64,000 nt of DNA, taken from assembly GCA_000934665.2 (NCBI GenBank), contig KZ537972.1, forward strand, positions 124,001-188,000, in the 5' to 3' direction. Every line of letters starts with the position of its first letter. Position 1 is the first letter of the stretch. A program made the position numbers and the translations under genes. Positions 1-64,000 of the stretch are shown here, piece by piece. The notes under the pieces were generated by a model. It saw nothing but the letters and a program-made list of their open reading frames with translations, made no database searches and was not told where the DNA came from. This DNA is from Catajapyx aquilonaris (taxonomy: Eukaryota).

Positions 1-674
1 GCGAATACACCCTCCTCTAACTGGACAATTGTTAAGGTTATAGTCAGTACACTTGGTGCTACATTGTGGGGGATTTAGCTCATAAATAGTTGATGTCTCT
101 CCAGTTGGAGTGCCAAAATTCCGATCTCCTTGTTAGAGGGTGATGGACGAATCCGAACTCTTGATCTAGCTACAACGCCTCATCCATCACGGCTAATTAA
201 TTTTGCAGCGACCAAAGGCGTGTTAACAATGGCCGGGTCATCTGTTCCATTATGGGCTGCGGAACAAAAGCGTCGGGGAGATTATCTCTCAGCGGCATAA
301 CTTAAAACCAGTAGAAGCAGAGTTATGCGGACGGATTTATAGATAGTGGGAAGGGTATAAATTTCTTTCTCTCCAAAAAATCGCGGGTCCGGCCCACCTC
401 CATCCCCAGCCTTTAAAAACCCAATAAATTACCTTCCACTCGAGATTTGTTGGCTCGGGAGAAATTCCTTCTCCTCCTCCTCCTACCACCCTCCATCTTT
501 TTCTTCTTCTTCTTCCTCCGGAGATGCCACCAGCACCACAACTTAAATCAATACTCCTGCAGCTTCATCAGCATCTTTTCCAATCTCCGCGGTGTTTCTT
601 CGCCGGAAGGGAACCGTCACCAGTCCTCCGGTCCTTACCGTTTGATATCAAAGTGCAACAGGGTGGCACACAAA

Positions 675-843
675 GACAACCAAGGCAGAATTAAATATCG
701 GGTGATTACGCCAGGGCATGTAGTTTCTGGTTGGGTTCGCTAGAGGGGGTATGGCGCCTACGAGTGCTGCACTCGAGCGAATCCTGGGCGGAACTATATG
801 CCCTGGCGTAATCAACCGATATTTAATTCTGCCATTGGTTGTC
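675..843. repeat. Inverted repeat (~52-bp arms, ~63-bp spacer)
   Basis: gacaaccaaggcagaattaaatatcgggtgattacgccagggcatgtagtt pairs with aactatatgccctggcgtaatcaaccgatatttaattctgccattggttgtc. GRIKYRxITPGH appears in ORFs on both strands. Confidence 0.85.
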
Positions 844-3387
844 GGATACATCCAAATTTCTGGGTTTAGCGTGATATTCATTGTTGAATCATATTAGAAG
901 GTAGTTAACTAATTATACTACCCACAGCCTAGCATCTTAAAAAATAGACATGTCCTTAATATTGATGCCTCTGTGGGACGGTAGGGTTTCATAAGAGGAT
1001 TTCTTATGGACCTCACTATATACCCACCATTCTGCTTGGTGGAGCAGCGGGTGGCGGGCCTCGGCTCCACCAATCAGATCGCTTTTGGTGTCGGTAGGGG
1101 CAGAGGTCGCCGCCTACTTTTTGATAAGTTATGCTGTGGGTACTGTAGTAGGCCTGTGCCGGAATTCTAACTTAAACTCTCGGTTAAAAATCGTGTGATA
1201 TGATTTAAATGAATATTTTACATGCACCATACTTTAAGTTACATGATACGTAAGTTCTAAACACTGCTTAAGTGCTGTCAAAGTATTATAAACTCTGCTT
1301 GCCTCTCCGTATTCCACGCTTAATGTGCTCTTAGTCAGGCTTTTTCGATCGAGTCAGTAAGATGTAGTGTGACACCCTGTACTTTTCCACAGGACCGGAC
1401 CCAACAATTAACATCGATCAGAGAGTGCCATTGAAAGCGCGTCAGATTTGAGGGTTTGGAAATATGTGGTGTTTTGGCAGATCGTTTACCGGGGAACTAT
1501 TAATTACTAAAGCCCCCCCCCCCCCCTTTCTAACTCGGGATGACGTGTTGTGGGATCATAATGCACTGGGACCACGGTTATGTGGTGTGCAGGGGGGTAT
1601 GGGCATGAAAAAGTCTGTGATTGGATTATTTGCATACTATATTCAGAGCCGCACTATACGTCCCCAGGCCTCCCCACCACCCATCCCCACCATAAACATT
1701 CACCTTTGTTATTGTTAATTACTTGTGGCGCCCTCAAAATCCGGCATCAATCATTTCGGCTCCCATTGTTTCAATTTGTCTTCTTTGTCGGACGTATTTT
1801 TCACACGGCGGATCAATGTCCGACCTTTTCAAAATTCTGCTCATGTACCAGACGCGAAACAAGGCCGAAATGCAGTACAACGTTGATTTGAACCGCATAA
1901 AAGCGTCGCGGTGAATGAGGATAATGGCGGATACAGGAATGAATTTAGTGTAATACGAGCAATTTTTGCGGGTTTTTATTTGACTCTTAATTACAGTGGA
2001 TATTCCCATATTTTCGAATTGAGTCTAATTCTTTGATGTTGAAAGTATGGTCAGGAACATTTGCGGTCATGTTTCTCTACATATGCAGATTCGTGGTGCC
2101 AATATGTCAGTGCTTTTAATATCCAGGAAAACTTACAATTTACATGTAAAAATGCAACTTGGCACTTTCAGTTGCGCGCTTCAATTATTTTCTTTAAGCA
2201 CGGCACCACCTGCACCAAAATGGATCCTGGAGAGAGAAAAATATAGCGTTTCCCAGGCTCTTTGTAATCTAGGACTATATTGCAGCATTCCAGTTAAAAA
2301 GAGGAAGCATGTATAGCGTCCCTTTTTTCCTGTGCAAGCGTTGTCACTCGTTAATGCTATTGATTTTGAGGCCATTATATATTTTTTTTCATCGCCTCTG
2401 TGTCCAATCTAACTGGCTATTATTCATAGGCGAAAGTGCGGAAAGGGGGGGATTTTTAGAGGCTCCTTTAGAGATCCTGTGTGGCGTGCTGCCCATTTTC
2501 GAGCGAGTCTGTAGTACCATTTTTCACCCACTAGAAAGGTCTGTAGCTGACCCTGCCCTGTGTCAAAGGTGGCCATGAGTACGACGAATTATACAGGGCA
2601 ATATCCTCCTGATTTCTGATATGGTAGTAAGGGCAGCCAATAAAGCTTCCAATCAGTGTCTAGAAGGCCTCGTTCAATCTTGACGGAAATCGAGAGGAAA
2701 AGGAACCGGGGAGGTTATAACTCATCCAATTTGCTTGGAGGAAGAAGGCGAATCAGTGCAAGATGGCCAATGGAGCAAACTTCCGGACGGATTCGGATGT
2801 CCGGCTGGCATCCATTTGGACACGACGCTAAGTAATCACAGACTTGATGGGTAGGAATTGAATTACATGGCTTTAAATCGCGGAAAGAATGGCATGAAAC
2901 AGTAAAGGGACAGGTCGGAATGTGAAATGCTTCCATTCCCGTCTATGTTGCGGGGTTTAACTTTCCAACCTTGCTTCCAACTACCCCAAATAGGACTACT
3001 CTCCATTATTCAGCCCAACTTCTCGACTCCTCCCATCCAGAGAAAGAAAGTAATGGATAAGCATGCCCAGCGCAAACTATAGCTAGTCCTTAGCACCGCT
3101 GTGAAATATTTAATGGGCATCAGTAGACCAGAGGATATAAATAATACCTGGTAGAATTTGTGTGACGTCACAATATTGCCAAGCCCCACTGGCAACAAGG
3201 GAGGGGAAAAAAATCATAAAGTTGACTAATGACTATAGGCAAATTCTCATTATACAAAAGATTCAAGGTAAGGATTGTGTTTCCTCATTAAAATAAGGGA
3301 GGCGAGTTGGAAAGAGTGCAAATTATATCGATTGTCGACAGAAACAAAAACAGGAGCCAGGTTTGGAAATTAGGTTGAAGCTGCGTC

Positions 3388-3800
3388 TTATTCCAGGAGA
3401 AAGGGCTTATTGTCGACTGAGACGTCGGGATGTGGAAAGTCTCCAGCATTTGATTGCGAAGGATTTCTGGGGAAGGAAAGGGCTTTCCACCTGTCTATCT
3501 CTGTTTCCGGGGAGCAGATAAAAGGCAATGGATCATCACCAGGATTTTCTCTTTTTCCGTTCTTCGAAACCCATTGATTCCTGTCGAACTGTGTGTGGGG
3601 AGAGAACAGGGCATATAAAAACAATCAATAGCCCCCCTGACAGGAACGCGTTGCGGAAAGGTTGATGGAACACGGAGTTGGCAGGGTATGGCGTCACGGG
3701 CTAATGCGGGTGTTACACGGCAGCGGCACTCAGCCCAGACCGATATCAGGATTGATGTGTGGTATGAGTGAGAGGGTAAATTGCAGTCTTGGGTAATACA
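3388..3800 (-). mobile_element. Possible decayed LINE AP-endonuclease fragment
   Basis: Minus-strand remnants INPDIG (cf. PDIIxITE) and AGDFPHPDV (cf. GDFNxPxI). Confidence 0.25.
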
Positions 3801-4749
3801 GGGGTGGACCTACATTTACTTGGGGAAAGGTGACAGGATGAAGCGAGGTCGTTTAATTGCATGAATCAGATATGATTATTATAAGTTATTTGTTGGGGGC
3901 TGACTTCACGGTGTAAATGTTAGAAGGTAATGTCGTTTGCTAGAACGTGGTACTTACCGTGTTGAAAGATAGACATTCGGAGTACAGCGCGACAAAAACA
4001 ATATTGCTTGAGCTTGCCGCCTATGAACATAATCAAAAAAATTGGTTTATCACAAACATGATCATGTTACTTAATTAGGCCTGAAACTAGTGAAAGTCTT
4101 CATTATGGCGGTGGAACTGAAGGCGAATAATAATTACCTGCTTAGGAGGAAAAGCTCTGGGAAAAGTGGTCGTGTGACAGAGGCGGAAAATTTTATTATA
4201 CGTAACAGGGAGGGGGAGGAATGGTTTTAAACCAGGGTCCTAATCTACGCTTGTCTTATTCCGGGGAATAATACAAAAAAAAGGAGGAGAGAACGAGCGC
4301 CAATTCCTGGACTGGAAAGCAGCATTTCTTGCAAATTCCTCGAGAGCAATTTTGGAAGACTGGGGAGGGGGAAACGAGGAGCAGAAAGTTTTAGCCGACC
4401 TGGAAAAAAATAGTGCCGAATTCCCCTAAGCATTTGGAAGAGCAATGACTTTTGTCCAATGGAGACGTCAATTGGAGAAGCAGCCTTTGATTCCAAACTT
4501 TTTTCCACCTTTTGTGTTGCCCCACCCATTTTTTATTTTATTTTTGATGCGACTCCCAAGTTTGATTATGGTACCGTCCAAACTAGTTTTCATTCCAATC
4601 TTGTCATATAATGGAGGACTTGGGTGCAGGATATTGTTTTTATACCTGCTTCCATCTTTTATCAACTACATGTGCAGGTGTCCTGCCGCTTTGAACTCAG
4701 TGGAAATAAATAGTTCAGGATGATTAATGTTGCCAATTTATTATTTCAG

Positions 4750-7700
4750 GTCCGAGAAAGGTTACGGGTGGCGCTCGAACGAGTGGCAACGTTAGAAGAA
4801 GAGTTAACTCAAACCAAAGATGAAGTAAGTGCAAGCGGTTTCCACACACCTTTTTTCCCCCCTGTCACACTTGTAAGATGATACCCATCATGCATGTCGT
4901 TGTTGAGAGCCCAGGGACTGGAGAGGGGAAAAAATTGGCCCTTCTTTGTGCATGTGCAAGCGTTTGATGGATTATCCACGATCCGAAAGGATTGGTGTGG
5001 TTCCGGGAAAAGAGCCTCATCCATCACTGGGGGCCCTGCGCTTATTGGACACATACGAGAGTTCATCCAGGGCATGGCAATCCGTACCAATCCCTGGAAA
5101 GTACTGGCATCTGTAGGTCCAAATTTTGAAAGGAAGGGCACAAAGACCCAAAATAATGTGATAGTTGTACATGTACCATCTAAAACAGCCATGTCGTTTC
5201 CTGTTGAGTTAATAATCCAGGGGGTATTGATTGGCCAACGTGCAATACATGAGAAAGCTGGGGTGGGTTAATAATGCCTCTGGATGCCGAGATGGCAGAA
5301 TTCAAGAGTAGGCTGGTAATCCTGGAGACAATCTGGGAGGTTTATGCCCGCGAGTCTCTGCTCGCTTTGCTTGGATTAACGCAGCTTCATTTTCCCCTCT
5401 GTAGCTTCAGCAGTACAAAATGGGTAAGATTGTCGATGAGAGTCTCAAAGGGAAGCAGAATGGACAGCAGGAAGGTGACCAACAGCAATTGCCTAAGGTT
5501 GGTTCCACTGCTTTTCAAAGGGTGCAAACAATGTGCTAAACCACACTCTTAAATTTTACAGCGTCTTTCTAATGGTTCATTAGAACCTGACTCTGATGTC
5601 CAACGGGTATTAGAACTACAAAACACATTAGAGAAGCAGGTATGAATAGACTTAATGCTTAGCGCTCATTACTTTCAATACAGGTTGAGAGCACTTTTGA
5701 CAACTAGCCATTAGAATTTTTTGGGGGAGCGCATGGGGAAAATGCAAGCAGGGCATAATTAGGGAGACGCCCCTTGAGACCAAAGCATTAAATTTTCCAG
5801 AACGCTGAGTTAAGTGCCTCCCAGCGAAAAGTCGTAGAGTTGTCGCAGAAAATCGGAGAGCTTGAAGATACCTTCTCTAAAGCCCAGAAGGAGCTTGTAA
5901 AAACACAGGAGTCCAACGCAAAGCTGCAGAGGGACCTGAGGGAAAATGTAGCGCAAAAGGAAGACCAGGTCAGGACAAGTCAGAATATTCAAATAAGCAT
6001 TCTGAGCCTTAAATGCAATTGTTGTCATATGTGCAGGAGGAGAGGATAACAACGTTAGAAAAGAGGTACCTGAATGCCCAAAGAGAGTCGACGTCACTTC
6101 ATGACCTTAATGAGAAGCTGGAACAAGAGTTGCAGCACAAGGAGGCCCAGATCAAGGTAGTGTTGCTAAAAGTGTTGATGTAGTGTGAATTTTAACATTT
6201 TGCTCGACTTGCAGTTGCAAGATGACAAGATCCGAGCCATCCAAGAGAAGCTGGAACTCTCGGAGCAAAAGCTGACCCAATATGCAAAGCTTCCTGACAT
6301 CGAGGAAGAACTCAAGCAGCGAATGGAAGCCCTCACTCAGGTAGTAGTTCCTAGGACAGTTTCTCAGAGCCTGCTACTCCGATCGAGGGCATTTCCTAAC
6401 ACAGCTAATTTGCGTCAGGCACAGGAGAGACATGGTACTGCTGAAGACAGAATTCTTAGATTGGAGGCCCAAGTGGAGGAGAAGAACACGGAGCTCCTCA
6501 AGCTCAACCAGAGGTTAAAAATGAACGAGGAGCACAACACCAGGCTATCCAGTACAGTGGACAAGCTCCTCTCAGGTGTGCACCATTGCATTAGATGTTT
6601 TCTTTCAGATTAATATTGTTTACTTTCTTCGATGTAACCTTTGATAACATTTTAAAATTTCATGATCAGAGTCCAATGAGAGGTTGCAAGTGCACCTGAA
6701 GGAGAGGATGCATGCTCTGGAAGAGAAGAACGTGCTTACTCAGGAACTGGATAAGACTAGGAAGGTGCTTGAAGATTCGCAGGGTGATAAGGTAGGAGTG
6801 AAAGAACATTAGAAGAAAAAGTTCGTTTGAAATGAAGGTTGTTAGGAGAAGGGAGAAAAAAAAGTGTGAAACTTGCATTTTCAGCTTAAAGTGAAGAGCA
6901 ATTTGGGGTAACTTGTTGACAAGTAATTTCGCAGAAAAGTCACAGAGTCGTGTTTTTTTTCCTCCACACTTTTCATAGGCAAGGTTAGCTGCGGAATTAG
7001 CGAGATTAACTTTAGACCTAGATGCATTGCGGAGGCAACAATTGGTGCGGTGAGTAGGCAGAGGTGTCATTGCAATCTTTTCTCAAGCATTCGCTTCTCT
7101 TTTCTTTTTTTTTGTTCTCTCCTCCCTCCAACCTTTTTTCATTTCCCTGCTTATGTCGACTCCACACCCTTTCTCTACCCCTCACTCCCCTTTAACAAAC
7201 GCACGGAACAAAAAAAATAAAGGTTGACATTATGAAGGAGCTGAACAAATCCAGGCTTGAGATTGAGAACCTTAAGCGACAAATGCTGCAGCAAGAAATT
7301 GCTTTTAATATTCAACAGACTGAAGCACTCACAAGGTATGGAGTTTTTGTTTCGGGGAGGGAAGGGGAAAGGGGTGTAGTTATTGACTTTCTCTCTTGAG
7401 TTTACTCTCTGCTGAAATTTTTTTTCAATCCTTTTTTTCGGCTGCTTCTTTAATCTTTTGCTAAACTAACCCTGGCACTGTTATGAATATGCTTTCCCCT
7501 GTCCTGCTGGCTTTATCTTTTTTTATGCACTTAACTCTACATTTCTTATTTGTAAAATCTCTAGTGTGTAGTACATTATATTGAATAGTCATGCTCTATT
7601 GTTAATAGTCTCTTACCAGATTATTAACTATATTAACAGTTGCTATTAATGTAATGCAGAGTAAAATGCGTCTTGAACAGACCATGAATTCATTGCTGAA

Positions 7701-10700
7701 TTTTTGTTTGGTCCTAGTGGAGAATTTTTAATGTATTTTTTATTGTAAACAACATGAGCTTGTTTCACGTGAAATTATCCCAGAAGGGGAGCAGCTCCAC
7801 TCTAGACAAGTTTTACTATAGGTGAAATTAAGTATAGCAAATTTTGCAATCTGGTTTTCATGAATGTGAATAATGGTTAACTCTTTTAATTTTTGGGAAT
7901 TTTAGGAGCCTGTCCCCAACGCCAGTTGAGAGCAGTTTTGTACGTAGCTCTAGTCATACGAGCTTCGACACACATTCCCTCTCTCGGAGGCAGAAGGGCA
8001 GGGTTGGGCTGGATGATGACCCAACAAAGGTGAAATTTTTGTTTTTGCTTAGAAAATATGGATAGCAATTTGTACTTACATGGAACTGGAATTACTGAGA
8101 ATCTGTAAATTATGCTTAAATTTGGGTTCTCCTTGTAATTGCTATTAAGATTTTCTGGCATGAAGGGTATTTCTGAAAGGCTTACCTATGTTGGTTTATA
8201 ATTTATTCATTAATTGTTCAGCACAATAATGGCTTGATGACTGCTGAAATACGCTATGACATGTTCATTACATATTTGCTGTTTACAGGTTCTTAATGAG
8301 GAAGACTGGGAGAGTCTTCAACAAGCACATGTCCTTGCCAATGTCCAGCAGGCCTTTGACGTGAGTGATGCAGAGGCTGACGACTCGGAGTCGATCTTCA
8401 GTGCTGTCGACCTGCTCTCACCGACGGGACCTACCGATGCACAGACACTTGCTATGATGTTACAGGAGCAGCTTGATGCTATCAATAATGAGATCAGGTA
8501 ATTAATACTTCTTATGACCTGTGAGGTCCTCACTGATCGTTTTTGGTACATGTCCTATTTTTTTTTAGTTGGTTTTCTTATTGGGCTAGTGTTAATTACT
8601 CAATCTTTCATTAATAATGAGCAAACATTACGATAATAATAATGATAATATTCCAATGTCCCATTTCAATAGTTGCATCTTTTTACATATTGTACAGACT
8701 GATTCAGGAGGAGAAGCAAAGTACAGAAGCCAGGGCAGAAGAGCTGGAGTCTCGTGTAGGAAGCTTGGAACATATGAATCTACTGACCAGAGGGCGCAGT
8801 TTCGAGAGGAGTTCTCCGCCCCTCAGCGGTCGGTCAACTCCAAAGTCACACCACTCACCTCAGAGGGACTACATGCACAAATACCACACTGTAAGTATCT
8901 GAGCTCTTGTGTTGGCATCGTCACTTGTTCACATGCAGGAAGAATTTCCTGGCATTTGGTGCCATTGGGTATGACGCATTGGGTAGCTCTCTGCTCCCGC
9001 AGGGGTTATTTCCAGTCACTTTCTGATTGTTGACTCCTTGTTTGAGTCACTGTTCATTAGTTTGGTAAGAGCTCAGAATTAAGAGAAAGTGTCAAGAGAA
9101 ATTTGCCATCAGTAATTTCTCTTGTATTGACTGCTTACATTACCCTTTTCTTTCCGCTTTAATGGATTAGTTCCAGGTCTGTTGGCAAGCTCACCTCTTT
9201 TTACACTATTCAGTAGTTTAGTGTGGGTAGTTTTTTCTTTTAATTTTTATCTGATAATATATACTCTGTGTAGTTGAAGAATGCTTTGTGGAAAGGGAAA
9301 GAGTATGTTAGTAGGGGACAGAACCTTCTTCAACTATGGTGACCCAAGTTGGAGTCCCATTTGTTAGAGCTCATCTTTTCATACCCTTTCATTTGTATTT
9401 GTTTTGTGTCCCAGTAGTGTACCATTGTGTTTGTTTGGATGAATTGCTGTTTTTCTGTGTTTGCCTTGAAATCTTATGGACGGGATAGAGTAGTGTTTGT
9501 GTGATCACCAACACTGGTCTGATAACATATGGCATGACTTGAATGAAATGGGTTCTTGTACTAGGAGTAGTCACAATACATTTCTCTCCTTTCTTTTTAT
9601 CAGATATACATTACATTACTTCATATGAGATGGAATGATTTTAAATCAGGAAGTGTGACGAATCAATCATTTAGGCATCGTGTAGAAAGTTACTTGCATG
9701 TACAGTTTGTGAAAATTGTTTTTATACACATGTATACTCCACAAGTACATAGCTTCCACAACTTTAACTTTTATGCACATGTAGACGGAAAAATTTTATA
9801 CTTGCACTCTCTGTCCTCCTCAACTCTATACCAGTAGTAGTTCACTTGTCACTCTATCACTCATATGCACATCTGGGCAAAAAAGTTATCTCTTTAAAAA
9901 AAAATTTAAAAAAACACCAAGTCTCTCCAAAATTGGCAGTTGGGAAATTGAGGGTCACACCCCCCCCCCCAGTTAGCGCAAAACAGGAGGAGACTCGCTT
10001 CGTCCACTTGAAAACCCAACACATGCAGGCTTTTAATCGGGTGCTTTCTACCCGCTCCCACCCCCCAACCCCCAACTTTGATGCCTATTCTCCTAGGCAC
10101 CTGCTTCTATGTCACCATCGCAGCTGCACCAGTACGCTTCTCTCAGTCAGGGCCAGCTTTCTGAATCACTGCCTTCTAGTCAGGTTCGTATCCATCTCCT
10201 AAGATATACTAAAAACTAAACAAAAAGCAAATCACCAACCACCATCACACCTTACGATCTTCTGTTGTCCCAATCTGTTTTTGCATTACCAAGATTATTA
10301 GTTACTGTGTGTATGCCATGCAGGCTTCTTAGAGGTTTCATTTTGGGTAGGCACCCTAATCACATGTTTGTTTCAGAGTTGTTATTGAATGAAGTTATAC
10401 TGGTTGATTGGAAGAAGCAAACTTCTAATCCGTGTTGGCAGTAGAAGTATGAGTGAATGTTACCATAGGAAGCAGTGTCACAAAGGGACTGTGAAGCTTT
10501 GCCCTTCATGACTGTTTTTTGTAGTAATTATGCCCAGATGTCTGCTGCAAACTTGAATTAGAAGCACTGTAATGTAATACTTTTTTTTGGTTGAATTTAG
10601 TGGCTGCTATAAAATATGGACAATTGAACATGCCACATTGTGCCTTGCAATTCTGGAAAGTCCCAACACGTAATGTTGACTCTTACTTGCAAGAGTGGTA

Positions 10701-13700
10701 AGGGCAAAAGATTTTAAAACACCATACGTTTATGATTATAAGTCATTGCACTCACAGGACCTGTCAGCATCAATTTTAGTCATTCATTATTACATTGTAA
10801 TTAATATCATACATAGCCATGACTTTAATATGAATGTAGTGGCATTATAGAGTTTCATTACTTGAGAGTTGGGCGTTTACAGCCATGTAAAGTTTAGAGT
10901 GAGGTAGCAGGAAAATTTATGTGCTTCCCGAGCAGTTGAGTCCTTTCATGGGCCCTTAGTTACAGCTGGTACCATCATCATCGGACATTACGAAGGAGGA
11001 CATGAGAGGCCTCAAGCCAGAGAGCAGCCCACCAACACCCAGGTCACTACGATTAGAAAGGGTAGCTCAGGCCCTGGCCCAGAGCTCAGAGGAACTCAGG
11101 AGGTGAGAACAAGGGTTTTTACACACTCAAACTACTACATAATCAATCTTGATATTCATACTCATTTGTAGAGATGAATGCCATTTGGGCATTTTCATTT
11201 GTTTCTTTAATTTTTTTTAAAGATCATGGGTGGAATGTGATTTCAGCGCTTCTTTCGTAGCTTTTTACAGAGGGTTAATTCTAATAAGGCCTTTGAAAAT
11301 GCCACTCATTATTGCGCTTTGCGATGATGCTTTTTGCATAGTTGTGCTTCATTTTTTTTTCCTTAGGTGTGGGTGATTATGATTGGGATTTTTGTCTCTT
11401 CTCCCCTTCCGCCACCCCATTTTCTTTTTTCCCATTTGCGCAGAGCGGCTGTGCAAATTGTACCCTCCACCAGCCAAGCTTATACAATGGGCTCTATCGC
11501 CTCATCTCAGGACCATTTAACCACATTCAGGTTAACTAAATTAACTGTTGTGCTCATTTTAAAATTGCATGTAGTTATTTTTTTAAACCACATCCTTGTT
11601 TGTAGTCTGCTGAATCTCCATTTTTAAATATTGCTTCAATGACAATTGGCTGTGATACATTTTTGGCATGAATTTTACTCACCTTCACGTCTCTCATTTA
11701 ATGACAATGGACTCCTGCAATGCTGACTTGTCACCAGCATTGCCTCTGGCAATATATGAAGGGTGATACGCAACATCTTTTAGAAGTTTGCTTCACACAT
11801 TAGTCTTTGTAATTCCATAGCAGAGAATTGTGATATGGTCTGATTGCATTGCCTTTCCATGTTGCTCAATTCATGTAAGTAAGCCATGTACACACATGTA
11901 CCAAATAAGTGGACTTGCTTTGAATTACCCTTCATGTATTAGCAGATTATTATTATCATTATTGCAGCTGTACTACATTTCAGTGTATTCTGTACCTAGT
12001 TTAGTCTACTTGCACGAAATTATTGAACGTATGTGATGTACTTTCTGTGTTGGCAATGGCAGCACTCAAGCTTACACAAGGTAGACATGCTCGGAAATCA
12101 CTGGTCACGTTCTCTATAATTGATGGTGAGAGGTTTTTTAAAAATGTTTAAACCTATTCCACATCATGTGCACCATCAAAGTCAGATTAATATTGCAACA
12201 AATTTAATCACAAGAACTGATAATTATGTACCCTAGGTTTGCTATGACAATGCCACTGCCACTTTGTTCTATGGTGAGGTGCAATGACCATAGTTATTTA
12301 CAGCACAATATATGTTTGCACCTAACTGTAGAATTGACACATTGTTCACAAATGGTAGTTACAGTGTAGTGCTGGAATTCAGTTAGCAGACTTGACGTGA
12401 ACTAAAATATTGTGGGCCTCCCCGCAAGGGAAGGAACTTTCAAGGCAGAGAACTGATATATACATTGTCTATCCATCGCAGCAATAATGGGCTAGACCTA
12501 TTTGACATAGGGATGTCCGAAAAACTGTAAGTCCCAGAGAATTTAGAAAAAGATTTTAAAAAAGAAACCTAGGACAGTCTGTAGATGTCTAGTTAGCTGA
12601 TAAATGTGGAGATTTTGGGAACTCTTTCTCAAAACCGGGTGTGTTATTTATCGTGGTGTTGTGTTAGGAACGTAGGAAAAAAAACATAGTTGTAATCTAG
12701 CATCACTTGACCATCTTTACCTCCTATCCTGCCAACCCTCTTGATTTTCATTCGTCAGGCCAAGCTTCGTAGACAGTTCCCATGAACCAACACCCTCCCC
12801 TTTGTCCTCTGCCAACAGCAGTCAAGATTCGCTTCACAAGAGCGTCCCTACTTCCAAGAAGAAGGGCATCAAGTCTTCCCTGGGGCGGTTCTTTAGTAAA
12901 AAGGAGAAGGTGAGTTGCTTTCTCACAGATGACAGTCACTCTTCTGTTTCCCACTTGGTGACAGGGAAACGGCTAGTTATACAATCCTGAAAATAGTCTT
13001 CTCTGTCCATGCAGGCAAAAGCGAAGGAAGTGGGGATGATGTCTGGGTCATCCGGTTCAGGGGATATGTCAGGCATGTCGTCCATCTACAGCGACGGGGA
13101 CATCGGAGTATCGGACACCCTGGGTCTGGGTGGTGTCTCCCTGGGCCAAAAAGGCGATTTTGACAGGCGCAAGAAGAAAAAGTGAGCTCCTCCTGAGACA
13201 AAGTTGGTTCTAGTTTAATTTTTCACACTTGTCATTCTAGACACGAGCTTCTTGCCGAAGCGATGAAGGCAGGCACCCCATTTGCCCTGTGGAATGGGCC
13301 GACCATAGTGGCCTGGCTTGAACTATGGGTTGGGATGCCTGCCTGGTACGTGGCAGCATGCAGAGCAAACGTCAAGTCAGGAGCCATCATGAGTGCCCTC
13401 AGCGACACGGAGATCCAGCGGGAGATTGGGATCAGGTGAGTTAATCATAGTGCTTTATCTTAGAGCTTCGGGAGAAAGTGCTGTTTACCACAATTTCTCG
13501 CATTATTCATTTCCAGCAACCCCCTTCATCGGCTGAAGCTCCGCCTGGCAATTCAGGAGATGGTGTCCCTGACCAGCCCCAGTGCACCAAAGACGTCTCG
13601 AACAACCCTGGCATTTGGGGACATGAACCACGAATGGATAGGCAACTACTGGCTACCTTCCCTGGGGCTCCCTCAATACCGAACCACCTTCATGGAGTGC

Positions 13701-14795
13701 CTGGTGGATGCTCGCATGCTGGATCACCTCACCAAGAAGGACCTCAGGGGCCAGCTCAAAATGGTCGACAGCTTCCATAGGTCAGTCGGCTGCTGAAAGG
13801 CCACATTTTGAATTGCATCACATTGACATCTGAGTTAGCATGGAGCCAAAATTCTAAATTATGTGTTTTTTTCCTGTTTAGGACAAGCTTACAATATGGA
13901 ATATCTTGCCTGAAGAGGCTAAACTACGACCGTAAGCAGCTGGAGGAGAGGAGGAAGAGCTGTGAAAATGAACTCAAGGATGTGCTGGTCTGGTCCAATG
14001 ATCAGGTCATCAAGTGGGTCTCCTCCTTAGGGCTTAAGGTGAGAGAATACACACATTTGTACATTGAGCAAAATGATAGATCTGACATGTGTAGGTTGTA
14101 GTAGTTTGACTTAGGCATTCATTTTTGATATACTGCATGTAACATACCTTACATTAGAAGCCAAGCTATTGCACATACTAGTTACAGTAGGCACAACTAA
14201 AGTGTGGAAAACCAAATGATGATCTGACGTCATCGTTTCTTACATTGTTGCTTTTCATTGCTACTGTTTACTCATATTGTTCTGTGAAGGTATTTTCATG
14301 GAAACCTTGATGATGTCAGATTGCTGTTACGTTTTCCGTACTGTACCATACTGCAGCAGTGCTTGATCTAGGGATGGTTAATGTAATCAATTAATTGATA
14401 GTTTCACCAGATGTAGTTTTTGGAAGGACCATTTTTACCTCGAATAATTCATGTAGTGGGACTGTGGTCTGTAATGTTTCATTGGGGAATATATCTTTTT
14501 CAGGAGTATGCCAACAATCTCCTAGAGTCAGGTGTCCATGGTGCCTTGGTAGCCCTGGATGAGAGTTTTGATAACAACAGTATGGCTCTTGCCCTTCAGA
14601 TCCCAATGCAGAATACGCAAGTAAGCACAATTTTAATTTGTCCTCACATGGATTTCTTGCATAAAATTTGCCATGGCATTCATACATTTTGTTTTAACTG
14701 CTCCCCAGGCACGACAGATGCTAGAACACGAGTTCAATAACCTCTTGAATGTGGCAACGGATCGTCGGGTGGAATCGGAGCAGCCCAAGTCTTGA
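4750..14795 (+). CDS. Liprin-alpha: Liprin-alpha / SYD-2 (LAR-interacting presynaptic scaffold), 5'-partial, multi-exon
   Basis: Phase-consistent GT-AG exons: 4750-4824, 5405-5497, 5562-5639, 5801-5968, 6037-6156, 6215-6340, 6419-6575, 6670-6791, [6979-7049 or 7223-7335], 7906-8029, 8289-8497, 8698-8890, 10097-10183, 10966-11102, 11444-11530, 12759-12909, 13015-13181, 13241-13435, 13517-13780, 13882-14038, 14504-14620, 14709-14795 (TGA). With exon 7223-7335 the total is 3027 nt, i.e. 1008 aa plus stop. Hallmark peptides: [131 protein letters not shown]-terminal exons were not found in 1-4749. Confidence 0.96.
4890..5350 (-). mobile_element. Highly decayed CR1/L2-type LINE 3' fragment in a Liprin intron
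   Basis: Broken minus-strand frames give QPTLEFCH (cf. RPxLEYC) and [12 protein letters not shown] (cf. RxNFFSxRVxxxWN). This is motif resemblance only. Confidence 0.35.
6979..7049 (+). CDS. Liprin-alpha: Liprin-alpha alternative exon A ([24 protein letters not shown]), phase 0 to 2
   Basis: Pyrimidine tract plus CATAG acceptor, G|GTGAGT donor, open amphipathic helical frame, same phases as exon 7223-7335. Confidence 0.75.
7223..7335 (+). CDS. Liprin-alpha: Liprin-alpha alternative exon B ([38 protein letters not shown]), phase 0 to 2
   Basis: AAAG acceptor and AAG|GTATGG donor. The peptide resembles the insect Liprin-alpha segment [20 protein letters not shown] and joins in frame to exon 7906. 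Confidence 0.88.
13241..14795 (+). CDS. Liprin-alpha: Liprin-alpha C-terminal triple SAM domain exons
   Basis: SAM1 ([20 protein letters not shown]...[15 protein letters not shown]), SAM2 ([42 protein letters not shown]), SAM3 ([38 protein letters not shown]). Confidence 0.95.
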
Positions 14796-17350
14796 TATTA
14801 CACCACCCGTCGTCCCCACACCATCATATAAAAAGAATACAATACATTAATGATGCATATTAGTACAGGAAGAGCTAAACAGGGAGGCGGAATTGGAGGG
14901 AAAAGTTGATGAGGACTTGATAGTTGGTGAGTAGACGTTTTCCACAAAAGGCCCAGGAGTTGAAAGGAAAAAAAATAGGGGGGAATAACTAGACATTTCT
15001 TCCTTGTTTGTTTTGTGTTGTGTAATTTAAACCAAGACGAAAACAGTACATGGACTATTTCCACATACAATTCCTTGTATACCAAACTGTGCCGTGCATC
15101 CAAGTGGAAAATCCAACATGGGGACTTGAGTTTTTTTTTTGTTATTTTTTTTTCCCCAAGTGTGTGCTCGCTAGTTAAGGTTTTTTCAGAAAAAAATAAG
15201 AAGAAACAAGCAGACAAGTGTTTTAAAAAGGGAAATGAACATGTGGTCTTAAAGAGTCCAGTTTTCCTTTTTTATAAGAAAATACTGTATGTGAAAAAAA
15301 GACCAAAAAAAAAAGTACTAGGACGAGAATATTCCCAACAACATTTCCAAAACGTTGTTGCATGAGTTTTGAGTTGAATGGTTTATTTCTTCGAAAATTG
15401 GGGGACAAGGTGTCAAAGATTTTCACCCAACATTTAAAAAACCCAGAAAACGATTTATGTTCTTGGTAGGCTACTTGTTTATGTTCCCCTTGTACCTCCC
15501 CCTAACTAGATACAATAATGGTAATTAATAACTAATTGTAATAGGTTTAAAAAAAGAAATGAAGTGGGACTGGCAGCTTTACATTTTTTAGTACCAAAGT
15601 TGGGGGTCATAACCGCAACCTGTCTGCTCTTGGTTTTCCTTAAAAACCAGTATTAGCTTGACTCGAGTGAGTTAGCAGTTTTCCAATACCCATTAAAAAG
15701 TTTCGACAGTATGTAACTCAACCCCAGATCAGGGAATGATGAGTCAGTTTTCCGTTCTCATGGTGCCATTTCAGTACCCGTGGGCAGTGTGCATGCAAAA
15801 GTCTGATTTTTTAAAAACATCCCTACCCCGGTTCTCTGGTTCGCATTTTTAAACAATCTAGATCACAGTATTCCTTTACCATTTTTTCATTTTGATCTTG
15901 TAATGTGATTTACACATGCATGTGCCACTTTATTGTCAAAAAACAGGCAATAATCTGTAGCAGGATAGGGAAAAATCTTAGTAGAGATGTTTTGATGTCA
16001 ATACTGTGCTTAGGGACACTTGGAAGAAACAAAGAAGTCATCTCGTTTTGAACTTAAAAAACAATATGGAGGGAAGGCGAAGGATGATTTTCACACTTAA
16101 TTTAGACCTACTTAGGTTTATACTGGCAATGAGAGATGGATATGTAAATTGTACTAACATATGTGATAAAAAGGCACACTTTTATAAGTAGTGAAGAAGG
16201 TGTTTACCTCCCATTCCCAAAATATTTCTCGAGCTTGAGCCTAGTTTTAGGTTTTTTCACTGTTATTAAGAAAAAATAGGGAGTGTGCCAAGGGCAGGAA
16301 AACTACATAAAAAATATAAGCCACTCGTTTCTTTACTTTGCAGTTTATTTGCAAGACTTTGGCGCTCATTTTTAGTCGCAACAGTAAGCGCCATTACTGT
16401 AGAGCAGGCCCTTTTTTATCAATGAGAACTAGCACTGCTGCCATTTATACGATTATTCAGTTGACTATACCCATCCAGCACCTGAGCTTTGACCTCAAAC
16501 TAAATATTTTGCAAGGCAGCATGTGTATAGATTTGTTTAATTTCTTTGACCTTCCAAAGGCCTTTGCTTGGGCTTCCCCAAACTTTTGAGTTGCGTTTAA
16601 TAACAATGTTTAACGGAGGAAGTCCAACAGAGACTGATGGCATTTTCTACTGTGATCTGCAAAATAAACCTTAAAACCCCTCTTCCCTTTCTTCCCCCAC
16701 TTCCTTTTTATTGACAACAATACTGCCTTCATCTGTAGACAAGAAAAGTATACAACAGTACACATTAACAGAAACTAATAATGGTGAAACTCCCTGTACA
16801 ACAAACGACAACAATGGACCGCAAAACAGAACAAAAAGAAGAGTCATTTGGTGGATCCTGTATATACCGTGTTTCATAGATGTACCATACATCTGTAACA
16901 ATGCTGTGTGTTGCGCTGAGCCATGATCTTTTAGTCGCAAGAGAAGACTTTGTGTTCCAGATATTATTTTTTTCCTTTCTTTTTAGTTTGTTTTACTTCA
17001 CATGTGAAATGTTATCTCCTCAACCATTCCTAACTTCCCTGCAAGTAACTTTTTTTTAAATGTACATTATAACTAACTTACTGCAGGCAGTATGCAAGAC
17101 AAAGAGCGAAACTCATCCAGTATTTATACAGTGGGACGGAAAAACAGTTGTTCCTCTACGTGTATTTTGTGCATTTTTTGGTACTGGTACAGTCAAGCAG
17201 AGGATGTTTTAAGACTATTTCTCCAACTCAAAAAACCTCAAATCCCACCCAACCCCACACCCCCCCACAACAGAAAAAAGATCATGGCCTCCTTGTTTTT
17301 CGTTCTGTGCAAGTCAACTAGCGAGCAGAATAAAGTGAATGTTTGAATCG
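14796..17350 (+). other. Probable long 3' UTR of Liprin-alpha
   Basis: AT-rich non-coding sequence after the stop, with AATAAA at ~16663 and at 17329-17334 followed by T-rich sequence. The 3' end is inferred. Confidence 0.5.
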
Positions 17351-20300
17351 GACATGACTTTCTTTCAGGATCATTGTGACGTAACTGGTGGCACGAGCAT
17401 TATGCAACATTTTTCAGATTTTTAACTGTTATAGTCATGTACATTAATAATTTAAAGAAATAATATCACTTTAGATCTTTAGATGACATATACGTTTTGC
17501 ATTGTTGCAGTATGGCAATTTTCAGCATTCCAGTTTGTAGTTTGGTTGGCAGTTCTCTTATTGCTTATTGGTGGTGGAGCATGAAGTGCTCTCAGGGTGG
17601 TGCAACTGCAGGACTTCTGTACGCTACGGTAAGGATTGCATCGAAGCCAGCTACATAACGTAACTGGCTCATTGCACCACCTTGTATATGAGCACTTTTT
17701 TTTACATTCAATACCCTCTGACGCACACCATCCTTTAACCTCCCCTTTTTGAACCCATTGTCATCTCCACCTCCCAAACTCAATTCATGTGGCTTCTCAT
17801 ATTGGTCCCAAACGAGCCGTGTAATAAATCCGAGGGGCAACAATCCAGGCGCCTAATTAGAGTGTCAATAGGGTCCCAATAGTGACTGCATTGTAGTCCC
17901 TTCCTCCCTTCCATATGCCCCTTGTTTATTTAGAAGGAAAAGGTATATACAGCCTAGGAAGGGGGGGAAGCTGGTGCACAGTGTGCAGATGCCTTGTACT
18001 GGTCCAAAATGGGGGTCTAATCCCAGACTAAACACCGCATTTGCATTTATTGCCAATGCTCTCTCTCTCTCCATCTGGTTTTCCGCCAGCAGATTTTTCT
18101 TGACGTCTCCATTCAGCTGAAAGCACAAAGGGTCGAAGCATTCTTTTCAAAACGCCATTTACGACAAATTTGGGGACTTTTAGCCCCAAAATGGACCACC
18201 AGGTGACACGTGCTGGAAACAAAAAAATTGTATTGTTGCAGGCTGGGAAACGGCCATTGCAGGTACTGGTGAGACCCCTTTAGGCCTATTAGTCCCAACG
18301 TTTCTTTCGGTGGCTTCCTGTGGGGATGGGTTGACATTTTAAGTGACATATATCAGTGTGAAGAAGAGCTGTCTGTAAATTTATCGCTAGTGGGTCCGGT
18401 TGGGGGGTTGAAATTTTTGGACATGGCAGGGGGTCTGGGCATCCGTTTTTGATCCTCCCCCAGCCCCCCCAGTTTTCCCCCGGTCCATTGAGCCCGGTTG
18501 TCATCGGGCCTGCGAAACCAGAACCGATTTATTGCCTCTGGCAGTAGCAGAGCTAATGATTTTTAAAATGGCGGGTTCCTCTCAGTATACGTTTTGCGGT
18601 CCAGGTTGCCAAAGTATGGGTTGAGATCAAGATTAATGAAGGAATCATAACGGGAGCGGGGGATGGGTGTCAAATGATGGATGATGGGAGGGGTTGGGTT
18701 GATGGGTTGCTGAGTAGGATGGTACCCAAGAACCATTGTTGTGGGTTGGATCCTAGGGTGATGGGATGAGGTGGCAACGGTGCTGCCAGGTGGAAAAATC
18801 TATTGTTGCTGAACCTCCTTTTCATGCCCGTATCTCGCAAATGGCATGATTGACTTGCATGCCACTTTTAGGACCAAACGAGAGCGTGATTCGAGTAAAC
18901 TTTTTCCTGTTACCAAGGAAATTCAAAATTGGACTACAACGACGTAGAATGTTGTCGGTCTTATTTCTGGTCACGGAAAATAATTTCTAATGCATGTAGA
19001 CTTGGCATTGAAGCAGTGAACCCAGAAACCGGAAGCCCGAATCCGAAAACCGTTTGTCGCTACAATTTCAGCCCTCATACCTGTCCACAGACGGACAGAG
19101 CAGTTCTATAAGATTTTTTTTATGAGAAAAAGTCTGAAATTAAATTGGTAATGCAGGGATGCGCTGACATCTACTTTGACTCCGTCATGTCGTGCCGGTT
19201 TCCCGGAAAGAGCAGCGTGCGCCATCTACTGATTTCCTTCTCAACATCCCCGCACAAAACATAATATTACTGTAGATGAATTTGCTCCATTGTTCTGACA
19301 ACGTTGCCAAAATTACTCCCCATGGACCTAAAAATAATTTGCACCCTCTTATTCGTTTCGGAGCTTTGGCAACGTCGGCCATTTTTCTCCCAAACGTAGC
19401 GTTGGAAATAAATGTAGCCCAGTACATCCAAGTCATTGATAATGCCAACCGTGCGCACTCGGTTGCGTTCGTTCAAAACTCATCTACGTAGTAGCAATTT
19501 AGCTAATTTTTAAATACTTTTAAAGCACCTTGACTTTGCTAGAGTGCTGATGGCCGTTTTTACGATTTATTAATCCTATGCTGGTCCTTTTTTCGTCCCC
19601 ATCCAGGTGTGGCTCCCCCTTCCCAAAAAACGGTGTCCCGCCACTACTTCCCTTCCCAAGTAATAAAATTGTAACTCTTTGATCATTATGCGCGTGACAA
19701 GCAGGGTGTTGAGCGTCGGAGGGTAGCCCTGGAGCCATTCATGCGCGAAATTAATAGCTGGTACTATTTGCATCCCTGGCCAATGGGATCATCCTTGAAT
19801 GGATATCCCCATTTTGGAGTGGCATGACCAAGCTCTTCCCGAGTGCCATCCTCCCATTCTCTTTTGTATCTTGTCACCCAGCTGCTGACAATAATGGATC
19901 CCACTCGAGTCGGCCATCTTTTATATATGGAAGCCACCTGGGGGGGTTATATGGGTGGGTGGTGCCCTCTTCACAGAAAAGTGGCATCAAGGCGCGTGCT
20001 ATGATGATTGATGATTCGGTTGTCAAATATGACCAAACATGGGGATGCGCCATGTTTCGTGCCGCGTCGAAACGGATTAAATTCGGAGCCTGTTTTCCAG
20101 AGTAAATAAGGGACTAGTCGCGCTTATTGCGTGGAGGACGTTGAATTAATTAGGAGGGCCCCACGCCGGACTAATTACGGATTTATGTGTGAAACTTGGC
20201 TCCGCGGCGACTTAAGTATTGGCTAAGCCGATTATGCCTGTAAGTGCTGTATACATGGTGCGCTGATCAAGTGTTGTGGATTGTGCACAGCTGTTAATGG

Positions 20301-22607
20301 AATTCGCTAATTTCTAGTTTTAAAAAGCATATTTTAGGGACGCCAAATATAATGAATAAATTTCAACATAAAATTAATTTGGGACTAATTAGGTAATGTG
20401 ACCATGAGAGAGCACTTTGCAACTAGTATATAAGACTAATTGGAGGATTTGTGTAACGAAACTTTACTCCTCGACATAAGCGCATTACTTGTATAGGAAG
20501 AATATGAGTCACATGTAGCACGACACCAGCTGAGAGAACAAAAGCAAATGAGGTCCAATCAATAGCCTCAAATCACGCTACATGCTAATGGTCTTTAGAG
20601 CATTAAATAATTATTGCCTGCTGTGAAATTTATTGGCGATTAGCGACCTCTTTACAAAGATGGCCGCGTTTTTTTATATAGTCCGCGTGTGTGTTGCATT
20701 ATTCTATAGTAGATTCTATTCTGTTTAGGGTCAGACACGAGCCTCTCTCTTTGAATGTAATGTCCACTCCAAAAAAAGCTAGGGGATGAATAACTTGCAG
20801 TCACGAAATCTCCGCATTTTCTCTCAATTAAGTCCGAAAGGGAAATGGCCCTTTCACGCCCTTTTCTCATTGGATGTCTCCTGCCGCTTCGATCATCCCG
20901 ACATGACAATATCACTCTTTGTGATTTCATTAAATATGAAGCTCGTGTCTATTGATTGGTGTGCCGCTTCATAAATCGCATGTGTAATGTAAGTGGAATT
21001 TGACCCATCGTACATTATCGACGCATTAAGATGACACTACGTCACGCACTTTTCTTCTATTTTTAAAAAAATGTGTCGCAAATGACTTGAACGCACGAAT
21101 AATTAGCCAGTCAAAAATTGTTGGGTAATGACTCCAAATTAAAGCACACGATGAGTACTCTTTCCATACGAGTAGGCAATGTGTAATCAGCAAAAAGGGT
21201 CGAAAAAAACTATTGATCTACATAAATTAGTGGGCGATCGGTTAATCTAAGCGCCCGTGTAATTTTTTTTTCAGGTGGGGATTATAGACGCGTTACACAT
21301 GAACGGTTAATATGTCCACAAACTAGTCTGTTGGAACTTGATGACTATCGGGTATTATTGGCAGCAAGTACGCCACATATACGTCATTACTGCAGATATT
21401 ACTGTAGGCCTGAGAAGAATTTGGAGCCAAAACATCTGGTCCCCAGAGGATGAATATATCAACGGGGGGGGGGGGGGGGGGNGGCATGGAAGAGAAAAAA
21501 ACTCCACGAAAACAAAACAGATAACGGTAGGACTCACGCCATTATTGAGTAGTACTCAATAATGCAGCGGGATAGGTTGAAATCCCCATTACTGTGGCAT
21601 TAGACTGTAATAAGTTTTGTTGGGGGAAAATAATGAGTTAGTCACTAACACCCGTTTTTTCCAATCTTGTCAACAATTAACAATTGCCCCCATTATTATC
21701 AATATTTTTTGGAGGTATTCAAACTGTCCTTGCCGATGTCATTACTCCGTATTCAACACCTGCCATATGTCCATTGCCAATTTGTGTTCATAAAAATTGG
21801 CAAGGTCACACCTAGAGATCCTTGTGCGGACAGGTTTGCGAATAGCACGTTCCCTTTTTTTTTGCAATATTCCGCAGCATCTTGCCCCCTGCGGTCACCT
21901 TGTGGTCAATAGGCTAGGAACAGGCCGGACAGATGTGCTGTGGGAAAAAAAAAGTGCAGCTGTGCATAGATATAACGTAAGTCCAGGAAAAGGCAGTTCT
22001 ATGATAGACCCCCCAGGGGGGTGATCAATATGGTCCGAGGGGTAAAAGGTCAGGAAACAAAAGGATGCATTACCTTAGGGGGGGAATCTGCTCAAAAAGG
22101 GAGGCCTATCCACCCACTGTTGCGGACATGGAAAAAGAGCAGTTCGTCATAACTAACTTGCTCAGACTACCGAGAGTAATTATGGGCAAAACCGTTAACA
22201 TTCTTTTATATAGTAACTACCTAATTAAGCTAACTCGCCGTGTGAAAAAAACTTACCCCCCCCCCCCCNTGTTTTTTGTAAGCAGCTCGAATATTGATGA
22301 CGTTGGACACGAGGGGGCCTTCTTCTCCCCCCCACCCCCACCTTTTTTGGGGTGACTATTGAATGGGTCACTCTATTGAGTTGGGAACGCGTGCCCCTTT
22401 TTAGGCTTCCCGTTTTTTTTCCATAAAAAGGGAAAAAAATATTGGCCATATTATGCCATGGTGGGTACAGGGTGTGCCAAAAACTTAATATTTCCATGGA
22501 GGGTGTAGGTGAATGTGTCGGTTCCCTTTTTGAGCCTCCCCCCCCCCCTCCCCACCCCGGGTTTGCTATTGGGGGGAGACTAGTGGGGGAGAAATGGGCG
22601 GTGCGAC

Positions 22608-22774
22608 ATGAGCGGAGGCCGCGTGGTTGAAAAGAGAGTGTTGAGCTTCAGTGATGGGCGGGAAGAGCTGGAGGAAGCAGACAAGTACAGGGGGTGCTCG
22701 TAACAACATGCTGGTGAAGGAACAACATGCCGCTCATTCAGGACTTTGCCACTGAAGGATCCAAAAGCCACAAA
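22608..22774 (+). other. Candidate upstream Gsx exon (uORFs plus an in-frame ATG at 22727)
   Basis: Donor AAA|GTAAGC at 22775 and acceptor TTACAG| at 22921. ATG 22727 gives MPLIQDFATEGSKSHK joined in frame to [10 protein letters not shown]. The 5' end of the exon is unknown. Confidence 0.5.
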
Positions 22775-22933
22775 GTAAGCTGATTGTTTGTATTTTGAGG
22801 TGGAAGCAATTTTTGGTCCACCCTGTAAATTAATGTCCAACTAAATTTTCCGAATATTGCATGACCTTGTTTAGATGGTTACATTAATCCAAATTAATGC
22901 AAAAAATAATTGCAATTACAGCCTGAGAAGCGA

Positions 22934-24724
22934 ATGATGTCCCGGTCATTCTTGGTGGACTCACTCATTACCCGGAAGCCCTCGGACACCCCGTCGTCCG
23001 AAGCATCACCATCCTTTAACCTCGGGGTCACCTCCTATGCCAGTGCTGTCACCTCGCAGCACCCACCTCCGCATCACCCTGCCATTCCGCATTGCTACCC
23101 CCGGAAGCATCCGGACCTCCTTAGCCTGTACAGCTGCCCCTGGTGTCTGCCCCTGGGTCCTGCCTCCGCCCCGCTTCTGCCCCCGCTCACATCCACATAC
23201 GCTCCTCTCATCAGGCCCGTACCAGTCACCTCCGCACCTCTGGCCTCGCTCCTGAGGTCATACGCACCCCAACACCCAACCCCAACCCCTGCCGCATCAC
23301 CTGCCCTACACAGGTCAGGGGTCAAGGAAGCACCTGGACATGACGAAAAGCAAGGTATAGTATAGATCTATAATATGTTGTTGCCAAACCCTCATCTGAA
23401 ATATTAAGACAAAATATCAGATTCAAAGCAATTGGGCCATTGTCTCGAGGAAGCCAGCAAGTGTATGCGTGTAACATCCGACTGCACACGTTAATCACAT
23501 CATCAGCACTCGCTGTATTTAATTCCCCGGACACGAACCCTAGAGTCAAAGGCATCGCAAATCCATATCTTATAGGACCGGATAAATGATAGATATGTTT
23601 GCACCCAGTCCTTCCTTTTGTTGTCCATTCTTGGGTAATGGAATCGTCCAGCGGAACTTTTTCCATTCGGTCTGATGAGATGTAATATTTATTAGAGCCA
23701 TGTTCGCGTGTGGGGACGTGAAGGTGAGATTAGTGTGTTTATCAAGGGCTTTTGAGAGCAAACTCATCGATTCCAGATTCTGTACTGATCTCAAAATGCT
23801 AGACCCTGAATAATAAGCAATTACGTGGTGGCCTGGACTAATAGAGTAAATGACCACGGGGGGTCTCTTGAAATTTTTATGACCTTTGTTCCACAACATG
23901 GTGACCCTCAGGCGAAAGTTTCTCAACTGGTAATTACACCGATCGCGTTTCTGATCCGGAAACCGCGTTGACGACTCTATGGTAATGGCTAACCGGATAC
24001 AATTTCTGGCATTTACGCACCTGAACATTGTAGTACTCGACAGGTACGTTATTACTCGGGAGTAAATAATTTCTAGGCGCGGCACATGCCGCGGTTTGCT
24101 GTAATCAGATGTTCAGTCCCGTGGGAAAATTTTGGCACAGGTAATGCTATTCTGCGAAACGCGATACAAATCACCTCGTATGAAGATATATTCAGGGCGC
24201 GATTATACATTTTAGCCATGCATGGTGTGTGCCGCACGAAAGAATTGTCAATTTTGCGAAGGCTGCTTTTGGAAATTGATGACCTATGCGCACTTGTTGA
24301 CTACAAATATTTACTAACAACAAATATATTAATAAATATATTTACCTGTTCTTCCATGTTAGGTCCGAAGCGTCGTCCGTCTGAGGAAGAAGATGGTGGA
24401 AGTTGCAGCAGTAACAGCTCTAAGAGGATCCGTACTGCGTTTACCAGTACTCAACTGTTGGAACTGGAAAGAGAATTTGCGTGCAACATGTACCTGTCGA
24501 GATTGAGGCGGATAGAGATCGCTACGTATCTCAACTTGTCCGAGAAGCAGGTCAAGATCTGGTTCCAGAACAGAAGGGTTAAGTACAAGAAGGAGGACTC
24601 CGGGAGTGCAGCGGACAAGGACAGTAAGTGCCGGTGCCTCAGGACGTGTGCGCCGAGAAGCGTCTCTTCGCCTGCTCAGGTCGAAGGTCAAGGGACGCAT
24701 AAAGACGACGGATGCGGGTCGTAG
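22934..24724 (+). CDS. Gsx: ParaHox Gsx / intermediate neuroblasts defective (ind) homeobox protein, two coding exons
   Basis: Exon 1 is 22934/22937-23354 and starts (M)[11 protein letters not shown], the Gsx N-terminal SNAG/eh1-like motif. A phase-1 intron runs 23355-24362 (GT...TTAG). Exon 2 is 24363-24724 with homeodomain [59 protein letters not shown] and a downstream CRCLRTC motif. Confidence 0.96.
24419..24598 (+). other. Gsx: Homeobox (60-aa Gsx-class homeodomain)
   Basis: Diagnostic Gsx residues [29 protein letters not shown] and [10 protein letters not shown]. Confidence 0.97.
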
Positions 24725-26649
24725 TTGGAACTGTGCCTTTTGAATGAACAATCCGCGGGCAGAGTAACAAAACATGTACCAAAGTTTCTCTGCCAAAGCC
24801 TTTGTACACCGTGCCTTGAACTCAAGGTGTGAATATGTGATGTCCGTAGTGTAGTCACCATTTTTGTTGTAAGTGCTCAAATTATATACAAGTCCATCCA
24901 ACCCAGTGCCTGATAATGGACTTGGATACAAAAGGTTGTGTGTCTAGCTCTTAACTCACCTCGTCGTTTACGCACGATGCTTGACAGTTTGTAAGACTGA
25001 GCACAAGTGAAAAATGGCGAGGATATGTAAAACCAGTGTGCACTTAACAATTTTATTGCTCAACTTGCATTTTTTCGTCCCATTTTTTTGATGTAAATAC
25101 TACACAGCGCTGTGACTGACATTTTGTCCTCTATATACTCTCCCTATACCACCCACCAAATGTGTACATATAAACTGATTGCAATCTCCATTCTCTTGTT
25201 TTCTATTGCTCACCCACCTTACCTATTCCGGAACTTGTAGCTTTGATCGCGTAACCGCATCGGACCCACACCTACAATTAGTATTCACTCAAACGGCCTG
25301 AGGTCACCGAACAAGAAAGAGGCTTGATTGGCCACCCAGAAAGTCAACCAATATGTCCGCAGATTAAACTCCTCCGGCCACCAACCCCCCTGATAGGGTA
25401 TTGCTGTATATATGCAACCGTCCCCTTTCCCTTGATTTTATTCATCAACGTGAATTTGGACAAGGATGAAAATCGCTTTGAAATATTGGCTTCAATTTCG
25501 ACCCTCCCCTCACCCTGTAGTCGCTTTATTGACAAATCATTATCGCTGCAACATAGGGTTTGTATTAATGAGCAAGTTTCAGGGGGGAAAGGGGAGAAGG
25601 ATTGCTGCGTCATAAAATGGCCTAGGGGGATTATTAATTGGGAAGTTGGGAATTAGGGGTAATAGCTATTAGCGTTATAAGGCGACATTTATTGAGATGT
25701 CCATTTTTTGACACTTCTGAAGCTGGAAGTGTGTCACTGTACTGTAATAAGTGCGTGAGACGCCTCGAGAGTGGCTAATTACTCACATGCGTGTTACTTG
25801 ACAATTCTGAGAATATTGCTATCAATCATCAGTACAACACACGTGCATTGTCTCGCTATTCCGTAAACAGTACCATGAAAATTATGGGAAAGTTGCCTAC
25901 AATATTGTCAGCTATTTTTCGGATACAAATATGTCCAGTCACTATAGATATTACCCAACAATTGAAAGGGTGCTCACAAAGTACTTGCAACATGTACCGC
26001 AACCAGTAATTAGATATCCGGGGGGGAGCCAAACGTATTTTAAAAGGAGAGGGGGGGGGGGTTCCATTCTTTTGAATGGCCATCAAAGCAGAAGTTTACA
26101 TCCATCTGGTGTCATTAATTGAATTACCCTCGAGAGTAATAAGCTGGAAAACGGTCCCTCCCTCCCTTCTACCAAACCCTTGCCTAATTGCTAGGGACTT
26201 TTTGTAGTTTGGTATCCCAGATAGAGAGATGACTCGGCAATGCAAAAACCTGCAGAGTCATCTCATATATATCCGGACCAGTCCCCTCCTAGCACTTGAG
26301 GGGCATCAAAAAACCCTTTTTGACCAATTGCGTTTTGTAATTAAAATGGCTTCTGGTACAAGCTACAGGGTGTTCAAACTATTTAAAAGTCATATGACGC
26401 TACGGCCAGTTCATTAGAAGATTTTTGTTCGGGTGGCCCATTACGATCTTTTCCAGGTGATTTGCATAGACGCGACTTGCATGCTGAGGACCCCTCAGAA
26501 CATTTCGCGATTCGATTCGCACTAGGGAAGCCCATCCTTTGGATAGACCAAAAAAGGGAGGGGTGAGCATAAGTGCGACTAGAACAATTGTGGGATCTGA
26601 TTTATAGGCGGACCGCAACATCAAAAAATGACTCCAACGGTTATTTTCA

Positions 26650-27015
26650 ACCAGGTGTCTGACTTAATAATTAATATGCAAAAAATATATATCAGGATGT
26701 CGTTTTTGTCTGGAGATGGAGTGTGTCACATTTTTCTCACGATAAATCAGTAGAAATGGCGGTCTAAGACATTAATATTTAAGCAGGTGGGAATGTGGAT
26801 GTACTAATATTGAAAGTTATTACGGATTCGATTAAGAGCCACTCAAATGTCGCAGGCTCTTGCAAAAACTAGTTTCACGTTTTCCCACGAATTAGAAAGG
26901 TGCGCAGGTGGCCATTTTTTCTGCACTGTTGTAGTGTACATAGCGGAGGACAATTGAATAATGATAAAATACTGATAGGGCTAAAAGACATGCGAATGAC
27001 ATATACGCAGGTGGT
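26650..27015. promoter_or_regulatory. Candidate Notch/proneural-type enhancer downstream of Gsx
   Basis: Su(H) sites TTCTCACG 26734, GTGGGAA 26787 and TTCCCACG 26882. CAGGTG E-boxes at 26652, 26784, 26905 and 27008. Confidence 0.45.
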
Positions 27016-30000
27016 GTGAATGTCCTCCAAAATTTGCTATCGGGACTATTGCCATCTTGGGCGTGGACAAGTTTGGCTGATTTATGTTGAGGTCAGCAGG
27101 ACTTTATGTACACATTTTGAGATGGATTGTTATTAGTATTCCAAACCTTTTTTGGTGACAAAGAGAGGCGTGATAGAAGCCTATTAGGCACGTCAGAAAC
27201 AGAGACCCAAAATGAAGAGCGTGTTGGTCCCATCGGACCCATAGACGGGTTTGGAAAAGAAGGGTGGGTTTGAGAGGTACCCGAACCCAATTGGGGAGGG
27301 GACACCCCCCTGAAAAAGTTTTCCATGACAAAACCACACTCTGTCAAGCAAGCTGTCCTGTCACTTCTGTAACCATGTGACCAGTCCTTTTAAACACCCC
27401 CAAAAAAAAGTAACCGGCGATTTGTTATTAGAAACTGAGACAAGCATGTGGACATGTGAAATCAATCGGATGAATCTGATTTAATTAACAAAGTTGGAGT
27501 GACAGCCATTTTGTACGATGTAAACGGTATCCAAGATGGCGAGCACTTGAAAATATGAGTGACATGAAGAGCTGCTGACACTAAACAGCACCCTTTTTTT
27601 TAAGTCTGAAGGGTACTGGATGGTAGGCGGGTGTCCCATCCAAATAACCCCCTGCTGATGTGGCCAATGCATTTCATTCAAAAAGGTTGACGCACAAGAG
27701 ACTCTTGTTGTCACCATGCTCGATTATATAGCTGTCATGGCGATGGGCGGGGGGAAACCTGGGGAAGGTAGAAAATTACAAGGCGGTCTAAGAGGGTCTA
27801 AGGAGACTAATTTTGGTCGCTCAGATCGAAATTGGATACAGTGGCTAGGAAGGGGTCAGAGGTCACCGCCCACGCTGGGGACACATTTTTTAGTTTGAAT
27901 ACAGGGGGGACAAATTTTCCACTTAGGGTAATGCAAGTTGCCCATTTCCTCCTCATGTGAATAGGGTGGTATAAAAGCTTTTCAGGCGTTTCCTGCCCCC
28001 TTTTTTTGGGAGGTACCGGTAACGGAGTTTCAAGGTGTGTCGAGCTTATCATTGAAGGCACGCGCTTGAGTTTCAGATTTTGGGAGGTACCGGTACAAGA
28101 AAGCGGGTTGAATTTCACGTAGATTGCACATTGTCGGGCTTTGTTTAGTCTACTAATCGTGCCGGAAGGAGCAGCATGCGCCATCTACTGATTTGCTTCT
28201 CAACATACTCTACAACCCCATCATTTTTTCGAATTGTACAGTACTTCCTAAGTGTATGTCCACAATTAAGAGTAATTAAATACAATCTAACGTAATCACT
28301 TGTGATACCCCCCAACAAATGGAGTTCCCCCCAGGGAGTGACTGTGACTCCCTCTCCGATAAATAATATCTGGTGACCCCCTCCGACATCCGCCGTTCCA
28401 AGTTGAATTTTAATCTGCAACGTGGTGCCGAGTACATAATAAAGCAATGACTGGCGAAGGAGGGGTCTGCATATAGCACCTGCATATGCACCCCCCCTTT
28501 TATGAAAATCCCTTTTACCGTCACGCTCTCCCAGCCTGCGACAAAGGCTAGGGGCCTATGAAACTCTAGACGACGTCGAGACCCCCTCATACTCTTAATC
28601 TCTATAATCTCTGCGACGTAAAAAGGAGACCGGTCATACGAGTCGTCCAAGGAAAATTAGACAGCGCCCCCTTAAAACGTATTTTCTAGCCCCCCCCCCC
28701 CTGTACCCAAAGGGGGTCAGGTTCGCACCCCGGTCCGGGCTACATGATGACGGGGGGGACCAACCAGAGCGAGTGGCCGAATTATAACGATACCCATCAA
28801 AAGGCGATGTCGGCTCCTTCACGTGTCATGCCGAGCGTCTAATCAGGACCGACTTTTGTTGTGTGGTTGGGTCCCCCAGTTGTCTGCTGCACCGGTGAGG
28901 GCCTTATTGTTGTCCGGATGGAATTTTTGGAGAAAAGACTGGGGGGAGTTGAACGGGCGAGTAGCACAGGAGCATCAGAAATAAAAATATGTAAACACTA
29001 AATAAATTAATGTACGATTTTAAAATCGATTGGTCCGTCGAATATTGTTTGCACGATGCTTCAGATTGGTTCCCGTTCTGCGCCGGCGCAATGGGAACAG
29101 GCAGCGCCTCTGGTGGATAGCAGGAGGAAGTAGTAATTAAATTAAATATTACAGGCTGCCGGATGCAACCGTTTAAATTCAAGTACAAGCTAGGCTAGTA
29201 CACGTGCGTGTGTCTCGGTCTTTTGTCAAGAAAATAATTTACATGAATGTGCACACTTCCGAGAAGAATTTTCAATTTTGAGGACGTTTCCATATATAGG
29301 GAGAGAGGTGCAAAAGCAGGTGAAGGAACTAGGAAGCAGATGTTTCATAGGCAAGAGGCAATCTTTCTCCTTTTCCGGACCTTTTTCTGGGTGTGCTGAT
29401 GGCCTCACGTCTTTGAACACTGTCGACACAACTACACCTGCCGCTTTAATAGGAAGGATTCGTGACTTACCGGAATCTACGTGATCTATTATTGTACTTT
29501 CCAGAATATTTATCTGGACAAGATTGCCTCTCCCATTAAAACATCTGCCACTAAGTTGGACAACATTATTTTTTGATACATGTTATCTACATTGTTCCAG
29601 AGAGCATATTGCTTTTTCATGTATTACATTCCAAGTAATCACCATCATAGAATCATTGAAATATTTCTACCTCTACTTATACGATTTACTGTTCGTTAGC
29701 TCTTCTTCCTATATAAAACCGGTCCACTCCCATGACGTCATTCTAACATAATCAAGCGCAATTAAGGAATCTTTTAGAACCCAAAATAATCAGTTCTGCA
29801 ACCGCAAATTAGTCAATTAATCACCTTTTGAAGGCGGGAGGGCCCGTCCTTGTAACGAGAGCAGGCTGGCACGTGCCTTGAAATTATTACATGCACGTTT
29901 TAAGACAGGAATTTAAGGGGCGGGCAGCTGACACCACGTGATTTCCATTGGCCCTGGGGCTTACCTGCTGCAGCTGCTGGACCTTACCTGTTCTATCAAG

Positions 30001-33000
30001 GTATTATATTATTTGCGAAGGTGGCGTGGGAGGGACTATACTAGGTACAGGTGAGACATAAGCCTTGAAAGTAAGTCGCAAAAAAAATGTACTGGACAAG
30101 TTATAAAAAATGGGGTGGTATTGTTCTGGCGTGACATGTTCTGTATTTAAATAGCCAGTAAGAATCAGTTTAGATCTTGGTGTAAAGTACAAACAGTATT
30201 GTGTGATGGGAGGTGTATGAATATTTATGGGGGGTTATTACAATGGATGGGACATTAATGTGTCCAGTCGTAAATGACGGGATGGACTCTTCCTAATTTT
30301 ATATTTACATGGCCCGAGGGAGAGGATGAGTCGATAAAAACACCTGCCCCTTGCCGAAAAGGAAGGTTATGGCTGTCTTTTTGGTTTATGGTGTACCGCC
30401 CACTTAACACGTAATAACTGAAAATGGTGGAATAAACAATGCCGCATAAAATATTGCGAATTGAGGCGTGGAACAGAATGACACTGGAAAAATGCAAGCT
30501 GCTGGTTATATTATACTGAATCGTCTCAATTAAGAGTCATAAATGCAAACAATTACAGTATGTGTCACATGTCAATTTGCCACTAATCGGTTGCAACATT
30601 GGAGACATTTGGCCACTTTTTCGCTCGAGCGACACGACTAAAAGCTGTTTTATCGCCTTGAGGGTACAATGGCTTTGATATTTGTGTTGGGTCAAATTAG
30701 GCAAAGTGAGTCTGACGAGTGACGTGGAAAACGAACGCTTCTGAATGTATGTTAGACCCCTGATGTTGAATAGGTGACACGCGAGATGGATGAGAACTTG
30801 CGGTCCCTTTTGACCTGTAGGCAGATGAAACCGGTGCTAAATGACGTGCAGAAAAGTTCGAGTCCAGAAGGACTGAAAGGAACTCATTTTTTTTCATGTC
30901 CCCAACGATTCATCACTCATGATCGTTTTCGGCCTCATTGACCACTTTAGCTAGTCCTCGTCACAAGCTGTGGGTTACGCCTCCTTTACGCCTGTCCACT
31001 CCTATTTTCGGACCCATAATGAACGAGCATTGTATAGGGTGGTACACAAGTATCCAGCTGAAAGTTGCAACCGTACGCAATTTTTGGTTCATTTGCATCA
31101 TGCAATTGGTACAGTACAAATATGTGTTACTATACAGCAGATGTTAGACTCATCAACTCCAGTTCCAATAAGCCGACAAATGGGATGATTCTATGACCTT
31201 TGGGTTCTGCACCCTCATCTCCCCAAGCACCATCTTCGGTGATTAATGATACGCACACAAGTCAACACATCTTCCGGACCAATGTTACGAATCGACAAAG
31301 CAATCCCCAATACGCCATTTGGGGGTGTCGCGCTGATTGATTTCATGATGGCAAATCCACAAATGCATAATCCTCCCCTGGGTTTGAACTCAGGACCTTC
31401 CCAATTCGGTTAAGTGCACAATTACACGGGGTTCCGACCTGAGCTGTTGTGCAAACACTACTTTAAAAAAAAAAACGAGTCACGTGATTGGCTCCCCTGC
31501 TGTGGGAACAATTTTGGGACAATGGATATATTCTCTTTGCTCATCCACAGACCACAATAGACCACTTGATTACGCAACTCTGAAGTTGGGCAACTTCTTT
31601 AAAAAGTTTCTAACGTGCATTATATAATTTGAATATTTATTACTCGGCTCATGAGTGGTTATCCGATAATTGAAAGGGACGTGAAGTGGCCCTTGAGGCG
31701 TAATAAGACGCGGGACTGCCATGCCAAATAGGCTTTGACGGATGACACGTGCCGGACGGGAAATCCTCGGAGCGTGTCACACGTGACCTCTTCTGGTCCA
31801 TGCCCACGGACCACCAGCTTTTTGACCAAAGAACGCACGCCCATCGAGGTCATTCCCAGGCTGGGGGGGATAGTGACGCCTTAATAGTTTATAAGCTACT
31901 TTGAGGTTGCCCGATGTCGGCCATCTTGGGGCCAAATTTATTGCAATTTTGACAAAACATTGACGTTTCCGAGTTTTCGGCGGCCATCTTGGCGCGAAGT
32001 TTTTTTGCAATTTTGGCAAAACGGTCCAGAATTTTTAGACACTTTTAAGTTTCCATAGTGTATGGGCAATGTGCTTAATGGCTACGTTGACAGCTTGAAT
32101 ATATAGCTGTTAAAAATATCTTTTAATCAGCATTGTTGCAACGCGGCTACAACCATCTTGACCAGCCTAACAAAAGCAAATAGAAACAGCCGGTGGGCAA
32201 TAACTCTTGCCAAAATCCGTGACCGACACTTCCATATGATAGCCTAGTTTCAAAATCGAACTAAAGGGGGGAGGGAGCCATGTCACAGCCAGTTCCTAAT
32301 CCAGTCCCGGATCGGCGACGCCATCCCCATGAAACGCACCCGAATGGATTTGCGCCGGATATTATCCAGATTTATCGCCCGGAGCGAGATCAGGGATACT
32401 GGATATATATATAAAAAAAAGGTGGGGAGAGGGGGGGGGGAATAGAAACAGGATAGAAAAGAATTCTAGAGAGTTTGGTAGGGAGGGAGTGATTATAAAG
32501 CCCTCTCGACGCAGCAAATCGCGTCGCGTGAATGGGCTGTTGTGAGCGTTTTCTTTGAAGACCGGCGCTCTGCCTCGGGGCGGCCTCGAGGCATATTTGA
32601 CCTGTCCTTTTTTTAAACCCGAGGAAGCCGCCCTTTTTTTGTTTCCCAGACGGTCACATCAGTGCGTATTGACCATCTAGTAGGCTTGTGGGTTCTGAGT
32701 TAGGGTAGGTCTGACCCGCATTTTAATTGGGTACAGTGACCCGTGATGACATAAGGGGAAAATCATTCCAATGCAAATGAACTGGCGGCTCTTCTTGTAC
32801 AACTTATTACTTGGGGGGAAAAACCAGATAGTCTTGGGCAACTGGCCATGTGTGCTTACAAGTCATTGCGGTTTGTGCCCAAACAAATTTGCAGCTACGC
32901 CGCCCACAGTATGATCTAATTCGAGATCATTTGCATAACGCTCGGGGAAGGTTTTTCAATAGGAGGTCTAACGTACGACGATAGACGCCGCCGCATATGC

Positions 33001-35987
33001 TGTTTTGCGGGCAGATGTCGTGAAATTGGAAGTTTCTCCCACAGATTTTTTTCCAATGTGATTTTAGGAGGGGTAAAAGAGGAATTTTGGTGAAGGATGG
33101 GATTAAGGTCCCTGGCTGACTGTTCCAATTAGGAGCAGGGGATGTCGTGGTTGGTGGAATGGCATGCTTCCAAAAGCCTTTCCTAATTAATCGGGACAAG
33201 TGGAAAATCTCGTGTTTCGGACGGATACAATAAGTTTGGCGGGGTAAATTCCTTGTCGATGACGCTGCAATCATTGCCAGGGCTTACAGGCAAGGTTGGA
33301 TGGGATTAATAAGGTGAGAGTGGAGTATAGATGCTGACTAATTACTGTCTGACCAATGATGTCATTTGTGCACGTGCATGATGATGTTTTCAGGTGCCAT
33401 ACGAATCTTATTATATAAGATGATGTCTACAGCACGGTATACAGTATACCACTCGTATGTTAGTTACTTTATTACAAGCTTGATAAGACTCGGATGTTTA
33501 ACATGCGCCTATTTGTACTGTACATCACAACGTGAAATACTAATAAGTGAATAACATAAGTAGAATAATTTTGTAAAATGTTGCAGATTATTTTCAGGAC
33601 TTTATACTGTATAACTACAAAATCTCATAATATAGTGGAAACTTGAAAGGAGTTGCTTATGATGTGACATGACTTTAGACTAGGTGCCTATTACGATACA
33701 ATCTCTCCCACAGTTCATGACTTCCAAAATCATGCCACGTCATGACAATACCGGTAACGTATTGTCACTCTTTAGCAAAACGGTCCAGTAGCTTTTTGCG
33801 CTGAGCAAATTGTTATTGCCACTTTCAGAAGTGCCAACTTCGGGTACAATTTATGTAATGTGTGTTATTATGAGTTGTGGTCATTTTTTAAAAAATGCTA
33901 TTAGTGAAAAAATCCGCATGTCATACCTAAATATTTTCTTAGTTGTTTACTTCGCTGGAGTCTTCTGTCGCTATGTCATAAGGTGATTACTCGGGCAGTC
34001 ACATCTTGAGTTCAGTGACCATTGGAATTAATGGCTGTCTGATAACCCCTTTGTTTCCTAATACATAAAGCTTAAAGTGCAAATAAGCAAATGACGAAGC
34101 AAACATGATTATAAATACAATGCGTGTACCTCCTTTTATTAAATAATTTTAAAATACTTTATATATGAATAACGCTTAAGTTCTCCAATTACATATGCCA
34201 ATGGCTTTAACTGCATTTATTCGTATTTTCCCCAAAATAGCAGGCTTCGCGACAACGGAAAAAAAACCCGGACATACACATGGTCAACGACATAAAATGG
34301 CAAACATTTTCTCAGATATTTCTTTGGTCCACTCCTTATAAATACACTAACTACATCTTTAATTATTCAGCAATACAGTTAACTGTGAACGCTTGAAAAT
34401 ATACTTGTGTAATAACTTGGGCCCAACAACCCGCTTGTAACGATTTATACATTATTATGACATATATTCACCATGTAAGCACATAGAAGTAAAAGCCATT
34501 GTTAATTAATTATTATTTTTTGTTCTAAATGTAAGACACCGAAACCATTTTTGCAGGGGGGGGAGGTGGGAGGGTTGGGGATGCGATTGTCACAGCTGGC
34601 AAAAAAAAAAAAAAAGGTCCTCTGGGAAAAAAACCACGTAGTGTCATCTGTGGGCGCCACACAGAACATAAAAGTCCACCTGGCGACACTATCCTTGAAC
34701 TCGCATTTTTTTTTTTTTGTAAATTATTTTTTATAGTAAAGTTCTAGCTGGTATAAAAGTCGAAAAGGTCAGCGACAGTGCAATTGGGAGGGGAGTTTCA
34801 GAAGTAACAATATGACCTCTCTCTTTTTATTATAGTTGCATCCGGTCTGAAGCAAATTCAAGCTCAGTTGGAAGTGAATCACGTGACACTAGATCAATTC
34901 GCGATAGGTACGAAAAAAAGCACATTGTTATCATTGGCCCTAGATTTACAACAATTTGGGGCAGTTCGCTCTCCGATTGTAAACTATTGTGCATACATCA
35001 GCTGCGCAGACTTTTTTTTTGTGATAAATAAAAATAAATAGGGGAAACATAAACACTTGAAAGCCAATTGCATCAACACAAATTAATGTGTACAGGTATT
35101 TACAATGCATTTTTTAAACAATTTGCCTAAATGCAATTGGGCAGCTGTTGTGTGACATGTAATTAGCTTCAAAGGAGAGTGAACTAGCCCTCATTTTGTG
35201 ATATGAGTATCATGCTTGGTATAGTCTTAATGAGACCAACAAATTAGTGGCTCTCGTGTACATTTCATCACAACAATTTTTAATACCCTTTTATTTTTAA
35301 ATATCAAACTCGGAAGTGATGGCCTGCACTTCTCTCTAATATTGCATATAACGGAAGTTACTGTACAAGCAATAACCACACTCAGAATAAATATTTCGTA
35401 CGGACTAATGTTATTATCATGTCAATAGTTGATTGAAGACTTATTTTCAAAAAAATGTTGAAAGTTCTTGGGGAAGATAGTTACTTTGTAATGCCAAGGA
35501 AATGATTGTCAGAATTGCTAACATTAGTTTGGATTAAATTCTAATTAGCGATGACTTCATTTTTTTTTTTGCAAACGGCCACACATTTGGCAGTAGTTGA
35601 AGCAAGCTACTTAATAATCAGAGCAAAAACTGTGACTGACAGTCTTTTGAAAATAAGTTCTTCCACTCCTGTCCACTTGGTCAATGTCGCACTTTTTGTG
35701 TTGTGTGTGTGTATGTGTACGCGTACAAAAAAAACAAACAACGGCATATATTCTCCATTTGCATTACCACCTGAGGACATACATTTTAATACATTTTTTA
35801 ATACCTCGAGTATGACGTGCGGCATGACAAGGTCGCATTAGCGTGATACAGTGTCACTGTACATAACCGTAATTAGTCTCTCAGTGAATGCGATGGTGAG
35901 TGTAATGAGGGACCGTCGCAGGAGGGGTCAGACGGGCGTGACCCTTGCCCACGAGGGCGGCGTCCCGGGGCGGCCCCGGGTAGACCC

Positions 35988-37013
35988 TCACTTAAGACGA
36001 TCGTCGAAGCAGACCGCAATCTTCTGGTAGCAAGCGAAGAAGAAGGCCAGGACGAATACGAAGGCGGACGTGACGTAGACGATGGCCAGCTGCACCATTG
36101 CGAAGTAGTAGACCGTCTTTGAGCACCACTTGTTCGGCTCGAAAAGTGTTGGCTCGAAGTCTGGGATGTAGATCTGATACACCCAGTAGTTTCCTAGGCC
36201 GAACCAGACGGCGAGGAAGACGCTGAGGGCCAAGTCAGTGGCTTTGGTACTTGCGGATCCGATGATCTCCTCGAAGTTGTCGTCCACGAAGGCCGTGTCC
36301 AGACGCTCGTACCTGCGAGACCGGATCTGCCGGCAGGTCACCCACAGCATCTTCATGAAGCCGAAGCAACCGCCCACCAGAAGGTATATCGGAATGTGCG
36401 GTTCCAGTGGGCAGTCGTTTAGGTACTGGACACCTAAGTCAGCAGGACATCCATATTAATTTTTTTTGAACCAAAAATAGAAATCTAGGATGTTCCACAT
36501 TTTTGGAGCCTTATTCTAACTTATGCATAGGTGGATTTTGGCAGATGAGGCACACCGCCTTTAAAAGCTATTATGAATTTATAGGCCCACGAGTATGAAA
36601 ATAGAAGAGCGGTGGGTGGGATTTATTGCAGGATAGGCCGCATAATAATGAGCCAAAATTTCCAGAACAAATTTGACATTACGGATTTGTAAATTAGGAA
36701 AAATTCAACTCACCCATCACAATCATAAGAAATGGAAGTATCGTGTAGCATAGCAGGATGAGGGTGACAAGACCTGCAAAAAAAACACCATATTAGTAAC
36801 CCATCACATCAAGTGACAATCCTTCCATGCAGCTTCCATGTCCAAACCTGTCCTCCCAATAATCCTGAGCGCTTTGCAGACAAAATCGCAGGTTCCGGAA
36901 GCCTCGATGTGTGCGTCACGCATTTGGTAGACTATGGATCCGTAGGACGACATCACCGCCTCTTCGTTCAGTTTGCTCTCGTCGCAAAGCTGACGACGGT
37001 CGTCTCCGGATAC
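35988..37013 (-). CDS. TMEM272: TMEM272-like conserved core (three 3' exons)
   Basis: Exons 37013-36848 (VSGDDRRQ...MSSYGSIVYQMRDAHIEASGTCDFVCKALRIIGRTG), 36773-36714 (LVTLILLCYTILPFLMIVMG) and 36433-35988. About four hydrophobic segments, with C-P-x3-IP-x-YL and W-x3-GNYW motifs. Confidence 0.9.
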
Positions 37014-40000
37014 CTGTCAATACACACAACACACATCTGGTACTTATATAGCCACTCTCTGCTTCGAAAAGTGTAGCCACTCTAAACAGCCACTTTTCCT
37101 AGGTGCGAGTGAATCGTAGCGTGCAACCCAACCACACGTACACTCTAGACACGAGAGGTGGGCCAGACCATCTACGAACTATGAAAAAATAGCAGTGGGC
37201 GTGAAGTAGTAAGACCACACCCAACTCTAGATGGAAAATGTGCCGCACTTGGACTATTTTTTTTAAAGTGGAAAAGCAGAATCGTTATCTAGGGGGGGAG
37301 GTCTGTAGCGGTCTGTAGGCTACAGAATTATTTCTATGATTGCGTGGGATTCGTAAAGTGCATTTTCCGGGATAAGAGGCTTTGGAAAAACTTTCCATTG
37401 GGCGGATAGAAAACTTGGCCTGCTGTAATAACTATTTAAAATGCTGGCTCCTATTGGCTGAAGTGAGCAGCATTATTGCCGCAGTACTATAGTGGAAGTT
37501 GTACATCCTTCTAGTGCCAATTGAGTTCCGGCGTCCGTTTCAGCAAGCGACGTGCAGGGTTCAAAAAAATAATAGCTTTCAAAAAAACTATCGTGTCCAG
37601 AGTGCAAGTTGGCATGTACTAGGTCCGGATAAAATGCGCTCTATCAATAATCTCTCGTGAAGGTGGCGAAGCACGCACTAACCAAAAATAAGAGTTCTTT
37701 TTCTCTCTCTCTTCCTATACGATCCATCTTGATAGACCTTTTCGAAAATAAAAAATAATTAATTGCAACTGCGGTTCAAGTTTAGCGATTAGCTGGAGTA
37801 AAGTCAAATTCCGGTATGCATCCACTTGTATGGTGCGTGTTTAGAGTTGAGGTTTTATGACACGGTGCGAAGTATTTACAAGGGGGCTGTTCCCCCATGT
37901 TGTTTTCGCTGTCCGTCACCCAAGCAACGTAATTTACTGGTTGTAGTGCTATTGAACCGTAGCATTGCAGGGCAATATTTAATTCAACCTCCAGTTTAAT
38001 TGATAAGACCCCCAACTGTTCGGGGGCATATGGATTTAGTTTCCAATTTTTGTGCGATTTTTTGTCTGTTAAAAAGCCATGAATTTGGCCAGAACTGGTT
38101 GGTCATGGCATTTGGCAATATGTTGGTGTGTGTGAGGCTGCTGTGATGACGAAGCCGGCAATTACGAGGTGTTTCGTGGCCTGTTTTGTGCAGAACCGAT
38201 CGAACAGGCAATGCCCGTATTGTCATCCGGTTTTAACACAAAATGCGGAATTCAGAGGCCACTGCTTTTACTGATTGCACCTGGAGTAAAGACGACAGTA
38301 TTATTTATTAGCCCTAAATCCACCCACTAACGATGTTAAAAAAGACACGATGCTAAAATAGGATCAACAACCAGCAGCCATAATCCAATCTGTCAACATC
38401 ACACGCTCTAGCCATAAAGTTTTTTCTGGACAAATTTTTTCTTAAAAGATATGCGGTTTTTGTTGGTTCATGTAATTGAACTTACGTTTTGGTGGGGGGG
38501 GGGTGTGATGACACAGGGCTTTACCTTTGTAAGGGAGGGGCATGTAATGCGAGTAACATGCAGGGTCTCATATGAATTACAAGTTTCGTGCCGCCTGATG
38601 GAAGCACGCTCTCATGATGGGGGAAGCCTCCTTATTTGCACTGCTAACAACTATATTGATTGGGAGTGGTTTTTTTTGTACAGAGTGATTAACTTACATT
38701 GCAAATGGCTAATTGAATTTGTACGAATATCCATAATTCGTATGATAATGCCAATGGGCATGTAGTACTACTTCCCCCCTGAGAGGGGCAGTAGTGTACA
38801 GCTATATGCACCACCTAGTAGTGGCATATCATCCTTCGTACAACGGGCCGGGCAGTGTTGCCAAACTTCTGGTTAAGAATAAACCAAATACGTATGCGAA
38901 GACATGTTTGGCACGAAATTCACGCCTTTAGAGATAAAAAGGGCGGGCTCAAATTAGTCAGTTTGTCGCCCATGAGGTGGCGGGATATATTACATAGCGC
39001 ATGCAAACTGTTACGTATAAATAGAAGGGGCTAAATCTGCTCATAAAGCGGCTATTTTGCGAAATACCGTGCACACACTCTTATTCTGCAAGGTTCTTCG
39101 ATTCTCGATGCTTGCAAAGCTGGACAAGCATATAACAAGTGCAGTTTAATTTTCGAGACACTTGCGCAATTTTTTTATATTTGAAGTCTATTGATTCATA
39201 GTTGAGGTTTTATGCTTTTTTATGGACACACGCGACTATGCATAATATATGAGCATCGAAAATATTGGAATCGCCTGAATATTGTCAATGTGAGTTATAG
39301 CCCTGTATTTTGCATGTGGGAAAAACTGCAGCTTGTCATCAAAATACTAACTTCAGGCGCCTTGATATCACCCCAAGTCTTATTGAATATTTCAGAAGCC
39401 GCTCTCCGGTGTTGCCTTGAAAGGTAGGCTTGAATCCAAATTACTTTTGCCGGATTGAACCGTAATTGGAAATCTATATTTTGGGTATTATGAGTGACGG
39501 TGAAGCCCAACTCTTTTGGATATACTCACCCGGCTATTTGGTGTTACGTTTTTTTTCCCCCTGTCTTTTTATTACTATTAGGTGCGTGTGTACTTTTCAT
39601 GCATTCCGCCCCGCTTCTGAGGGAAGACTTATCGGCTAATTAATGGGGGGATTACCGTGGATTACGATGACGCCTAGAGCATTTTATAGGTGAAAAAGGT
39701 GGCAACCCTGCCATGTGCTATTCATGCGTCTACTTCACGTAAAAGGACTACAACTCAACCCCAACTATTTTTTTGCTAGTCGTATATTGCAGAAAGTACC
39801 GTATCGCAAAAACCTTGAGATGTTAGATTTACGTCGTTGGTTTTTTTTTCTTACCGTGATTAAATGCGATTATCTTGGACCGTGATTTATGTGTGCATGA
39901 CCTGGCGGTCACGTATGAGGATATTGGCAGAGGAGGTGAAGGACTTTGAAAATTGATTGTGTTCTCCAAGTGCGCGGTGAAATCAAGCTGGGAAGCATTA

Positions 40001-43000
40001 ATTATAGTAGGGTGTACAATATTAATCAATGAGGTGGTGATTAGCCGCATAACACAGTACTCGAATTTCCGTGACTGATGGACGTTTCTTGTACAAGCGT
40101 GTGCTTATTTTCCGTAACAGGCGCAAGTATTTAGGTGACATGCTAATGCTGTTCTTGCCCGTGAATATGACTGAATTGTAAATATATACTAATTATACCT
40201 AAATAATCGGTATTGTAACTGAGGGATGGTCGAAATATTCACATAACGACAAGATGTTATGAAATCATCTTCGGCTACTGTATACTTAAAATCTTGGAAA
40301 ATTCAGGTTTGCTGTATTTATAAAGCAATACTTCGATACAAATGTATTCTATTTCTGTTGAGAATTATTGGAAAGTAACATGCTTTTCAGGAAATCGCAA
40401 TATGGGCACTTTAGGTATCGTAGTGCTTGAAGTTTATTTCTGTATGAAATCGGTAAGTTATTCCTAGAAATGGAAAATCCCAGGGTTAAAATGCAACCGA
40501 ATTTAGCACAGACCGCCCCGAACCCCGAAACCGAAACTCCATATAAATATTAGAACACCTTCTCAAACCCGTATTTCTGAACTAAAATAGCCCTATTACG
40601 TTGCGTAATTTCAAAGTAAGAATACCTCGTTACTGCACTTATATTATTACAGGGGAAAAAAACCTATTAGATAAAAGTGTTCCATCACGGTTTTTGTAGT
40701 CACACAACATACGGGATTAAACTTTCACCTTTCCCTATCCAAAATTAGCAACCACAATATTGTTGACCCCCTACTTACGCACGAAATTGCGAACCACAAT
40801 AGCAATTTGCACAAACCTTCCCAATATCTCACCACACAAAAGTCCCTTAAACTATTATCCTGGCCGATATGCAACCATCCTAGTACGTGAAATTGAGAGG
40901 AAATATTCACCTTGCTAGAGTGCTTTTTTGATCTATTTTTTTCTGCTTCTAAACCATACAGTACATCATGGTAGTCCGGAAGCGGTGTGCAACTAGTGCA
41001 ACCCCTGAGGTGTGCATGAATAAACAAATCCAAGCTTACCTGTCGAAATCCGTCGACATGCAAATATCCGTTTGCCAATAAATTTTCGGCAAAAAAAAAT
41101 TAGGGATGTAACCACCCCTCCCCCAAATTTCAACCCCTTTTCTATTAGACTATTTTCTTGGCCAGCCCGCTTAGTAATAGAGCTCGCATGATGGCGAACT
41201 TCACGTCTCTTTTGTAGGCCAGCCCTCCCTATATAAGCCCAACCCTGGCTGGTCTCTCCCCCACCTTCCCCCCCTCAGGGTTGCCAGGTTTTCGTATAGG
41301 GCTTCACAGGTGGACAATGCACCTTTGCCGGCTTCCTTTGCTTTGATATGGGCGTGTGTGCTATGAGAGTGGGAGGGCTTTAATGTCATGAGGTCACAGT
41401 TTAATCAGACGCATCTAAATTGCTGGGGTTATCATGTACGCACGTGGGATTTACATTTTTCATTCTTCATGTTGTCGATCATATGGCCGGTGTGTAAATC
41501 GAAGCAACTAGGGCCATATGACTTTATCAAAACTAGGCTATCTCATATTGCCAATATATGGAACATTTTCACATTTGGTCCATCTCCCATTGGGCAAGGT
41601 CAGCTGGAGTCACTGAATATGATTTTCATATTTTCTGAAGGATTCATACCTGGTTTTGATAATGATCTACTCAGACGGAAATAAACCCCGGAGAAATCCC
41701 ACACTAACACGTAGAGCTCTTTTATTAGTCCAAGCTTCCAGGTCATGGCTCGAACTTAAATATTACCTTTTGACCCAAACTTTGGTCGTTAAAACCAGGT
41801 TGAAAAGAGCGGCGGAAGATTACCGTGGGCATAGCGCACACTTATTAATATCCAACTTTGCAGTATAGGCTATATCAGAGTGACCCATCTGCATCGGTAA
41901 GGGCTCCGGCCAAAATGGGTAGGATTACTATTTAATGTAGCGTGCCCGGATTACGACTGACATTGGCCGCATGCAGTTTTCAGTGCACCCCCCCTCTTTA
42001 TACGGTATATTTTCAGGGCGGGAAGCACGGGGTCTTATCTCAAGGGGGGAAAACGTGGTCTAAAGTATGACAAGTAAGGCTAACAAAGAAGTTTGCTTTA
42101 GTTTAGGCCAAGTTGACCGACATGTCGTGCCGGACAACACGATCAGTTTAGTGTATTTATAGTTTTTATTTGTGCTGTACGTTCTAACACCTATTAGTAG
42201 ATGGACATTAATTCCGTCATACTGCTAGCGACATTTTTCGATGCGGCATACGTGCAAATTGAAGTGCGAACCGTGCGAGTAAGAAATGGTAGCCATTGGG
42301 TGACGTCACTGGCTGGATACAAGCCTTTTCTCCATTGCCCCCCAGCCAGTGACGTCACTCAAGGGCTACCATTTCTTACTCGCACGGTTCGCACTTCAAT
42401 TTGCATATCTGCCGCATCAGAAAATGTCGTAAGCAGTATGACGCAATTAATAATATTAATTACAGTTTGACCTACACTTAAGACAAAATAATACGGTGGA
42501 TTGTTTCGACTTCTTTTCATAAAAAAATAAGTCGAAACAATCCACAGTAACATGGTTACACATCAGACATGTCCTGATATGCGAAACCTATATTATTGAG
42601 GCAGCCCATATGGGGAGCAGCCACATATTAAGCCCATTTGATCTAATGACAACAGATTGGTCTTGTAATGTGGAACCAGACCGCCCATTGGCTCGAGTTG
42701 GAAGGGGTTTCAGTCAGGAAAAAGACAGTCCTCAAGTGAAACATGTCAAGGACAGCAGCCATGTCATATTCATGGCCCTTTCGCGTGCTGGAAGAAAAGA
42801 GCTCCTTCAGAAATAGATCTTGTATCGAAAATATTGCCTGCTGTTAATTCCTGATCGCCAGTTTCATCACTGTCACCGCCTCAAAGTTTTTAAAAAGCCG
42901 AGCGAGGAAATCAATATGGCGATGATGGAGGCTTGCACTTTTGTCCACTGTTTGTCCCCTGTCATTTTTCTCTGTCCCTGTAGGAACATGGCAGGTACTC

Positions 43001-46000
43001 ATCGACGACACTCGCTTTTTTTTTTGTTCCTATTTGACAATCGGACGGACAAATGGCGGATACAATCGATCAATTCTCGGTGCGGCAATTAACTGACGTT
43101 TAATCTGGACGCGTCCTATCCCTTGTTTGATTGAAATTGGACACGTTTGCAGTCAATCAGCGTACTTTTGTGTGTAACTCGATTACGTTTGTTTTGCGCC
43201 AAAAAGTGTTTGCTCGAACCGATTCGAACGTGTGAAAATCTCGTCTCCGAAAAGTTCCGGTTCAATTTTTTTTAACGTTGAAGTCAATAGATTTGTCATT
43301 TACTATGATCATAGAGTAGTTCGGACACCTTTGAACGAAAATTGGCATATTTATAACTTTCGGGCACTTTCTGGGTCAATATTGACATGTATGGAGGACC
43401 GATTAACCCTGATATGTCTGAATTATTTTTTGAATGTTTTTCAAATATTTTGAAATAGTTCAATTGTCAAAGATTTTGAAATATTTCAATTGTCAAATAT
43501 TTTCAAATATTTCAATTTGTCAAATATTTTCAAATATTTCAATTTGTCAAATATTTTCAAATATTTCCATTGTCAAATTTGTATTTTTTATTTTTCAAAT
43601 ATTTTAATTGTCAAATTTGTATTTTTTCATTTTTCAAATATTTCAATTGTCAAATACGTTCAAATATTTCAATTGTCAAATATTTTCAAATATTTCAATT
43701 GTCAAATTGGTATTTTTTATTTTTCAAATTTTTCAATTGTCAAATTGGTATTTTTTATTTTTCAAATAGTTTTAAATATTTCAAATTTTAAATATTTTAT
43801 TTCTATGAATATATGAAGAACTAAAAAAAAGACGTCCTAGATATAGGACGCTAGGCATATCTGGGTTAAATGGCGACATTTAAACGTGACAATTAATCGT
43901 GTCTGTCTAATACCCTTTGACTTACACAGCTGCTGGCCCTTCGTGACCCCGGTTCTGACCCGGGTCTTGAAGGGCAGTAGGCCAGGTTGAGGTAGGGGCC
44001 ATAAGTGGGCACGGTCAGCATCGTTTGACTCGGTTGTGGGGTCAGGTTGGTGGTAGACGTCGCGAAACCCGCCGACGTCGGGTCTCCCACTGAACCTGTA
44101 ATTAAATATTAGCCTCTAATTAGCCCTCTTGCATAACAAAATTCCTTAACGAGCCAGAAGCCCTGAAGGTAGTTGTGGGAACAGCCGGGAGATGGAGGAA
44201 TATTGGCTTTTTCGCGCGCCAAAAATGTGCGGATTTGGCTTGAGGGTAGCCACCTGCAGTTACATGCCGCAAGCACGTTGTCAGCACAATGAGTTCACAC
44301 TGTTGTCGTTTGGTCGTTGTCGTTCTTGTCATGTAGAGGTACCAGGTCAAGTTGGGTTCGCAACAAACCAACGACAACGACACTCATGTGAACCTCTCAA
44401 TGACTTGTGTCGTTACATTACGTTCACCTCTGAATCCAATTAGAGTCGAACTTGAGGTTTCAGAGTGACATAACGTGGGCTGTACCGGATGTAGCCAAAG
44501 TATATTTAGATTCGTATTGATCAGAGAATCACGGAGTACCGGCGTGGTCACTCCAATTGCCCTTAGACCGCTTCGAAATTGCTCTTTCATCCTGGCCACG
44601 TTGCCAATTTGCATGTAAATGCAAGCAGTGATTTTTATAGTTAATTTCTTGTGTTTCTCCCAATGGGGTAAGTAAAATAAATAAATAAATAAATAAATTT
44701 TTGTACAGAATCATCACAAATGTAAGCTTAATTATTTTTAATTTAACCCTTACAATTTTGTTATTTTTTTATTTAATTGCAGTCACCTACTAATTCGGTT
44801 TGGAGCACCCTGTAGGTTCAATTCCACACCAGCTTATCCGGAATAGCTAACTGTTCCAATAATTTGGTCGAAAGCACTCGACACGGTTTCCTTGATTTAT
44901 TTATCACCCAGTTCTGGTTAGGACAGTCTTTGGAGGAGAATACAGGGTTGGAACTACCTCCACTTTGCTAAAAAAAAAAAACTATCTGAGGACATTCGGA
45001 AAAATCTGACAATGGGTGTTCCGTGGCATGAAATCGTGTGGTGTGGGTGTTTGCTGGTGACCTGCTGGCCGAGGAAAGTGGTTGGCAAAAGATCGATCCA
45101 GGGGTTGTGAGTGGATGGTGCTTGGATGGTGAGGGGGNGGGGGGGGGGGGGGGGGGGGACGCTCAGGCAATCAGGTCCACCCACCCCTTCTCTCCTTACC
45201 TTCCTTTCTTATCAGAATCTCTGTTTTTTTCCCGGGGAGGATCCGGGCACACCATTTTATCGGGGAGGAACATCCGGTTTTTGATGATACACATTACTAG
45301 GAATAGTGATCGATCAATTGGTGATATTATCAAGGAACAATGGGAGGGAAGCACTTGGCGTATGAAGATAAAAGGATTCGGGTGCTGATTGGATGGGCTG
45401 TTGACATCGGGCATTGTTGAGGTCGACAGTTCGATAACCAAAAATTTATATTGTCTAAACACTGATTAGGTGGATCACAATACACACATAATTTGATAGT
45501 TATGTCATACATTTTCCGAATTTTTAAAATGCTAGTTGTCCACCTCGTATAGAGTCCCTCGCTCCAGGGGTCAGGTTGGGGTAGATAAGGTTGGAAGAAG
45601 GGCGCGGAGTCATGACAGTATGAGGAGGATTGGAGAGGATGGAACTAATTAGAGACCGGGGGAGGGGGGGGGGTGGAACTGGTATATCGTATTGAAATTT
45701 ACCAGATAGAGCAACACCCTGCATCGTAAACTGGAGCATGTAAATAATAGATAGAGCGTTGTAGGTCATGAAGCTTGAACGTAAGCTGTCCGTATAGGTA
45801 TGCAAAATGGAGGCGGAGAGAATTCATCGCTTGCTAATGAGCCGCTCGGTTCAGGCAAAATTCATCAGAGGCAAGTGGGCAGGTGAGATTTAACGAGTGG
45901 AAAGAAAATTGTCCGGAGCTCTCCGGTGTCGGAGAGTTGAATACCCTTCAACCAAATTATGTGTTATCTAGAATCTCCCACCATAATGGAAATGGAGGCT

Positions 46001-46810
46001 GGAGAGCGTGTGTTGATGAGTGGTACGAAAATTAGCCGAATATTAAAATTTTCTGACTGAAATGACGTGAATTATTCACTCATTTCTAAGCCTGTAACTC
46101 CCTAGTGAACAGTGATAATGCTAGTAGCATTATCTGAAAAGAGCTTACATATAGAGCAATTTGAAGCGCCATTTCTGACGTTTGTCCCGGTCAGGGTCAT
46201 TTCAACAGTGGTAACGACGCTCCAGAGACGCGTACACGGTCCGTTTCGAGGTACGTGTTTACGCAAGAGGCAGCCTTGAAGCATGTGTGCATAAGAGCCC
46301 TTCAGCACAAAAAAGTAGAAGAAAACACCTCTAATTTAATTCCCCTAAAACCGCTCTCGCTCTCTGAAACCGGCAAACAATTAAAGAAAGTGCTGTTTGT
46401 ACTGTTTCTTTGAATAATTGAATCGGGCAACTTTGAAGGGGAAAAAACTAACGCGCTCTGATCCTGGATCCGGGTTGTGGTGCGGCCAACAACGTGGCTG
46501 CATTTGCTGAAGCCACGCTTCCTCGGTGGTCCCTGGAGCCTCCAGGTACGGGGGTGCTGGTACCGCTTCCTGAAGGGGATACTCGGGAGAGGGCGGAGGT
46601 GGATGCGGCGGTGGCCCCTGTGGCCAACCCCGTGGTCATTACGGAGGCGGAGCTGGCCCTCCGTTGCTGAGAGGCCAGGGTGATTCTGGTGGAGGCACGG
46701 CGACCGGTGTAGCGTCGAGAGGCATTGCGATGCAACATGGATCCCTTGCGGACCAACATTGACATAGCATGGGAAGGGCGCCTTGGGTGGAAAACGGTTG
46801 CTAGAAGCAC
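35988..46810 (-). CDS. TMEM272: TMEM272-like multi-pass membrane protein with long N-terminal extension (5 coding exons)
   Basis: Minus-strand exons 46810-46453, 44095-43926, 37013-36848, 36773-36714 and 36433-35988 (TGA), all with canonical AG/GT ends and matching phases (1,0,1,1). The core ...LPFLMIVMGVQYLNDCPLEPHIPIYLLVGGCFG...FLAVWFGLGNYWVYQIYIPDF...WCSKTVYYFA is the TMEM272-family pattern. The likely start is ATG 46765 (MSMLVRKGS), giving ~384 aa. Confidence 0.8.
38851..39712. mobile_element. Candidate MITE with GGCAG(T/G)GTTGCCA termini
   Basis: GGCAGTGTTGCCA at 38851 and TGGCAACCCTGCC ending at 39712. No TSD is evident. Confidence 0.3.
42207..42451. mobile_element. Foldback/MITE-like long inverted repeat (~110-bp arms, 25-bp spacer), TTAA at both ends
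   Basis: 42207-42316 is the near-perfect reverse complement of 42342-42451. The ORF track shows QIEVRTVRVRNGS on both strands. Confidence 0.8.
42496..42545. repeat. Short perfect hairpin (17-bp stem)
   Basis: gtggattgtttcgactt ... aagtcgaaacaatccac. Confidence 0.8.
43403..43869. mobile_element. Non-autonomous piggyBac-type element (TTAA TSD, CCC...GGG termini) filled with an AT-rich tandem repeat
   Basis: TTAA|CCCTGATATGTCT at 43403 and AGGCATATCTGGG|TTAA ending at 43869, with 11/13 TIR identity. Confidence 0.65.
43435..43800. repeat. AT-rich minisatellite built from TTTCAAATATTTCAATTGTCAAAT-like units
   Basis: Repeated tttcaaatatttcaat(t)tgtcaaat motifs at ~27-40 bp periodicity, which produce the spurious SNIFKYFN-repeat ORFs. 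Confidence 0.9.
43926..44095 (-). CDS. TMEM272-like exon 2 (RSVGDPTSAG...GSRRASSC)
   Basis: TTACAG acceptor, TGT|GTAAGT donor, GC-rich open frame, and phases fit both neighbouring exons. Confidence 0.78.
45200..45800 (-). mobile_element. Possible decayed LINE AP-endonuclease fragment
   Basis: Minus-strand remnants QGVALS (cf. GGGVALY), LCVYCDPPN (cf. GVCYRPPN) and DVNSP (cf. GDFNxP), in the expected order. Confidence 0.3.
46453..46810 (-). CDS. TMEM272-like exon 1 (Ser/Arg/Ala-rich, putative start MSMLVRKGS)
   Basis: TTCCTCAG acceptor, C|GTTAGT donor, GC-rich open frame of 119 codons plus 1 nt that joins exon 44095 in frame. Confidence 0.72.
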
Positions 46811-49599
46811 CTGAGGAAATGGAACAATAGAGACGATTCAATGGGAGATGCTGCGGGCATGGCCTAACGAACCATTAGTTTTGAGAACGAGGCGTGGGAG
46901 AGTGTACAGGCGGATATGAGCCCCCAATATCTTTGAGGGATCAACTGACGCACCAGCAGCCAATAAGGACCTGAATGGGGTTGCTTGAATGTCTGCACGC
47001 TATGTTGGTAGTTGCGTCTACAAAGCTTATTATGGATCCGTTCTAGCAGGTCCAGTACACATTAATAATCTCATTTGCAACGTGTTCAGTAGTTTATGAC
47101 GACAATAACTGGCATATATTAAATCTGGGATTTTTTCTGTGTTGGCTACGTCGGATTCTGTGGATATGAGTTTTGGCAGTTTTCCTCTTTATTTTCTCCC
47201 ACAGCTTGTTAACTGTTACTGAAAAGGACATGTTTATCTCATCTGGATATACGAACAGCTTGTAACAGATGATAGGGCCAATACGCATTTTTCATTGTCA
47301 TACCCTCGTAACAATGAATAACGATGAAAAAGTGCCACTATCACACTTGTTGTTCTCACTCACTGTGGCCTGGACCACATAATTTATCATTTAACATTTA
47401 ACAATTTTCTAGCCTCACGGAATCGCATGATAAACACCATGTATACCCGAAGCGATAGCTTATAACAGTCTTGACCCAACCTGTTACTTCAGTACCACGA
47501 ACCACGTCAACCCAGACGCAATGACGCTGTCGTGCTATCAACACAAAGTCCCTCAGAAATAACCATGTGTATGATGTGGAAACTACGCACTAGCATGTCC
47601 ATCAAACGTCACTTGTGCATTGGCTCAAGTGGCAGCAGGCTGGAATTTTAATGCACCCTGGAGAAAACATTGTGTTCTAAAACGCTACAATTTAGTGGTA
47701 GTGTTTTTAATGAGCTTTAATGAAAATTGAAGCTTAAACCCTTTTACAGTATGTTACTAATTTTTTCCCCTCTAGTCACGATTAGCTTGATTAGACCACA
47801 TACTCTTCAGTGCTCAATGTAGCCCAAAGCTCTATTAAAATAAATCATTACGTAGAAGGTATTTAAAACGCCAGAATTACATCGTGACTAGATATTGCAA
47901 TGATATGCTAATTAATAAATTACTTCTTATAAATAGTAATGAATAGTTTACAACTATGAAAATATTTTAGCTGTGTCCTCTCAAAAGGGCGCTGCCCTCT
48001 AACCAGCTGAACAAATAACAAAAACTCGGATATTGGCCGCTCTATTGATGTCCCACATAAATGAGAGTCACTGTCGTTGTTTGCCTTGTACAACCTCATG
48101 ATTACACTAGCATAACTTAAGTAACCAACTCCTGTCTGAATATTTACTTCCAATTAAGGTAACTCGGTTTTACTAATGACCTGAACAGCGGAGGCCGAAG
48201 GGTTTCAATAGCTATAGGGGTAACCTCCACATCATTACCTATCAAGTGAATAATCAGTACTCTGGTTAACTAGCTCCAATGAAGGGACTGTGTACCTCAA
48301 GTATTTCAATTGCATCGGGCGTACGTACCGGTTTTGAGTACCGAGTCCGATTTGAGTTGCGAAGCTCCAGAAACTAAGTTGACATTTACTACAAGAGATA
48401 AGGGTTTATTCTCGCCCTCCTGCTGGTTTACCCCCACCATTCAAATCGATTTGTGATACTGGGTTACCCCCTCCCAACACAATAGCACAACTCCTCCGTG
48501 AGCACGTTTTAATCAGACCTGTTAATTAATTATGTAGCGTGTGAAAATATGCTCCCGCATGCAAAAAAGTCTGTTACATTTTTTAGAGCATCGATTAGTT
48601 TAAAGTAGTTATTCCACCTGCTCACCATGTTTCGGTTTTCTATAGTAGGTTGGCGACACGTATTTTTGTCGCCATTTTTGGTCCGAATTAACCCCTGCCA
48701 TTTCTGCCACCCGTTGCACAAGTGTGGCTATATGGTTGCTATGAACAGATAGGATAAATATTTTTGCTTTTACAACGCGATCATGAAATGCTCTTAGGCC
48801 AGCTAGTCACACATTGAACAAAATAACTGTTCCAGGCTATACTGAAGCACAGTAAAAATAACTGGGACATTCGGCAGGATCATTCACCTTTATATATTAT
48901 GCATTGACTGTCGGTATTCGGTATTGGCAAGCTGACAGTAGGACTGAAAACTGGAGCAGCTCAGGAGACTTAACACTGTTGCATACACCACTTTTTTGCC
49001 AATCCCAAATGACTTTTTTCCCAGGCGTATGTTTCCATGACATCTAGCACTTGGCAATTAGTCCCCAGGCTTTGTAGTCGTACCTCATTATAAGGCTACT
49101 AGGCCTCGAAAACAAGCACCCACGCATTTTGGTATAGGAAAACTCTCCTGCTGTTTGCGCCCAATTCCAATCAACCATATCTCATTACAACTATCCTACC
49201 TTCTGAAAGGGTTGAGCAGCGTGAAACATTTAATTCACTCAAATATTTTCAAGGCTCTGTCGTCATCCTTTTGTTTCTCCGGCAGTAAATTACTATTCTA
49301 GGACAATTCCTCTCGGTATGATGCTCATTGTCACTAGATCCGCCGCGGGAACCTCCTTTACACGAAGATGAATTAGCCCTAGAACGCACGATAGCTTTCT
49401 CCGTTATGTAATTAGCACAACAAAACGAGTCTCATTTAGCATGCATATGAAGCAAGCTGGCAGGGGTCGACCTTCACTTAATTCCTACTTTAAAAAAAGG
49501 CCTAATGATGAAGAATAGACTATTGTAACCAGACTTCAATTAAAGCTGTAATGCATATGCATTTTAAAGTAAGCCCAATGGGATATAAATTGAGGAATT

Positions 49600-50150
49600 A
49601 GTCCAAATGACTTTAGAGGGTATGGTAATCCTCTTGAGAGACGGCCATCTTGAGAAGTCGACATGGAAACACTCTCTCTGATGGAGGATACATAAATGCG
49701 ACGATGATCCCCACCCTTTGGAAGCTGTTGCCTTGGCTTGGAAGAGACGAAATTGATTCGGCCCCAAGGAGGCTTCACCAAGCGAGGAGGGAAGTTTTAA
49801 AGGTCCGAATTGGGCTGGTTTCGCCCAGGAAGCCCATACCATTATGGCAAGCACATTGTTGGAAGGGCTTATCTATCGGTCCAGCCACACTCTTCCATAT
49901 GAATGGGGAGTGGGGAGTTTCTATCGGAGGGGGTTATGTGTTATTGGAATTGTTGATGAAGTTGTGTTGAAGTTTTGCATGGAAAGACTTATCGGGGGAA
50001 TGTATACTTTACCTTGGGTTGACGACACTAAAATGCAAAGTGTCAGTCGTCTAGTTGAAGGCCTTCTGACTTGAAATGCGACATTGGCACTCCATCTGGT
50101 CAGATGAAGTGGTGGGAATCCTCCAGTGAAGAACAGCGGTCTCTGAAATC
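49600..50150 (+). mobile_element. Possible decayed CR1-like reverse transcriptase fragment
   Basis: KGLSIGPATLFHMN (cf. QGSVLGPxLFxIYIN) followed by WVDDTK (cf. FADDTK). Confidence 0.35.
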
Positions 50151-53100
50151 AGGAGTGATTGAATTGATAAATCATTTCCCAAAAAATATGACCTGTCACA
50201 ATATTTCGGCATTGCTCTAACGGATGAAAATATGTAAAATATTTACTAATTATATTAGGTTTATTATATTTATATTGACCTGTCTAGAATTATTGGCATC
50301 AAAAGTCAATCAATTGGAACTAGCTGAATTGGAAATGGTTATCGGATCAATTTCGAATGCTTTCTAGCTTTGTATTTGCGATGGGCTGTCATTTGAATCG
50401 TCAGTTACTTTTCACTCATCGTTAGGGAGGAAATTGACCGAAATTATGAGTGAAAATGCTCTTCTGCTGTGTGGGCGTCACTCATTTTTCTAACCGTCAC
50501 TCACAATAAGTCAGTTACTCTCAATTTTTGAGCAGAATTTTTACTCAAAATATTTTTAAATTATTTCGAAAGGTAATATTTCTCCACATGTGCCGCGTGA
50601 ATATTTTTTGCCCATTAATCAAAGCTGTGATAACTTTTGTAAGCAGTGCTTTAGAGCTCTAATTCCGATATAACGAGGCAAGCACGCCAGAGTACATCTG
50701 GTGTCAGAACGTGTCTATCAAACAGATTACAAAATTTTCACTCAGTTTTAGCACTCCTGGACAAAAGGTTACTACTGATTATTGAAAAACTTCAGACTTA
50801 CGTTGTTCCCAGAATCACTTGGCCAGATTATCCTTCCCAGTCATCTAACTAATTAACGTCCCTATAGCTTAGTCGCTAATGTTGGCGAGTCAATATTTGA
50901 GTCCCGCTTTGCACGTATAAAACTTAGGCTCGACTTGAGGGGATGTAGACCAGGTAAAGTCACATGCTAGAGATTCGATTTTCGAGAACTGTGCCTCGTA
51001 TGACAATCGTCCTTTAACACCTGCTTCGAGTGCAAAACTACCCCCTTTGGCTATAGGCGTTTCCTACACAATAGACTGTGGTTCAGAGCAGATGTCCTCT
51101 TGACAGCCCTTCGTGTAAAACTAATTATTCTCACTACACAAGGAGGGCCAATCAATATTTTATAGCCCTTGTAGGATGGCCTGCTATAGCCCCCGAAGAC
51201 TATCAATTAAGGAGGATTAACTGGCTCTTAAAACCTGTGATTTCCTCTCAAATATAGCACACATCACGCTACTATACCTTGCTGTACCTGCTCCTAATAG
51301 GCTTATTCTTCCCGTCCGAAGTTTTCTGAGGTGATAGTATATCTATCTACCTGAAGGTGGCAGGAGTGTGCAGATGGAGTATGCGCCATCTGTGCGTCAA
51401 GAGTATCACTATGTTGTAAATCGACTGCTATTCTGCCAATTTTGACAACGTGTTCACTAGTTTACCTACTAAAACCCGTCTTTACAAATATTTCGGCCGG
51501 ACCACCTGTTGGCTTTTTAAATCACAATATTTGACAGCCATCTTCTGGCTTGTATACAACCATTTTAGCATGCTGTGAACCATTGGGCCGAACAAGGGCC
51601 GGCAACATGGAAGCAGTTGCAATTACACGATTGTGAGTGATAATTACGTGAGCAAATTAACACGCGGGAGTCGGAAGCAACTTTATCTGTCATCTAATTT
51701 CATATGTTGATTGCAAGTCGCAATGGATTCGGGCTGTGATGAAAGGGCGTTGGGAATCTAGGGGGTGGTAGGTGGGCTTTGATGCTCATTTTCTACTGAT
51801 GATGATGGACGCCAGTTGAATAATTCACCCCGTTCAATCATCATAAATGGACAAATAGAGTTGGCGAGGATAATTCCACCCCTGTTGCTCATTTTCGCAA
51901 CTGGTCTACTGCAATATCCCTGAAAAAAATGGCGAAAAGCATGTTCGCGTAACATGAAAGCCGACGAAAAGTTTGCGGGATTCGTCCGACGGGCTAATCA
52001 TAGTTTGCGGTCCGCCACGTTTGTAGAGCAGCGGTATAGTTCATATCCGGATTTAATAAATTCTGGCATATATTCCGGGACGTTTTTCGGCCGCGTTTCC
52101 GCCCTGTTGGCTTATTTAATTTTAATAAACGACTTGATGCTTCCGGAATTTACTTGATGCACCTTCAGCAAAATATACGGTTCTGTATACGAACCAGATT
52201 CGTTGTCTTGTTGGTGACTAATCGACCTGACGACTGTCTTCTTGAGACGTGAAACCTTCAGGAGCAAAACTACCGTCTGTTCCTTCAGGGCAATTGCTAT
52301 ATGAATCGATCAGGACTCAGGTTCAATGCAGGTAACGAATTCCGACGCCGCTTCGTGTAACTGCCTCAAATCAAATTCCTTCCCTCGGCTTGCGCCACCT
52401 TACTCCTGCGGAACACACAAAAAAAAGAAGAAGGAAGAAGGAAGAAAACCTGAAGGAAGAAAACCTATAAAGGGTGTCAGCACAGAAGATGTAACCCGAC
52501 TGCTGTGTGTCCCGACCAAGCTAGATTCGGTTGCTGATGAGAACTAATTAAGCGGCTTTAGAGGTAATTAGGCAGATAAGGACATTTGATTTAGTGATGG
52601 TGAAAAGGCTTAAATTATATTAGCGACTAGCTTTTTATTTATTTACTATAATAGCCAGTTAAGCCTTTAATCATATTTTATTTTTATGGGTTTTTTAAAT
52701 GGTTTTCTTTAAGGTTTTACCAACTGCTTGAGCGAGGATCCTTTAGCCTTTGTGCCTTCGATATGATGCCAATCCGGTCTGGGGCTCAGGATTTATGAAG
52801 ACTGGGCAATTTTACAAGTGCGTCCCATGAATAGCTGCTTAATCAACGAGCAGGATTACATCCGGGAGCATGAAAGACCGGATTATTACAGACGGCTTTT
52901 AAGGTTTCGGTCTCAGGTTGGTAATGCCCACAAAATGACGACAACCCAGGATTGACTTTTTCACAATATATATATTGTGTGACCCATTTCCTCCAGAATC
53001 CAAAGTTTCCAATGACAACAGACAATATCCGAAGTTCGAGCTAAATTTTCCAGCGATTTCTCAGTATTTACATTTAGAAACCTCGAGACAATTAGTTTCT

Positions 53101-56100
53101 CAAGCCACGGTTACCCCTAATTTCGAGTCAACTAGCTGGAACAACACTAGAGGTCCATATTATTGCGCTTTTCCTTGTACAGCTTTTCCAGTGGAATGAG
53201 CAAACCTGACGGATAAATATTCATTCAGCCCAGAGACCGAGCCCTGTTCTTACGACTTGTTTAGAATTCATCAGGCCTGGTGGAATGACAAGAGGCCTAT
53301 GGTAATTCCTGAGGAATAATTTCCTGGGTAAGCGGCGTGGTTTGGGTCGACATGTCCCCAACGGATTATTCTTGTCAATCCTGGTGGCTTTGGAGAGAAG
53401 ATAGGTAAAGGAAACCCCCACCTTAATGAATCAAGGGAAGGATTGTGATTTGGGTTGATCTCCCGCGGAGGAAAAACTATCAGGTGTCTGTCAGGGGGTT
53501 GAAAGTTTAATGGTGGCGAGATGGGCCTAAGGTGAACGGACTCTGGGTTCTATATCATTAGTAGAAAAAAATGGGGCACTCCGATTGTTGGCTGGGCTTA
53601 AAATAACCGCTAGCTATTGCTCTATTGCTCATTGGGGACGGCTGAGAAATGCAAAGGTCACCTTGTAAAATATAATTGGCTTGTAGGTCCGTGTAATGGG
53701 TATTCACCCCGTGGGTCATGACCTTTATTCTCGCTTCTAATGAGGACATGCATAAACCTAGATGTAAGCCGCCTAGGGAAATTGTTGCAAATCAGAGAAC
53801 GGATGTTGGTCATCCCCAGGCGACACTTGCACATTATTTGTGGTTATTCTGGGTCTTCTATATGTAATGTTGTAGAGATTATATACATGCGGATCCACGC
53901 CGCCAGGCATATTCAATTTCATTGATACAAAGTCTACGCCGAACTTTTTTCCTAAATAAATAAGCCGAGGTTTTGCGACGATTCAATTAAAGTGGGACAA
54001 AGGAATCGACTCTGTGCAACGGTGCATGAACTGCAACAGTGATAAGGTGGTTCACAAGTGGGACCGGATATCTTCAATGGTCGTTAATTCAAGCATACAG
54101 TTCACTTTAGAGTTCGTACCTCGCGCATTATAAAAAAACAGGGTCCACATTAATTTCTAGGATCCATCAAGTACCTTCTCGAATGTTTCCAAATCACGAA
54201 CTGTGCGCTGCACGAATTTCGTGTCGGCAACCTCTCCTCAAGTTCCAATATTTCTTCTTCTATACCACACCCCTTTTTGTCTTACCCTCACGGTAGTTGG
54301 GTAGTAGTCGAATTAGTTTTCCCCTGATCGATAGCGTTATCCAAGCTTTTGACATAGAGGTAACGAGTTTGGGATCCTCCTGAGTCAAGTCGGATAAGAC
54401 CCTGTTACCTCCGATAAAAAGTTCATAGGTCGATCCTAAGAAAATCTCGATATTCTGGACCACATAATTAAATTAGTTTTGAGCTAGATGCGGATAAGTG
54501 GGTATGTTTTTCAAACAAAAAAAAAATCGAAATGTGATCCTCCAGTAAGTAAACTTTTAAAATGGAGCAGGCTTCTCAACAACCCTTCTTCAGGTTCCGG
54601 TTACTATGTCCTCTAGTTTCTTTTGCAAAAACATAATTTTTGTACCTCCAGGGTTCGGATAATGAGTCGTTGCTAGGAGGAAAAGAAAAAGTCTAGTGTA
54701 TCGATTGCTACCAAGAAAATTTGGGCTCCTTCCTTTTGTGGTGCCTCTCAAGAGAAAGGGGATTTTGGCGAATTTAGAGGCACTCAAAATGATTCCGGCG
54801 CGATGCAGAGACATTGTTTCATGCCGCATCTCTAGAATTCCCACGGCCCAGAAGAAGCTCAAAAAAGGGGGGCTTCAATATCTGCAAAAAATTTGCAAAA
54901 AAAGAGCAATATTTTTTGAGCACTTTAAGTATCACGCAAAGGTCCAATAACCTGCTGGATACATAACAGATAAGAGGGTATGTAGGTCAAATGCGTGGTC
55001 TTTGTGTCACGCTTCTAAGACCTATTTAAAGCAACCCAGAAAACCGGGAAGGAGAAAATTGATTAATTAACGACCCCCTTTTTTTCATAGCGGCCATGTT
55101 ATTCTCTATGAATGATGTATAGAATGAACATCCATTCGTGCAGCTGCTTCTCAAGATCCTTTGGCCAGCTTGATGGATGGTCACATTGGGACGGAGCGGA
55201 TTTGCGCCCGGTTTCAACACTACAAGCAAAACCCATGTTTCTTGTGGGGGTGAGCCATATTGCCTCAGCTCAATTTGTTGCGGACAAGAACTGTCCGATG
55301 AAAAGGCGAGAACAGTACAGGGTGTTCCAATAATGTTCAACTCTGAGCTGATTATTTTTTGGAGCTTATAAAATATATGTTTTTTTTGGAGCTTATAAAA
55401 TGTCGTGGAAGTGGCCATATTACGTATAGTGCACTGTAGAAAATAGAGGCTTCTCCTAGCTGGAGAGGGTAATTTAATCGGCTCATCCGCCAAGGTCCTT
55501 AGGGGGAAGATATCCGGCAGCCTGACTGCGACGACATTAATGTTGGAAACGTTTTGGTCCGACCAAATTGCACGGATAGGAAGGGATGGAAAAATTGTAG
55601 TTATTAAACGGAGAAGGTGTGTTTTATATCTAGTTACGGGCTGTAATTGTCATAATTTAGTTGCAAGCTGAGTTTACTGTACAACAGTATCTTAAAGAGA
55701 GGTTTATAAACGGCCGTAACGTGCTTGGTAAAATTGGTTGCGTTACGTAATATGGGCGGACCAAAATTTGTGCGTTTTTCTTCATTTCGGCATGACCTTG
55801 ACTGAGGTACTGTAACTAAATTAACATAGTCTGCTAGTATGGTCTGTGCCCACCCGGTTTTTTCGAGGTTTCTGCGGTTTTGGGCGAGACCGACAAAATT
55901 AAAGTGCCTTTTGGGAGCAATGCGAGACTGGATTTTTACGTGACCTGGGGGAGACAAAGTTAGAAACACCAAACACAGCCTTTTTTTGAAAAGAGAGTGT
56001 TTAATGATGCATGCAATAAGGTGCGGTCAACGGTAAAGAAGAAGACTCAAGTTAGTAAACATACCGACATGCTAAAAACATGTCGGTTATGTGTATATTA

Positions 56101-56229
56101 TTACATGTAAGCAATCAAAAACAAGTCAGTTAACAATCTAAGCATCTAAAGAGAACCAGTAAAGATTATTATTTTAAAATATTTTACTTTATATCGCTAA
56201 AAATTATTACCAGAGCCAAATGGAGGATG

Positions 56230-56345
56230 ACCGGGAAATGTGTCAATTATATTACGAGTACAACAAATCAAATATCATTGACAAAAAGGCCTGCCGGACG
56301 TAAAGAATGTAAAAGGCGTGTTTGGAATTTTAGTATCACGTATGT
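56230..56345 (+). mobile_element. Possible PIF/Harbinger transposase remnant
   Basis: ...GVFGILVSR, resembling the VENAFGILxSR motif. Very short. Confidence 0.2.
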
Positions 56346-56599
56346 AGTGCATAATATTGATATTTAATAATTTATGTACGTAATGAAATTAGACAAACCT
56401 TTCACTTAATCACAATAATATTTAGCTACAGTTTTAATTTGTTTATTGAATAATATTATTGTAGCCAGTAATTTATGGCATCCCTAATTAGAGACAAGCC
56501 GATGTAAAGAGTAATGTTTAAAATTTACATTATTTTAATGAATTATTAATACTTCACAGCCCGATTCAATCAATATTACTGAAGTGGCGTCTTTCCTAT

Positions 56600-57150
56600 G
56601 TTGATTTCTTTTTGATATTCAAATTGCAATGTATTAATCATAGCTTGAATTGATGATGAAGAAGTTACTGCCTGTCAATGCGTTATACAGCTTCAGACAC
56701 CATCTACTTAAAATAATTTGTGCTTCAAACATTTGAATTGCACAACTCATGACTTTTAATCCCACTACGAGCCATATTGTCAAAGCGAACCGCAATCGAT
56801 AGTTCGGTGCAATAATGGTTTTTGAAATGTATCATTATTCTGAATACTCTGTGGCAAGTGGTATTCATTAAATATCATCACGTTCCAACAACTGGGTCGG
56901 ATACAACACCAGCCTGGTGTAAATGGCCGGAGAAAATTGTTCTCGCTCGCGTGGTTATTGCGTATACGGTCTGACAGTTGGCCATTTTCTTCTAATCTGA
57001 TTGGAGAGGTTCAAAGCTCCTTAGTTGAGGTCAAGTTCCGAAAAATGTTTCGATCTCAGTGCCACAGTTCTTACTTGTTAAACTTTCAGATAATGCCAAC
57101 AATGTTGCGAGACACTTATCAATCCAGCGCTATTTTTACACATTGCCTGT
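56600..57150 (-). mobile_element. Possible decayed Tc1/mariner transposase fragment
   Basis: Minus-strand VSRNIVGII*KF (HTH-like) and GWC...WNVMIFNE (cf. W..V.FSDE), with stops and frameshifts. Confidence 0.3.
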
Positions 57151-60100
57151 TATTTTTAACGCGATAATCGTTTTATTGGCAGATAGTAAAACTTACGTGC
57201 GTCTAGTAATCCTATCAGTTTCCGATCGCAGCTTCTAAAAATCCTCTAACAAGAAATGACACTTTGGCTATATGTGGGTTGACTTCTCTGATGTTGGGGT
57301 ATTACTCGTGCAGTTTGTTTCTGGCCATTCTCAAAACGTCAAAAATGGCCAATTTGGTCTAGATGCCAATTTGGTACTAATGGGAAAAAGATGTTGATAA
57401 ATGAGGATTATTAGTAGGTCAAAGGGAGGCAGTCCGCACATTACTGAAATCGATTCTTTTGTTTGAACTCAAACTGAAGAACTAGCGCATGTTATGGGCA
57501 CAAAAGCAAACTATAGAGTATTATCCTGTGTTCTTGACCGAAACCAAAAGTTGGAAGCCTATAAACAAACAAAAGTACTGAGCCTGCACAAATAGGTTAC
57601 ATTTTTCATTACATGCTATGCACAAATGCGAAGTGTTGCCAATCCACTATTTTAACTCCCATCCTCTAACTGTGATTTAATAACACCAAAAATCACAGTC
57701 ACGGCCTGTGATATATCAGACGACAGCTGTAAACCCCCTGTGGGGTCAGTGGAACTTGCGCAGGCTATCGTGATAGTATCTCTCTCTGGAATAAAACCTA
57801 GCGTGAGCTCGCCCTCGAATATATATATTTTTGTCAAGTACAGAAGGTCATCCCTCTCAAAGTCAAACATCTATTGACGTCCGTCATATCAGAGTAACTG
57901 CACATGCAACCAATGCCAATGACAAGAACGGAGATGTTTCCAAGTTAATCAAGGGTTTGCCAAAGTAATTATCAGGCACTCAATTTTCTTCATTAGGTGG
58001 TGGACATTGATATTAAAATGCAATATTAACATATTTCTTTTGGAACTCTCAAGTCTCAACCCTCCCCAGTTCATATGTGAGCACTTGAACAGTGTACCGG
58101 TATGAACACATATACAGTATATAGAAGCTATAGCATACATACTGCACACTCCGAGCTGAGTCTATATGCTTTCCGCCAGTTTTTCTCCCATTATTTCACC
58201 AGGCCTATCACTTTTTCTTTTTTTTTGAAGTGTACACTGCTAAAATTTTTACTCCATCCGCACACTGCACCACCACCGCCGTTTCACAAGACAAACACTG
58301 ATAACTAAAAACAGAATATATGTGCCCGTCCACCTCTGCTGGTGTGTCCCGTGCTTCATCCGACAGCTATATGCAGGACGAAAAGTGACAATCTACCAAA
58401 CTGCCTGACGCAGCATGCATCAGGTATATGAAAATGAGGCGCTGGAGAATCCTCGGTGCCACATGAACAACCCACCTGCGTATCATCCTCTGCACTCATC
58501 AACGGCTAGCTGGGCACAAATCCTTTGCAAAAAAAAAAAAAATATGAATGTGCCATTATGCAGTGTACTTCGGCATTCATTGTGTAGCCGAGTGTATTGC
58601 GCGGGCCAGTCATTATCATTTGGCGTAAAACGGCAGGTTGAATTTCGCATGTTTTTTGTGTATGATTTATTGCAGGTGTTGGGAACTGATTAGGGTGCTT
58701 ATGTGGTGGTTTATTGCGACGTAAGGTGTGTGAGATGGGTTGAAAAATTGTGGGTGGTGCAATGTGCTCGGGTTCTGCGTAACTGTAGCTGTACAGTACA
58801 CCATGCTGAAAAATTATACCTTGTCAACCGGATATTACTTATGGCACACGGTACAGTGCTAAAACAACGTAATCCACATTTTAACTTTTTACAAATTAGA
58901 CTAACAGTGCATATGAAACTGCGTCTGTGTTATTTGCTAATTATCTATTTAATAATATGCTATTTTATTCTATTTACAGTACAGTACATGTGCTGTACAA
59001 TCAAACAATTATTTTATATATTTACAAAAGATCAATTTCATTTGCATTCAATTAGTTCATTAATATAGCGTTATATTAATGCTGATGAAATGCGCCTTTT
59101 GTATTTATTACAATATACAGTATTACGGCGCAAGTTTTATTAAATGGTTTATGCAGCTAAAATACAACAGTTAAAATAATAAATACCACCAAATTTTCTA
59201 CCTATTTGATATTGGCAGGGTTTTTCTGCGGAAAATTCTTCTGTAAGATTTCTTCTTCATTTCCATAATGATAACAAGAAGGGCAAAAAAATCAATCTGG
59301 ACAATATTTTGACGATTCAAAAAACTATGATGGTGTTAGTAAATTATAATCCAACTCATTTAAAAAGTTCATCAATCATTCCTGGTCATTTTTATCCCCA
59401 AAAAATCCCCCATGTTGACACATCGCATGACAATAAAAGCAGTATGCTTCCCAACTTATTAACAACCCGGCAAATCCGACTACGAAACCCCCGCATTTTG
59501 AAGTGGTCCGGATGAAATCCATTCTGATACATGATTATTTCATCATCAAAGCGTGCTAAGCTGATGAATAGTAATGAGTCGTCAGGTGGGGATGCAACAC
59601 CCCCCCCCCCCCTCTCTTTATCTCTCATGCCACACGCCCTAACCTCCATTTCCCAAATCCATTGTCGACTACAAAATGAGGCCAAAAAACTGCCAGATAG
59701 AATTGTTGACAACACTATTTTGCAAGACTCTAATGCGGATATTGACAAAATCGAGTAAATGACATCTGGAGGACTATTCCGCACTATTTCTGGAGGATGT
59801 TGGAGGGAATAAACGAGCAGAGATATTTGTCTCTAGGCAACTATAATAAGTGAAACCCAATTTTCTCGTGGGAGTGCTCAATAGGAATTTATAGGCCCAG
59901 TGTCTGAGGGATAAGGACTTGATGGCCCCCCAACACTAGAAGAGAGGAAAAGGTTTCAAGTCCAAGTCGACCCGTATATTTCCCCCCGGAGCACAGTTGT
60001 TTTCCGGAGGGGGGGGGAAAGGGGCGTAAACAGCGTAATAAATCGGGGAAGTGTTTATTCAACTGATAGTGCCCCATGGTGTTGGGAGACTCGAAACAAA

Positions 60101-60280
60101 GGGTTGAAACTTTGCTGTGTGCCAGTGGACCGATAGTGATTTGGTCGAATCACCATTGCATTATCTCTGTGTTTGGGAGAGGACTTACCACAGGAAATAT
60201 TTGAGGCGGAATCGGTGGGTTGGACTGACCACAATGCAACGTCAAATGTGTGTGATACAGTTGCTGGAAGCAACAACCAT

Positions 60281-60478
60281 CGGTATACTAAGCTGCTCAA
60301 TTTTTTCAAACTTCAATATTGTAAAAATTAGCTGGCTGTATTAGGTGTATTTAGACTTTAAACTACTTATTACCTTCTACAAATAGAAGGTAATAAGTCG
60401 TTTAAAGTCTAAATAAACCTAATACAGCCAGCTAATTTTTGCAATTGAAGTTTGAAAAAATTGAGCAGCTTAGTACCG
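60281..60478. repeat. Near-perfect palindrome/hairpin (~95-bp arms, 4-nt loop), MITE-like
   Basis: tactaagctgctcaattttttcaaacttcaat...ccttcta-caaa-tagaagg...attgaagtttgaaaaaattgagcagcttagta. Confidence 0.9.
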
Positions 60479-63400
60479 AATATTTTAACTTCATTTTTCT
60501 TCATATATGACTGGCATAAAATTTGCATCATATCCTAAAGAGCATCACAGCATATACGCTTCTCATTAGGACGGTCCGAATGGTGTGAAGATTCGCGAAA
60601 AAAATTAATCGGAATTTCATTAAATGTGTAATATACGACTGGTTAGTAATATGGGAGGGATCGAAGGTATTGTCTGCCATTCGATGGAATTTAGTGCGCG
60701 GAATTTCCACATGTCTTTTTGGAGGCTTTTATTGGGAACACCTGGCCCAGCCAATTTCTTGAAACTCATCATTAATGTTCGTAAAGAAACTTTTTAAAAG
60801 TCTGCAAGGAATGTATTACGTGCTATGAACAGTTCATAAAGTAGAAGCGAATCCCACAAAAATGTGAAGGCTATAAATTACAGTCCCTACGAAATTCTCA
60901 CATAGATCTCCATGCTCAATCCAAGCTAGTTATTAATCTTCAGTTATGTATTATGATTACCTGCAGTTACCTACAAGCCGGAGAATATTGAAAACACCAG
61001 CTTCATCTCGGCGGCCATTTTTTTGCCAATGTGACGAAAGAGAGAAGATCGTGTTACTTTTAGCAGAGTGGGCAGAGGTCGTCGTGAATGTGATTTTCGA
61101 TAGCTCCTGCCACCTTGTGCAGTTGTGCCATATATAGGAAGGTACACTTGCCCCATTTCCACTTCTTTACCCTACATAATTAGAAGACCTGCTTAATATC
61201 ATGTATACTCACAAAGGTCTTTGATATTATTCTGGACGGTTATTAACCTGCTTGGGTCATTCGTGTCCCAGGTATAAACTTCCACCTTTATACAGCAGAC
61301 CCGGCTCTATAAAGAGGTTTTGAACTCTATTTCCCTCCAACTTGTGCACACACATTTAGCGCCGTTGAACCCTCGAGCCACAAACTTGCCTTGCCATTTG
61401 TGGGGGCGGGGGAGGGGGGGCTTGTATACAGTATACACACAGCACACTTTTGATGGCAGTGCCCCCATGTAAGGTGCTGTATTATATAACTGGTCTGCGG
61501 GGCTGGGGCTGGTATTAATTGCTAACGTGTAATAATTTGTTAATGTATTCAGGCACTGGGTGCCTTATTAGTGAATTTTGTTCTCATTTGCAGCAGAGTA
61601 GTTGGAAAAATGCGAGCAAGTTCTTCGTGAATTTTTTATTATACCCGGTGGAAATTCTGCGGACATTTTTTTTTTGGGAGCGATATGCGAGTCTGCGGAG
61701 ATATTACTGTAGGATGTGTGCTGTAAAAGTGAACATTTTCGGCCCGCGTTGCATTGTCAAGGGTGAAGTATACTTGGCCATCATTGGAGTGCCTCACACA
61801 CACACACATGCATACATTTATGTGTACTTGCGCTTTACCTTCTAAATTATTTTTATGCGCGTTTCATTCAACTTGAATTAGCGCCCGTGGTACACTTTCA
61901 CGTCGCTCAATAACAATTCTTATAGAGAAATATTTATGTATATTTGATCCATTAATTTCGTCAAATTGACCAAAATTGCTTTAGCTATTGATTTATTTAA
62001 TCGGTTAGTACAGTAGGGCCTAGTATATTTTCACTGAGAAAGGGAAAGTGCATTGTGAGCTCAAATTGGGCAGAAACCTACATATAACTATTTCATTGAT
62101 GTAAGTTAATAATAGTACAGGTTTAGCCCATTTAACAGCTGTTAATATTTTATTGAATAAGCGTGTTGCTAACTGTGAACAAGTTGTAGGTAATTAATGG
62201 CGTAATCAAATATTACTCGAGCAATGTCCAGAGTATGGTCAGTCCTATTGATCACACTTATGCACTGTAACAGGTCAGTGTTACGGTTGAGTGTGTGAGA
62301 GAGAGACACGAGCAAAATTACTTTGTGCACGTACTTGTCTGTCCTCTTTGAACGACTATTAGTCGGCAGACTTCCAATTTCGGGCGTGGCCCTTAACGCC
62401 ACTCTCACATTAGATTTAGGGAGTAGAGCAACGAAGGCGTTGGCGTGTGTACCCTAAGTACTGCAAGAACGACGTCGTCATTGCCCAAATTCCAATGAGA
62501 GCAGCGCAATTAGTCATTCCTGTCGCGGTGGGCACATGCGATAATTACGTCTTTATGGTGCGAAATAGCCAAACTTGAGCAGCTACCGACGTTAATTCTG
62601 TCGATGTACTGTTGGAGTACCAGATGGCAACCTCACAATGGAAATGTCGTGAAGGTTTTGTTAGGTTAGGTTTTTGTTTTCAACATATCAGTAATATTTA
62701 TTGATCAATGTTATCCGCTGTTAATGTGCACAGAAATCTCTCATTTTCGATTTGAGATATTTGATTTTCGAATCGGTTATCTTTCCAGCGCGAAATTATT
62801 TCAATATCGATTTGCGGTATTGAAATCCTGATATCGCACAGCCTTCCGATTTTGGTTTATCCATACCCTATATAGATGGGCTAGAACTTCTGAATTTACG
62901 TATTGGTTGGAGTGCACACAATGTGGTTTCAAATCCTGTAAACTTTGCCTGCATTTTGAGGCCTGAACAAGTAAACGTAGCTTAATCGCTGAGATTACCT
63001 AATATCGCAATGTAATTCAGACTGGTTCTGGGGAGACTGTGGAACACACCTGAGATTTAAGTCCGAAAACAAAACCGCAGCTTAGCAACCAAAGCTGCCT
63101 GCTAATCCTGGTTTTCATACTGTATTCCCTCCAGTCCACTCCCATGAAATATTAATTTCTATTAACTTTCCTTCCCACATCTTCCCATCTCAAAGGCTTC
63201 TAATATTTGTCGCCTTATTATTTTCATTTTTTCCCTCCCCCNCCCCCCCCCCCCCCCCCAACAACCCTTCTGCTTGATCCTCCCAAGGTATTTGCCAACT
63301 TTGATTGAGAAGAGAAGTGATTTCCTTCTCCCGAGGAGAGAGCTAACCAATACTTCGCACTTGGCAAACACTGCCAGGCTTTGGGATCAGGGATTCACTT

Positions 63401-64000
63401 AACGTCTGATCCTCTCTAGGTGATTTTAAATTAGTTATATACACATCCAGTAACCCATCATGCATTACAGGGATCGGTAGAAAACTTACACATTATTAGG
63501 ACCCTGTTTTTTTTGTAATAAAAAAAAAGTTGGTAGAAAATTGTTAATAAGCGTGTCATTATACGAACGGCGCTGTGATCAAGTTTGTGCTAAACTCATT
63601 TGTAGGTTATCTGCCAGTTTGAAGGGCAATTTATGATCACCAGGTGATCCAACCTGCATCGTATTTTCTTCTACCCTGTAATACCTTTGAAGCTTCAAAT
63701 AATTTATAAGGCCGCGACCTGTCGTAAATAATGTATTCGCATTGTCCTCCGACTTGGAAATCGATCAGAAGCTGCGGTTAGATTTCCACTGGGTGACCAT
63801 ACAAGAGATATATACTGTATACACGCTGGCCCTTTAATAAAAAAAATAACAAAGCGTGTAATAATTAGAGCAGTCGTAAATAATAGCAGCCACTTGTGAA
63901 TAATAAACCTTTACTGCATTCTAGCATGCAAAATGTGTCGTATTGCCCAGGAAAAATATGAAAACAAAAGGGACCCCCTTTGCATGAATTATATAGAGTA

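Follow-up and report, generated by a model that had tools for sequence, protein, structure and literature searches.

We predict, with a probability that we put at roughly 0.6, that two neighbouring exons of the liprin-α gene in the window (the whole stretch of 64,000 nucleotides of Catajapyx aquilonaris DNA analysed here), named A and B below, form a lineage-restricted, tandem-duplicated pair of mutually exclusive exons that is coupled through the reading frame. The gene is a pancrustacean one, probably of a hexapod. Exon B would be the ancestral, canonical exon and exon A an old copy of it restricted to this lineage, predicted to encode the first three heptads only, as a leucine-zipper-like helix of 24 residues without the (D/E)ALTR motif, and splicing would put exactly one of the two into a productive mRNA. 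The exons, their constitutive neighbours and the intronic elements discussed below are collected in Table 1.

Table 1. Features of the liprin-α locus, with positions counted from the first nucleotide of the window.
Feature	Position	Strand	Remarks
Liprin-α gene	about 4750..14792	+	5' end outside this stretch; stop after ...ESEQPKS
Constitutive upstream exon	6670..6791	+	last 40 residues of CC2; ends in phase 0 (...EDSQGDK)
P1, purine-rich arm upstream of exon A	6827..6865	+	complementary to Y1; inverted repeat I1; putative function
Exon A	6979..7049	+	71 nt, phase 0 to 2; candidate alternative exon, predicted 24-residue leucine-heptad helix
Y1, pyrimidine-rich arm in the A-B intron	7103..7142	+	complementary to P1
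Y2, pyrimidine-rich arm in the A-B intron	7154..7191	+	complementary to P2; inverted repeats I6 and I9
Exon B	7223..7335	+	113 nt, phase 0 to 2; canonical pancrustacean post-CC2 segment, weak A-rich acceptor
P2, G/A-rich arm, 18 nt downstream of the exon B donor	7353..7388	+	complementary to Y2
Constitutive downstream exon	7906..8029	+	continues SLSPTP...; 64-86% identity to insect proteins

By its domain order, with CC2 followed by C-terminal SAM domains, and its collinearity with known proteins, the gene is a liprin-α (PPFIA / SYD-2 / Dliprin-α). Frames of the window match the Pfam models PF25526 (E-values of 2.6e-33, 3.1e-16 and 9.9e-15) and SAM_1 (E-value of 3.2e-14), and the tblastn matches of a cockroach protein (P0012) run collinearly from 4747 to 14792 at about 70% identity overall, with the gene entering the window at about residue 128 of that protein; the part used for this assignment does not extend to the N-terminal CC1. 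The initial annotation had placed the exon pair in a liprin-α coiled-coil gene, just downstream of the conserved coiled coil, and both placements are borne out. The constitutive upstream exon, 88-90% identical to insect proteins, corresponds to positions 211-250 of the 250 positions of PF25526, the model of liprin-α CC2 (E-value of 3.1e-16), and since the model ends with this exon, the variable segment begins exactly at the end of CC2 so defined. In passages of a review, liprin-α is described as central to the organisation of presynaptic active zones, with a CC2 that binds ELKS and RIM (PMC8044993). Among the other long frames, no Pfam family was found, one homeodomain excepted; the minus-strand frames over the region, which match no family, were set aside as antisense artefacts.

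Exons A and B are adjacent, internal, located between one pair of constitutive exons, equal in phase, free of in-frame stops and bordered by GT-AG sites, and their coordinates, lengths and phases, like those of the flanking exons, are as first annotated. Exon A codes for 23 residues plus two bases (acceptor ending in cttttcatAG, donor GTGAGT) and exon B for 37 residues plus two bases (acceptor ending in aaataaAG, donor GTATGG), a length difference of 42 nt (14 codons), and the Arg codon split at the end of A or B is completed in both cases by the first base of the constitutive downstream exon. The intron harbouring exon A measures 431 nt and that between A and B 173 nt. The open frame of exon A, 24 codons bounded by a TAG in the acceptor and a TGA in the donor, is uninformative by itself.

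Because the exons are 71 and 113 nt long, joint inclusion and joint skipping each give an early stop. In a scripted frame test, the joins of the two constitutive exons through A and through B were both open, while the test construct with both exons ran into a stop at its codon 67, four codons past the start of exon B, and the one with neither at its codon 47, in agreement with the earlier statement that exactly one exon keeps the frame and both or neither shifts it. The reading frame thus rules out productive transcripts with both exons or with neither, and exclusivity would be enforced at least by this route, the aberrant transcripts presumably being subject to nonsense-mediated decay. An in-frame product containing both exons, by way of a nearby alternative acceptor or donor, is ruled out by the bases around 7048-7055 and 7219-7225. 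As for other mechanisms of exclusivity, steric hindrance is unlikely with 173 nt between the exons, and an incompatibility of U2 and U12 sites was set aside, as both donors resemble what we take to be the U2-type consensus.

Exon B is of the insect/pancrustacean type, in which 11 residues are followed by [DE]ALTR. It shows 81-86% identity to insect segments, and 72 of 128 foreign proteins fit the same pattern, in agreement with the initial match of exon B to the insect-type sequence; another 48 of the 128 have other forms, which we attribute to intron read-through, to the short forms of chelicerates or to gaps in gene models. Within the 38-residue stretch after CC2, half of the columns (19/38) are invariant in seven sequences from insects and a shrimp. 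Judging from these alignments, exon B would add 38 residues to the end of CC2, including a near-invariant pancrustacean motif of 14 residues followed by (D/E)ALTR. This stretch is covered by no solved structure, and no function is assigned to it in the passages of reviews that we consulted.

The peptide of exon A is related to this same segment. With a profile HMM built from 24 foreign arthropod segments, and from no sequence of the window, we searched the six-frame translation of the window, which yields 3,294 stop-free peptides 12 or more residues long; exon B came first (E-value of 6.4e-25) and the frame of exon A (6979-7050) second (E-value of 0.03, 12.0 bits), followed by a match at an E-value of 0.2, with the other liprin coiled-coil exons at 15 or worse. 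Aligned in register and without gaps, the first 22 residues of A and B reach a BLOSUM62 score of 32 with 7 identities, a score attained by 3 of 100,000 residue shuffles and, among the 43,362 stop-free 22-mers of the window, only by B itself and by A starting exactly at 6979. The best heptad register is identical in the two exons, with leucine, isoleucine, valine or methionine at 5 of 7 a/d positions in each, in line with the initial description of two helical segments with similar heptads. At the nucleotide level, 24 of 66 positions are identical in register and a MAFFT alignment was uninformative; by codon position, the identities are 8/22, 11/22 and 5/22, which puts third positions at the random level. 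These comparisons support homology of exon A to the post-CC2 segment and a shared heptad register, the similarity being modest (7/22 identities, 12 bits), and suggest an old duplication with constraint at the protein level. An origin of exon A as an exonised repeat was rejected, as the intron that bears it has no second copy in the window.

No counterpart of exon A was found among the foreign liprin-α proteins examined, in searches made with the flanking exons rather than with the exon A peptide itself as protein query. A set of 93 sequences, made up of isoforms and members of 10 clusters, contains 74 of the B type, 8 of the chelicerate type and 11 without the region, and among 33 further proteins these numbers are 21 for B and 12 without the region, with no A-type sequence in either set; when 75 distinct segments were ranked against exon A, the best in-register score, 45, came from the B type. 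An intron occupies the A/B position in 10 of 17 metagenome loci (about 65-625 nt long in the 9 measured), and a profile search found no A-like frame in any of the 17, these orthologous introns included. Over the 5,609 peptides of these loci, no match other than B scored above 11.3 bits; that match (in L017) is a palindromic artefact, and the next one has 10.1 bits.

The initial annotation had likened exon A to the short vertebrate PPFIA segment. This stands in so far as each of the six vertebrate segments compared shares more residues with exon A than with exon B (4-11 versus 2-5 identities of 22), with the best match, 11/22, in fish liprin-α-3; outside α-3, the resemblance is modest. Exon A also shares 8/22 residues with a bivalve segment and 7/22 with a scorpion segment, and its likeness to vertebrate sequences may reflect convergent evolution towards a leucine heptad. 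In length and heptad pattern it resembles the short post-CC2 helix of vertebrate liprin-α-1/2/3 and of sea urchin, bivalve, rotifer, mite, scorpion and spider proteins, but in those animals the short helix is the sole version seen, whereas here it adjoins the long pancrustacean one.

Splice-site strength was scored with position weight matrices from the liprin-α gene itself, resting on 15 donors and 15 acceptors. The acceptor of exon A, at 7.0 bits, exceeds all 15 real acceptors scored with leave-one-out (maximum 6.6), a value equalled by 15 of 707 other AG sites, and its donor reaches 7.6 bits, with 7 of 571 other GT sites equal or better. When AG...GT pairs 40-200 nt apart were required to have both sites at least as strong as those of exon A, all the others in the gene overlapped known coding exons. 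The acceptor of exon B scores -3.5 bits, less than any of the 15 constitutive acceptors, and at its counterpart in foreign loci an ordinary pyrimidine tract is present in 8 of 9, which suggests that its weakness is derived. With a strong acceptor on A and a derived, weak one on B, the choice between them is probably regulated.

Each exon is also bracketed by a purine-rich and a pyrimidine-rich intronic arm, which could loop it out. The P1:Y1 duplex around exon A has a predicted energy of -31.4 kcal/mol, reached by 14 of 1,000 shuffles of the arms, and the Y2:P2 duplex around exon B one of -39.5 kcal/mol, reached by 1 of 1,000, figures to be read with the arms having been picked after the repeats were seen and with purine and pyrimidine tracts pairing easily. 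Cross-pairings are weaker, at -20.6 kcal/mol for P1 (versus -31.4 with Y1) and -25.1 kcal/mol for P2 (versus -39.5 with Y2). For the best 30-nt duplex between flanking introns, exons B and A rank first and second among the 20 internal exons of the gene (-34.3 and -25.8 kcal/mol), the other 18 ranging from -9.0 to -23.7 kcal/mol; the corresponding values for exon B at 9 foreign loci are -15.7 to -25.5 kcal/mol. The fold of 6792-7420 as a whole is no better than that of shuffled sequences (z of -0.55; 6 of 20 shuffles as good), and no Rfam family was found in 6000-9000. In the minimum-energy fold the two stems occur together, a state that would skip both exons. Y2 sits just upstream of the likely branch region of exon B, and P2 is also made of G-runs.

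It is hardly credible that exon A is a chance interval, an intronic AG...GT stretch open and leucine-rich by accident. Its frame is short, about one third of random 23-codon frames are open, and coiled-coil-like peptides resemble one another; against this stand its second rank with a foreign profile that leaves the other coiled-coil exons of the gene far behind, the rarity of its in-register score among shuffles and its uniqueness among the 22-mers of the window, on the right strand, in the right intron and phase, and between top-tier splice sites. If exon A were instead a silent remnant of a former exon duplication, not meaningfully spliced and with its similarity and sites as mere leftovers, its absence from all comparators and its lost nucleotide similarity to B would be accounted for. 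We regard this as improbable, since a neutral copy whose third positions are saturated would be expected to have lost frame, heptads and splice sites as well, whereas exon A has the best acceptor in the gene and a consensus donor, a pair that, within a 431-nt intron, the spliceosome would find hard to ignore.

The strength of these sites would also suit a poison cassette, spliced together with a constitutive exon B, that triggers nonsense-mediated decay and lowers liprin-α output, its peptide never being made. Exon lengths that are not multiples of three are typical of poison-exon switches; the stop shortly after the A-B junction and the lack of an A-type protein among the foreign liprin-α proteins examined point the same way. 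That stop arises only when B is also included, A alone being productive. A poison exon, however, needs neither an open frame nor likeness to its neighbour, while exon A is open in the productive frame and resembles both B and foreign segments at the protein level, in register and not at third codon positions. Moreover, the strong stem around exon B and the derived weakness of its acceptor suggest that B is skipped at times, which would be productive only if A takes its place. We consider a poison cassette unlikely. The poison and the mutually exclusive readings are compatible, and transcripts with both exons may arise as by-products.

Returning to the mutually exclusive pair, one can go further and suppose a private splice switch at the end of CC2 in one insect-like lineage, which replaces the (D/E)ALTR extension by a short, vertebrate-like leucine zipper, is set by the two exon-looping stems (a "double loop-out") and yields active-zone scaffolds that differ between cells in oligomer stability or partner binding. 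We put this forward tentatively, as a rather doubtful extension. If exclusive use of A and B is real, a natural isoform that removes the (D/E)ALTR motif yet keeps the helix would be a ready-made experiment on the role of this motif, and a synaptic scaffold gene would join the arthropod genes diversified by exon duplication.

In arthropods, mutually exclusive splicing under the control of docking sites and selectors is described for Dscam1, srp and 14-3-3xi (PMC4691838), and competing intronic RNA pairings are treated in parts of Ivanov and Pervouchine, 2018 (PMC6071210) and, for human ATE1, of a preprint (bioRxiv 10.1101/2020.06.04.134791). As in the docking/selector systems, the complementary arms at A and B adjoin the variable exons and pair more strongly than sequences around constitutive exons of the same gene. 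Unlike in those systems, there are two stems with distinct partners rather than a single docking site with competing selectors, and they would loop an exon out instead of activating it; with the stems separate and coexisting in the minimum-energy fold, and the cross-pairings weaker, a docking-site/selector architecture was rejected for A and B.

Vertebrate liprin-α genes are alternatively spliced as well (Zurner and Schoch, 2009, as cited in passages of PMC8044993 and PMC13311821). These cases, as far as the passages describe them, concern the same gene family and affect elements with which the scaffold binds its partners; the passages mention no choice between exons immediately after CC2. A literature search, beyond whose reach the 2009 paper itself lay, returned no report of mutually exclusive exons in liprin-α, and we regard A and B as a well-supported prediction, from genomic sequence, rather than a discovery.

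Clusters of tandem-duplicated, mutually exclusive exons have been catalogued for human and Drosophila (passages of Hatje et al., 2017, PMC5740500; Kassiopeia, PMC3923563). The prediction scheme set out in the former asks for a common frame, similar sequences, GT-AG sites and lengths no more than 60 nt apart, and A and B share a frame, are similar, differ by 42 nt and have GT-AG borders. According to the same source, in 377 of the clusters (60%) the lengths are not divisible by three, so that joint inclusion is non-functional. Unlike the catalogued clusters, the A/B pair is predicted from sequence, differs in helix length by 14 codons and seemingly occurs in one lineage; like them, it consists of neighbours between the same constitutive exons, with the same phase and homologous peptides.

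The exon pair lies in a liprin-α gene that aligns in order with the cockroach protein P0012 over about 20 exons (identity about 70%), whose frames match the Pfam families PF25526 (liprin-α CC2) and SAM_1, and which is, by identity, about equally distant from Orthoptera, Blattodea and Hemiptera. Since its match runs to the last position of the PF25526 model, the upstream constitutive exon encodes the very end of CC2. Between it and the next constitutive exon, the initial annotation had described two exons, A and B, of which exactly one must be included to keep frame, and every detail (coordinates, phases and frame logic) was confirmed; in scripted splicing with the flanking exons, the frame is open with A alone or with B alone, A and B together lead to a stop four codons into exon B, and omission of both to a stop seven codons into the downstream exon. 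Exon B and the downstream exon add up to 237 nt, so that their joint skipping keeps frame, and in one gene model from Nesidiocoris (P0059) the EWEKL... exon follows straight on from the CC2 exon; a third in-frame isoform without this whole segment is thus possible, or else the P0059 model is wrong. Elsewhere, the window carries a second gene unrelated to the exon pair, with a homeodomain (PF00046, E 2.4e-22) in a 215-codon open frame (24077-24724, + strand), an AT-rich tandem repeat array (43438-43804) with nested periods of 10, 26, 38, 91 and 129 nt, and four N bases, at least one of them within 22008-22352, at about 22.2-22.3 kb (an X in the frame-2 translation).

Features of the liprin-α gene around exons A and B (window positions)
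Feature	Position	Strand	Remarks
Liprin-α gene	about 4750-14792	+	collinear alignment of P0012
Upstream exon	6670-6791	+	PF25526 positions 211-250 of 250; phase 0 end
P1	6827-6865	+	purine-rich, upstream of A; pairs with Y1
Exon A	6979-7049 (71 nt)	+	AG/GT borders; phase 0 to phase 2
Y1	7103-7142	+	pyrimidine-rich, downstream of A; pairs with P1
Y2	7154-7191	+	pyrimidine-rich, upstream of B; pairs with P2
Exon B	7223-7335 (113 nt)	+	AG/GT borders; phase 0 to phase 2
P2	7353-7388	+	G/A-rich, just past B donor; pairs with Y2
Downstream exon	7906-8029	+	first base is third base of split codon

Exon B is the canonical pancrustacean segment, in line with the insect-type match proposed in the initial annotation. 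Among 128 foreign proteins collected with both flanking exons as queries and examined for the post-CC2 segment, 72 show ...[25 protein letters not shown](D/E)ALTR following the CC2 exon, and 8 lack the upstream motif. We take the remaining 48 to be genomic frames that continue into the intron, a chelicerate version of 31-32 residues (scorpion, spiders), the shrimp variant P0060 and two odd gene models. In seven B-pattern segments, 19 of the 38 columns are invariant. The Pfam CC2 domain of P0012 stops at residue 461, which coincides exactly with the exon boundary; residues 420-500 lie outside every solved structure, the closest entries spanning 245-346 and 592-623. Because the representative protein P0343 reads through an apparent intron within this segment, after ...KRQVLQQ, the segment may be split in some species into a first part of about exon A's length and a second with the [14 protein letters not shown] motif. 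Some insect proteins, and not others, also have a few extra residues, IRTLGEQ, after the downstream exon and before EWEK... (P0012, P0013; after ...DDPTK), which suggests a micro-exon or an alternative site.

We put the probability that exon A is a productive alternative exon at roughly 0.6. Its open frame is uninformative, as it has only 24 codons and is closed by the acceptor TAG and a TGA inside the donor, but three comparisons make it very improbable that the exon is fortuitous. A profile HMM built from 24 foreign arthropod segments and run on the 3,294 stop-free six-frame peptides of the window (≥12 residues) places the exon A frame second (E 0.03, 12.0 bits) after exon B (E 6.4e-25), followed by a third match at E 0.2, with the other coiled-coil exons of the gene at E 15 or worse; in 5,609 peptides from 17 foreign loci it gives no comparable non-B match, the best scores being 11.3 bits, in a palindromic artefact of locus L017, and 10.1 bits. 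Over their first 22 residues, aligned from the first codon without gaps, A and B score 32 (BLOSUM62, 7 identities), a value attained by 3 in 100,000 shuffles of A and, among 43,362 stop-free window 22-mers, only by B itself and by the one that begins at 6979. When the numbering is continued from the upstream exon, A and B have the same best heptad register, with L/I/V/M at five of seven core positions in each.

The splice signals were scored with matrices trained on 15 donors and 15 acceptors of the same gene, real sites being left out in turn. Exon A's donor (GCG/GTGAGT, 7.6 bits) falls within the range of real donors (1.4 to 11.2) and is equalled by 7 of 571 other GT sites, and its acceptor (7.0 bits) exceeds all real acceptors (maximum 6.6) and is equalled by 15 of 707 other AG sites; all remaining AG..GT pairs 40-200 nt apart with both sites as good overlap known coding exons. 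The acceptor of exon B, at -3.5 bits, lies below all real ones and is matched by 419 of the 707 AG sites; an A-rich run precedes it, with pyrimidines farther upstream, and eight of nine foreign loci have an ordinary pyrimidine tract there. A weak, derived acceptor on the conserved exon and a strong one on its neighbouring copy would have the look of regulated choice. It seems unlikely that A is instead a poison exon, used only together with B, the combination that runs into a stop. We likewise doubt that it is a silent relic. In-register nucleotide identity between A and B is 8/22, 11/22 and 5/22 at codon positions 1, 2 and 3, and MAFFT found no meaningful nucleotide alignment; with similarity gone at this level, the duplication is old, and the protein-level pattern that persists in this one genome would be the trace expected of purifying selection acting on a helix.

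An inverted-repeat search with folding yielded two predicted stems around the exons. P1:Y1 (-31.4 kcal/mol) and Y2:P2 (-39.5 kcal/mol) were matched in 14 and 1 of 1,000 arm shuffles, respectively, for arms picked after the fact and composed of purine and pyrimidine tracts, which pair readily; cross-pairings of P1 and P2 are weaker (-20.6 and -25.1 kcal/mol). An exon-by-exon comparison is a fairer control: for the best 30-nt duplex between flanking introns, B (-34.3) and A (-25.8) lead the 20 internal exons, the other 18 ranging from -9.0 to -23.7, and nine foreign loci give -15.7 to -25.5 around exon B. For the region as a whole, the predicted fold is no more stable than those of shuffled sequences (z -0.55). 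We rejected a docking-site/selector scheme, because both stems form side by side in the minimum-energy fold and would skip both exons. Beside the donor, P2 also forms a series of G-runs, and such runs could act through proteins instead of pairing.

Beyond the 128 proteins above, no A-like segment was found among 93 isoforms and cluster members from ten clusters (locust, dung beetle, scorpion, termite, wasp, stick insect, stink bug, cricket, lanternfly and lacewing; 74 of B type, 8 of chelicerate type, 11 without the region), nor among 33 further members (21 B, 12 without the region), and when 75 distinct post-CC2 segments, with 50%-identity representatives from across animals among them, were scored in register against A, the highest value, 45, came from a B type. 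With the exon B alignment as query, metagenome contigs gave 17 loci: in ten, an intron separates B from the upstream exon (about 65-625 nt in the nine measured), four are intronless there and three lack the upstream exon on the contig; a profile search found no A-like frame in any. Four loci (L001, L002, L003 and L013) have the CC2 exon and exon B contiguous, three of them with the downstream exon too, and may be intron-poor genomes or transcript-derived contigs; in L017 the exon B homologue occurs on both strands (1231-1439) as a palindrome and the downstream exon lies on the minus one, probably an assembly artefact. The best protein matches in the collections compared reach 90% identity for the upstream and 86% for the downstream exon, and none is identical, which places the species and its close relatives outside those collections. 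As no comparator has it, exon A would be a gain restricted to its lineage, or else an old exon with repeated losses.

The other animals compared have a single short helix after CC2. The likeness of exon A to the vertebrate segment, proposed in the initial annotation, was borne out, A being closer than B to all six vertebrate sequences (B: 2-5 of 22 identities in register), with 11/22 to fish liprin-α-3, 7 to a hamster α-3-like, 6 to an α-2-like and 4-5 to α-1 forms, beside 8 to a bivalve and 7 to a scorpion. By substitution score, however, A is no closer to short types (mean 8.8 over 46) than to pancrustacean B types (37.3 over 29), and convergence on a leucine heptad would explain the likeness as well as ancestry.

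Taken together, the sequence data accord with a mutually exclusive exon pair, tandem-duplicated and coupled by frame, and use of exon A, if true, would remove a highly conserved, unexplained motif beside CC2. Our literature search, which did not include the primary vertebrate liprin-α splicing paper, found no report of such a choice in liprin-α, and the sections consulted in two reviews mention its splicing only for the SAM-region insert and the C-terminal motif (PMC8044993; PMC13311821). The pair agrees with published prediction criteria for mutually exclusive exons, as far as the excerpted source sets them out (PMC5740500); exon pairs of this kind are well known, and the candidate case in liprin-α would be new.
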